DNA from: Podarcis gaigeae
Taxonomy: Eukaryota
DNA length: 64,000 bases
Assembly: GCA_964106915.2 (NCBI GenBank)
Contig: OZ066915.1
Direction: 5' to 3' (one strand)
Below the pieces are notes generated by a model. The model made no database searches, was not told the origin of the DNA, and saw only the letters and a list, made by a program, of their open reading frames with translations. The position numbers were made by a program, and so were the translations under genes. Below are positions 1-64,000 of the stretch, in pieces (the stretch's first letter is position 1; each line of letters starts with the position of its first letter).

Positions 1-28
1 AGCTTTCGATACAACATGATCCACTGAC

Positions 29-235
29 CTTGAAGTCAAAAGAGATGGTGTCTATGGATATGATAGACTTTCTGGCAAAGTTCTGCAGTGTCCCTGTTAG
101 AAAAGCCTGTGGGAAGAAGAAGCCGCTTATCCAGAACACAGGTGGGATCCCTTTTTCAATCCATCTCTGCAAGAAGTCAATGCGCAGCAGCAGGTCGTTC
201 ACCCAGGAGGCCAAGGGCTTCAAGGAGGGATAGGC
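29..235 (-). CDS. DNAH1: DNAH1 exon (C-terminal domain)
   Basis: [11 protein letters not shown]...[23 protein letters not shown]...SFDFK; AG/GT boundaries. Confidence 0.93.
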
Positions 236-3200
236 CTGTGGGAAGAATGGTGTTCGAAGAAGGGGCTGTTAAGTTTCTGTAAGTCCCAGTCCTTTGAATT
301 GCTATGAGGCAAACCTTTTAAATGCAAATTAAAATTAACTCTACTTGGTCAGCCAGTAATCTATGGTGCTAAATTTCTACAATGTAAGCAAGAAAAAGTG
401 TTTTTTAAGGTTTGGCTTCATCTGTACATCTGTGAAGTTTCAGTCTGGCTTGGCGTTCCTTATGAAAAAACTGACCAGTCATAGCAGCTAAGTAGTGTTA
501 GAGGTGTTTCTCCCATTTTGCAAAACAACCTGCTGCACTGCTGCAACTACCAAAAACTGTGCATAGCACTCAGAAGTACCTTACTATTCCACATCTCCGG
601 GACAATATTGTTGTATAAACTGATGGACATCAGTTCCAGCTGGGATGACATCACCACTAGGCCTTTGAGAGCTTTCAGCAGATCTTTTAAACTCGCTGCA
701 ATGACTGCCAGCAGACGATTGTATCTGTGCAAAATCAAGGCAGGTATTCTTGTTAAAAAAAAAAAGCAAACTAATCCAATGCTGTGATTTTAATAACATC
801 TGTGAGCATATATGACTGCACTATTGTGTAAACTTGGGGATATCATGTTTAATTTATATGCTGGTTTTCAACAAAATTCTCAACCTTATATCATATGCAG
901 CTCTGTAAAGGCTGTTTAAATTCATTTTCAGCGTAACTAGGTATTAATATGTCTGAAATAAGAATTGTGGGCAGGGGAGGGGGTATTTGTTTCTTTCCAC
1001 ATTTCAATGCCAGAAAAGTTATAAATAGTTCAGTTTTCATAACCTTAAGCTGAAACACAAATTTATGTGCTGTGAGGGTAATGTAAATGGGGTTTGTCCT
1101 CAAATGCCCAAATAGGTGGAGAAAGGCAGCTCCTGCCTCATTTACCTGCCTGCAGATCTATTGTACCCACCTGCTCTCCCTAGCAGTTGCTCCTCTACTA
1201 GTTTCAGTTTACTAAACTGTAAACTCTGAGAGGCACCTGCAGAGGAGTCTTGCAAAGAGCTGGGTTAAAGTAAGACTTGTACCTGATCACTTCCTGCGCC
1301 AAAACAGTGTTCATGGACTCCTCATACAGTACAGGATATCTCAACATTACTCTCTGCAAGTCAATGGGCTGAGGCACTTTCTCCAATATATCTTTTGAGG
1401 TCTCCTCCACAATCTAGAAAATGGATGGAAAAGACGTGGAAGGAACAGTTCGTGGGTGGAGAACTTCACAATAGCTTATTTAAACTGGGTGAGAGAAGAC
1501 TCGTGTCTAAGATGAAAATTAAATTGTTTCTACTCTGTAATTTGTTTCTGCTCTCACATTACATATGCAATTTATACTGCAGCCAGGCTGTAAGGTCACC
1601 TAACTTTTAAGGTGGGTGCCTTTGCTCCCTTGAGATGTCTACTGTAAGACAGGTAGAGATCTTCACATAGCAAAGTAGTTCTGTAATGAGGACAACGCTA
1701 TTCATTTTTTTTAAAAAAAAATATTCTGACCCTTCGCAATTCAAATTCTGTACAAAAAAGTGCTGAATTCTGTGATCTGTAGAAATTATGCACATTAAGT
1801 GCTGCTGAATATTCTTTATTTTGCATAACATTCTGCATGATTTTTAGTCATGGCCAAGAGCTGTCACTGCCCACTAGAACTCTTATTCTACTTCCTTCCT
1901 GAGACATTGCCCAAACACTTTTCAGGTTATCTTCTCAGCCATAAGGACAAGAAATGTTTTTTGTTTTAAAATGAAAGGGAAGATTCTCAGGGAGCTGAAC
2001 TGTGCCCATTGTGGCATTCTGAGCCATTTCTGTTCTGCCTCTTGGTATACAGGCAGCTCTTTCTATTAAAGAGTATTTCTGGGCGGGGGTATGCACTAAG
2101 TTCATATTCCATTAGGGTAGCAGGTTTACAGACCTCTTCCCTGCTCCGCCCTCCTGCCGTTGATGTCTTTGGCTGAAGTTGAATAATGGCCCCAAGTAGT
2201 GCAAAAGTCTCATTCTGAGCAAAGGTGATGTTAGCATTGTCATGCAATCCAAATATCTCAGGCATGTCATTGAGGGGAAGGCTCTTGATGTACTGGATGT
2301 ATCCCTATGGGGGGAAATCAACATGCAGAACAATGCGGAGGAATTTCTTTAAGAAAGACCAAAAGTAAACTACTGAAAGAAAGGGCGAAACGGTTCCAAC
2401 AGTTATAAAAGAACACATTCTAATACGATTGTTCACCTACCAAGTTGTGCTTATGAATTATTATGTGTTTGCCTGGTTAACCTGTCACTCAGGGTTTCAA
2501 CCAAAATTTGTATTTTGGAATAACTGTTACAACCCCTGCAACAGCATCGTGCATTTTGTTTCAGGAACAGACTCATCTGTGAGAGATCTTCCCAAATCTG
2601 ATACAGACTCTTAGAAAAGTGGTTCACTTTTGAATCAACCAGGCACATACAGAATAACACACTCAAGACTAGTATAGGTTTAATTCTTTCTATAGTGCAG
2701 TGTGTTTGCCTACTAGTTTACGCAACTTACATTAAGGTCATAAGTGGTACTAATCTGTTTGTAGACACCAGATTCTGAGTAAGAAAACTCTGGATTGAGA
2801 ACATCTGGGTTGTAGAAATCTTCCAAAATATTCATGATGCAGCGCCTGTCCCAGTCATCCGTCACCCGGCCTCCATAGTTAATCTCACCTGCTGTGTACT
2901 TCAAAACCTACAAAAGGACAAGGGCATAGAAATGGCAGAGGAGGCTGTGGCTTGGGTACAAGAGGAGAACAATTTGGGGCACTTTGCCAGCCCTCTTTTT
3001 CCATGCCAGAAGCCACTCTGAAGAACTGAAACACTCTGCAGGGAAAGAGCACCCATGCCAGAGATCACCTAGCTATGCATGAGTGCAAGTGCCTTCTGTC
3101 ATGCACAGGGACTTTCAGATCCAAGTCTCCACCATCTACTTACACACGTCAATAATTTTTTTTTCTGGCTGGTTCAGCTACAGCATTAAAACAAGCACAA

Positions 3201-6200
3201 GCTTGGATTGGCTTGCCTCAACTACTCCAAACACATGGTGTCTGATGTTTTAATTTGTTGGAAGCCGCCCAGAGTGGCTGGGACAACCCAGTCAGATGGG
3301 TGACATATAAATAAGACATCATCATCTTTGTTGTTGTTATTAATATTAGACAGGGAAATAAGGGTACACCATGCTGAATGCAAGAAATGGATTTACAGTT
3401 AACAAGCATGGTAGCAATGGCTAAGAGGGTGCAGAAGGTTTGACAGTGGCTGGGAAGGCATGGCTAGATGGGCACAGTTTAATGTTGTTGTTGACAAAAA
3501 CTGACTATTGATGAAGGCTGTGCAAAGGCAGATTATTTGGACCAGTCCAAATGAACCCAGTTTAAATATTTTGAGTAATTTAAACTGTACACACTATTCA
3601 GGCCCACTGCTTGGAGACAGATAATCCTGTCGCATCAGAGCATGTGGCAAGAGGGGCCTTAAGTATATTTTGCTGCAGCTGCTGTGTTGCGTTATGCTAC
3701 TGCTTCTCCAGAGAACTGAGGAGAAATGGTGAATACGTTCCGCCAAACGTGGAACTTCAGGCTGTTTAGCAGTATTTCCAATAAGGCTAGAAGCACTATC
3801 TGACCCACTCCCCAAGTATTAGGTCACCTACATAATCCGTCTTCCTGGGAGGATTTTATTCCTTCACACACATTTTCTCACACCCCAGATATCACCCTTG
3901 GCATGCACCACTCTCCTACTTTGTAAGGGATGTTTTCATATTCATCCAGAAACATCTTCAGCTGGCTGATGCAGATGCGCAGATCTCCGTCTGTGAACTC
4001 ATAAGGAATGTTGAACCCCAGTGGCCCAAACTTCCTCCTTTCCAGTGCATTCCCATGGAAGAGGCAAAGCGAGAGGAGCAAGGATTTGAACTCCGTAAGC
4101 TGCAAGATGCAGAAATAATGAGGACGTGCATTGAGAAAAGGGTCCTAAGTGTCACAGGATAAGATGCTGCTACAACATTTCCATTAACAGTTGCTTCTAA
4201 TGAGCAAGAAAGGCATGCACCCCCCCCCCCAAAATCTGGCTGTACACCACTGTAACGTGGTACCCTTTGTGCAAAGAGGCACAGTAGCAGTGGAGAGGAA
4301 CAGGGACTGATTCAGAAGCTTATGGTAACCAATCCCTTGGCAGGAGAAAGTTGGAAAATGGGACCTCTTGCCTTGGTACAGGAGTTCAGAAAGTCATTGT
4401 TCAGGCTTAAGTAAGATTTCAGAAGATTAGCCTTTACTCCCCGTGGTGGCTCAATGGTCATCTTAGATCCGTTCTGGAGGATGGACACTGGAAATTTGTT
4501 ACTAGGCAGACTGGTGAGCCAAAGTCTGAAGTCCCGGTGCACCTAGGCAATTGAAATATGAGCCATGTATAACCTGAAAGAGTTCTGTTTTACTTTTTAG
4601 AAACACCTTTATACGGAAGAGTCTTTTCTCACTCCCATTAGAGAAGTGTTCCTCCATCACAAAGAGACCAGCAAATATATTTCTCATAGGAGGGAACAGT
4701 CAACGTTTCTCCTAAGATATCCTGCTTACTCCTGTGAGCTTTCAAAGACATCCTGCAATAAGAATGTGTAAGGAGAACATCAAGAGAAAGTGACACTTGC
4801 CGCGAGTTCCTTTGCAGAAGCAAAAAAATGCTCACTGGAGATTCTATTTCATCTTATTATCTTGCTCCCATATGGAGCCTCAAGATTCTGCAACTAATCT
4901 CTACCTCCTCCACCTTTTTTGCCCAGCTTCTTGTTGGCAGCATAAGAATGCTCTGCAAAGAAAGTAGAAAACTCTAGAAAGATTGTGCCTAACTACTGCT
5001 GTCCCATCACTTTAACAATTTTTCTACAGCTACCTATAAACATTTACATAAGGATCCAGGGAGAAACTTTATGGCTTCTGCTGAAAATGCACAGGGAAGC
5101 AAAAGCTGAAGTCCATCTGTGTGTCACCTTGTCAGGGTTGATGCCTTCAATGAGTCGTTCCAAAGAAGGCATCCAGCTTGGAGCCAGGTGGCAATTCTGG
5201 AAGAAGACCCACTTCCCACGCTCCATAGCACTGCGCATCATGGCTTCTGCGCGGGGACCCTAAGAAGCAACACAGAATGACACAGTTAGCCACAGGTCAC
5301 TCAGGGTGGCTGTACTATGTCAGCAGGGAATTAGGGAAGGCAGAAAAACTAAGAAAGCTGAAAAAACTAAGAAAACTAAGAAAGCCAGGTGGGTGGACTA
5401 AAAGGGAGTTGTTAGGCACCACCAATCAGCTGATTGTCAGGGCTTGCATAACACTGTGCTCTAAAACCCTGGTGCCCATTGGGCCTTTTGTGTGCAGTGC
5501 CACACGAAAAAGGTCACCTGACAATGTGGCACCAGGTGATTGACAGGTGAGGTGGGGGATATAAGGATTTGGGCTGTCAGTTGGATCCAGTTCCCCACCC
5601 CTGACTTAGGGGCGTGAAGGTCACTTAGAGCGTTGTAGGCTCTCAAAGTCCATGTCTGCCTGCAGGAGACACCCATACAAGATGTAAGAAGGAATACTGC
5701 AGGACAGCAAACATGATTAAGAGTTTCACAACACTAACAAATTTATTATGTCATCAGCTTTTGTGGATCAGAGTCCACAAGTGTCATTACCCAGAATTCC
5801 TGAAAGCAGGAAAGTGTGTGAAACAGGTTTGCAGTATTTTGTAGTGGGTGCTGGAAGAGCTGAATTCAGCTCCCCCCAGGTGAAACCTTGTACTTAGACA
5901 TGAAAACTCAGTGGTGGACTTGAACACATCCACTGCTCTTATATTTAGTTATCCACTCAAAGATAGTAATGGCAGGAATCTACTTCCAAAGTTCTTTGGA
6001 AAAGAACTACAGAGCAATTAATGAGGATCAGCCATGTTTTAAGGGATGTGCAGCACTATAGCACTGGAAACTTACTTGTCCCTGTCCAAGAGAAATTGCA
6101 GATAGTTTCTTAGAAAACTTCATTTCTTCAGCAAATTTATAGAGATCAGCAGCTGGGTCTGTGCCGGGAGAGAGGACGAAGATAAGAGGGGTAGTAGCGG

Positions 6201-9200
6201 CAGATTCCTTAAACACCACAGAGAGGTTTGCAGTCTGAAATGTGAATAAAGGCGGAATTTTTCTATTAAGCACTGGTAGTAGACAACGGAGAAGATATTT
6301 GCTCAGAGTCAGTGCACAGCGTTTCCCCGTCTTATGCTTTGCTATCTAGTGTTGGGAATAAGGCCATGGCTAGACTTGAGAACAAAGGCGGCAGGATGAG
6401 ACAGTATGAGGTGATGGTTTTGCCAAACATCTATCTGCTCATCCTTCCTACCACCCACGCTCAACTGCTGGTAGCTACCTGAGGCTCAATGAAGGTCTGC
6501 CCCAAGTTGGCAGCCACAAAGTCCTGCATTGCATTGGTGACTTTGTCCCCTCGCAGGCAACGGAGGACCAGCAACTTCTGGAAGGCATCTAACTTGGCGT
6601 CCCACAGGCCAGGCAGATGCTCCCTGCAAGAGAGGAAAGGGCTGTGTCAGGTTTTCACATTTCACACTGAAAATGTAACAGGCATAGGGCAAGACGACAG
6701 GCTTCTCAGAGTGGATTTCGTGTGGTAACTATAATGGGATCAATCTTTGTGACAGATCACTTGATGGCTGTGCTCTAGCTCCACTGCTGGAGGCAATATG
6801 CCTCCATACACCAGATTCTAGGAATCGTAGGTGAGCAGAATGCTGTTACACTCCGGTCCTGCTCAGGAGTTTCCATAGCATCTGGTTGGCCACTGTGAGA
6901 ACAGGATGCTGGACTAGCTGGGCCTTTGGCCTGAGCCAGCAGGGCTCTTCTGATGTTTTTAAGGGGCTGGCAAGGTCAGTAACAAATCTCTAGCCATTTT
7001 CTGGGCAGAATTACCACTGGCAAGCAGTGGGGGTGAGGCATGGGGAAGGGGGGGGGGCACAGCCAAACAAAAAACAGTACAGGACCTACAACCCTACTGG
7101 AAACTGAAGAGGAAATGTCACCTGTGAGGCTCTGCGCTGTCAAAAATTGCTCGGAAACCATTCAGATTTGCCACAAAATCATCTGCAAAGCTGGAAAAAT
7201 TGTGTAGGTTGGTCAAGGCCAAGATATCATTCCATGCTCTTTCATATAACCATGCAGGAGCTGGATTATCCCGCATGGTCTTAACTGCACCACCAGAAAT
7301 TAGGTATCGCCATTCATCCTGAATGTAAGAAAATCACAAATAATAAGACAGGAAGAATTAGACTTTCTGCTTGTGAAATTTCCTTCCATGAACCATGGCC
7401 AGAAGTGCCAATGTATGGAGGTGTTCACCTCTCTGGCCCACAGATGGCAGGCTTGTCAAAATGTTTGCAGACTCTTGACGAGGGACCAGTCAGCATGATA
7501 AATTGTCGGGCAGGGCAACCATCACTTCCATAAGGTATGTTTGTGAGGACAGTTCTGCACTGGTCACAGGTTTAAGAACAAAGGTATGTAATACTGCTCC
7601 CCCTTCCCAGAAACGTAACTTTCGGTGACACTACTTAAGTTTGTTAAGGATGCTGGGATTTGTAGTTCTACAGTTCCCAGTATTCTTTTTTTTGGGGGGG
7701 GGGGGAGGCCATGTGCTTTAAATGTGTGTTGGATGTGCCTTAGTGTATGGAATGGATTTGCCCCAGGAATATATGTCTGGAAGCACACCGTAGCAGTAGC
7801 TCTACAAGTTGCAACTGCTGTGGGGAACACAAACATTACATGGATGTTTTCTGCAGCAAACAGATGCTCCTCTGCTAAGGTAAAGGGAACTGGGTGCTTG
7901 TCACTTCTCTTTTCCATCTGAAACAGCCTCCCATATCCCTTCCCAAGGGTCACCCAGCCACCTCACCCCTTATAATAGATTTTCAGGAAGTTCATGGAGC
8001 TGCAGAGGGAAAGGGAAGGTGGGAATGCCTCATTCCATGAATTCTGTTCCATTCACAGAAAGAGAGATAGGATCAAGTTAGCAGGTNNNNNNNNNNNNNN
8101 NNNNNNNNNNNNNNNNNNNNNNNNNNNNNNNNNNNNNNNNNNNNNNNNNNNNNNNNNNNNNNNNNNNNNNNNNNNNNNNNNNNNNNNNNNNNNNNNNNNN
8201 NNNNNNNNNNNNNNNNNNNNNNNNNNNNNNNNNNNCAGATGCCTGTATCTGAACATTCTGTGCCACCAGTGAAACACAGGGTGGTGCCTTCAACCAATTT
8301 TAATAGGTGATGCTGCATTTTATCAATGGGCTATGCTTTAAGACATGTTTGTTGTACACTGTGTAGTTACATGCTTTGAAAAGCAGTCTCATAGCAGTTC
8401 ATGATTGTACAGATACTTGCTTAAAAGGGTCCGAGGACATAGTTTCACTGACCATGTCTATTTTCCCTTCATTCATCATGATCCGGATACAGACCAGAAA
8501 CGCAAACATGAGCTTATGCTTCTCAAAGAGGCTCCGACACACATTGCTGTAGAGGCTGAAGGTGAGGTACTTATTGATATTTGCTATTCGCTTCTTTAGG
8601 GTGTCTGAAAATAAGAAATCACAAAATAACAATGCAGACAGTGAGTAGGAGGAAATGACCCACAATATTGCCATACACTTTAGCACTGTGTTCATTATTC
8701 AAGAGGACTTAGGCCCGCACTAGTGAGCCAGAAAAACTTCTCATGCCTCCTGTCTGGTGCTGGCATACTGAACACTGCCTGAAGAAATAAAAACTGCTAG
8801 GATGGCTGAAGGCCATTTAAAAGCCAAGTGCTTTGCACTGATAAGGATACCAAGTTAAAAGCTAGTGCTTTAAAATAATTCTCTCATACAGAGCTTGACA
8901 GTAGAACAATTTAGATATGGTGAGGGAAGGGCAGACGGCATCAGGAACACCCGCATCCTTGGATTACATACTAGTTCTACAACATAAATGGCTGAATGTT
9001 GCTACCAGCATCACCTGAAATGATGACCATCTATAGATTCAGTAAAGTGGATTTTTTTCCTGAACCCCATACAGAAATAATCTAGGATCAAGCTGAAGTT
9101 CATTGTGATTCTGTAACTCTGGCAATAAACTAGTAGGGGCTGATTATGATCCATAATGAGTAGATGTACTCTTAAAAGGTTTGTGTGCCAATTTTATTCC

Positions 9201-12200
9201 AGCACTGAGCTGTACTGGATACTGAAGTGCAAGGATGAACAAATCTCCAGTCCTTCAAAAGTCTGAACATCTTCCAGAAGAACTGCAAGACCACCTATTA
9301 ATTTTGGGATGGCTTGTAACAAACATAACGGGATATAGCATTTGGGATACCAATACATTACATTTTTACTTAGCTGAGGTTACTATCCTAAGGCTAACAA
9401 CTTTACTATGCAAACATAATACTTTAGAAACTCTGAACATTCGGACTATGAAATTGTTGTTTTAGTGTTGATCAGAGTATGGCCCCTTCCAACTCTACAA
9501 TTCTATAGTTCTAAGTGAGACACTGAGGGGTTTGGGATGGGATTCTCTTCACACACAGCACATTATCAGAGGTACCTGCTCTCTCAGCATTTGCAATTCC
9601 TGTCAGAAATATGTTGAGGAACCATTCCAATGAATACTGGTACATGGGATCGACATTGGCCAAGTCTGAGACACAGAAGAAGAGGATCTGGGTGCGGACA
9701 GCCACAGGCACATACTCCAGCCGGGTGATGTCAATATCCTTCTCTGTCTGTTCAGCTACCTTCACTTTGGCCTGCAGGAGATTCAAGACCGAGACAAAAT
9801 GCACCATTCCATATTAAGTCAAAACAAACAGCTGACAGGGTGTGGTGGAAGTGCAGATTAGTCACCAACCTGAATCTCCCCTGCTTTTAGCTTGGATGCC
9901 TCCAACACTTTGATAAGCTCCAGATCATCAACAGGGTTCCCCTCAGAAGAGCTCAAGCGGTACAGGATCTGATCTTCTATCTCCTTCAGCTCCTGTCGCA
10001 TCTTGGCATTACTGACAATCAATTGGTTCTTGGCCTCTTCCAAGTCAGGCCGCTCTTCAGCTACCACTTGGCCTAGCAGCTGATCCTCTAAGCCACTGTA
10101 AAACGAATAGAAGTAACCACACATATTGCAATTTGAACAACAAAGGGTCATATTGAATCTTCATGTTCTATTAGAGCTTGGTTTCAGACTTTCCCCAGCT
10201 GCAAACTGCCTGCCTAGCAGGGCTCAAATTCACAGTTCCATCTATCAAGATTGATGGGATGCAACCTCTGTCTCAGAACTACAGGTGGGGAAAAGCAGCT
10301 GACATGATTAAGCCCAAGGAGAGTATCAGAACACTTGCTGGCATCAGCAATGAAAAGTAGAGCTGGTGTTACCTGGGGGATAGGGTGAAGTTAATCAGCG
10401 TAAGCTTGGTGGACAGCTCTGGTGTGTAGTGGGGATTAGGTAGGTTGGTGGTGATGTACATCTTGAAGTCCTCATGGTATGGAATGATTGTGTCTCCCAG
10501 CTTCAGCACTGTGCTACCTTGCTGCTTATAGGTCTGTATATCAGGAAAACAAGTAAAAAGAAGAAGCAACAAACATCTGTGCAAACAAAAGAGACACAAT
10601 TCTGTAACACATAGTAACACAACTTTCATAGCCAACTCTGTCCAACAAATTCATGTTATTGAGAGTGTACAGATAGTGTGGCTTGGGATGGGCAAAAGTA
10701 GGTGGTAATGGTGAGGCCAGAATGGAATTTTGCAGAATTTCTGGGCTAGTATCAGTCTACAACCAGAAGACAAATTTGCACGTCTCGGCATCAAAGCTGC
10801 TTCCTAGTCCCAGTTGGTCCAGCACATCAACACATATTAACAAGCATTTCTCTTTCCTTCATTTTATGGATGATAACAGGGGAACAGCAGCTAATAGAGG
10901 CAAAACCAGCTGTCAGGGGAAGAAGTAAGCCTTCTCCACCCAAAGCTTCTCAACTACAAATCTGCACCTTTGTTACCCCAATTCACACAGAAGATGCCAG
11001 TTCTTAAAGATGAAAGGCATTCCAACATTAGAGTAGCCCCTTCACTCAGTGCTGACAGCAGAAAAGTTGTCAGTGCCTGCTAATACTTTATCAAACAGGC
11101 ATAGACAAATCAGAGGCACCTGTTTTAGCAGGACAGGTTCAAGGGCCGGATCCAGTTCTTCACCAACATTCTCCAGTAGGAACGGCTTTCCAAAACGAAT
11201 GGCATTCTCCAAGCTGCGCAGGAAGTCCCGATCACTGAGCTTAGATGTATCTAACCCACTATCTCTCTCCTGAAAAACAGAGAAGGTGCAGACAAACTCA
11301 GTACAGGTGATAAGTGGGGTCCTGCTTGTGTGAATGTGGAACAACAAATGGAAAATTGATTAAAAGAAACATGGGGTGGGGGTGGAGAAATCTTGAGTAT
11401 AAGAATCCACTTTGTTAATAAATTGAACACAGCGAACACCCAGACCTGCGACTCTCCAATGTGTGAAAGCAACCAAAAGGAACACTTGTGTGATAACCAC
11501 TTTCACTGCTCCTATTTCTTCATGATAACAGTTCAATGCCCCGTTCTGCTTTTGCTTTTTGATCACGGTTTTTCACATTGCAAAATCAATACTCAGAATT
11601 GGCAGCTGAACCTTGAAACCCATGAAGTTTGGTTTTCTGCTTTAAAATTCTTAAACCATATTTCCATATTTCCATATTTCCTGAAGGAAAGAGCAGATTT
11701 TTAAAAAAATAGTAATAATAAGATAATCAGAAGATTCAGATAACAAGGGTGTATATTTTCTTACATTTGCATTTATAGTTTGCAAACTGGGAATTTTAAC
11801 AGTGAGGTGTAAACAACATGCCTTTATAGGAACAGAACTTCAATCTCAGAGATAGGATGGGGTATCAAATCCCCTGGTACCACTGAACTGGATTAATGAC
11901 TTTGCAGAAGCAGAAGCCCTTACCAAGTTTTTTATCCATTTGTTGGCTTGTCCCTGGGGGTCTATGAAGAGAGTCCAGCGCTGAGAGAACTGAGTTATCA
12001 TTCCATTCTCCACAGACAAGGTATCATTGGGTAGACCTGCAATCTGAATAAGAACACATCATTTTAACAGTAAACACAAATTCTGCGTACTCTGCCCCTA
12101 AACAAAACTGCACTGGCAATAACATACCGTATTTTTCGCCCTATAGGACGCACCATCCCATAAGGCGCACCTAGTTTTTTGGGGGGGAAATAAAGGGGGG

Positions 12201-15200
12201 AAAAAATTTTTTCCCCCCAGGCGCGGGGCTGGGGCGGGGGAGGCCCGCCGGAGCTTCCCCTGACCCCAGCCCCCAAACAGGCAGCTCTCTGCAAGCCGTG
12301 GGAGCCCAGGGCTGGCTCCCGCCGCTTGCGGAGAGGTCCGCGAAGCCTGGACGCGCTGAGCTCAGCGCGCCCAGGCTTCCGCATGCAGGCACCTCTCCGC
12401 AAGCAGCGGGAGCGCTCCCCCTGCTTGCGGAGAGGTCCGCGAAGCCTGGAGAGCGAGAGGGGTCTGTGCGCACCGACCCCTCTCGCTCTCCAGGCTTCAG
12501 CGAAAGCCTGCATTCGCCCCATAGGACGCACACACATTTCCCCTTCATTTTTTGAGGGGGAAAAAGTGCGTCCTATAGGGCGAAAAATACGGTATGTTCT
12601 GCAGCAAGGAAAATAAATTCATGTAACCTGTGCAAAATATGTCAATCAAGCAAATTTTCCATAATTTAAACTTCTGCTAGCGGAGAAGAGGACAAGGTGA
12701 GATGTGCAGTGCAACCCATTGTATAGTTATTCTGTGATTCACTTCTTCTTGAGTTTTGTCTACAATGGAATTAGGGCCCAGGAAACCAAAGCCATGTCCA
12801 CATAGCTGTTCAGGGAAGTTTTTAATATTTAACGCTGTATTGTTTTTAACACTTGATTGGGAGCCGCCCAGAGTGGCTGGGTATAAATAATAAATAATTC
12901 TTCTTCTTCTTCTTCTAGCTAGGATTCAGCCCCACAAGTTAAAGTTATTCAAAGCATGGGAACACATTTCAAAACAATTCAGTCAGTGTATACTGTTAAA
13001 ATTACCTGCCACGATCGGATTTTCACTGGGTCTCCAAGTGTGCCTATCAGGTTTGGTTCTTTTGTGTGTGGAACATTATACGTCTCAAGCTTACTTATCC
13101 ATTCATCATAAAGTGAATTGCGGTATTGACCCTGCAAAGGAAAACTATGCATCACTGATATTAAATCAGTATTACAGTTAGCTAAATTAGGCCAACATGC
13201 TGAAAAAGAGAATTGAGGCCCACATTCTTAGCTGTTCCAATGGATTGTCTAGCATTTTGTTCACACAGTAGCCAACAACATACCTATAGGAAGCTCATGG
13301 GACATGAGTGCAACAGCACTCTCCCCACTTGTGCTCCCAGGCAACTGGTATTCAGCAGTTCATCACTGCTTGGCGCAGTGGGTTGATGCTGAGGAGCCAT
13401 CCTCCCAACGCTGGTGTTGCTGCTGTTTACAGTGTGGTGATGGGACAAGGCAATGGTGAGATTGGGGCTACTCTGGTGCTCCTGCTGGGGAGCCTGTGAA
13501 GCCCCAGTTCTGCTGCTATCCTGCCCCTGCACTGACCTGTTAAGTGGCAGAAATGCTGGTGTCAGGAGGGCGGTTCTGCAGCGCAGCCCACCGTGCAAAC
13601 CACTTCTGTACACAGCCATCGTGACTAGTAGCCACTGACTGCTTTCTCCTTCATGGATTTATCAACATCTCTTTCAAAACCACACAAATTGGTGGCCTTT
13701 ACTGCATCACATGGTGGTGAAAGAGAACTTCCTTTGGTCTTTCCTAAATTGTCCAACATACAGCTTCATTGGATGACTCTGGGTTCAAGTATTAAGAGAG
13801 AAGGAGAAAAATTCTCTCTATCCACTTTCATCTACACCCTGGATAATTTTCTATATTTCTATCATGCCCTACTCCTTACTTGTATGTTTTTTTCAAAACT
13901 AAACTGTTCCAGCCCTTTCCTAATTTTGGTTTCCCTTTTCTGCACCTTTTCCAGGTCTACAATAGCCTTCTTGAGATGAAGCAATGAGAACTGTACATAA
14001 TAGTCCATGTGTGACTGCACATCAATTTTTATAAGGGCATTATGATATTGGAAATTTTATTTTCACTTCCTTCCCTAAATGAGCCCGAATATGGAATTCC
14101 TCTTTTTATATTGGGTTGGCATTTTCGCTAATCTATCTACCTTGACAAAGAATTATTTCCTGGACAGTGACTGCCAATTCAGGCCCCACTAGCACATAGG
14201 TGAAGTTAGGTTTTTAAAAACCCAATATGCATCACTTTATACTTGTTAACTATCAATTGCACTGGCTGTTTCTCTTGTGGGACAGATTTAGTAAGTAGGA
14301 GAGGATGTATTAATTACAATTATCATTCCAGTCTCCCCATGTGTTTGGGATTTAAATGTTTAGAATAATCAGCTTAGCGTTTGCACTTAGAAAGCTAGCT
14401 GGTCAGAGTTTCAGATTACTATCCCTAGGCAGAAAAAATAAAGGCTAAGGAAAGGCTGCAAAACCTACCGTATTTTTCGCACCATAGGGCGCACCGGACC
14501 ATAGGGCGCACCCAGTTTTTTTGGGGGGAAATAAAGGGGGGGAAATTATTTTTCCCCCCAGGCGCGGGGCTGGGGCGGGGGAAGCTTGAGCAGCGGGAGC
14601 GCTCCCGCTGCTTGCGGAGAGGTCCGCGAAGCCTGGACGCGCTGAGCTCAGCGCGCGCAGGCTTCAGCATGCAGGCAACTCTCCGCAAGCAGCGAGAGCC
14701 CAGCGCTGGGCTCCCGCTGCTTGCAGAGAGGTGTGCGAAGCTTGGAGAGCGTGAGGGGTCGGTGCACACCGACCCCTCTCACTCTCCAGGCTTCAGCGAA
14801 AGCCTGCATTCGCACCATAGGATGCACACACATTTCCCCTTCATTTTTGGAGGGGGAAAAGTGCGTCCTATGGTGCGAAAAATACGGTATTTAAACCCAG
14901 TTTTGAAGCAAGCTCGCTTCCCCCTTTTTAGTTACCACACTTGGAAAAATAATCAAAACAAAAACTGTAAAGTAAGTTAAAAATAGTGCTTACTTAAAGT
15001 CTTGCACTCATTTTCAACAAACACCAGCAAAAACAATGCAGGTAAAAATACTTCTAGGTTACAAAATTCATAGTTAAATTATAAGATTCAACTATGTCTG
15101 CACATGGGGAGAACACAGACAGACAACTATCTCCATCAAAAGCATGGTGCAAAAGGACAAAGAGAGAGAGAGAGCAACATATGTCTCATTTCTTCCTGCC

Positions 15201-18200
15201 ACTGGAAACAGGGGAAATGACATCACACAGAGCTCTCTCTCCACCAGTTACATTCCTATGGTCTAAGACTGCCCATTTAGTAATTAATAGCTCTGTGGCC
15301 ATTGGCCCCCAGACTTACTAATTAACAAGAATATGCACTGTTAGATTTTGACTGCAACTATCCCAGTTTCAACCCTTGTATGTTTGACAATTCAGCACTA
15401 TGCCACTATGGTTTAGCTACAATGTGGGATGCAGCAAGAATTTGACCCAGAAACATATTTTCTCTTGGGGAACTTATTCTGAACCAGAACTAAATCAAGA
15501 CACTGATCAGGTATTCTGGAAAATAAAATATTTTTCCTACTCACTGTAAATGGGCCCATGTATGCTATAAAGCCAGCTGAAGCCAACACATCCCCTGCAA
15601 TGTTGTTAATCATATAATCCAGGTTCTGGACTGTTTCCTGCCAGCGTATCCTTTCATCAGCCAGGCCATTAATCAACTGGAGAAAAGAAAGATTGACATT
15701 AGTTTCTTTCTCAAAGAAGCTCCACCAAACCCCAGCAGAAAATGCCACAGTAAAACAGTGACTGGGACTGCCCACCTAAGCCCAACTACTGATATATGGG
15801 AAATGAAAAAGCAGATTTGACTCCCTGCTGTGATTAAGGCCACAAAATTACTATCGATGAGGATTTGGCAAACTTGCTTGGGCGGACATAATTGTCAGAA
15901 GAAATTGGTGGTTTTACTAGTATCCCCCCCCCCCCGCCCGAGTTTCTGGATTGCAACTTGGAGATTGTGTCTGTCTCTTTAACAGCTCTGCTGATGTGAA
16001 ACAAAAGAAAGCTGTTTCTTCACCCCCAGTTCTTTCCTTCAGCCTCTGCTCCTGTCTTTCCATCTTGCCCCAACAAGTGGTAGGTGAGGCCTGGTGAAGG
16101 GAATGGGGCAGGAGAATCTACAGTTGTGGCCGTGGCCCTTACCTTGTCAGCCCGACCCAGTCTCTGCTCACACTGATCACACTTCATCTCGAGTTCCTCT
16201 TTTGTGGCCAGAGTACCTTGGTATTTGGCCTGCAGGTTGGCAATGCCATCTTCCACCTCTCGAAGACGCTCCTTGGCCTCATCCAGAATCTTTTGTGTGG
16301 CCTGGAGGTCTTCTTCAGCCTCCCTCAAGGCTTGCTGTGGAGAGAGAGAAATTTTTGTGAATGTCAAGTTCTGCCATAATTCCAAGGAAAATAATTGTGG
16401 TTAGCAGCAATGGGGGTGGGCAGAGGCTCCATTCAGTTTTAGGTGTACATGCAATAACTTTGAAGAAGCCCTGCTGTAGTTCTTACTCGTTTTGGCTCCA
16501 CAGCTTTTGCCACGAAGTGATACTTATGCATGGCCCTGACCCACTGGCAGATAGATGTGCAGGCTTTGGACACTTTGGCTATGGCTGCTGGCTGAAATTC
16601 TTCACTGTCGATATATGGCTGGATCAACTTAATTACTGAATCTGCAATGTTATCCTGAAAGGGTTAAAGAAGAGATTATGAGTGCTGGGAGCATCAAGGT
16701 CTGAGACATCAGGGGAGTCAGCTGTGAGGCAGAACCAAATCCCATGGCAAAAATTCATCAGTGCGGCAGGAAAAGTATAAACTCCCAATTGTGCACTCCC
16801 TTCTCTGTTTCTAGCTTCAAGCCAAGCTTAGGCATTGCTCATTCATTCCTTCAAGATGGCTTTTATTACTGCAAGGCAATGTGTTTGGTTTGTGGGCAAT
16901 ACAGGTTATCATTACCTCCGCGAAAAGTGGAAGGAAAGGAAACCATTTATTTTCATCTGCTGGTTCAGGCCAAAATCAAAAGGTGAGTAGGCCAAGGAGC
17001 GTCCAGTGACTAATCACAGTCAAAAGGACAGCTGAATATTCCTCGCATCACATCCCTTAATGGGGAACATCATCACTGACATTTGCTTCATAGCCAGCTT
17101 GTGACTACAGATAGATGCATGGTCCATGTTTTACGCAACCTTAACCTGGGAATAAATCGAGCCATTTCCTCCCAAAATTGGGAAGTGCAATGAACTTGAC
17201 CCCCTTTCCCCATTTCACAGCCAGGGATTGCTTGCACACCTCCCAGATCCCTGACTGTCAAATGATAGCTTTGTGTGGCTAAGAGAACTCTCCCCTGGCT
17301 AAGGGAAGCATCTGGGGCAAGCAGGCTTCACCTTGTAAAACCCTTTAGCCTGAAGGATTCTCTGCAGATATAAGGTGTTTATTCCCACCAGCAGTTTCAC
17401 TGGGTGTGGCTTCTTTCAACTCCTCTGTTTAACTGAATTGTAGTTTAATTGTTACATTTAAGGTACTATAAAGGGGCTGTACCTCCTAAGAAATGTGGGG
17501 TGGTTGGTCTCCAACAGGGGCTATACCTGTGAAAATTAATCTTAGGGGTAGGAGACTACTGGAGCAACAGGGTCCCCTGTGAGTAGTGGCATTTCCGCCT
17601 TGCCCCTACATAAAATCATTTTTTCAGGTGCATCTTTTCAAAGCAGCCCTGATGGCCATCAATGGAGACGACTGCTTTGAAAGATTTCACTGTCACCAAA
17701 TGCTTCCTTGCCAGGAAAAGCCCTTGCCGAACTTCTCCAGGCTGTGTTTTTGGGATTTGTGGCATGGGTGGGAGGATATTAAACCAGGAGTTCTTGTCTC
17801 CCTTGGATTTTAATCTACTCTGAGGATTTGCAAGGATGGCTGCTTCTCTGAAACGCACACCATGAGACCCTGGAGCTCATATCCTGGCTTGAGCCAAAAG
17901 AAAATAAAGCGGGGAAATGGTAGATGCCTCCTCCCTCCCTCCCTGCCAAATAGGTGAGGTTGTGAGGGGAGGAAAAAGGGGCATCCTAGAAATCCCTACC
18001 CAGAGATGTAGCATATTGGATGTATTATTTCTCTGAAATATACGGCCATTAACTAATTAAATTGAGCTTTACTAGCATGAACCAAAAAGCTATGAGAGAA
18101 AAGCATTTGATTGACTAGATGGCAAGCTTAAGTCCCACAATTATGCCAGCTACACTAGTACTTAGGCTTGCCCTTTTTCTTTTTTACTAGCCCTTGCTCC

Positions 18201-21200
18201 TGAGCTTTTAATAACAACTCCCTCTGTAGACTTTAGCAGAGGAAAAGTTTATTCCCATGCCAGGAAGTGCTTCACCTGCTGTTGCTTCCAGATCAAGCTG
18301 TTGCTAAAAGCACAGGAGAAGCCAAGGCCGTTTTATTCTGGTCAGTTGGATGGGAGGAGCATGGAAGAGAGAGAATGGCTGGCTGACTGACTGAATGACT
18401 GACTACTATGGTACTTACCTTATCATATTTAAACAAGCTTTCAAGAAATTTCCCTGGGTCCTGAAGAAGGACTTTGCCGGGTTCCCAATAGTCATCTAAC
18501 TTGGAACCTAGTTTCTCTCCTGCCACTTTCTTGGGCTTGATACCCTTCATAATGCAGACAGCTTCAATCACCATCTTCACTCCAAGTGGAGGACGCTGCA
18601 TTGCTCGCACCTAGTTGGAAACATGGGGGGAAGAAGTGGATCAGTAATTCAGTATAATGTCACATCTGCTGGATGGCATTCCTAACTATCCTGGACTTCG
18701 GTACTGAGGCATGAAATAAATAAAAGAGCACCACCATTCATAAAGCTGAGTGCCCTTTCTCTGATTGTTTATAATACGCTATCCATGCACACAGCACTTT
18801 ACAAACAAAGAAATGACAGGTCCCTGCCCCAAAGGGGCTTACTGTCTACAAACTGACACAAGGAAGACAACAAAGGAAGGGGGTAAAAGGGGCAAGAATA
18901 TATTACTTCAGTGACAATTATTTAAGCTTAGTTACAATGGGGGCATGAGGACTAGCGGGGTTCTGCTAAAGGCTTCATGGAAAATTAGGAGGGGTTTGAA
19001 GATAGGATGGCATCATGGGGACATTCTGGGAGGCTGCAAAGAGCAAAAGACCTTTGTGCAGCAGAGGGTGGCAGAGAGGGACAAGTGAAGATTACAGGCA
19101 GGAATGCATCAGGATATATGAATGAAGAGGGGTAAGGGACCATGTGGATAACTGAATAGGTAAGAAGTCTAGGAACTTAAGGAAGTGTGTCATATGGCCA
19201 GCATTATAAGAGAGTTGAATGCTTTTTGACAATCAAGTGCTGGACTGAGGTGAGGGGAACAAAAATGAGGCAACAATGCTGAGAAAAGATTGCAGTGATT
19301 AAGATGCAAGGTGACCAGAGCCTGAATCAGCTTTTGCCAAGATGTCAGAAAGAAAAGGACCAAGGGAAAGAGTGAGAGTGTGTTGTACCTTTTCAACAGG
19401 GTAGGTGGTGGTGTTATCAATGAATACAGATAGTGTGAGGGAGTTGGGACAAATGATGAGAAATTTGCTATTGGATGTAATGAATTTGAGACAACAATGG
19501 AACTACCAAAAAGAAATAACCAGTGAAGTACTTGTACATGTGACATCAGATGAAAGGGGGAAATTTTAGGATAGCGACGGAGAACTGGGCATTAGCAGCA
19601 TACAGGTGGTACTTAAAGCCACTCTACAATGTGTGTAGAGGAAGAACAGCAGAAAGGCAAAAATAGGAACCACAACACAGAAGGAAAGTAGGAGAAGAGC
19701 TTTCTTGTATGAAAATGCTGAAAGAGCAATTAGGCATGTAGGAAAAGAATTCATGGAGGGCAGAATCATGGAAACTTAGGGCAAAAGGGGAGCCAAGCAA
19801 GAGAAAGTGATTAATTTGAAAGGGAGAATAGAGGTCAAGGGGAGTGAGGACTAAATAGAGACCTTTGAATTTGGTAGGGAGGAGGTGGTCAGTGATTTTG
19901 GTAGGTACAGTTGAAGAGGTGAAAAGATTTGCAGGAGAGAAAACTGAGATACCAGGAGTACACAGCATACTCCAGTAGTCTGCAAATTGCAGCTAGATGC
20001 GAAATTGGACAAGAGATTTTTTTTTAGTGGAAAGGATAGAATCCAAAGTAACACTGAGTGAACATTCTGTCAGCTTAAGGAATTCTACTTGTGCAGTTGA
20101 ATTTTTTCTCCTCCCTCCCACACACCCCTTAAATATATTTTAGGGGTTTCCCAGCCCCATGAAGCAGAATTGGAAGGGGCATGGAGTGTGCGCGGGGAGA
20201 AGGGGAAAAGTTCCACTGCACAAGCAGACAGGATGGGCTTGCTGAATACTACCCAGTGGCATGTTTAAATGCAGTCATTTTGAAGGTGTGGTTCTTATTT
20301 ATTGGGAGGAGATGATAGCTGCCCTGAATATGGCTGCTTCTTTAGGTTTGAAACACCACCTACCTAGGTTTGATTTACACATGCCTAGTGACATGAGGAA
20401 AAAGGAAGACTGGGTTTATAAACCTTTCATAGTGTAGAAAAGAGAATTTCAGGACATGAAGTGCAGTAAGTGTCCAAATCCTAGGGTGGCCAGTTGAAAA
20501 AGACAAAGCTCCCAAACCTTTAACAGCTATGTAGAAGAGGGATGTTAGCAGCTGCAGCACATAATATAAGCAACACCAGCTGAAAGTCCTCCTTCTACAT
20601 AACTATTAAAGGGGCCCAGTCTTCTTTTTCAGCAGGTAACCCTTTCAAATTCTCTCCTCTGCATATCCATTAAGGATGAAGGGCCCTGACCTTCTTTGTT
20701 GAGCTCAAGTATGAGGACCCCTTCATGGATCACTGCCTTGCCGTGGCGAAGGGGCTTGAAGAACTCAGAGAAGCTATGAACTATGCCGAGCAGGGCACCC
20801 AAGATGAACAGGTCATAGTGGAGAGTTTTGACCAAACGTGATCCACCTGGAGGAGGAACCGGCAAGCCACTCCAGTATCCCTGCCAAGCAAAACCCCATG
20901 GACAAAGACAACTGCTGGAGGAGACTCTTGAGAGTCCCATGGACTGCAAGAAGATCAAACCTCTCCATACTGAAGGAAATCAACCCTGAGTACTCACTGG
21001 AAGGACAGATTGTGAAGCTGAGGCTCCAGTACTTTGGCCACCTCATGAGAAGAGAAGACTCCCTGGAGAAGACCCTGATGTTGGGAAAGATGGAGGGCAC
21101 AAGGAGAAGGGGGCGACAGAGGACGAGATGGTTGGATAGTGTTTTCGAGGCTACCAGCATGAGTTTGACCAAACTGTGGGAGGCAGTGGAGGACAGAGGT

Positions 21201-24200
21201 GTCTGGCGTTCTCTGTTCCATGGGGTCACGAAGAGTCGGACACGACTAAACGACTAAACAACAACAACAACATGAGGAACCTTTGGCTGTTCAGATGATG
21301 CTGAACTACAGCTCCCATCAGCCCCAGCAAGTATGGCCAATGGTTTCTCACATCTGGTCTAGATCACTTAGAGTTGCCTAATTTATGGCACAATCTTAAC
21401 CATGTCTACTCAGATTTAAGCCCTGTTGAATTCCATGGGGCTTAAAAAGGTAAAGGTAAAGGTACCCCTGCCCGTACGAGCCAGTCTTGACAGACTCTGG
21501 GGTTGTGCGCCCATCTCACTTAAGAGGCCAGGGGCCAGCGCTGTCCGGAGACACTTCTGGGTCACGTGGCCAGCGTGACATCGCTGCTCTGGCGAGCCAG
21601 AGCCGCACACGGAAACGCCGTTTACCTTCCCGCTGGTAAGCGGTCCCTATTTATCTACTTGCACCCGGAGGTGCTTTCGAACTGCTAGGTTGGCAGGCGC
21701 TGGGACCGAGCAGCGGGAGCGCACCCCGCCACAGGGATTCGAACCGCCGACCTTTCGATCGGCAAGTCCTAGGCGCTGAGGCTTTAACCCACAGCGCCAC
21801 CTGCGTCCGCCTCCATGGGGCTTACTCCCAGGTAATTGAGGTCAGGACAGTGAGCCTTAGTCACTCAAAGCTTTATGAGTGAACAATATTGTGCTTGGCA
21901 TTATATGAAAACTGTCTCTGTTGTCAGATCTTTGAAGATGGTTTCATGTTTGCAAGTTGTCACTCAATGTCAGAACCACACTGAATGAGAAAAGAACATT
22001 TGTGCTTGAACTTTCCCCAGTTTAGATTATTGTCATACTACCTCTGTGTCAATGTATGTATGTATGTGTACTTGGAAGCTCCACTAAATTTACTTTCGGG
22101 TAAGTGTGCATTCAATTATGGATAAAACCACCTGATGCAAATAATGGCTGAAGTGTCCCAGTGTTTGCCATCAGATGGCTAGGTAGGTATGCATGCAAGA
22201 GAAGAATCTCAAGAATGTCTTTTTGGAATGCAATGGGATGAGCTCCCCTATTATGTATCAGTAGGGTTACAGGCTGGGAAAGTACTGAGCATACTAGAGC
22301 TGATGGGCTTTCATTGCATTGCCACCCGTGAGCAGAAATTGTACAGACAGGATGGCAGTGATGATCAATACAAAAGGCAGCTGCCGGATATAGTACAATA
22401 CTGGATAGAAACTAATCATACCAATTTGTCAATTGGCTTCCGATATAGCTTTAACACAGCAGTTTGCAATTAGGACAATTAGCAGCTGCTAATACTTGAT
22501 CTTTGTGCTGTGAAAAGTTCCCCCTGCTGGTTTCTGCAGAAATAGGTATAAGAGAACTCCAGGCTACAGTTTGCTTCCAGGGTTACAGGGGTAAGTTACA
22601 AAGAGTGGCTAAAAAAAGACTACATGCATTGTTGTTTTGCTACTGCACCAGTGGGGTTTTGATCACAGAATTGCTGAGTTGGAAAGGACCCCGAGGGTCA
22701 TTTAGTCCAACATCCTCCAATGATGTTGATGCAAATAAAAATGCAAAGTAAATCACTTGGCTCACAGGATTGCTCCAGGGTGGTTGTGGTCTGTGTGTGA
22801 AGAAGCTGAGGGATAGTATCCAAAGGGCAGAATAAGTATTTATGCAGGGCCCTGAAACTTTTCCCTGACCATGAGCAATCCTGCTTGATCCTCCTTTATA
22901 TTATAAAATTTAACCAATTATTATCTGCATGCTTACAAGATAAAAGCTATTTTAACACCCAAATGCATGAAGAAAGTTAACACTAAAATTCTCAAGGTGT
23001 GGAATTCAGATAACCGATACTAGGGGTGTGCATCAGCTCTGTAGTTCCCAAATTAATGAGGCAAATAGGGGTGATTTGGGTAAGGTTTTCACATGCTTGA
23101 ATCAGACTGACTGGAGACTCCTTAAAGTCCCAAGTTCCTCTGTAGAATTGAGTGCCCCCATGCTGCTTTTCAAAATGAGTCCTGCATTCTTTCCCAGGGG
23201 AAAGGTTCTGTATCCCCCAACGATCTCTCTGTGAGTTGGAAGGAGAAGCCTGTCTACTTACTTGCGTGGGCTCTTTGCTGGGTAACAGGCTCTTTGTACA
23301 CCCCCCCACCCCACCCCCGGAATGTATCTACATACAATTTGGCAGACTTAATCAACCCTAGTAGGGCTCCTATATCTGCAAATTTCATCAAATTCGGTGA
23401 AATGAGAAAAAATTATAGCCACGTTTAGATTTTCCATTACTGAATGTAGGAAAAGCAGAGCTTTGTTTTTAGTAGAATGAATTTGATCCCCCCCCCCCAA
23501 AATGAGTCAAGCTGGAAAGATGGGGTGACTCCAAAAAAGACTGGGCTGCTTCCCAAAGCGGAAGATACAAGTCAAAATCTTATGGTTGGTGCACACCTCT
23601 ATTAAACGTCTTACTTGTGCAATGATGGCATAGGTAGGCACAAGGGAGACCTCCCTGCATTTTGATAAGCAAATTGCATCTGCTCCCTCCAGGGTTCGAA
23701 GAACCAGAACATGCTCTCACGGAGACGCTCCAGAGTTTTCCTCCTGGATACAGTTGACAGAGGAAGTGAGTTTGTGGAGACCCTGAAATTTGTTTATCCC
23801 AAGGCAGATGATCTTCAGGAGAAAGACTTTGACTGGCTCTTTGATTGTCCTGAGACAGAACAGTTTCTTGAGTCTTTCTGCAACATAGTGGGGGAGGAGA
23901 ATGTATCCAGTTCTACAGAACTGGAGGCCTATGAGAAACTGGTCATTTCCGGGAAGCCTGTTCTGGAAGGTGAAGCACTGGAACAGGTGTTGAAGACCTG
24001 CCGCCAAGCCTCTCAGCTCAGGTGTGCTATGCAGGAGAATGACACCTTGCCTCTCGAGACACTTGAACAAGAGGTGCAGATGCTGAAGAGCCAATGCGCC
24101 TGTCGGGTAATGCGGCGCACCAAGCTCCAAATTCGTCTAGCCAGCTTGAAGCGGGAGCTCTGTCATTCAGCTGAGAAGAAAGAGAAAGCAAGCCGGGAGC

Positions 24201-27200
24201 TGAAGAAGGCACACCTGCGGCTAGAGCCAGAGAACTTTCAGAGCAATGATGCTCTCAGCCAAGCCTGTAAGAAAGTAAAGGAGCTGATGCAATGGCACAG
24301 GAAGCCTGCAAGCAAGCGGCAGGAAGCCTCAATGGCAGCAGCGGACCTGGAACGTTGCCTTGAATTGGAAGAAAAAGTCTCAAAGGTTTTATTGGGATTC
24401 TCACCAAAGGTCTTGCCAGATGTTGTCAGCGATGTGGAAGCTGATCAAACAGTTCTGGTGAAAAGGGGGCAGGGAGACTCTTGGGGAAAACTGGATACAG
24501 GGTCTATGGAAAGACGAGCTCAGAAAGTGCTGCTAGATAGTAAGAGTACAATCTGCAGTCATGATTCTGAAGGTCACAAAACGACATATGACATGCTGAA
24601 AAGCCAAGTTCTCCCCAAGGGGCAGCTGGGCAATAAGAACGAGCCAGAGTTTACTTGTAAAGCTCTGCTGCAAGAAACGGACCGAATGGAAAGTGAGAAC
24701 TTCAGAACTGTTCAGGATGGTTGTCAAGGAGGGTTGAAGATGCGGGGAGAAGCTGCTGAAATGGAGCATGCCAAAGATGACAAGCTGAGCAGCTATCAGG
24801 AAGAACTGGAGCGCATGGCATTGGCTTACATGTGCAGTCAGGGAAAGGCACTTGTGACCTCTGCAAACATTAAAGGAATTTCATATACCTTGAAATGGGC
24901 AGGAAAGGCCCTCAAGGCTGCTAAAGGGAACAAGGTAGGTCACTAGCTTCCTGGCTTAAACAAACAGGGTTTAGTAAATGACAGTACTGTAAGCACTTTT
25001 AATACAATAGTCTCTGCAACACAGAAATGCATTGAGAGAGAGAGATACGAATAATAAAAGAGTGAGACTCTAATTCACCTGTTGCACTTGGTGAATGGGT
25101 TTGAACCACTAGACATTTTTCATCTGTAGTGAATGCACTCTATTTGTCACGCAAGCCCCTGCTTGGCTCTGCATTCATCAGAGCTGGTGTTTGATTCTGT
25201 CCACCTCTGACTGTATCCATCCACCAAGAGCCAACCCGTGTACATTAAAATTTTGTGGAAATAGAGGACATTCCTGAAGGCTGAAACTGGCAGGTTTGGG
25301 ATAAGGAACATGCTTCTGGCGAAGAGGAAACAAATGAGTGGTGGTGGTGGTGAAAACAGTTTCTCTAGAGCAACAAAGAAATCCCTTGCTGGGGATGAAT
25401 GAAAATAAAAGAAACATTAGGAAGTGGGGCAGGGAAGGAGAGAAAAGTAAAAGCAACATGCTGTTTTTCACTTAAAGTCTGTATCCAACATGTTCTCAAC
25501 CATGAAGTAAAAAAACTAATAGATTGGGGTGACAGCAAAAATCCGTTTGCAATGTTCATATTTAAGTGACATCTTATTTATATGTAAGCTGTATATTATG
25601 TATTAACGATGCTGCAAACACAGACAAAAGTAATACTTTTGCCCCATGTTTTGAATAAATTTTTATCTCCCACTTTATGGACTCTTGACTGCTAAGCTTT
25701 ATAAAGAAAGCTGATATAATCATTGGATATCAGAAAATCAAAACTTAACAGGTCCTCTGGACCAATCTAGTCCTAAGCTATTTGTATTGTGTTCTGCATT
25801 ATTCTCAGTTTTCTGAGTTACTGGGTTAGGAGAATACTTGCCAACAAAACTGGTGGTTTTTCTTGCAAAGTTCGTAGAGGCCTTCAAGAACTGCAGGGGA
25901 ATGTGAAATTTAATGTCCTTCTCTTCTACAGGTGGAGGAAGAGAAAGGAGAACTGTATCTTCGTAGAGCCACTTTCCAGGAGCAGTTGTGTATCCTCCAA
26001 AGGGAGGTTAGACAGGCAAAAACCAAAAAACTTGTCCCTTTGCTCCAGACCAGTGCCAGCCTCCTTCGCTTGCCTGTAGTATGTGGAGAACTCACTTTGG
26101 AAACCAGGAGACTTGGTCATCTTGTATCAATGCAAGAACAAGCTGCTGACCAAATGATGGTCCAGTGGAGCCATTTGGAGCTGCTGTGGCTCTTGCTGAT
26201 GCATGAGCAGAAGAATCTGCAACAGATGAAGACCCAACTGGAGGGGATGGTGGCTACCTCGAATGAATCACATGCTAAATTACAGGAATGGCAAGCCTGC
26301 TTTGAGGATTCAAGATTCTCCATTAAGCAATGCCCGCGGACTCTGATAGACCCCAGTGATCTCACCATGTTAAGGTAAAGATCAGAAGAGCTATGGCAGG
26401 GGAAAGGTATCAAATGGCTGCAAGTGTTAGAAACAAGGAAATACTTCCTTAGAGTAGAAATGGGGCTCGTTAGAAAACAAAAATAAGCTGGTATGTGACT
26501 AAAATGAAGCATAACCTATTGAAGATAAAATACGCTAGGACCTTCTCGTCCATTTCTTTTATGCAGCACACTTGAATGAATGTTGGAAAAGAGCCATAGT
26601 CATTAATGCAGGACATTTAAACCACTTTGAGATGAATTAACAGATAAACTCCTAATTGTTAATTCAGCTAAATAAGCATTAAGTCTAACTCGGGTTGAGT
26701 CTTTCAAATACTCAAAATTCTCTCACAGCAGCAGATCAACAAGAAACGAGATAGCATCCCAGCACAATTCTATAGTCACTCTAGTCATCTATAGCGCAGC
26801 CATTTTCAAAGTATATGAATCTCTCGCTTTTCTCACTGGTACAAGGCCAAGAACTGTTATGGATACAATTTCTCAAAGCTTCTAACTGATGGATGCGTCT
26901 TATGTATTCCTTTCCTCCTTAGGCTGTGGGAGATGCTAAACAGGCACAGTCAAGATAAGCAACTCTTCCATGCCTATGGGGCCTTGGCAGGCTGGGGCTC
27001 CCGGTTATGCCAGGAGCTCAGGATGCTCAAAGTGCAGCTGGCAACGCCACACTCTCAGCTTCCTAAACTGGAGTCTGACAATGAGGTGCTTCACTGTTTG
27101 ATGTATGGTGACTGCAACCAGCTAATGCTTCGTGCTCAGGTAAGCAAAAGCTGTAGCCCATCATGTGTGTGAAACTTCTTTTTCTTGCTATATTATCTAT

Positions 27201-30200
27201 TAATAATCACAAGAATAGACCAAATTAACGGCACACAATGATCTTTGCTTTTGCTACACCATTAAGTGTTGTACTCTTGGGACTCCTGGTCCTCCTTAAG
27301 TAGCAAACTTCCCTCCCTGTGAAACTTCTAAATGATGAAAAATTGGAGAAATATGTGCTGCTGCTTCTGAACCCCTATTTGTTTTGACACCTGTTTTCTA
27401 CAGGGACTAGAAGAACCTCTGGAGCAGCTTTACACCACACAAGCCAAACTCTACCAAATGCTAATGGACACCTTGAGTGATGTGAAGGCCAAGCAAAAAT
27501 CCCTGCGGAGTCACTTTCAGCAAACTGAGCGCAGCCTCTACATGCATTTCTTCACTAACCCAGAACAGCTGAAGGAGCTGGTGCAAGATGCTGAGAAACA
27601 GACCCTGGCATTTTCTTAGGTGTCGGTATAGTCACATGAGTGTAGTTCAGTAGAAAATAGTCCTCCAGCTTGCTTGAAGGTACTCACATCTTATCGTCAT
27701 CTAGACTGAGTGGAAAGTCTCCTTAGGGAGAATCCTGTTTGTGAAAGCTTACATTGCTATGTTCTCTTTGTAAAATTGACAGATTTGGACCTACCGGTAA
27801 TTCCATATACAGTGTTTCTTCCCTACAATGACTTGGTAAAAAAGGCTCTTAAACTATAGTCTGTTTTTTCCCTTCAGAGTCTGAGTAAAGTGATGGAAGA
27901 AGTGATGGATGGGTGGGCTGAGATGTTGGTTAAAACTAAAAGCTACAGTGCATACTTCTAAGATGGGGCGCTGCCCTTTTCTGCTTGCCTGCATATTTAT
28001 TGTCTACCTATTTTTCTATCTCAATTACTGATGTTATTCAAAAAAAACTGTGATGAAAGAAGAACATGGCTGCACAATCAAGAATGTTTTGTTTAATGGT
28101 CAGGGTCCATTTTTTGCTGTCTTAAATTGTGGTAATACAAGAAGCTCCATGGTTGAAAATATAATGTGTACCATTTTCAGGCATGTTGCTTGTTTTATAT
28201 TGAAAACAACTCACTGAAATATGCTAATAAAAGTAATGTTCACTTTAATTTTAACTATTTGTTTAGGCAAAGGGCTATACCAACTAGCCTAGAAACATGC
28301 TGATGTTGCAATATAATTATTGAAACACATTCTCCCTTTACCTTTCAAATAGGATATTGTGACAGGCATTGCAGAATCCTGGTGGAAGCTGGTCATAATC
28401 ACTTATTATAGAAGCCTATTTTTAGATAATTTCATTGGCAACAGGATCTACACATTTTATCATAAGTTACAATATAATTTTGTTTCCAGAATTCTGAAGT
28501 AAGGTTATGGAGGGGCTCTCTTTTCACACACCAGTAGCTCAATATAACTGCATTTTCCACTATGCATTTAAGACATACTAAAATATATTGCACATATCTG
28601 AATATACCTATACATTGCTTTTGGTGACTTGCTGCTGCCACCTGACAATACAGATGAGCTACTTGCCTGGGTGGGCACCAACTAACAATAAGTCTTCACA
28701 TGTGTAGCAAAAATACACATCTAGAGCATTAAAAAAATCTCCATATGACTCTACTCTTAAGATCATCTCTAGGCACTGACTACAACATCAGTCAAATTGA
28801 CAGCTGGCTAAATAAACCCAACTCTTGGAACAGTCCTTGAACAGGGGGAACATAATTGACAATAGGCCTTCTAAATTTTCTGGAAGTGCCAAATAATAGT
28901 AGGTAGTAACCCAGCATGTCAGTGAACAGAAAACGAGACAAGGATCTGTAGCACTAATTTTCTGCTTGTATTCAGCAGCTGTCAATGTTCTTTCCAGCTA
29001 GGAAGCTTTGCAGTGGCTCAATAATCTATTCAAAAGGGAGTTGGCCTTTGAATTCAATAGGAGTAACTTCTGAAATGACACAAACAGGATTGTGCTGTGT
29101 GATGTGAACTATGCTTTTACTTCCCTTACTCTTCTCATCTAGTGAAATGAAGCCAGAGGGTAACATTACTATAGAACCATTCGAGTCCAAAGAGTTAAGG
29201 TGGTAGAGGGATGCTGATACCCATCGTTTCAGCCTCTCCGGCAGGTGCAGACTGCTTTTCATCCCTCCTCATCAGATTTATCATTTGATGAGTGAGGAAC
29301 AATGTTTGATCTGTGTATATGCATCTGCATTTCTGTGTATGTGATGGCTGGGATGTGGGTGAGAGTGTGTGCACGCTGGATATGACCCCTCTGCCAGTGT
29401 GCAGTACCCAAAGGCACTACATACCTTTGGCTGAAAAGGATTAGATTCTTCTTCTTCAGGGACAGCCATCAAAGGGAATAAGCTGCTACAACTCACTTAC
29501 AAGGTAAACAAGTTTGAAAATCAGAATGGGTGGGGTGTTTAGGGGGTGTTACTATTGAACCTGTATCCATGATAAAGCACAGACAGTATAACTAGTGTTC
29601 TTGTTGAAAGTATTGTTAAAAGCTATTCTTTCTCAACTCTGTTACCTCTGTAACATCATTTTTGTTGAGGTTCCTCAAGCTGGCAAGGGCAGCATCCAGG
29701 GCAGGCAGGGCTTCTGCCAGGTCCTTCTGTGCGTCATCAGCAATAGCCTGAGCGGTCTGAGCTTTGACTTTGGCTTTCATTTCCTCTGCCTGCACAGCAT
29801 TCCGTGTTTCTTCTGCAACAGCTGTGTCTACCTGCAGCAGCACAAAGGTATTTGGAATCATGAATGCCTTCAGGACTGGCTAAATTAGAAGCACCTTTTC
29901 TGCATCAGTCAGAGACCCAGTCTGCCTGCCATGGTAAACCATAGTTAACGGCTAGCCCTAAATACATGGCTCTCACTAGCGCACGGGGGGTGTGTGTGTG
30001 TGTGTGAAACGGACAAACCACAATAGTTGTTTTAGGATTACATCTGAATACAGGATTGTGGCTTGTTTCCCTCCCCACCCCAGCCCCGAAAAAAAGCCCC
30101 AAGCCCACATTAAGCCAAAGGAAAACTTTGACAACAGATCAATGTTTGTTTGGAGTAAAGCAAACCATGAGCACTAATTCAGATGAAACTTTAAGTCAGG

Positions 30201-33200
30201 GGTTTGTTTGTTTTCCTCCTGCTCACTTGCAGGAAGGAAAAAAGCAGGCAAGATTAGTGTATTCACAGTAAACTATTAATTATGGTTTAGCACGATGTGT
30301 TAAAGAGGTCATTGTTTGCCAAAGCATAAAAACATTCTAGCATAACAGCAACAACAACAACCCAAGGGGCATGCTTTTCTCAAAAGAGCCAGGAGCAGAT
30401 ATGGCTGACCAGAACTCTGAACAGGAACACTGCTGATACAGAATGATAGTCTGCAATGTTTGGTTACCTGTCTCACTTGGGAAGTAGTATATGGTAGATT
30501 CAAGTTCTTTATTGTGCATGCATGGCTAAAGATAAAGAGATTGCCCTTCTTATGAACATGATTGTCTGAAATAAGCATCACACCTCACATAGCAAGGTTA
30601 AATATTTGGAGTTTAGTATAAAGGCCATGTCATGCCATTTTGGAGCCAAAAGAACAAACCCAAATGGCATCCCCTTTTGCAGTAAAGAACAACAAAAGTT
30701 TTCTGTCCTTGTGGCAAATGTTGCCCCATTACAGTGGTACCTTGGGTTAAGTACTTAATTCGTTCCGGAGGTCCGTACTTAACCTGAAAGTGTTCTTAAC
30801 CTGAAGCACCACTTTAGCTAATGGGGCCTCCTGCTACTGCTGCGCTGCTGGAGCACAATTACTGTTCTCATCCTGAAGCAAAGTTCTTAACCTGAAGCAC
30901 TATTTCTGGGTTAGCGGAGTCTGTAACCTGAAGTGTATGTAACCTGAAGCGTATGTAACCTGAGGTACCACTGTATTTTAATTGTAGGACTTGTATTGTG
31001 TGAAAACAAGGCAGAGATGCAATATGGGCCTCTCTTTCTCCAGCTTAAAGCTAACAAGGCAAAGTATCAGCACAAAGTCCAATGATCAGGTTCTTTCCCC
31101 TTCTTGTTTTACCAGGGCACCATCAGTCTCTTTTGCAGCAGTGTCTGAAGGCCCACTGCATACCTGTATCTGTTCCATGGTTACCAATGTGTCTTGGGCA
31201 GCCTCAGCCAGCAGGGGGCGTGCTAATTCTAGCTCTTCCTGCATTTTTGCTACATCTTCTGCAGTTCGCAAAAGCTAGAAATGGAGGGGAAAGTCATTCT
31301 CATATTGAACGTGTCTAGCGAAGAGGAAAATAATCTGAAAACAGTACAGATAGTAAAGGAAAAACCTCAGAAGTAGCTTCAAGCTGCTTGAAAAGACAAC
31401 CTGTTGTTTATTCTGGGCTCCACTGGAAAGTCTCTTCAATTCGAGAGCACAATCCAGTCCAAGCCACAGTTAATTCAGTGTCAGAGTTCTACACAGGTGC
31501 TCAATTCCCCCACCAAAATCAATGGTATTAAAACTGCTTAACTTTTACTTGGCCCAGCCATGTTTTAAAACATTATTTTACCATTGCTTTTTCTTTGTTG
31601 TTATTCCATGCTGCCACTTTTCTGCATGAAAACTGGCAGCATTTCCTAAGAGTAGCACTATATGCCCAAAGCTTGTTTCAGGTTGTGGGTTTTGTTTTTT
31701 TAAAATATAAAGTATAATGTGCTACTAAAAGTCTCAGTTTCACATAAGACCAGGGTGAACTGCACTCAGTAAAGGAAAAGAGAACATCAATATATGTGGC
31801 TTTATCTTCATTCCTTCTCTCTCTCTCTTATAGCCTTACACATTTACACAGTGAAGAAAAGAGTCTATGCCAGCCTTCCCAAGTTGGTGCCCTTCAACTC
31901 TCAGAAGCTGATGGGAGTTGAGGGTTCAGCACTATCTAGAGGGCCCCAGTTTGTGTAAGGCAAGTCTTTGCTCACACCCAAATACAGATTGACTTTCACT
32001 AATGATATTTGGGTGTATAATGATTCGAGGTAATTAACACCATTGACATAGCATTTACCTTAAATAAATAAATATAATTAGGCAAATCAGTTTTCAGTCA
32101 GCAAGAAAAACATATCTGTAGGCTTTTTGGAAGATGCATGTTAATTGATCTGATCGCTGTCTTAAAATATGAAGGCTACATGCTGAATTTTATTCTGAGT
32201 GTTTTTCAGATATTTTATTCTGCTGGATTTTATTCTGGGTGTTTTTCTGATTTATTTTTTTTACGTGTTAAATAATTCTTTAGTCTTATTTTGGTAGTGT
32301 TTAATGTGATGCATGCTGTTATTCCAGTTATAGACATACAGGCACCCTCTGTGTTGAGCATCTAGAGCCTTCCATGTTGACCTCTCTTCATCAGCTGCCA
32401 GCTGGGGCAGCTTCGGGTTCTCTCTCTAGGCTTCCTTCTGAATTCCCTCACTGAACTTTCTGAAGACTGATCTTCCTACAGTCCTGAGCCTGGTGTAATA
32501 TTCCCTTCAGCCAATCAACAGGTTTCTGTTGGAATTCCAAACCCTTATAGACCAACAAGTTTGAAAGGAATGTCCACTAAATAACTTATCATAAACTAAC
32601 CACTTTGGATGTTATTGCCCTGTACATAAAAGCTGGAACCTTGCATGTATATATCACTGTCTTCTTAGCACGAATTAGTAACTCTGACAGTTTGAACAGC
32701 TATTTGGTAGATGACCACCAAGACTTGAATACCATGCATCTCAGAGATGGGGAGCCTGTGGCCCTCCAGATGTTACATAACTACAACTCCAATTATCCCA
32801 GACCACTTTTTACCTAATATTGATAGTTTCTATACAGGAGGCTTCCAAACATTGACTTTCACAAGCAATGACAATGCTTTTGAAAGTAATCAGCACAGTG
32901 ACACACTATACATCAGGCCCAAGCTGATATTCCAAACTTAGTAGTGTGTGGTGGTGGAGGGAACCTTTCATGATGGGCTTTGCTGAAAAGGAGAAATTGG
33001 TCTTCAACATATGTGATAGAACCCCAAGACTGAAGAAACTCACCTTGTCCAATCCACTCTTCATCCTGGTTTTGGCAACTTTGAGCTCCTGCTTTTTTGC
33101 ACCTATCAAGGTGGTGAAGATGCCGAGCAGCTCCAGGTAGCTTTTGGGAGTGACATAATTATGCCTTGCCAATTCTGCCAGATACACCTTGCACTTAAGT

Positions 33201-35337
33201 GCTACGCTCTGATGGATTTCTACACACATCTCAATCTATAAAGGGGAGGAAACGGACGTTGGAAAAAGGTTTCTCAACAGAAAGAAGGCAGAGAATGACT
33301 ATGAAATGTGCTACATGCAAGATGCACAAAATGTGTAATGCTAACATTTATGAAATGAGTATTTCCTTGAAACACAGGGACCAATTGGAGAAGTGACAGC
33401 TATTCGAAACACCAGCAGGGACTCATACAATATGAATTCTAATAACGAAACATTCAATTATTAGATAGCTGCTCTCTTTTTCATGTTTCTCCTTGCACAT
33501 ATGTAAAATCAGAGGTTGTGAGCATGTTTAAGAGAGGTCACTTACCATTCCCTGTATAATTTCAGGGGTGGCATCAGTATCTGGGATCTCATTGAAAAAG
33601 GAAGCAGCAACAGACTCCAGGGCTTCTGCAGGCCACTCATTAAACCAGTCAATGGTACAGCAGTTCACCAGAGATGGGAACTGTCTGAGCCGTGCTCGGA
33701 ATACCTCTCCAATAGGACTGGAGAACGAGGAAGCAGTAAAGAACGAGAAAACCTTATTAGAATAGACTTCAACTAAGTCAAATATCTCTAGTTGGGATGT
33801 ACTGCAGGGAATTCTTTTAACAGCAAAGGCCATGCTAGGCACATTCAGAAAACCACAATTAAAATTTATACTAATATATTACACTAAACCACTGGGGATG
33901 GGGAATTCCCACCTCACCAGCAAAGCCTTTATACTCATTAATGTTTCCACAAGGCAATCATCCCAAATGTTGACATTCAAATTAGGTGCCCTACAGATCT
34001 CTTCTACATGTGTATTGGAACTAAAGGCTGTAACTATGGTATGTGCCGTTATTCCTGAGGGAATAGGCACTATGCTTTGTAAGTGAACACTTTGATCCGT
34101 CTAAGAATTGTGGGCAACACAACTTCATGGCTCCTATGGATACAGCGTTCAAAATGCAGTGATATTTATTTTGAAGATTTATAGCACATCTATAAGACTA
34201 TTAGCCGAAATATAATTGAAAAAGTCACATCAAACCTCAAGGGTACGGAAAATAGGAGTGAAGAAAAAAACCAACAATATCTGAAGGATCACAGGCTCCC
34301 CATTCCTGCTATATTCCAGCCCCCTGTAGCATGGATCACTACTGATAGTAAGGAAAGCTCTTGGGAGCTTGGAGAGACCCCCTTCACCATTTAGCCCAAT
34401 GGACTAGGCTAGCTCATACCTCATGCATAGGACTGTGTGGATATTACTGCGTACTCTCCCTGTGTACGCAGCCATCAGGTTGGCCTTGGTAGGCTGAAGC
34501 CCCTGGTCCTGCACTAACGGTTTCATAGTGGTCATAATCTGGTCCTGTTCATCCAGGGCATACAGGTTGGGTATGTCTCCTGAATTCAGCAGGTTGTTGA
34601 TATCCTCAAGAAAGGACTCACTTTTAATCTAAAGAAAAAAATTAAAAGGCTTCTATCGGCAGTAATAATGTTGTGCCTTTCATTTTAACCTCATCTACTT
34701 ACCCACTAAAGATCTCGTCTTTGTGACTTAGATTTTCCTATTGAAAATCACGGAAATGTAAGTCACAGTGAGAACACTGGTTGTGTAAATAATGAGAAAT
34801 AGCCTAACTGATGGGATGAGATCTGCATTAGAGAGAGAATAGTGCGAAACCCCTACTTTGTTAATGTGAACTAGTAATTCAGAAATTAGACTAACATTTG
34901 AGACCCATCTTTTGGATCCAGTCCTAAACTCTGATCACTTTTCTAGGCATTTCATTCTTAAGACAATAAATATGCACTTCCTATCTATTACTTGCAATCC
35001 ACTTACCATCCATCAACCCTAAACATCTGTTTTAGAGACATTACATCTCTCCAATACTAGTTGGGCTGTATTTTGTACCTGGGAAAATGCAAATTTCCCT
35101 CCAATGGTACACTTATTGCTACTAGAAGGCATTGACACCTATTAGATATTGCTTGTAATGAGAATTTTCTCCCTTTCCTTCACCCAATACTTATGCCATT
35201 CTATGCATTCTAATGTGTTATTTCGCTCATTATTAGCAATGTTTTCAATGTTTTCAATGCTGAGTGCGTGACTCAGTGCATGAAACTGATATTCCTTCCC
35301 TTATGCACAGTGCCACACCATTGTGTAAGCCACTTGC

Positions 35338-35378
<41 letters not shown>

Positions 35379-38300
35379 CATAATCAGAGAGCCTGTATGG
35401 TATAGTTGACTGCAGTACACAACTACCTAGTAGTATGGTTGTTGTCCTTCAACAAGTTGTGCAAATGGGATTATTCCACAGGATTGCACTGCAACATATC
35501 TAACCACAGATCATCTGGATAAGCCGCAGAGGCACTATGCAATTTTTGGTTTGCAGGGTACTCAAATATCAGTGTGATTTATAGTTGTGATTCTTACCTG
35601 TTGGCACCCATGTGTGTAAAATTTGGCCAACATGTTTAGTAATCTAACTCCTTAACAGTTAAGAGTTCTTAGTACCACCAAGAGAAATGTCATTCAGGTA
35701 TCAGGTACAGCACCGTTTTTCTCAAAACATAGAAGTTCAGTTTTTCAAGTAAACTTGCTAAGCTAAGACTAGTTGGGAAAACAAAACAATAGATGTGAGT
35801 GACAAAATTGGTACAAATCTGAGCAACATTCATTTAAAGGTTTAGCTATCCAGCACAAGAAGAAATTTCATTCCCAACAGCTTCAATTACCTGCGTATCT
35901 GTAAACAGAAAGGTAATGGATAAGTTTTGCAGACCAGCCTTCAGCATGATCTTTTTGAGGTCTTCTCTCCAGTCAGATATCCCATAGTTCTTGGAAAGTT
36001 CTATTTGAAAACATTCATAATCAGCTCTAAAAAGGAAATGATTATAATCAGGGCATAAGCTACAATATGTTAATCATAGCTGTCAAGTGTCCCTTATTTG
36101 AAGGGACAGTCCCTTATTCCAGCGCCATGTCCCGCTGCTGTCCCTTATTGATGGATGTCCCTTAAATTTCAAAGGAAGCAGCTCCTCTCCCTCCCTCCCT
36201 GCTGGCCAGGGAGGAGGGAGGCTCCAACTGTGTTGCTTGGCTGTGTTGCTCACCCAATAAGAAGTCAAAGAACGACGGGGGGGGGGTGGAGCTTGCATGC
36301 CTTGTGTGTGGCTAGTTAATGCAAGCTGAGGGGTTTTTTGAATGCTGGACGCCATTTTGTTGCACGTGCTGCTGCAAACTTTGCAGTGCAAAGCCAGGCC
36401 GGGGAGCCATCTTAAGTTGAGGCTGCATAGGTCTTGTGGTGCATGTGATTCAGATTCTATTCAATTGAACCTCTGGTTACAAAGTTGGTTGGACAGTGTT
36501 CTCGAAGCTACCAGCATGAGTTTGACCAGACTGCAGGAGGACAGGAAGACTGGAGTGCCTGGAACAGGTGAGGCTGCAGGTCCCTTATTTTGGCTGCTGG
36601 TCCCTTATTTTCAAATCTGTAAGTTGATAGCTATGATGCTAATACGTATACAAGGGAGAAAGACACAGAAAGAACTGTTGGTTGCTAACTGAGTGGTAGT
36701 TCTGTATCACTGGAAGAAGGTAATCTGTGAGAGTTACGGGGCCACCTTGTGGTCAAAGGCTGGAAAAAGAATTTGAGGGAAATAGGCAGCTTGCAGAATC
36801 CAGTTTGCATCCTTGCCATACTCAAACAGGTCAGTTGACCAAGACACAAAAACACAAAGAGAGAAAACAAACATCTACTTCTCTAACAATTGTTGTAACC
36901 TACCCTGGAGCTTTAGGGTGAAGGGCAAATTAAAACAACGAGAGTGACCCTAAGATAAGAATCTAACAATTTTTACAGCAGAACTAGAAAAAAACTACTT
37001 AACCAAAGCAGCTGAGAAACTAGGGTGAGGCTGATGACCTTCAACCAGTGAAACCATTCCTACCATTCAGGTAGAACATAACAGCTTTTTCTCATGTTGC
37101 TGGAGAAGGTAATTAGTGAGGGGCATACCAAAGCTTCTCTAAGAATTTATATTTTAATTTTTGTAAGCTGAGACCCAGATATGAAAAGCAGGGTATAACT
37201 TTTAATAAATAATAATATTCTTCTTCTTTGGTGATCACTTGTAGTCGAGTAAGAATAAGAATATAGGGCCTATGTGGCGGAAGTCTAATGCATATTGCCA
37301 GAATCTGAGCAATTCCCTTTCCATTTTGAGAGGCAATGGTTACACAGATTAGGCCTGTGCCCATTAGGCTCTATGTGCATAGGCCCAAAGACCATATTCC
37401 AGTGTTATAAAGTGGATGCGAGGTGGACCTGGAGGCATTCACGTACATTGGGTGGGAAGGCAAGGAAAATCCCAGTTTCTTCACTATGGTTACTTTCTGT
37501 ACAGCTGGAAAATGATGTGAACAGTGTCAAACTTTCTTCATATGATGTGAGCAAACTGAACTCAGAAGTAGAAATGAAGAACATAAATCCTAAAAAACCC
37601 AAACCCAAACCCAAACTCACTGCTTTTCTGATCATTCTGTCACTATCCACTGGCTCAGAAACCTTTAATATCATTCATATCTTACATGTGAGATGCTAAT
37701 TTGGTGAGAGATTGCCTTCCACTGCCACCAACACCCAATAGAAGAGCATTGCCCAGTGCCTGGCGCAGAATACGGGTGATTCGGCAAATGTGTTGCATAG
37801 CGTCCATGAAAAGAACTAGCTTCATCTTGGTAGTATTGATCTGATTGTATTCCTCCATGTACTCTTCAATCACGTGCATAAGCTATAGTCAAAAAGAGAG
37901 GAAGAAGAATAGGAGCAGGAACTAAGCATGCCTCTCTGAGAAGGCCATCAATGGACCATCCACCTCTATGCCCATCAGATCCTGTCAATAAGGGAAGACA
38001 GGGGTGAAAAAAATACCCTCTGTCTTAGAAAGCCTACTCAGTGAAAATGAAAATAGATGATCTAGGATGTACACCCATCAAAAAAGAAGAGCAAGCAGCC
38101 TTTCTTTAACTCCCCAACCAAAATCTTTCACAGATAAAGTTAACTATTTAAATAATGTTCACTGTAAATCATAGCCAAGTTCAATAGGATTAGAGCAACA
38201 CACTTGCAAGGATTTCAGAGTATCAATTTGAGTTTAGCTATTGTGTCATAAATTATCTAATCCCTCATCCACATTTTATCTATCTGGGCAATGGGTGTGA

Positions 38301-41300
38301 TGAACATCTGCCTACCTAAGAGGCTGGATTAATTATCTATAATTCACTTAGTGATCATGAAAGAAGACATACTGTTATTATTATCCTTGACTACATGGCA
38401 GTGAATGCAAAGTACACTGCTCCTTATTAAAATCGTTATATTTTTACCCTTTGCTTAATTAACATTTTCTCAGTACGCACAATATCCTTCCAGTTGGGAG
38501 TTCTGCAGGAAGGATAATTACCTGCAAAGGTCACCTGTACAGATTTTAATGGCATCCACTGCAGTACTATGAACATTAAACTTGTTCCTCTTCCTAGTTT
38601 ATTGCATTTTCCAAGCCCAAGTACTGTGGTAAAGTCATCTGCATAGCAGATTCCCAACTGTTCTTTATTACTTGCCTGAACACAGGGGGCAGTCAGAGGA
38701 AACAGCATTATCTAGGTCTGTTCTATCCTCTTCCATCCATGTTCATCTATCATTCTCAGCATGCTTCTAGTGCTCAGTCTATCCTTGTACAACCTTGTTG
38801 TTGTTTCTTTCCTCTGAAAATCATAATCACTTCTAGTATAGGCTTGCCAAGCATAAAGTATATTCTAGAAACTCAACTCTGGACACCCAATGCTTTTATT
38901 AACTGCACCCATATTATATGTTGTGCATAAAGGAATGAAAGCTGGAAGAAGTACAAAAATGGAGAAGCATCTTATGAATCCTACCTTCTCTCTTTCGGCA
39001 ATTAATTCATAAAGCTTCACATCAGAACCTGGGTTCATGAAATCCCCATAGAGAAGGGGCTTATAAGGAACAACTTCCTCAAAGGTGGTATCCCATTCAG
39101 ACATCACGCTCTTCATCAAGTCATCAAACCAAGTTCGGTCCTCCTCATTAACCAGACGGTCACGAAACACACGGCAACTCTCATGATACCACAGCCTCAG
39201 AAGGTCCGCTTTATTCTGGCAAATAATTCCAGTGACAACCTTAAACAACCTTTCATTATTACTCACACAACCCCAAAGAAAGTTATTTCTTGTTCCACAT
39301 TGATTCTTCCCCCTAAGACACTGACCCTACAGTGTGAAAAACAACCCATTCCCAACCAGATTTATAAGAAAATGTTTCTAAACTACCAGAGCAAATCTAA
39401 ACCCCAGATCCGCTGATTGGAGGGGTTTAGAGGACAATGGGTCTCTCCCCATAACACAGACCAGTCTTGCTAGTGGAGGATATGCCGCCATGGAGACCCC
39501 TCCTACGTCTCCAAAAAGCTCTGTGGGTTTGGCTCTGGTGCCGGTAGAGTTTCTGCTACAATTAGTCAGTGTCGGGCTTTGAAATAGAGAGTTCTGGTGC
39601 ACAGAAGGGGTAGCCTTGGATCTGCTAGATCACAGGCCCCTCTGCTCTTCAGAGAGGCCCCAGAATCGGGTCCCTCTCCTATGCCAGTCTAGACCTGTTA
39701 TAACTAATTCTCCTTCCACTGGAATCAAGGAGTGGTTTGTTTCGTTTTTAAAAAATAAAGATCCACTCAAGGAAAGGGGAAAAAAGGAAAGTCTGCCACA
39801 CATCTCCACCCACACCCCACTTAGGATTGCACTGTAAGAATGGCTGGCCAAAACTTGAGGAAACTGGGAGGTGGAGTTCTGCGGATAAATTCATGCACTC
39901 AGATTTTATTGCAAGATATATGAGGGACTCATGGACACCCAAGCTCGATTGTACTGGGTTTGCGGTAAAGCTCTACCATGGATACTGCAGAATAAAGTTC
40001 TCCTGAGGTAGGGGGACTATGAGTGAATGAAAGAGGTGTGATACACTTGCTGCTGCCAACAAGAGAGAAAAAAGCAACCCGAATATTTTGCCCCAGATCC
40101 CCACAATCAGGCCTAGATTATGCCTTATTACTTGCACTTAGTGCAGTGGTATGCGATGCACACAACAAAGGGATAACTATTTGGTGTGTCATTTTATCGA
40201 GAAATAATATGCAATTTCCAGCAACTAAAATTCCTGTCACAGAGCAGATATTGTGAAGGGAGCACTTACCATAATTTTGGCAGGTTCTGCCATGAGCATG
40301 CCCTGGAAAACCTTGGACAGATCCCTCAAATTAAACGTATAGTGAGATTTTGCTGGAGTAGGCAACAGTTGGGATGTGATAGTGGAATACACTCGTATAG
40401 TTGCATCAACAAGGGGTTCGCTTAAGTCCTGCACCTGTGGGCATCCAGCTAAAAAACCCAAAAGATGGTCAGCATTGCAGTGGGGGCTTTTCAGGAAAGG
40501 AAGAACCATGAGTGATCACATAGAAATAGGGCAGGCTAGCTTGAGACATAGTGAGATTTACCAATGACTTTATCTCACAGAAGATGTTTCCCATCCTCCC
40601 AATCTATATTACTGCCTAATGTGCAGTTGTAGTACAACCACACAACTTATTCATTAAGATTTTTTATACTGCCTCCCACATCAGTCTCAAGGTGGTATAC
40701 TAAAATTAAATCATAGTACAATTAAAATGCAGCTAATAACTTAAACAGAATTCTAACAATGGCTTGTACAACATGATTCATACAACATGGTAAGCCAGAC
40801 TCTGGCAGGCCCCCAGAAAGCAGCTCATAGCCACTTTTCTCCTCCCCAACCCTTTTTTGCTCTTGTGCTGTGCTGAGTGAAGCAAATGTGCGGCTTAGTG
40901 TGCCATCTGAACTGGAACTCATGGTTAAGTTCTTTCCTCACTAAACGTGAGGTTTGTTCTTGGAATGGTTGCAGTTGCAGTTTGCATATGAGCCAGACCT
41001 GGTCAAAGGCACTGCAGCCACCCAGGCTTCCAGTGACTGAGACATCTCCTGGAGTACCAGCAGACTGCACACCTGCTCCTTTGTGGGGAATGGGACCCCA
41101 CACAGGACAAGCATACTATCCAATTCCTGAACCTGGGAACCACCAACCCGCAGGACTTTGATCTTGTCAAGATTCAAATTCAGCTTAACCCCAGATTTGT
41201 TCTTGCACTGTTAAGAATTCTGCATACATTATCCCCATATCAAAAACTCAAGTTTTCTAACTAGAGAAACTGGCACCTGCTGAGCGAGAATTGTTTAAAC

Positions 41301-44300
41301 TAGATTAGAAAAAATACAGAAGGGTCTGTTTCCATTACTCTTACTTTGAGGTTATGTGTGGTTGCCTTTTCTCCATAATGTGGCTGCCAGGGAGCTATCT
41401 TGTGAGATACATGCATGTATAATCAGTTGGGAGGCTGTAGCACAAACAAATGGGTATTGTCCACAAGTCACATGGTTCCTGCAGGGAACTCTGGTCCAAC
41501 ACTAGTGTACAGACAGGACATGTGCCTGCAGCATAAAGTATGGAGCTCCCTTAGGTAAGCCAAAAATTGGCATACTTAAGCTTATCCATGTTATTGTGTT
41601 TGAAGAAATGGGCATCCATCTGCTGAAGCAAAGACCACTCTCCTAATGCTTTTGGTCCAAAATCTTCTATCATCACCATCAAGCAAATGACTTATTTCCC
41701 CAAGCCTTACATAAGACAATTGATTAACTTGTGCTCAGGTTACTTACGAACTGGCTCTCTGTAACATACTTCTCCTAGACGTCCAGCTAAAATAATCAAG
41801 AAAGAAAAATGGTGTCACATTCCACTATCAAACATTTCCTCAGTCACATGGCATATGAGAGCTGTATAAAAAAGGGGGGGATGTATTTTCATAACTCACC
41901 CATCCAATTGTCTAGAATGGTAGAAAAGATTTTCTTCTTGCTGCTATCCTCCAGTTCAGTGAAAGATAGATAGTTGAAATGGCGGGTGAGGCGTGGGCTG
42001 ATTGCATTTCTTCCTCCACCCGGCGGTCCCATGGCACCAACAAAGTTAATATCTACTAATTTCTTAAAGGTACCTGACAAAATATTCCACAGAAAAATGA
42101 GAGAAGGTATGAATGCCAAGACTCCAGTGGGGGGAAAGCTGTATGTGCACCAGAGGCAGGTTACTTCAGAACTAGCCTGGCTGGCCTGGAACAGAAAGTA
42201 TTTGTGTATAGAATAATTAGGTAAATTAAGTAAAGAAAGTATGTCATACCAATTTGTTTCCTATCGTACCAGCCATTATGATCCATCCATTGCCGAAGAA
42301 GCTCAATAGGTGGCTGGGCACCATAGGTCTCTAGCGCAGGCATGTTCAGGTCATCAATAAAAAATATGAAGTATCTGCCAAGTGGAGGACCAAAAACTCC
42401 CTTGCGCCTATATAGAACCAGACAAGAATAAAAACTACATCACAGTGGAACACATGATGAAAATACTGCAGTCAAGGTACAATTTGGGAAAAGGCTGCTG
42501 AAGAGACTATACATTTAACATGATGAGCCTGTCGATTAGTTGGTGAATCCATGTATAATCCGTTAATGCTGACAGGAAAAGTATTAATCTCTCAAGTGTA
42601 GAATATGCTCCTCAGTGCTGATCTCGACTCTTGCATATCAAGATCAGCAAACAGGGACCTCTTGGTAGTTCCATCACCCTCAGATGTTTGTGGGGCTGGA
42701 GCCCAGGAAAGGGGGCGTTGTTTATGGCAGCCCTAATTCCCTCCTGGCACCTACGCTATTGATGCTTGCAATATATATTTTTAGGATTCACCCTATTCCT
42801 AGAACTGTAATTTGTTTTAAACTGTTGTTAATATTGGATTTTTAAATTACTGTAACCTGCCCAGGAACCTTATGGTGAAGGGTGGGCAAGACATTGTAAC
42901 AGCAGCAGCAATCATAGCAAAAAGAAACACAAGAGTTTTGCTGTATGTATACCACGTATACACATACCTCCCCACTATGGCTCAGTTAGTTAGAGCATGG
43001 TGCTGACAACACCAAGGCCACAGGTTCAATCCGTTTTGGACAGCTGCATATTCTTGCATAGATGATCCTCAGGGTCCCTTCCAACTCTACAATTCTATGA
43101 ATTATTTCCATGAATACTATCTCCACTATGAGAAGCAATGTGCATCTGAATGGCAGTTTCTAGGTACCACAAGTTTGGAGAGTGCGGTTGCACCCAGCTC
43201 CTGCTTGAAGGCTTCCCATAGGCATATGGTTGGCCACCTTGAGAAGAGGATGATGGACTAGATGGGCCTTTGCTGAGCCACCGGGGCTTCTCATCTTGTG
43301 CTCTTATGAACTTTCTGCTAAAGGTCACTAGATAATCAATGTTGAATAACATAAATAAAACACAGTATGGCCGCAAATCTAAATAGATATGAATAAAACC
43401 ACCAAGTTCAAGGGGCGACTCAATGAACAACCCAGTGTTTTCCATTCAGGCTATGTGATTGTTTACTAATGGTAATATCAAAATATCCAGTGACTCAGAA
43501 ATAAGTAGGAATCCCCAGGGCCAGAGCATTCAACCAGCGTTTATCCAATGCCTGTTTGCCCACTGAACTGACCCTATGGGAGTGTTGATCAGCCAGACGT
43601 TTCTGCTATCACTCCCAGGATGGGGAAATAGCTATACTTTGATTTTAAATAATTTACATTTTTATGCTTAAATTTCTTTAGCAAATTTGGACAGGATTGC
43701 TAATAAATGCTAAAAAGCAAATAAAATAAATATGAACAAAGTGGTATATAAGCAGCAGAAATATTGCAACAAAGAATTTTGCCTTTTATCCAGTTTGCTG
43801 TCAATGAGATCTTGAGTCTGGTTGGCTGAGGTTCGAGCAGAGAACATAAGAAAATGGCTGATAAATTCTAGTGGCAGGTTCTTCAGAAGCTCATCTGCTA
43901 TTGTGAGGGTCTTTCCAGTTCCTGTGGGTCCAATACAAAGAATCTACAATTTGGAAGAGAGAAAAACTGTCACTATTGGGGAATGTGTGTAGACTGTAAT
44001 CACACCTTCACAGACTCATTTGCCAATTAGTAGTGTTTTTGACAGTCCATTGTGACTCTATAGTGCTTTTAAAACTGTGTCTTTGAGATTCTTTTGTTTA
44101 TTGCTGCAGTAGAACAGTTCTCAAAAATTGCTGGGGGTTTCACTGAATGACTTAACAGCCTTTTTTTGTTCTGCAAATCGAAGCAGAACAAAATCAAATA
44201 TACTAACTCATATTTTAATAACATTCTTCTGCATAGTGATCATTGTAAAAAACAGCACTTTGTGGAAACTATGGACCCTAGGCTAAGCTGTTTAGAGGTC

Positions 44301-47300
44301 TGCATAAACATTAAGTAGATTATACCAAAGGCATATTATGAAGAGCAGAGGCCCTAGACCAGGACCTTGTTGGCTGTTTAATAATCCAGCCTTAGTCAGA
44401 AAAACTAATAATCAAGTACAGGGCCATGTACAGATATTTTCTTCCACAATCTTTTCGTGAGACTGCCTGAATAAAGCTGAATGGCATTTGAGAACCTCTT
44501 CTGTAATAGATCAAACTAATAAATGAATTAATGAATGCAGAAGCGGAGGCAAATAAAAGTCTACTGAGTAGCCGTTTGGGGGGACATTTTGAGCAAAGAA
44601 CTAATGCTGGCTTGACTGAGCAACAGAATATTTGCCTTTCTACAATGCTAACTTAACTTCACTTGAAATTCAGGAAACTTACTGGTTTGTGGTTTGTGAG
44701 CAAGAGCTCCAGCAGAAAAGCCATCTGGACAGTGTTCATTGTGGGAACAATAATGTCACAAAAGCTGGTGTCAGGCACCATGGTAAATGATGAAGAGAAA
44801 TCCATCCAATTCTCCCAGCACACCTAAGAGACACAGGTACATTTGATGGGAAGGACAGATAGAGGCTTAAAACATCCTGTAATTAGTTTCTTAAATACAT
44901 CCGAGCCAATATAGAAACTGAATACAGGATTAAGTTTGCAAAAAACCTCAGTAGAATCTTGGAGAAAATTTACAGTAATGTTCCAGAGATTCCAGTAAGT
45001 CTACTTCCCTTTACCAGTTCAATGTTAACCATGACAAAGTCTCACTGAAACTACATCTGGGATTATCCCCTCCCCCAACCACCATTTTCCTAAATGCCAA
45101 AAGAGAGTTAGACTTAAGGAACAGAGGCAGGCGAGGATTTCAATGCTGAGGGGTAGGAGTTGCTTAAAGGTGCTTACTCTGGTGGCAATGGCATAAGGAC
45201 TTTTCTCTTTACTTTAAAAATGATGCTCAGAATTATTTAATATTTGTTTCACTGCTGTTACAATACAAAATGTGCAAGATTGTACTATATTTATTCTATT
45301 CTTGCATTAAAATTAAGATTCTTTTGGACGGTGAAGTCAATTATTAAAACAAAACTGGAGTATCAAAATTTAATAATGTTACTATGCTTGATGTGTATGC
45401 TGTGTTGTATGGTTATAAAATAATTAATAGAAATAAAAAAAATAGAAATGATGCTAGTGTTGTGACAAGATGCATTTAATGGGGGTGGGGGAGAGGACAA
45501 GAAAAAGAGTAGGTTACCCTTAAGCCCTTAAGGTAAAGGGACCCCTGACGATTAGGTCCAGTCGTGGCCGACTGTGGGGTTGCGGCGTTCATCTTGCTTT
45601 ATTGGCCGAGGGAGCCGGCATCCAGCTTCCGGGTCATGTGGCCAGCATGACTAAGCCGCTTCTGGCGAACCAGAGCAGTGCATGGAAACGCCATTTACCT
45701 TCCCGCCTTACCTTCCCGTTTACCTTCCCTATTTGCACTTTGACGTGCTTTCGAACTGCTAGGTCGGCGGGAGCAGGGACCGAGCAACGGGAGCTCACCC
45801 CAATGCAGGGATTCGAACCGCCGACCTTCTGATCGGCAAGTCCTAGGCTCTATGGTTTAACCCACAGCGCCACCCTTATCCCCCTCTAAATTGTCTAAAT
45901 CATTTTGCCAACCCTCCACCCACAAACAGTCAGAATGCTCTCTCTCATTTGCCTCCTGCAAAAGAAAAAAGGGGGTGGGGAGGAAAAATAACACTAGCTC
46001 CATCCTTAGAGCATGAGACTCTTAATCTCAGGGTTGTGGGTTTGAGACCCACGTTGGGGCAAAATATTCCTGCATTGCAGGGGGGTGGACTAGATGACCC
46101 TTGTGGTTCCTTCCAACTCTACAGTTCTATGATTCTATAGAGTGAGGAGGGCTGCAGGCCCAAGAAGATTAGTCCTGGTCCTGCTAATATCCTTGGTGGC
46201 AACACCCCTCCAACATCTGTACATTTGGTTACTGTGTACATCTATGCATGCACTGATGTAACAGATAAAGCTCCCTCATTCAAGTGGGGGATCAAAGTTT
46301 AGCTCATGTGGCCCCTCCTGCATGTTTTTAAGGGGTGGGATATCTGAATCCCCTGATGAGAATTCATTTACCATGTTAACAAACTCTTCATCTTCTTCTT
46401 CCTCAATGCTGCTAATTCCAGCATCGTTCAGTTTATAGTCATAGACCAAGCCATTTTCTGGGAACAATAATTCAATCTGTGGGAAGAAAACAGGCAGTTA
46501 ACATCACAGCTAGCTTTACTTCAGAAGAGACTAATATAAAGAATGTAGTGTGTGGAAACAACTTCAGAGTGATTCCATCCTGTTTATTTAGTTAAAGCTG
46601 CTATATTTTCCAGTATCTCCCAAAAGAGTGATTCAGAAGCAAGGCAGGCAGTGTTAATCTGTGAGACAGCAGAAACAAGGAACTCACACAAATTCTGGAA
46701 ATACAGGAGCCCCTTAGCTGCCTTTAGGAACAGATGCCATTTCCATCAACTTACCTTCTCGTCTGCCATCTTGTTCCTTAACCAAACACTGAAGGCCACA
46801 CGGCTTTGGGCATCCCCAGTCGCACCCACACTCCAGAGCAAAGCAAATATGAACCACGGTTCAATCAGTTCACCAATACGGGCTGTTTTCTCTGGAGGAA
46901 TTCTTTTCATTCCCTGAAGATTCAATTAGCAGTACAAACGAAGCAGAACAAGTTAATTAGCGACAAAGTAAAACCTTAGATTATCTGCAAAATCTCTCTA
47001 AATTCCCTACATGTATTTTGGATGCCTTTTCTGAAAGTAGCTCCAGTCTCTATGGACAAAGAAATCTATTGTAACCCAGTCGGTGCATGATGTCCCTGAT
47101 GAACAAATTCATTCCAACTGTCACAGCATTAACCCCAAAGTGGTTTAGCATCTAGGCTTTACTTATCAGACCCTATCAAAGAGATATTCACAAATGATAA
47201 CACAGTAAACAATATCAAAGCTTAAGTACATTTCTGTCTGCTAATTCATCTGTTTGTTATCAATAAATGTAGAACTTATTTCTGCGTCCATCTGTTCAAT

Positions 47301-50300
47301 TGGACCCAGTTGTCCATTCTATTGACCCTGAGCACCAACAGCTACACCAGCCCTACCTCAACAGGAATGAAGGGTTGAAAGAAACAGTCCAACAACTTGA
47401 GAAGACTCATTGTCAGGTTAGCATCTGTAGAGGCAATTATTTCCTTCACTGAACTTCGGACAAATCTGATAGAGTCCTGAAAGGGTTCAGAAGATCAAGA
47501 GTTAAATGTTGTCATATAATTATGCTTTTCCAGCCTTTTTTCCTCTGATGGAACTCAAGGCGGCTTACAAATAAAAACTAGAATCAATAAAAACACAGAA
47601 AAACCAATCATTAAAATTCAGCGAAGTTGTGTGCACAGAATGAGGTCCATTCACACAATGGGACTCTCCTCCCCCAGAATGTTCCCTGCACCCCTAATTC
47701 TGCTCTGGAGGGTTGGGAGAAAACCCACACAGGTTTACATGAAGACAGCGCTGAAAGTCTTATTGCACAAGTGGACATTTTTCAATGAACGTATATGCCC
47801 CACTTAGTTCTATACTGAATTTCTCCCATTCTGCAAGGGCACACTTGATATGGCAAGGCTGGGGATTCAAAACTATATGTACTTCTGAGGCAACACCATA
47901 TAGGAAGGAAAAGCACCAGTTTGGCCATTGAGCGAAGACTGTTATTAGTCTTAACCTGTTGATTGTTAATATGGAGGAAAAAGTGACCAGGAGACATGAA
48001 AATGAGCTAACCACCCAATGCCATTTTAACAAATCACTTCACAAAGTAATGAAAGCAAGAGCCACAAAAACCTAAAGTGAGAAAATGCCATTAAAAAAAC
48101 AAACCACCATGAATACACAACTGTAAAATCTTAAAAGTAATCCGGTTGCTAAACTTGGAAGCAAAAGAGACAGGGCTCAATTCACAGAGAACTTTCCCAC
48201 TGCAAGCCAATTAACAATAAATTGGCATTTTGGAAGATTATAGCTCTTGTACCGCACAGGTGAAGTTCCTGTCATCTAATAAACTGTGTTCACCAGCTGC
48301 CCCAAAACTAATAAAGGCAAACTTGATAGGTTCATATCCCCTTGTTTGGCTAAAGGCTAGGCTGACTTACAGATTCTACACTGAATCAAAATATAGGAAT
48401 ATTGTAATGGTTCACCTCTAGGAATCTGCTGAAAAGCGAGTCAAGGGCTTCAGTGAATGGCTTCATAATGTCTGGGATTCTCTTCAGCCAGCACTCAGTG
48501 AAGGGCTGTAATCCCAAAATGCTGGGTTCCAGGTATACCATGCCACACCGGGAAACAGTGGCAGGGGAAGCAACAGCTAAATCTTGCACTTCAAACATCA
48601 TAGTCATTGCCTGGAAATGAGAGGAAAGGAGCAAAACTGTTTCCCACAGCTTTTCACAAAAGGTACATAGCGTGGAGGGAATCCTAAAACTCCAATCCCT
48701 CATTAAGTGGGATTATGTATTAGTGAAATCACAGTGCTGGTCAGCAGTATCCAGCATAAATACTAGAATTGTGTCTAAGTATAGTAAATGTCTACATTTC
48801 AACCACATATTCCTCTTTCTCAGAGAAAAGCAGACTATACATTTACAAATGATTGTGTGTGTGTGTAGATACCAGGAAACGAAAAGGAGGAAAGAGAAAG
48901 CTACCTCTGTTAGCTTAATGATTTCACCAGAGCTGAGACACAACTTCTTGTTATCATCCAGCACAGTGTTCATATTTTCAATCCAAACAGCATCAACTGG
49001 ACCATCAAACATGTACCATTTCTTGTTATGATCAGTAGCTATGGCTCCCACTCGGATAAGAGCAGGAAGAATCCCATCTGTCCTATGAGGTGGGGAGGAG
49101 ATATACAGGAGTCAACCAAATAGTTGCACACTTCCATCTAGCAGTGTCCAGTATAATTTATGACAGCATCACATCTGTGAACCCAAACTTCTCTCTCCAC
49201 ATCGCCTCCTCTATTTTGTTCTAAATAAGTATGCAGGCTTCTGCTGTTTTGAAGATCATAAAGCAGAATCTGCTTTTTTTAAAAAAAAGTTTCCCATTTG
49301 ATTATTTTGATCAGAGCAAATGAAGTGTCAATGCATGTAATTATTCATTGCCAGAAATGCAAAGGCATCAATTGCTTCTGGATGTAGCTCAAATGTTTTA
49401 TCTCTGGAGGCAGTCCAACATTTTATCTCTATCAATCAATAATTGTTGTCATCAGTGTAAAACTGCTATAATTATTGCTCATTTTTGTTATCCATACACT
49501 TAGTATATGCATGGTCTTCTTTTTACAAGATCAAAAGAAAATAAAACCCTCAGAGGCCCAGCTGGAAAGAACACTGAGCAAAAACAGTATTGTAAATAAG
49601 TCACCACACTTAACCATAATATGCTATGGGACAGGTTTCATAAATATGCACTTCAGCCCAAGTCCACAAAACATTTACTTGGCATACATACGTACAGTAT
49701 TGATGTATGTACTTGACATAGCCAACAGAAAAACAGTATTATAGTGGAGTTTTTCCACGGGCTGTGTTTTTATAGCAATCTTTATTACTTCACTCCTGAA
49801 GATGGATATGTGATTGTAGTGATCCATAGAACCAGTCTCCAGCAGTTCATCTCTAAACCTTTTACTCAGAGTGTGGTGAGATGGCCGAGTTTAAGGGAAG
49901 GGAAGAAAAATCACCTTAAATAGTTCTGCCTTCCTTGTGTAGAGGCCATCAAAATAAAAATGACAACTGCAATGATTAATGAATGAGAGGACACATTTGC
50001 AGATGCAGATGCACGTTTAGTGTCCAGTTCTCATTAGCTTTTAATGCCTTGAATATCTCTTTCATGTTACTTACACAGGCTCATCAGCAAAAACCCAATG
50101 TAGAAAGCTCAAAAGAATGTGCATGAGCCAGCCAGTTATCCATTTAGTGTTATGGTTTTTCTTAGGCCATAGAAAAGTACAATCAAAACATATGGACATT
50201 AGCTAAAGTTATGCCTAACAAAAGAGGGGCTTTCTTAAATTTCAGTTTATACAGAGCTTATAATTCCTAGAAAAGGGACACGAGCAGACCAGAAGCCATC

Positions 50301-53300
50301 TAGAACAGATAAGGACAGTTTTTATCTTTTACCATTCATGAGTCAACAAGTCAAACTCTCCATACAGCTGGCCCATTGTAATAGATTTGGGATTCAATAT
50401 AAAATAATTGACGGCTTCATAGTTTCCACCACTGACTGAAGGCCGACCTTTCAAAGATGTCATTGCAGCTGCCAAAACTTTGTAACACTGAAGACAGAAA
50501 GAGTGCAAGGGAATAAAACATCATGGCATCTATTTGAAGGCTGAAAAGAAAGACAATTCAGACTCACCATGAATTTACAATAATGAAGAATGCAAAGTAG
50601 TAACAAAGGACTTTGCCCAAGGGTTTGACACGATTAAGAAAAGAGGATTATAAAAGACAAGCACTGATCACAAAAACAGAGGAGGGAATGGCCTTCATTC
50701 TTTTGGAAAGTTGATGTAATATCTGCAAACATCGCACTGCAGAAATCCCAGCAAAGCTGTGCAGGCTCAAAGTCACCCATGCTTGCCTTAATGAGGCTCT
50801 TCCAGAGTACACATAAGATCAGTATATCAGTTTTAATCCTAGTGTTCTTATTTCAAAGCTCTTCTCTGCAGGCTGCTACTGTACTTGGCAAGAAGGGATT
50901 TTTCTGTCTCAGAACAGTATCTCAAACCACATTAAGCCAAGCACAAAGGCTGGAAATGCTCCTCCTATGGTGTAAGTGCTGGACAAACCATCTTAGTGTT
51001 ATTTCCCTTTCATCTATTGACAGCAACACCAGGCATCTTCGGAAGTTCTTACCTTAGTTTTTCCTGAGCCTGTGGGCCCCACCAGCATGAGACCATGACG
51101 TACCACAGTAGTTTCATATAGCTGGATACACTTCATCACAAACCCTGGAGGAAAAAGATCCAGAATGGGAATGCCTCACAGTTGCTTTCACAGGCCTGCA
51201 GGTCTATGGATACGAAACTGTGTGGATGCTATAAGCACCCAAAGCACCATTGAAGGCACACACCAGTTTGTTCCTTAGCTATCTTGAGAAATATGTCAGC
51301 ACAACCTACAATGCTACTCTTACTCACTCAATCCTTTCATAGCTATCACACATTTTAGAATCCAGAGAGTGATATAGCATACATGTAAATAAGAGCACAT
51401 TTTCACTTACGGCACACCAACTTTATAATTCTCTTCTTGGCATCAGGTAAAAAACCATTTTATCTGCCTGGTATTTTAGACTGAACTTGGTTTTTATCAG
51501 TGGAATTATTATTTGATCTAATTTTAATGTTCTAAAGCTTTGATCATTTTTATTATTGTTATTTTAAATATTCTTTGCTCCAGGAGCTATTTTAGGTTAA
51601 ACCATGTAGCAGAATGAAAAATAATAATAAATATTAAATATACATTTCAGGTAAATGACATTAAGTTCCAAGTTTACCCTCCTACTTAGATTGCACAATA
51701 TTCTGCCAGAGTGTTAGAAAACAGTTTAAAAAAACACCAAAAAATCTAGATAACAAATGCAATCAGGGGAACAAAATGAGCATAGATTTGGGGTTTGTAC
51801 TTTTCCTGGTAAGAATTTAAAATGTTAAGTGGTATACAGATGCTTTAAAAATAAATAAATGACATTTCTCTCACTGCTGTGAACATTTTGCTTTAAGAAT
51901 TTCTGGGCCTGATCTACTTAATTTCCATTTTTGATGCTCTGAGAGCAACATCAGAGCAAAAGTTAAAAAGGAATGTCCACAGATGGAAAGACAGATGTAT
52001 TTATTGAGGCTGCAATCCTATATCCACTTACTTTGGAGTAAGCTCCACTGAACTTAATGGGATTTAATTCTGAACAGACAAGTAAAGGATTGCTCTGTTA
52101 TTTACTTATTGCATTTGCATCCTGCCTTTCTTCCACACAACTTGAGGTGAAGAACATGGGATTCCCAGATAGGTTCCACCCAGGCACTTAAAAACCCATC
52201 CTCATACAATGATCTGTGAGCTGCAATTGCTGAAGGACAAATTATAATCCACTGCTGTGGTGCCAAATTTCTAAAGTTCACAAGAGACTAATATATAGTT
52301 TTAAGAAAACTCCACAGAGGCAGTGTGTTACTTTTTCACTTACCATCAACATCTTTCAAGTTGTCTTTAAGACAGTATCTGTGAATTGCTTCCTCCAGGA
52401 TGCCATAGTCAATAGGTTCCTCTTTGATCTTGGGAAACAGATCAGAAATTATACCATTGAAAAGCTTCAGGTCATCCTGTAGGAATTTAGGAACATTGAC
52501 ATCCTTGATGGCCCTTAGGCAAATCAGTTCCTGCAAGCAAGAAAAGTATATTAGTAAAGATTCTTCCTCTTTTCTTGGATCTCCATGCCTAGCCTTTAAT
52601 TGCCACACTCTGAAATCTTGATTATTCTACAGAGCTACTAATCTTTGTACTTTGACAGACAGATGATTGCAATTAGGACTGTTCTTTTCAATTGTGTTTA
52701 CTTTTCTTGTTCCAGACATCTTCAGCTAAGATGAAAAAATGTGGTGGTGGTGGAGTTTCACTGAGGTTGCTGAAAGAATGTTATCAACAATCTTAATTTT
52801 TTAATGAAAAAATCTAAATAAGCTAAATAAAAGTTACAAGATCTAGCCCCAAATGGAATTGTTGCACATTTTAATGTACAAATATTTGTAGATTAGATAC
52901 AGACAGAGCAGAACAAAATTTTAAACAAAGTTTAGTCTTAGCACAGCCTTCATCAACATGATGTTCTCCATATGTTTTGGACTAGGGGCTCTATGCCCCT
53001 GCTGGGAAGTTATTCCCAACACTCTGCCCCACCAGATGAGCAACACATGTCCAGAATGTAACCAGAAAAGTGGCTCTTAACTATTCTAGTCATCCTCATG
53101 TAACACTGCATATGGAGCCATTTGAAGTGGGACTACTTGAACTTGCCTCGTCCATTGTTGGATTTTCTCTTTTGAGATTGCCAGCCGCTGAAATGACTGT
53201 CTTCACAGCTCTCATTCCAAAGTCATAGTGATCCTGCAGCAGAGATATGGGAAATGACAATAGTGGAAATAGGAACTGAAATGGAATGGCAAGCATCTAA

Positions 53301-56300
53301 TCAATTAGACAAGAGAAGGGAACAATCTGCCAATCTCCTTCTCTACTTGCAGCCCAGCCTCTTTCCTAAGAAAACAAAAAGACGGAGAATCTTTACATAG
53401 CTAGGCCTAGGCTTAAATACTTTCATTTTTAACAAAGGTAAAAGGCAAAGAGTAGAGAGGCAGAGAGTACTGTTATGAAGAAGGGTATTAGATACTGCAG
53501 CAATCCTTTTTAGTTCTTCTGTCCTCATAAAGCAATTCCTTGGTAACAACTGAAAACGAAACCAGGGCATGAGCGATAACATTGGTATGATTGCACAAAA
53601 ACTTGAGCTAAGGAGGATCAAAATGAATAAAGGACAGCCACGGAGATAGCAATGAAAGTGAGAAGAGAATATGGTGCGCCAAGATATCAGAATCAGCAAC
53701 AATTCTGAACTACAGGATGTACTCTAATGAAACTTTAAAGATTCTGCCTATGTTAGGAAGGCTGGATGGCTCAAAAATACTGACCTGGGAACTGAGTTGT
53801 TCAGAAGACAATTTAAAGGTGGTAGTGATCTTCTTTGCCAGAACTTTGGCTTCATTGAAGCCAAATGAATACAGAGAAATCTCAGCAATCATAGAGTAAT
53901 CTGGAACCATCATAGCCACAGGACGAAAAAGAGCCTGGAAGGTATACAGTCACCATGAAGAGGGAAGGCTCCACATACAGTATATTCACTCTTAGCAATC
54001 TGTGCTTATGGATGGTAAAGCAAATTAAAATCTGCACAAAAGATGTTATCAACGCAAGTGGCAGCAACCTTTATAATTGCACACAGAAGACAGAATTTAT
54101 GAAATTTGCCAGTTGCAGCTGAGATCTTTTTTAATGTTTGAGATTTCTGAGGAGGCATTTCCAACCATTTGGGGGATAATATAACATCTTATTGCATAAT
54201 CAGACTTAGTAGCATTCAAAAACAGTCTCCCTTGCCAACGTGAATTTAAGTGATTTTCCTAACTTTGTGGGAGTGGAATGAAATCTCTTTCACCAAATTT
54301 ACCTATGCTTTGAAATTGGAAGAGATTTTCTCCCTTCAAAGCAATACATTCTAGGGGTTGGGATACTCCCATCCCATTTATGCCTACAAATAAAGGATGG
54401 ACTCCTCTATATATGACGGAATATATCAGCTATTCCTCTCCAATGTCAGACACAGAGCTCCAACATCAGAGAGGGAGATCTGATGTCAGCTCCTGCCCCC
54501 AACACCAAAGCCACTAACACCCTGGTCCAACCAGTGTTTGAGCTGCAATGGAGTTATATTGACAAAATGGAGTTATATTGGGAGACATTAAGAGGTGTGC
54601 CTGAGGAAGATCTGGACCAGCTGGGATTTGAAGGATCCAACTCTTTCCTAGTCCCCTGATACACCCCCAAACTGGGGACAAATTTAGACATACCTCTAAG
54701 CATGACTCAATCTCTCCCTCCACTATCTTTTTCCATTTGAGAGGGGAAATGTACAGAAGGTGGGAATTAAATCTGGAAATAGACAAAGGACTGCAAGATT
54801 GCTCCTCTGCCTCATTTCTGGCCTGGCCTGGCAGCTTGAGCCCAGCAGACCTTTGGATGTGGTCACTGAACTGCCTTTTGTTCCTGCCCCTTCCCCTAAC
54901 CTTAGAACTGCATCCTAAGATAGTCAGAACTTAGATGTCATCTTATAGCATTATAGTTAAGTAAGAGACAGTTGTTCATATTTGAACTGAGTGTGGCCAA
55001 GTCCAGCAGTGTTTAGTTACCTTTAAGTTATCTGGTAGCTCAGTGCGTCCGGCATAGCCAGGGTTCATTGTGATGAAGACCGCACAAGATGGAACCAGTG
55101 CAATTTCAGCTCCTTCAAACATGAAGCGATCCACCTAGACGCAGTAAAACATTATCATAGTGAGTGACTTGCTGGAAAGCAAATATCCTCAATTCCAGAT
55201 GGAACAAAATCCTTTTTGTGTCAAAACAGATAAATCCAACCCTACAAATCCAGTCAAATGTCCTCACTGGGCTGGTCCAAAGATGCATACTACCCACTCA
55301 TTGGCTTGCAGCTAGGACCAGATTGGTTTAGAATTCAGTTGGACACACAATGACATCCCTCCCTTAGATTTGCACTTCCCTGAACTTGGCTCATCCTAAG
55401 GCATGGTTGCTCATTCTACCCTGCAGTGGCTTTGGCTGCATTTGCATCCACTGCATCTCTTCTAGAGGTGTGTCGGGTGGCAACTTGGGCTACTGCAAAT
55501 TCTTTCACAGAGAGTTATAAGATGGACTTGCATGCTTCCTTGGAGGATGCATTTGGAAGGCATATCCTCCAGAAATTAATTCCTCATCATTAATTTGCCA
55601 GCTCCCACCCTAAGATTACTAGGGGTAACTTTGGAGCATGTCATTTGCTGGTGTTCTGGTGCCTATGGTATTGACCTGAAAGGTGTTTCAAAGGAGGCAC
55701 TAGGACATCACCAAGGCCCACCCTTCACTGGCATCGTTTACATTTCTTATTTTATGGATGGCTACTCCTGGTGTCTGGAGTCTGTCATGCCATTAGTTTC
55801 TTTCTAGGATGACTGTTATATGGTCTGGCTGGAAGGGCAAACTATCACTCCAGGGGAGGGGCAGCACAAAAGCCTTTAGGAGTAATGACTTTTTTTCTGC
55901 CTTCGAGTCTTTGTAACTGGTTAGCTATGCCTCTCTGACTATAAAGTGAATACATAAATAAAAGGAATACAGTAGAACCCACCAGTGGGTTCCATGCTGG
56001 AGAGCCTCTACAATTGTCTTGAGGCTTGTCATATGTTCACCTACTTAAACAACAAATTTCTACTTGAACAGCAAAGAAAACAAACACTGGATAATGTTTT
56101 TGTACCAAAATATTTGAGGCAGAACTAGAACACCAGCACAGAGATACCTACTCTGTAGCCCACAATCTGAAGAGAACAGCTTACATAACAAGCACCAGAG
56201 AATGCAGGTAACGACCCTTCTGAATGTATTGAAACCAGCCAATTAACTTTGAAAAGAAGTTTCTTCAGCTAGGTGAAAACTATTCAAACCTCTGTGTAGT

Positions 56301-59300
56301 AGCAGGGTTTTGCCATGCTATGAAAACCTGTGCAGCGCCCAAAACTCCTACACCAAACTGCCAGTTAAGTGGCAGAAGGGACTAACAGGAGCCTTGAAAG
56401 CTTCCTTTTCTCTTAATTAGGGAAGCAGAATTTCCAGTTCAATATTCTATTAGAAAAATATTCATATTAAAAAAGGTCTCCAAAGGACTACCTGTCAAAG
56501 AAAGTAATAAAAGTAAAATCATCTGACATTTAAAATATGCATTCTATTAAATGATTATGGAACTGCCAATATAAAGGAGGAGAACCCCCTAAATCTGCCA
56601 ATACGTAGGCAGGAAAAACAACAAGCTTTAAATAGCATCTCAGAAATCACTCAAACCCCCATGAAAAAACAGCCCACTGGGGAGAAAAACTTCAGGAGAC
56701 AACCAAGAACCACATACACAAGGGAAAAGCAACCGAATTATATGCACAAACAAACAATTAAAGGTCAGAAGAGCACCAGCTTGGTCTGCTTCAAGCAAGG
56801 GCAGAAAAAATGAAATGTCACTCTAGAGGAGGGGCAACACAGAAGCCTTTAGGAGTGGTGACATTTTTTTCTGCCTTCAAGGAAGTGGAGCATAATGATA
56901 TCCCACTTGGTGATGGCCTAGTACCTACCAGAGAAATAAAAGTGTGGTTCGGGAAGCCAAATTCCTTCACTCTTCACTTCCTTAACTTACCCTCTGCTGT
57001 TGAGCTTTCTGAATTGTTGTGATTTGCTGGGCAACTACAGACAACACTTCAATGTCAATGCGGTTGAACTCATCGAAGCAAGCCCAGGCTCCAGAACTGA
57101 GCATATAAGGAGAAGACAGTATCAGGGATCCAATAGTTACTAGCAAAAAATCAGCTGGTCTTAAAAGGTATGAAGAGATTATGCCAATCTAGACAGCACT
57201 GGGGCAGGAAGGTAGGCTGGCAGTGAGGTTAGGGCTGCACCAATGTACTGCTGGGAGTGCATTTGTACAGCACCAGCCTCACTACTGCCCCAGTGCCTTC
57301 CAGGCAAGCTGCAGAGATGCTGGTGTTGGGAGTGTAGCTCTGTCTCACCACACTGGCTGTTACCGGTGGCAAGTTAATTTACACAAATTGCCTACCATTT
57401 GATACCAACCTTCATGAGCAACTATTTTACATGTCCTCTTTGGGACAGTCACAAAAATGTAAATTGGGCCCAGCTTCCAAAGGTGACTGGACTTTAAACT
57501 ATGTAAGTTAGCACAATCTAAATGTTTATTGGGTTCTCTTTTACTCTATCAAACCAAATATAGTGATACATCTCTACAGAATGCTCAAACAGGCAATATA
57601 TGGAGATTGCTAGTAGGGAAATTATCACTAGGCTAGCTACTTGTTCTGGGTTCTCATAGACTCCCCTCTGCTTAGATGTATTGGATGCAACAATATTCTG
57701 ATTCATGTATTGTCTGCCAAACCAATAATTTTGCGGCTGTGTTATGATCCACCCCCTGTGTAGCATAGTCATATATGGCATTGTTTTGTAATACCTGGCT
57801 AGTCCTTTCAGGAATTTCCCCATTGCCATGAAATCAAGCTGATCAGAGCAATTAAACACAACCGTCTGGATAGCTAAAGCTTTCCCCAGATCTTTAGTCG
57901 TCTCTGTTTTGCCTGTTCCAGCTGGTCCTGCAGGGGCGCCCCCGAATTTCAAGTGCAATGCTCCAGTAAGTGTCAAGTAGCATCTATCACGAAGAAGCAA
58001 ATAATTTTAAGGCTGGAAGGGTTCATCTAGTCAAATGCCACACAATGAAAAATGTATTATTCATTTATAAACATTACCAAATAGCTCATTATGTTAAGAA
58101 GAATGCAGTTTATTATCAAATGACAGTATACTACGAGGGAAGATCAGAACACTATGAAAGGGGTGGGCTCACCTTTTTCAGGCAAACCCTCTGGGGCCTA
58201 CATCTCATGGTGGGCATGCCCAAAGTATAAAAGTGGATGTGACCAATTTTTTTAAAAAACAACAACAACAAAAGGACAAATTTGGGGGATCTTGAGAGAA
58301 TCACAAAACATTCTGTAAACACAGAAGAGGATCCATGGGAGTGGTCAGTATTTCCTTTAATGTAATATAAAAAAAAATTAATGGGTGAATTTGGGGGAGC
58401 CTTTTGGCTCATGGTTTGTCTCCTCCAGACAAACTATGAGCTGTAAGCCAAGAACACATATTGGTTACAGCTCTTTGCTTGCATGGAGAGAAACAAACCA
58501 TAGCTCTGAGTTCATATGACAAGCTATGGCAAACCATGACTTTGTCAGAGTAGCAGAGTCACAGTGAGATTGGAGAAGGAGCAAAGCAGCCACAATCTCC
58601 TCTCTGGAAACCTCTGCATATGTGCTAAGGCATGATCTGGTTGAGTGCTAAATGCAAACTGAGCCACAGACAGCTTTTTAAAACAAACAAACCAAAACTG
58701 TAATGAAGAGCAATCTTGTACATTTTTTTGCCTATGTTGTAAACCAGCCCAATTCAAATGTGTCTTGGATGTGTGTATGAAATGTCCTGAAATAAATTGT
58801 GACATATGTGTGGTGTGTCAGAAGAATGTCATTTATCTGCTTCTCTGGGTTTTGTTTTAAAACCCACATAGGGCCCCAACACTGACTAGGGTTAAAAAAG
58901 TACACACCCTTTTAAAGAGTCAGTTGGCTTTCTTGGGATTGATTGATTGATTGATTGCTGCAGGTGCTTTTTGTCTACAGAAAACTGTGGGTTGTTTACA
59001 ACTAGCTTTTATCCAGAACAGACCTATATAAATTAATGACCATGACTAACTTAGGTTCATAAATTTCAATGAGTCTATTCTAAATAAAAGTTACAGTACT
59101 TGAATACAATCCTGTATATAGCCAGTGGCTGAAAACTGGGAAGATTGTTTACCACCAAGAAGGTGACAGTAAATGAGACAGACTGCATCCTAAGTCTACT
59201 TCTCTGTGTGTTCTGCAATAAAAGGTATACCCGGGGTGGATTTCAATACTTCAAAATGACATGCTGCAGGAAAAATATTTTTAAAGGGGCTCACTAGGTT

Positions 59301-62300
59301 TTCTGATCTAAATATGCTTTATGGCCTTAATATGATGATCAATAATAGCTAGAACAAGTGAGATCCAGTTGAAACCTCCAGAGAACAATTATATTAGCAC
59401 TTCAACACATTCATTTGCTATCCCATCCCTTGCTCTGCTAAAGCATCAATAATCAATAATGGTACTCAAAAGGAATAAGAATTTTTAAAAAGAAGACATA
59501 GATCATATGTTATTATTCTCAGAGAGCTGCTTTAACCATACTGTTTAATGATGAATAACCATCATTCAATATTATCCATGGAGGACCACTTGATTAAACT
59601 GCTTCTGTTACTAATATTGAGAACTGAACGGCTATATCCTTGTTCAGCCTGCAGAAATGCAATCCATCTTCGATGCATGCAACCGATTACAGTGGTGCCT
59701 CAATTTACAAACTTAATCCGTTCTGGAAGTCTGTTCTTAAACTGAAACCATTCTTAAACCAAGGTGTACTTTCCCTAATGAGGCCTCCTGCCGCCAGTGC
59801 CCTTCCACCGTTCGGATTCCGTTCTTAGACTGAGGTAAAGTTTGCAAACCGAGACACTACTTCCAGTTTTGTGGAGTTCATCAACCAAATGGTTTGTAAA
59901 CAGGACTGTTCTTAAACCGAGGTACCACTGTACTACATTGTCAACTTTTTTAAAAAAACAACAACCAACCACACGCATACATGAATTGGTCAACTAAATA
60001 AAAAGCTTTTTAAAAGAAAGTTATGCACTTTGAACGTAGTTTCTCTAAGACACATGTGGAATCTGTTCCTAAACACTTCACCATATTTGGCATATGGAGA
60101 CACAAGAGCTAGGCCCAGTTTCCCACTGACTCCGTATGTATCTGGTTTTTAGGAGCTTCCATGTTAGGTCTTGGGCTTTGAGCATACTCTTGCTGCCTGG
60201 CCCTGCTTGGAGTACTGCAATGTACTCTATGTGGGACTACCTTTGAAGATGACTCAGAAACTACAATTAATCCACAATGCAGATGCTACACTGGCAGATT
60301 TGACCCTTGATTCAGCTCTCAAAGAGTGATTTATTCATTCAAGATTATGGAGACAAGTTGTTGTTTTTTAGTCTAATAAGTTATGATACCTGTCAGTGAG
60401 AGGTGTAATCACCAGGCGCCCACTGTTGCCCAAGTATTCATAGCCATAGATAAATTCAGCGTTCACTGCCCGGATATACAAATCATCTCTTGTCCAGTAG
60501 TACCTAATGTTAAAGAAAAGTTAAATGTAAAATGACATAGGAAGAAAACTGCAAGAGCTAACAAAGGGTTTCTTATACCATCAGTTTAAACACTGCAGTT
60601 CTGTTTATTTGGTTGTATTTTGTTCACGCTAAACAATGCATATTCTTTTATAACGTTGCATGTTCCACCTGCATATTATTGAAAAAGCTCTGGAACTGAC
60701 TGCCGCTTCACAGGTAAGATTCACCTTCTGTTGTGTGGCAGGGTGGTCCCTTCTCTTACCTGGCCAATCCCCTGGCAACACCTCCCCAGACAGGATTGGG
60801 GTAGGCGGAGACCTCCGGTATCCAGACTGGGGAGAATGAAGCCAGCCTGAACTACCAGGAGCTGCACTGGGATCCAGGGGGCTGCACGCGACCACGCAAA
60901 AGGTGCCCCCATTTGATGTGGGGAGTGGTCATTATTGAAAAACTAGACATTTAATGGGTAATGTTAGTGTATGCAGAAAATAATGTTATGTATGCAGAAA
61001 AAACAGTAGATTTAACAGAAATTTTCCACAGCCACAAAAAAGGTTAAGCGTAGAACCCCTTTCAGCAACTAGCATAATGCAGTTGAAAGATAAAGAGAAG
61101 AAAGAGAAAGATAAAGAGAAGAAAGATAATGTGAATTTGTTTTGGAAGGGAGTGTTATTGGGTTGGAATAACCCCTAAGTAGAATGATACAATAATAGTC
61201 AGACGATCCTTTTCAGACCTTTGTGATTATTCTTTCTCCAAGGCTGTGTGCTTCAGGGTGCCCTGCCTAGTTCATGTACCTCACAGTAGTTGAAGACAGG
61301 TATCTGTCTCACTACCCAAAAACAGTGATAACAGATTCTAGGAAATGTCTCACCTGAGCTGGGAAATCCACTCGAAATCATTCTCACTGCTGACATTCTC
61401 CTCAACAAGTTTAGCTGCCACATCCTTGGCATGAACTTCAATCACAATGAGAGCTGATAACACTCCTCGCTGCATCCGAGACAGCTTCCCTCGCACAAGT
61501 GCTACTAGGTCACTCAGCTGTGCAAGGAAAGCATAACAAGTCAGGCCATGCCTTGGAGAAATATCTCGTATCTACTTGGCATTCTATAGTTAGCAATGTA
61601 CTGAAGTGTGTAAGAAAACTGGAGTACCTTAGGAGAAAAAGAAAAGCCACTTCTCCGCCTTCCTCACAAGTTACATTTTGTGAGGGGAGGAGAAGAAACA
61701 GTACCACTCTAGACTGCCTTGGTCAGACCCCACTTGGAGTACTGTGTCTAGTTCTGAGTGCCACAATTTAAGAAGGTTATTGACAAGCGGGAACATGTGC
61801 GGAGGAGGGCAACCAAAGAGATAAAGTGTCTGGAAACCGAGTCTTATGAGGAATGGTTGAGGGAGTTGGGTATGTTTAGCCTGCTAAAGAGGAGACTGAG
61901 AGGAGGTATGGTAGCCATCTGAAAATATCTGAAGGGCTGCCACAAGCTTGTTTTCTCGTGCTCCAGAGGGGAGGACCCGAACCAAAGGATTCAAGTTACA
62001 AGAAGGGAGATTTTGACTAAATACCAGGAAGGACGTTCTGGCAGTAAGAGCTGTTTGGCAATGGAACAGACTCCCACGAGAAGCAATGGACTCTCCTTCC
62101 TTGAAGGTTTTTAAGCAGAGATTGAATGGCCATCTGTTATGGCTGCTTTAGTTGAGATTCCTGCATTGCAGGAGGTTGGACTAGAATGAACCTCAGGGTC
62201 CCTTGCAACCCTACAATTCTGTGATAGCAGTGAAGCAAGGGCTGGTGGGCATTGTCTTGATCTTTGTCTTTATGAGTTTTTCATCATATCTTGGGGGGGG

Positions 62301-63646
62301 GCGAAGCTAGTGCATAGGACAAGTTTCTGGCCCACCCACCACTGACATGCAACCCCTGGAAGGTTCCCCACAAAGAAATGTTGCCATCAGGCTGAAAAAG
62401 GGTCCCCAGCCTTGGCCAACTAGGTGATAAAAAGCAGGGTTTCAGTGCAGAAGCAACTGAGTCTAAGTTACACAATGAAGTGACATTTTTACCTGAGCAC
62501 TTAGCTGTGGAAACAACCTGGTGGCCAAATCTCCAGCTTCCAGGGCCTCTGACACTTCTTTTGTCCAGAACGTCTGACATCCGGCAATGGTCACCTGGCC
62601 TGGCCAATCTAAGACCCATGTAGTCCGTGGTGTCTTTATTAAAAACATATGGCCTTAATATTAAATACAATGGAGAACTCCCCCCCCCCCCAGTTTCATC
62701 ACTGTTTAAAGTATAATAGCTGTTTATGACAAAAGTTCCAGCCCTAGATCACCCTGTCCTTCTCTATGCCCTGCTATACTCTCTGAGCTCGGCTATGCTG
62801 CTTTTTGAGTTTTTCCATATGTAAGCCAAGGTAAGGCAAAAGACACCATCAACCATGGAATTCTCTTTAGCAGAAGCTTCCCAAATCCTGGCACCTCTTT
62901 TTCCAGAAAAAAAGCCCTGGCCTTACATATTGCATTGTTTCCAAAATATTGTCACCAGGTTTAAAAAATCCAATGCGTAAGTTAGGGTACAGACTGCCTA
63001 CTGTGCCAATCATTTGGCTTACAGGCAACAACCGATGAACATGAGTCCAACTGAAAAGGTCACTAAAAGGGCAGAACGGGGGTGGAACAGGGGCAGAACA
63101 GAACAGAGGGCACTTATATGCACTCCGCCACCACATGGGGGCATGGAACAGAACCCCCACACAAAATGGTTGTTGACTGCACTTCTGCAATCCCTAACAG
63201 GATAATGCATTCCAAGAATAATCTAGATGATGAAAGAATGCTGATCCCAAAATAGACAAGACTACAAGACACAAGTAGGAATGCAGTTATATGCACCATT
63301 AAGATCCAAGCATACAAATGGAAAGCCAGAGGATTATTAGAAATATATTTCAAAGATCCGTCAGCAGAGATTGCTGTCCACTGGTTTTTAAGATGAAGCA
63401 TCCCAAACCCACAAACAAGTTCCATTTCTTAAGTGAAATTGACATAGTTCTATGAAAGACACTTACCTTTGGATAAACCTTGATGGACCTTTCAATGTTG
63501 TCCCGCACACTGGCCCTCATGATCCTCTCAACTTCCAGCAACCAGTCTTCCACATTGCCAGTAGGATAAATGGGAGAGAAAAGTTTTACTTCTTCCCCTT
63601 CTGCAGAATACATGTGTGTAATTTGGAGATCTTCCTGAAAGTGCAG
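29..63646 (-). CDS. DNAH1: Dynein axonemal heavy chain 1 (partial, 53 coding exons in the window; both ends outside)
   Basis: Exons splice in consistent phase into 8352 nt with no stop. Walker A motifs GPAGTGKT (AAA1), GPTGSGKT (AAA2), GPTGTGKT (AAA3) and GVGGSGRQ (AAA4), plus stalk and MTBD. Peptides follow human DNAH1 as recalled, e.g. [26 protein letters not shown] and [35 protein letters not shown]. Confidence 0.96.
580..724 (-). CDS. DNAH1: DNAH1 exon
   Basis: [26 protein letters not shown]...WNSK; AG/GT. Confidence 0.93.
1283..1413 (-). CDS. DNAH1: DNAH1 exon
   Basis: [10 protein letters not shown]...[19 protein letters not shown]; AG/GT. Confidence 0.93.
2134..2304 (-). CDS. DNAH1: DNAH1 exon
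   Basis: [28 protein letters not shown]...REE; AG/GT. Confidence 0.93.
2731..2907 (-). CDS. DNAH1: DNAH1 exon (AAA6 lid)
   Basis: [22 protein letters not shown]...YDLN; AG/GT. Confidence 0.93.
3920..4099 (-). CDS. DNAH1: DNAH1 exon
   Basis: [35 protein letters not shown]...IPYK; AG/GT. Confidence 0.93.
4372..4542 (-). CDS. DNAH1: DNAH1 exon (GC donor)
   Basis: [11 protein letters not shown]...NSCTK; donor AAG|GCAAGA is needed for a phase-0 join to LTEFK. Confidence 0.9.
5128..5259 (-). CDS. DNAH1: DNAH1 exon (AAA6)
   Basis: [31 protein letters not shown]...NPDK; AG/GT. Confidence 0.93.
6076..6234 (-). CDS. DNAH1: DNAH1 exon (AAA6)
   Basis: [11 protein letters not shown]...[12 protein letters not shown]...SLGQGQ; AG/GT. 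Confidence 0.93.
6479..6623 (-). CDS. DNAH1: DNAH1 exon
   Basis: [28 protein letters not shown]...FIEPQ; AG/GT. Confidence 0.92.
6760..6960 (+). repeat. Interspersed repeat, probably a CR1-family 3' UTR; second copy at about 43110-43310
   Basis: Both copies share tggttggccac...gagaa...gatg...ggactag...gggccttt. Confidence 0.55.
7122..7318 (-). CDS. DNAH1: DNAH1 exon
   Basis: [10 protein letters not shown]...NPAPAWL...FDSAEPHR; AG/GT. Confidence 0.92.
8087..8235. other. Assembly gap (run of N)
   Basis: Continuous N run in a DNAH1 intron; the flanking exons join in frame, so no coding exon appears to be lost. Confidence 0.98.
8453..8604 (-). CDS. DNAH1: DNAH1 exon
   Basis: [33 protein letters not shown]...KIDM; AG/GT. 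Confidence 0.93.
9576..9771 (-). CDS. DNAH1: DNAH1 exon
   Basis: [14 protein letters not shown]...[11 protein letters not shown]...ERA; AG/GT. Confidence 0.93.
9870..10095 (-). CDS. DNAH1: DNAH1 exon
   Basis: [20 protein letters not shown]...GEIQ; AG/GT. Confidence 0.93.
10373..10533 (-). CDS. DNAH1: DNAH1 exon (AAA5)
   Basis: [14 protein letters not shown]...LPNPHY...INFTLSP; AG/GT. Confidence 0.93.
11120..11269 (-). CDS. DNAH1: DNAH1 exon (AAA5)
   Basis: ERDSGLD...[30 protein letters not shown]; AG/GT. Confidence 0.93.
11924..12043 (-). CDS. DNAH1: DNAH1 exon (AAA5)
   Basis: [14 protein letters not shown]...[19 protein letters not shown]; AG/GT. Confidence 0.93.
12127..12592. mobile_element. 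Non-autonomous Tc1/mariner (Tc2-like CCGTA ends) MITE, copy 1
   Basis: Perfect 27-bp TIR CCGTATTTTTCGCCCTATAGGACGCAC; TA target duplications at 12125-12126 and 12593-12594; CpG-rich palindromic interior. Confidence 0.88.
13006..13131 (-). CDS. DNAH1: DNAH1 exon
   Basis: [11 protein letters not shown]...[12 protein letters not shown]; AG/GT; 126 nt, phase 0-0. Confidence 0.92.
13620..14265 (-). mobile_element. Degenerate CR1 LINE 3' fragment
   Basis: Resembles the reverse complement of the CR1 RT C-terminal region (e.g. gagaactgtacataatagtcc...tataagggcattatgatattgg); boundaries approximate. Confidence 0.55.
14468..14887. mobile_element. Same MITE family, copy 2
   Basis: 27-bp TIR CCGTATTTTTCGCACCATAGG(G/A)CGCAC with 1 mismatch; TA TSDs; interior homologous to copy 1. 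Confidence 0.88.
15545..15676 (-). CDS. DNAH1: DNAH1 exon (stalk CC2 end)
   Basis: [12 protein letters not shown]...[17 protein letters not shown]; AG/GT. Confidence 0.93.
16143..16334 (-). CDS. DNAH1: DNAH1 exon (stalk CC2)
   Basis: [10 protein letters not shown]...RLGRADK; AG/GT. Confidence 0.93.
16487..16654 (-). CDS. DNAH1: DNAH1 exon (MTBD)
   Basis: [15 protein letters not shown]...[15 protein letters not shown]...EPKR; AG/GT. Confidence 0.93.
18419..18610 (-). CDS. DNAH1: DNAH1 exon (MTBD)
   Basis: [23 protein letters not shown]...DYWEPGK...YDK; AG/GT. Confidence 0.93.
18750..20000 (-). mobile_element. Old L2 LINE fragment
   Basis: Minus-strand remnants TKITDHLL...LVLTPLDL and [14 protein letters not shown] resemble L2 RT motifs (KVTNDLL...LILLDLSAAFD; LVHALIISRLDYCN); L2-type 3' end gacaggtccctgccccaaaggggcttac. 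Confidence 0.7.
20718..21271 (+). mobile_element. Internally deleted (bipartite) BovB/RTE element
   Basis: BovB 5' end (ggatcactgccttgccgtggcgaaggggcttg) is fused at about 20910 to the ORF C-terminus ([16 protein letters not shown]) and 3' end with (CAA)n tail; TSD ATGAGGA at 20711-20717 and 21272-21278. Confidence 0.88.
21445..21811 (-). mobile_element. Sauria SINE (Squam1), full length
   Basis: tRNA-like head with B-box GGTTCGAATCC on the minus strand; (ACCTTT)n tail; 13-bp TSD TCCATGGGGCTTA at 21432-21444 and 21812-21824. Confidence 0.92.
23711..24934 (+). CDS. HAUS3-like coding exon 1
   Basis: 408 codons from the ATG at 23711; donor AAG|GTAGGT; upstream acceptor ctgctccctccag at 23691-23692. 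Confidence 0.9.
23711..27619 (+). CDS. HAUS augmin-like complex subunit 3-like protein (699 aa, 4 coding exons), nested antisense in a DNAH1 intron; probable HAUS3 paralogue
   Basis: Exons of 1224+443+217+216 nt = 2100 nt, in frame, all GT-AG. N-terminus [27 protein letters not shown] resembles recalled HAUS3 GNEFVETLKKIGYPKADNLNGEDFDWLF. Further matches include [43 protein letters not shown] and [10 protein letters not shown]. Confidence 0.9.
25932..26374 (+). CDS. HAUS3-like coding exon 2
   Basis: ctcttctacag|GTG GAG...TTA AG|gtaaag; VEEEKGE...[13 protein letters not shown]. Confidence 0.9.
26923..27139 (+). CDS. HAUS3-like coding exon 3
   Basis: tttcctccttag|G CTG TGG GAG ATG...GCT CAG|gtaagc; [15 protein letters not shown]...NQLMLRAQ. 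Confidence 0.9.
27404..27619 (+). CDS. HAUS3-like coding exon 4 (terminal)
   Basis: ctgttttctacag|GGA CTA GAA...; [71 protein letters not shown]-stop; absent from the ORF track. Confidence 0.88.
   Translation, partial: GLEEPLEQLYTTQAKLYQMLMDTLSDVKAKQKSLRSHFQQTERSLYMHFFTNPEQLKELVQDAEKQTLAFS
28226..28231 (+). terminator. Polyadenylation signal of the nested HAUS3-like gene
   Basis: AATAAA about 600 nt after the stop, followed by a T-rich stretch (cactttaattttaactatttgttt). Confidence 0.6.
29646..29831 (-). CDS. DNAH1: DNAH1 exon (stalk CC1 / MTBD start)
   Basis: [10 protein letters not shown]...[26 protein letters not shown]; AG/GT. Confidence 0.93.
30732..30973. mobile_element. Tigger/pogo-like MITE
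   Basis: TIRs CAGTGGTACCT...AGGTACCACTG, TA TSDs, internal AACCTGAAG repeats. Confidence 0.85.
31164..31274 (-). CDS. DNAH1: DNAH1 exon (stalk CC1)
   Basis: [15 protein letters not shown]...MEQIQ; AG/GT. Confidence 0.92.
33044..33235 (-). CDS. DNAH1: DNAH1 exon
   Basis: [11 protein letters not shown]...[14 protein letters not shown]...SGLDK; AG/GT. Confidence 0.93.
33546..33717 (-). CDS. DNAH1: DNAH1 exon (AAA4)
   Basis: [25 protein letters not shown]...QGM; AG/GT. Confidence 0.93.
34420..34628 (-). CDS. DNAH1: DNAH1 exon (AAA4)
   Basis: [23 protein letters not shown]...NIHTVLCM; AG/GT. Confidence 0.93.
35340..35378. repeat. (ATT)n microsatellite
   Basis: About 12 tandem ATT units. Confidence 0.95.
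35891..36026 (-). CDS. DNAH1: DNAH1 exon (AAA4)
   Basis: [15 protein letters not shown]...FLFTDTQ; AG/GT. Confidence 0.92.
36075..36635. mobile_element. Non-autonomous hAT transposon containing a BovB fragment
   Basis: 12-bp TIR CATAGCTGTCAA / TTGATAGCTATG; 8-bp TSD ATGTTAAT / ATGCTAAT; subterminal GTCCCTTATT repeats. Confidence 0.8.
37686..37882 (-). CDS. DNAH1: DNAH1 exon (AAA4 P-loop)
   Basis: LMHVIEEY...[22 protein letters not shown]; AG/GT. Confidence 0.93.
38985..39215 (-). CDS. DNAH1: DNAH1 exon
   Basis: [22 protein letters not shown]...EREK; AG/GT. Confidence 0.93.
40270..40448 (-). CDS. DNAH1: DNAH1 exon (AAA3 lid)
   Basis: GCPQVQDL...[23 protein letters not shown]...KIM; AG/GT. 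Confidence 0.93.
41748..41786 (-). CDS. DNAH1: DNAH1 39-nt microexon
   Basis: tttag|CT GGA CGT CTA GGA GAA GTA TGT TAC AGA GAG CCA GTT C|gtaagt gives (A)[12 protein letters not shown](P), matching recalled human DGLLGEKSYRERVP. Confidence 0.88.
41900..42073 (-). CDS. DNAH1: DNAH1 exon (AAA3)
   Basis: [32 protein letters not shown]...NWM; AG/GT. Confidence 0.93.
42250..42407 (-). CDS. DNAH1: DNAH1 exon (AAA3 Walker B)
   Basis: [40 protein letters not shown]...; AG/GT. Confidence 0.93.
42975..43099 (+). mobile_element. Squam3-type tRNA-derived SINE with CR1-like 3' end
   Basis: tggctcagttagttagagc (A box), ggttcaatcc (B box), 3' end gtcccttccaactctacaattctatga. Confidence 0.75.
43783..43943 (-). 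CDS. DNAH1: DNAH1 exon (AAA3 Walker A; GC donor)
   Basis: [14 protein letters not shown]...[20 protein letters not shown](R); donor AG|GCAAAA. Confidence 0.9.
44683..44823 (-). CDS. DNAH1: DNAH1 exon
   Basis: VCWENWMDF...[11 protein letters not shown]...NHKP; AG/GT. Confidence 0.92.
45530..45875 (-). mobile_element. Sauria SINE (Squam1), second copy or subfamily
   Basis: Homologous to 21445-21811 (ggattcgaaccgccgacctt, ctttcgaactgctaggt), with ACCTTT tail. Confidence 0.88.
45995..46138 (+). mobile_element. Squam3-type tRNA(Lys-like)-derived SINE
   Basis: tagagcatgagactcttaatctcagggttgtgggtttgagaccc head plus CR1 tail ccttccaactctacagttctatgattctat. Confidence 0.78.
46372..46476 (-). CDS. 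DNAH1: DNAH1 exon
   Basis: [16 protein letters not shown]...[11 protein letters not shown]; AG/GT. Confidence 0.9.
46755..46913 (-). CDS. DNAH1: DNAH1 exon
   Basis: GMKRIPPEK...[18 protein letters not shown]...DEK; AG/GT. Confidence 0.92.
47357..47476 (-). CDS. DNAH1: DNAH1 exon
   Basis: [14 protein letters not shown]...[17 protein letters not shown]; AG/GT. Confidence 0.92.
48416..48610 (-). CDS. DNAH1: DNAH1 exon (AAA2)
   Basis: [26 protein letters not shown]...FLE; AG/GT. Confidence 0.93.
48905..49082 (-). CDS. DNAH1: DNAH1 exon (AAA2)
   Basis: TDGIL...[29 protein letters not shown]...TE; AG/GT. Confidence 0.93.
50333..50487 (-). CDS. DNAH1: DNAH1 exon (AAA2)
   Basis: [12 protein letters not shown]...[22 protein letters not shown]; AG/GT. 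Confidence 0.93.
51053..51144 (-). CDS. DNAH1: DNAH1 exon (AAA2 Walker A)
   Basis: [30 protein letters not shown]; AG/GT. Confidence 0.93.
52344..52530 (-). CDS. DNAH1: DNAH1 exon
   Basis: [17 protein letters not shown]...SDLFP...KDVD; AG/GT. Confidence 0.93.
53147..53233 (-). CDS. DNAH1: DNAH1 exon (GC donor)
   Basis: [29 protein letters not shown]; donor GAG|GCAAGT. Confidence 0.91.
53785..53934 (-). CDS. DNAH1: DNAH1 exon (AAA1)
   Basis: [26 protein letters not shown]...EQLSSQ; AG/GT. Confidence 0.93.
55021..55134 (-). CDS. DNAH1: DNAH1 exon (AAA1 sensor I)
   Basis: VDRFMFEG...[19 protein letters not shown]; AG/GT. Confidence 0.93.
56991..57096 (-). CDS. DNAH1: DNAH1 exon (AAA1 Walker B)
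   Basis: [35 protein letters not shown]; AG/GT. Confidence 0.93.
57795..57983 (-). CDS. DNAH1: DNAH1 exon (AAA1 Walker A)
   Basis: [32 protein letters not shown]...KGLA; AG/GT. Confidence 0.94.
59690..59930. mobile_element. Tigger/pogo-like MITE (related to 30732-30973)
   Basis: TIRs CAGTGGTGCCTC...GAGGTACCACTG, TA TSDs. Confidence 0.83.
60165..60295 (+). mobile_element. L2-type LINE fragment
   Basis: Encodes [25 protein letters not shown], similar to the L2 ORF2 C-terminal LDYCN...LQLVQNAAA motif. Confidence 0.65.
60390..60503 (-). CDS. DNAH1: DNAH1 exon
   Basis: YYWTRDDL...[20 protein letters not shown]; AG/GT. Confidence 0.93.
61354..61517 (-). CDS. DNAH1: DNAH1 exon (linker)
   Basis: [12 protein letters not shown]...[11 protein letters not shown]...DFEWISQLR; AG/GT. 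Confidence 0.93.
61700..62225 (+). mobile_element. CR1 LINE 3' fragment
   Basis: gccttggtcagaccccacttggagtactgtgtc ([11 protein letters not shown]) through the 3' tail gtcccttgcaaccctacaattctgtgat. Confidence 0.88.
62493..62633 (-). CDS. DNAH1: DNAH1 exon (linker)
   Basis: [24 protein letters not shown]...SAQ; AAG acceptor, GT donor. Confidence 0.91.
63467..63646 (-). CDS. DNAH1: DNAH1 exon (linker)
   Basis: [20 protein letters not shown]...[10 protein letters not shown]...YPK; AG/GT. Confidence 0.92.
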
Positions 63647-64000
63647 CTAGTGAGAGGAAGCACAGCATGAGAAGCCAAGTAGGAAAATTACCCTACTTTG
63701 CACAAGGCTGTAGATTCACTGTTGTGTGGGATCCAAAGCATGCATGCATATATAACTTCACTGCCCTAAATTCAAACCCCTTGAAGCTCACTCTGCAAAT
63801 GTTCATTAACTTACTAGATGTTGATTCATATACAAAGGCATATATTTCAATATATAAGCACTTTGCTAGTTAAAGATGCTGGATTAAAAGGTCACATAAG
63901 TATTCTCTACATCTAACAGGAAGAGACGACGCAGTATGGTAATATGCCTCCTTATTAATCTCATTCAGCCTGAAAAAGAAGGGGCATAGGTACCAAAAAG

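Follow-up and report, generated by a model that had tools for sequence, protein, structure and literature searches.

A second HAUS3-family gene, probably HAUS3L, nested in a DNAH1 intron of the lizard Podarcis gaigeae

Augmin is regarded as a fixed machine of eight subunits, and to our knowledge the canonical HAUS3 is the one present in every augmin structure that has been solved. How, then, should one read a further gene of HAUS3 type that lies on the opposite strand of an intron of DNAH1, which encodes a dynein of the sperm tail? Such a gene is found in the window studied here, a stretch of 64,000 nucleotides from the lizard Podarcis gaigeae (assembly GCA_964106915.2, contig OZ066915.1), and it could be the HAUS3 of the animal at a new address, a copy in decay, or a working second member of the family. 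We consider it highly probable that it is the Podarcis orthologue of HAUS3L, that is, a real, selected and protein-coding paralogue of augmin HAUS3, belonging to the second of two clades (clade B) into which the vertebrate proteins fall.

The gene model and its host intron

An earlier note, made by reading the letters of the window, had proposed an intact four-exon HAUS3-like reading frame of 699 amino acids inside a DNAH1 intron, and this proposal is borne out by the splice sites, by a tblastn search and by matches to Pfam and the PDB. Exon 1 (23693-24934, + strand) is coding from the ATG at 23711 and supplies 408 codons up to the donor AAG/gtaggt at 24934/24935, where it ends in phase 0. Exon 2 (25932-26374, + strand, 443 nt) starts at ctacag/G and ends in phase 2 at AAG/gtaaag, exon 3 (26923-27139, + strand, 217 nt) starts at cttag/G and ends in phase 0 at CAG/gtaagc, and exon 4 (27404-27619, + strand) starts at ctacag/G and closes with the stop codon TAG at 27617-27619. 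Counted from 23711-24934 in exon 1 and over the whole length of the other three exons, the coding segments add up to 1224 + 443 + 217 + 216 = 2100 nt, or 699 codons and a stop; all four exons are open in their own frames, and all introns are GT-AG with phases 0, 2, 0. The public NCBI 'HAUS3' model of P. raffonei (P0001, 699 aa) was used as a stand-in for the full-length protein, and the exons of the window were searched singly. In tblastn, residues 1-409, 408-556, 554-628 and 628-699 of P0001 fall on exactly the four exon blocks, with identities of 98, 96, 99 and 99%. The gene model is far beyond chance.

The ends of the transcript are less sharply drawn. A putative acceptor, ccctccag/G at 23692/23693, was read 18 nt before the ATG, and position 23693 is a possible acceptor site that would imply a non-coding 5' exon upstream. 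At 21400-21999 (no strand), 1.7-2.3 kb before the ATG, a CpG-rich patch (G+C 0.53-0.59, CpG observed/expected ~0.8) is a candidate for the promoter or for a 5' exon; it is present at the P. raffonei locus (L001, 7000-7600) and absent from the alligator, echidna and ptarmigan loci. On the downstream side, a putative 3' UTR (27620-28231, + strand), read from the sequence only, extends to an AATAAA at 28226-28231.

The whole + strand gene is contained in a single - strand intron of DNAH1 (18611-29645; donor GAG/gtaaca at 29646/29645, acceptor ctag/GTGCGA at 18611/18610), which separates the stalk exon from the microtubule-binding exon. The exon of the microtubule-binding domain (18407-18610, - strand, lower end approximate) matches the DNAH1 chains 8I3J, 9FQR and 8J07 with E values of 1e-30 to 1e-32, against 1e-12 for DNAH7. 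The stalk exon (29646-29820, - strand, upper end approximate), which corresponds to CC1, the first coiled-coil strand, matches Pfam MT at 52-110 (E 4e-5) and also flanks the nested gene in the loci L001, L002 and L003. The other open reading frames in the host intron carry no Pfam domain, and tandem repeats were not found within it.

Family membership and the two HAUS3 clades

In exon-by-exon searches the gene matches solved HAUS3 in colinear order over its whole length. Exon 1 reaches 113 bits with the Pfam family HAUS-augmin3 (PF14932), whose gathering cut-off is 29.4, and covers profile positions 1-257 of 260; it aligns with residues 4-217 and 257-298 of human HAUS3 (7SQK_C), the E value for PDB HAUS3 being 7.5e-33. 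The following exons match residues 313-446 (exon 2, E 1.4e-8), 451-524 (exon 3, a weak match with E 0.35-0.75) and 534-594 (exon 4; residues 530-591 in the PDB HAUS3 match with E 4.7e-7). For P0001, which is 98% identical, the families PF27044 and PF27045, representing the coiled-coil and C-terminal HAUS3 regions, are available as precomputed matches. The AF2 model of P0001 is all-helical, and its only strong PDB matches in Foldseek are 7sqk_C (HAUS3; 4e-15) and 8at3_B (augmin; 2e-17), which span ~690 columns, while the next match has an E value of 0.03. By these profile and structure matches the window gene is a member of the HAUS3 family in which HAUS-augmin3, HAUS3_CC and HAUS3_C are kept.

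A rooted IQ-TREE phylogeny divides vertebrate HAUS3 into two clades, A and B, each of which tracks the species tree. Bony-vertebrate clade A (support 99/98) includes mammalian, bird and Xenopus HAUS3, and the solved Xenopus and human chains fall within it. Clade B unites the window gene with proteins from lungfish, amphibians, echidna, turtle, crocodilians and birds, and its support of 100/99, apart from the POLN-linked clade A, sustains the earlier view that the gene is a second copy of HAUS3. The link of clade A to POLN is seen in Cariama, where P0251 lies beside a DNA_pol_A-domain gene; the window gene is outside clade A and, located in DNAH1, is not adjacent to POLN. Pairs of both clades are found in the bird Cariama (P0251/P0046), the hoatzin (P0271/P0079), the frog Rana (P0329/P0328), the caecilian Rhinatrema (P0078/P0081), the lungfish Protopterus (P0084/P0088) and the turtle Carettochelys (P0390/P0043). 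The Podarcis clade-A copy is demonstrated in the congener P. muralis, which has P0332 (clade A, UniProt A0A670IHE4) beside P0003 (clade B), so the objection that there might be no other HAUS3 fails. A squamate clade-A copy was traced via the fragment P0116. In the tree P0332 joins squamate fragments (100/99) and the clade-A protein of a turtle (97/91), and is separate from P0001 and P0003, the pair in clade B.

Full-length clade-B orthologues of ~685-713 aa occur in squamates, turtles, crocodilians and birds, and clade B was not found in mammals other than the echidna. The best 120 matches of the bird clade-A query P0086 are all birds, and L004 had no blastn match in the window or the loci. 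An AU test (LG+G4, 34 rows) rejects the union of B with lobe-fin clade A in a single clade (p 0.00016), from which the A/B split would be older than the divergence of ray-finned and lobe-finned fishes, though the long branches of clade B could draw it rootward and inflate this apparent age. Placed on the tree in this way, the second copy is ancient and not lineage-specific.

The location of the gene can be followed across the same species. The DNAH1 intron that houses the clade-B gene is the same in lizard, ptarmigan and alligator, and in the echidna (L005) the clade-B gene lies antisense inside a 4204-aa dynein heavy chain. As far as these loci tell, nesting in one DNAH1 intron goes back to the ancestor of amniotes and has persisted from then on. 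Clade B lies outside DNAH1 in the caecilian and the lungfish, and seemingly in the frog, so the link to this host would be secondary.

Origin, selection and the amniote insert

The three coding introns occupy the same alignment columns in clades A and B (the first within one column) and have the same phases 0, 2, 0. Since positions and phases are common to both clades, the copy arose by duplication at the DNA level and not by retroposition, in agreement with what had been suggested from the window itself; the intronless state that marks a processed retrocopy is not seen, as three introns are present at the positions and in the phases of the parent gene.

Between two Podarcis species dN/dS is ~0.25, a value drawn from 27 substitutions only (Nd 13, Sd 14), and dS is 0.032, comparable with the divergence of their introns (0.012-0.049). 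Clade B diverges faster than clade A in the same species pairs, and within a species the two copies share 29-35% identity. The residues that are invariant in both clades concentrate in the N-terminal domain (G18, P30, A32, L35, D41, W42, F52 and C57), and the N-terminal reading frame of the echidna is intact. The earlier suggestion of selection agrees with this dN/dS and with the intact orthologues across amniotes, and judged by such comparisons the window gene is protein-coding and under selection.

The most variable part of the protein is an insert of amniote clade B in exon 1 (24416-24793, + strand; residues ~236-361), which is predicted to be disordered, with pLDDT <50 over residues 235-356 in the AF2 model of P0001. 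It is ~100-125 aa long, appears as a gap in the alignment against human and Xenopus HAUS3, and is the least conserved region, with 40% among squamates. In the alignment the insert blocks are present in sauropsid clade B only, and a counterpart in the echidna is visible in L005; among the compared sequences, neither canonical HAUS3 nor clade B outside the amniotes has it. Reptile 'HAUS3' entries of ~541-589 aa were considered as a second gene and rejected, since they model this same locus in an alternative form, without the insert.

Possible function, rival readings and known counterparts

The earlier note had allowed that an unnamed model of the gene might exist, and public annotation does include the gene, under the symbol HAUS3L in chicken (NCBI Gene 101751348) and under the name 'HAUS augmin-like complex subunit 3' in P. 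raffonei. Judging by its name, and given that birds have exactly two clades, chicken HAUS3L is probably the clade-B gene. It belongs, together with EIF4E1B and SPIRE1L, to the ten genes with the strongest down-regulation when F6 follicles are compared with small yellow follicles (PMC7367319). This chicken table is all that we found on HAUS3L in the literature; neither a functional study nor a solved structure was found.

What the protein does can be proposed from its family. HAUS3L would stand in for HAUS3 beside HAUS5, HAUS1 and HAUS4 in augmin tetramer III, and the resulting variant augmin would recruit gamma-tubulin ring complexes onto spindle microtubules. To the replacement of HAUS3 in tetramer III, and thus to a variant augmin complex, we give roughly even chances. 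A mainly germline activity of the variant, in the oocyte or in meiosis, is a more tentative idea, which we hold to be possible and less than probable; a germline role would fit the fast evolution and the one chicken follicle data set. For the germline- or cilia-associated variant co-regulated with the dynein host, as put forward in the earlier note, that data set would be the sole hint. Equally tentative, or slightly more so, is the broader scenario in which most non-therian lobe-finned vertebrates would possess two augmin complexes, with HAUS3L in a germline variant of the oocyte or meiotic spindle, the insert as a new regulatory or docking module, and the variant lost in therians.

These proposals have to be weighed against other readings of the same gene. 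The protein may have left augmin, keeping the HAUS3 fold for another role, for example in cilia or flagella, which would match its dynein host. The low identity to clade A within species and the faster rate of clade B would suit such a departure, as would the new disordered insert of ~125 aa in amniotes and the retention of the DNAH1 nesting since their ancestor. However, all three HAUS3 domains are retained and colinear with solved HAUS3 throughout, and residues of the N-terminal domain have stayed invariant across both clades. The un-nested state of clade B in caecilian, lungfish and seemingly frog makes the host link secondary, and no link in expression to DNAH1 is known. We regard the departure from augmin as unlikely on balance, and place it below the membership of HAUS3L in a variant complex.

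Far more improbable are the two readings that deny the gene the status of a working second copy. If it were the sole HAUS3 of the lizard, an orthologue relocated from POLN to DNAH1, the NCBI label of the P. raffonei model would be apt, and the initial homologue search, which gave one match per squamate, would be explained; this is contradicted by the separate clade-A protein P0332 of P. muralis, with its placement among squamate fragments and next to the turtle protein, and by the birds, frogs, caecilian and lungfish that have both copies. Nor does the locus look like a decaying duplicate or retrocopy with a fortuitously open frame, or like an annotation artefact, a view that could draw on the rapid divergence and on certain public models that are shortened or skip the insert. 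Against it stand the intact frame of 699 codons with canonical splice sites, the full-length orthologues in squamates, turtles, crocodilians and birds together with the intact echidna N-terminal frame, the low dN/dS, and the introns common to the parent gene; the conservation observed contradicts decay, and we give this reading as little credence as the previous one.

The gene belongs to a known family and is already modelled publicly, and the news lies in its evolutionary and functional context and not in a new kind of system. A selected, fast-evolving second HAUS3 that extends from lungfish to birds and echidna, with no therian copy found, suggests tissue-specific augmin variants; these would be beyond the reach of work on human and mouse cells, and could be tested directly in chicken or Xenopus. 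The DNAH1 nesting is, in addition, a case to which a date can be put, with one intron housing the gene from the amniote ancestor onwards.

The closest known counterpart is canonical, POLN-linked HAUS3 (7SQK chain C; Xenopus 8AT2 chain C), with which the window gene has in common the three domains, the all-helical build, the same four coding exons with their intron positions and phases 0, 2, 0, and, strongly, the N-terminal motifs. It differs from canonical HAUS3 in its separate clade, its 29-35% identity and faster evolution, its extra disordered amniote insert of ~125 aa, and its place in a DNAH1 intron instead of beside POLN. There is no substantial difference from the sauropsid models P0001-P0049, named 'HAUS3' or 'uncharacterized LOC', and probably none from chicken HAUS3L; the window holds another species' copy. 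P0001 from P. raffonei represents the same gene, being 98% identical and having the same four exons, and the ptarmigan and alligator orthologues lie in the same DNAH1 intron. Host-nested antisense genes as a general class likewise consist of a complete gene on the opposite strand within a single host intron, retained for a very long time; compared with that class, the nesting in DNAH1 can be dated, as it is present in the echidna and the sauropsids, absent in the caecilian and the lungfish, and seemingly absent in the frog.

A four-exon HAUS3 gene within DNAH1

The nested gene, a member of the HAUS3 paralogue group called clade B or HAUS3L (clade A being canonical, POLN-linked HAUS3), has four coding exons on the + strand: 23711–24934 (ATG at 23711, 3' end AAG/gtaggt), 25932–26374 (ctacag/G to AAG/gtaaag), 26923–27139 (cttag/G to CAG/gtaagc) and 27404–27619 (ctacag/G to TAG). 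All splice sites are canonical, the coding sequence totals 2100 nt (699 codons plus stop) with intron phases 0, 2 and 0, and AATAAA follows on the 3' side at 28226–28231. An upstream non-coding 5' exon may exist, because position 23693 comes immediately after a good acceptor. A CpG-rich patch lies within the DNAH1 intron at 21400–21999, 1.7–2.3 kb upstream of the ATG (G+C up to 0.59, CpG observed/expected ~0.8), and could represent the promoter or a 5' exon; it has a counterpart in Podarcis raffonei, and no such patch was seen upstream of the clade-B gene in alligator, echidna or ptarmigan.

Window exons were searched one at a time, with the public P. raffonei protein P0001 as full-length stand-in. 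On Pfam HAUS-augmin3, exon 1 reaches 113 bits (cut-off 29.4); against human HAUS3 (7SQK chain C, E 7.5e-33) it aligns over residues 4–217 and 257–298, with ~125 query residues between these two blocks left without a match. Exon 2 matches HAUS3 residues 313–446 (E 1.4e-8), exon 3 weakly residues 451–524 (E 0.35–0.75), and exon 4 residues 534–594 (best E 4.7e-7, Xenopus chain), and the match to HAUS3 is therefore colinear from end to end. The closest homologue is P0001 itself, named 'HAUS augmin-like complex subunit 3' (699 aa; 98% over exon 1), and tblastn with it returns exactly the four exons at 96–99% identity. The gene is already in databases as a member of a known family, much as the earlier note had suspected in allowing for an unnamed HAUS3-like model; its intact four-exon GT-AG structure and its N- to C-terminal HAUS3 similarity are likewise borne out.

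Among the - strand exons, the one that ends at 18610 hits DNAH1 chains at E ~1e-31 and DNAH7 at 1e-12, the one above 29646 encodes the dynein stalk, and others carry AAA_8 and AAA_6 domains. The proposed antisense nesting in the DNAH1 intron 18611–29645 is thus confirmed by its flanking exons and its ends (GAG/gtaaca and ctag/GTGCGA). Since detected dynein exons span 15.4 kb to 58 kb, most of the window, and probably all of it, lies within DNAH1. Just inside the host intron, 18001–20000 is purine-rich on the + strand (G/C skew 0.23, A/T skew 0.16); its ORFs carry no Pfam domain, and tandem repeats are absent. Elsewhere, 8087–8235 is a run of 149 N.

Two HAUS3 clades and their origin

An exhaustive homologue search with P0001 yielded 108 representatives, among them proteins of ~685–713 aa in squamates, turtles, crocodilians and birds. 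Judging by cluster names, Rhinatrema, Protopterus and Rana each have two HAUS3 genes, on separate chromosomes, and in the cluster listing a kakapo protein was far less similar to P0001 than those of other birds. In trees rooted on amphioxus and molluscs, including the careful tree from which support values are quoted, vertebrate HAUS3 proteins fall into two groups, each mirroring the species tree. Clade A (94/79 with elephant shark, 99/98 for bony vertebrates) comprises sturgeon, teleosts, mammals, birds, a turtle, a squamate group and one copy each from lungfish, caecilian and frogs. Clade B (100/99) holds the other lungfish, caecilian and frog copies, salamanders, echidna and all ~700-aa sauropsid proteins, Podarcis included. 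Birds have both copies, as in Cariama (A/B, P0251/P0046) and hoatzin (P0271/P0079).

P0116, an unnamed 306-aa fragment that represents exon 1 from a genomic contig, was placed in tetrapod clade A, and a search with it turned up a turtle clade-A isoform and Podarcis muralis A0A670IHE4 (P0332, 476 aa, 67% identical). In the careful tree P0332 groups inside clade A with squamate fragments (100/99) and turtle (97/91), and P. muralis P0003 is sister to P0001 within clade B, so the genus Podarcis has both genes, as seen in this congener. Cariama clade A adjoins a DNA polymerase A family gene, POLN, and the idea of a second copy distinct from POLN-linked HAUS3 stands.

The clade-B protein P0002 of the amphisbaenian Rhineura floridana carries the NCBI name 'ubiquitin carboxyl-terminal hydrolase BAP1 isoform X3', probably a mis-merged or mis-named model; BAP1 is a neighbour of DNAH1 in human. 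Crotalus adamanteus P0074 and P0075 are partial 'HAUS3' proteins encoded on separate large contigs within a single assembly. At the echidna locus (L005, ~9440–10000), an intact frame lying upstream of the NCBI model P0091 (497 aa) begins with methionine and encodes the conserved N-terminal HAUS3 domain. The model therefore begins too far downstream, and the gene looks full-length.

Coding exons of Cariama clade A measure 308 codons, 437 nt, 229 nt and 279 nt (phases 0, 2, 0), and its three introns coincide in alignment column with the introns of the window gene, the first to within one column. These common columns and phases indicate that the duplicate arose from DNA, not mRNA, as had been proposed. 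An AU test (LG+G4), on a group chosen only after the tree was seen, rejected clade B together with lobe-fin clade A (p 0.00016), which places the A/B split before the ray-fin/lobe-fin divergence, a result that the long clade-B branches could bias.

Nesting and divergence across vertebrates

Clade B lies antisense within a ~4200-aa dynein heavy chain in P. raffonei, ptarmigan, alligator and echidna, flanked in the first three by the stalk and microtubule-binding exons that border it in the window. The Rhinatrema clade-B gene is not in DNAH1 and adjoins a Notch-type gene, and no overlapping gene is called in the annotation at the Rana and Protopterus loci. Barring loss in amphibians and lungfish, the nesting thus arose on the amniote stem. 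The Rhinatrema bivittatum gene (P0081) is compact (4.7 kb, on a 45-Mb chromosome), 1.5 kb upstream of its Notch-type neighbor. In ptarmigan (Lagopus muta, locus L002, 10001–11770) the first intron seems very short or absent, the protein alignment running unbroken over exons 1 and 2, and no more than ~500 bp separates the start of the gene from the DNAH1 microtubule-binding exon.

A comparison of the window with P. raffonei, added up over the individual exons, gives 13 non-synonymous and 14 synonymous changes (dN 0.0079, dS 0.032, ratio 0.25); intron divergence is 0.012–0.049. Clade B is more diverged than clade A in every matched species pair, with identities of 51% versus 67% between Podarcis and turtle and 29% versus 47% between lungfish and bird. 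Within a species the two copies are 29–35% identical; for the lizard clade-B protein, identity to clade A peaks at 45% in the N-terminal domain, where positions invariant in both clades concentrate, and is 21–36% elsewhere.

Function, novelty and structure

HAUS3 partners HAUS5, bundled with HAUS1 and HAUS4 in augmin tetramer III, and augmin brings gamma-tubulin ring complexes to existing microtubules. Given its full domain set and conserved N-terminal domain, HAUS3L would most likely substitute for HAUS3 in a variant augmin complex. EIF4E1B and SPIRE1L are oocyte-expressed genes. Both stand beside HAUS3L in a chicken follicle list, the one published mention of HAUS3L found, where it is one of the ten genes with the strongest decrease in F6 relative to small yellow follicles (log2 change -6.1; PMC7367319). 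We infer that this symbol denotes the clade-B gene; taken together with its fast evolution, the pattern in this one data set hints at germline use.

The original observation is real and its testable inferences hold. What appears undescribed in the searchable literature is the evolutionary history, that of an ancient HAUS3 paralogue fixed within one DNAH1 intron since early amniotes. Lungfish, amphibians, a monotreme and sauropsids retain it, and our homologue searches showed none in therians or ray-finned fishes.

Residues ~236–361 (+ strand, 24416–24793) form an insert that in the alignment is confined to amniote clade B and is the protein's least conserved part; echidna has a counterpart with a short motif in common. 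Shorter crocodile and tortoise UniProt entries were set aside as alternative models of the same locus that skip it. The AF2 model of P0001, built on an alignment of 40 sequences, is helical throughout and has a mean pLDDT of 63.5, with values below 50 at residues 235–356. Its strong Foldseek matches are augmin chains only (8at3_B, 2e-17; HAUS3 chain 7sqk_C, 4e-15), the next being at E 0.03. The solved Xenopus and human HAUS3 chains belong to clade A.
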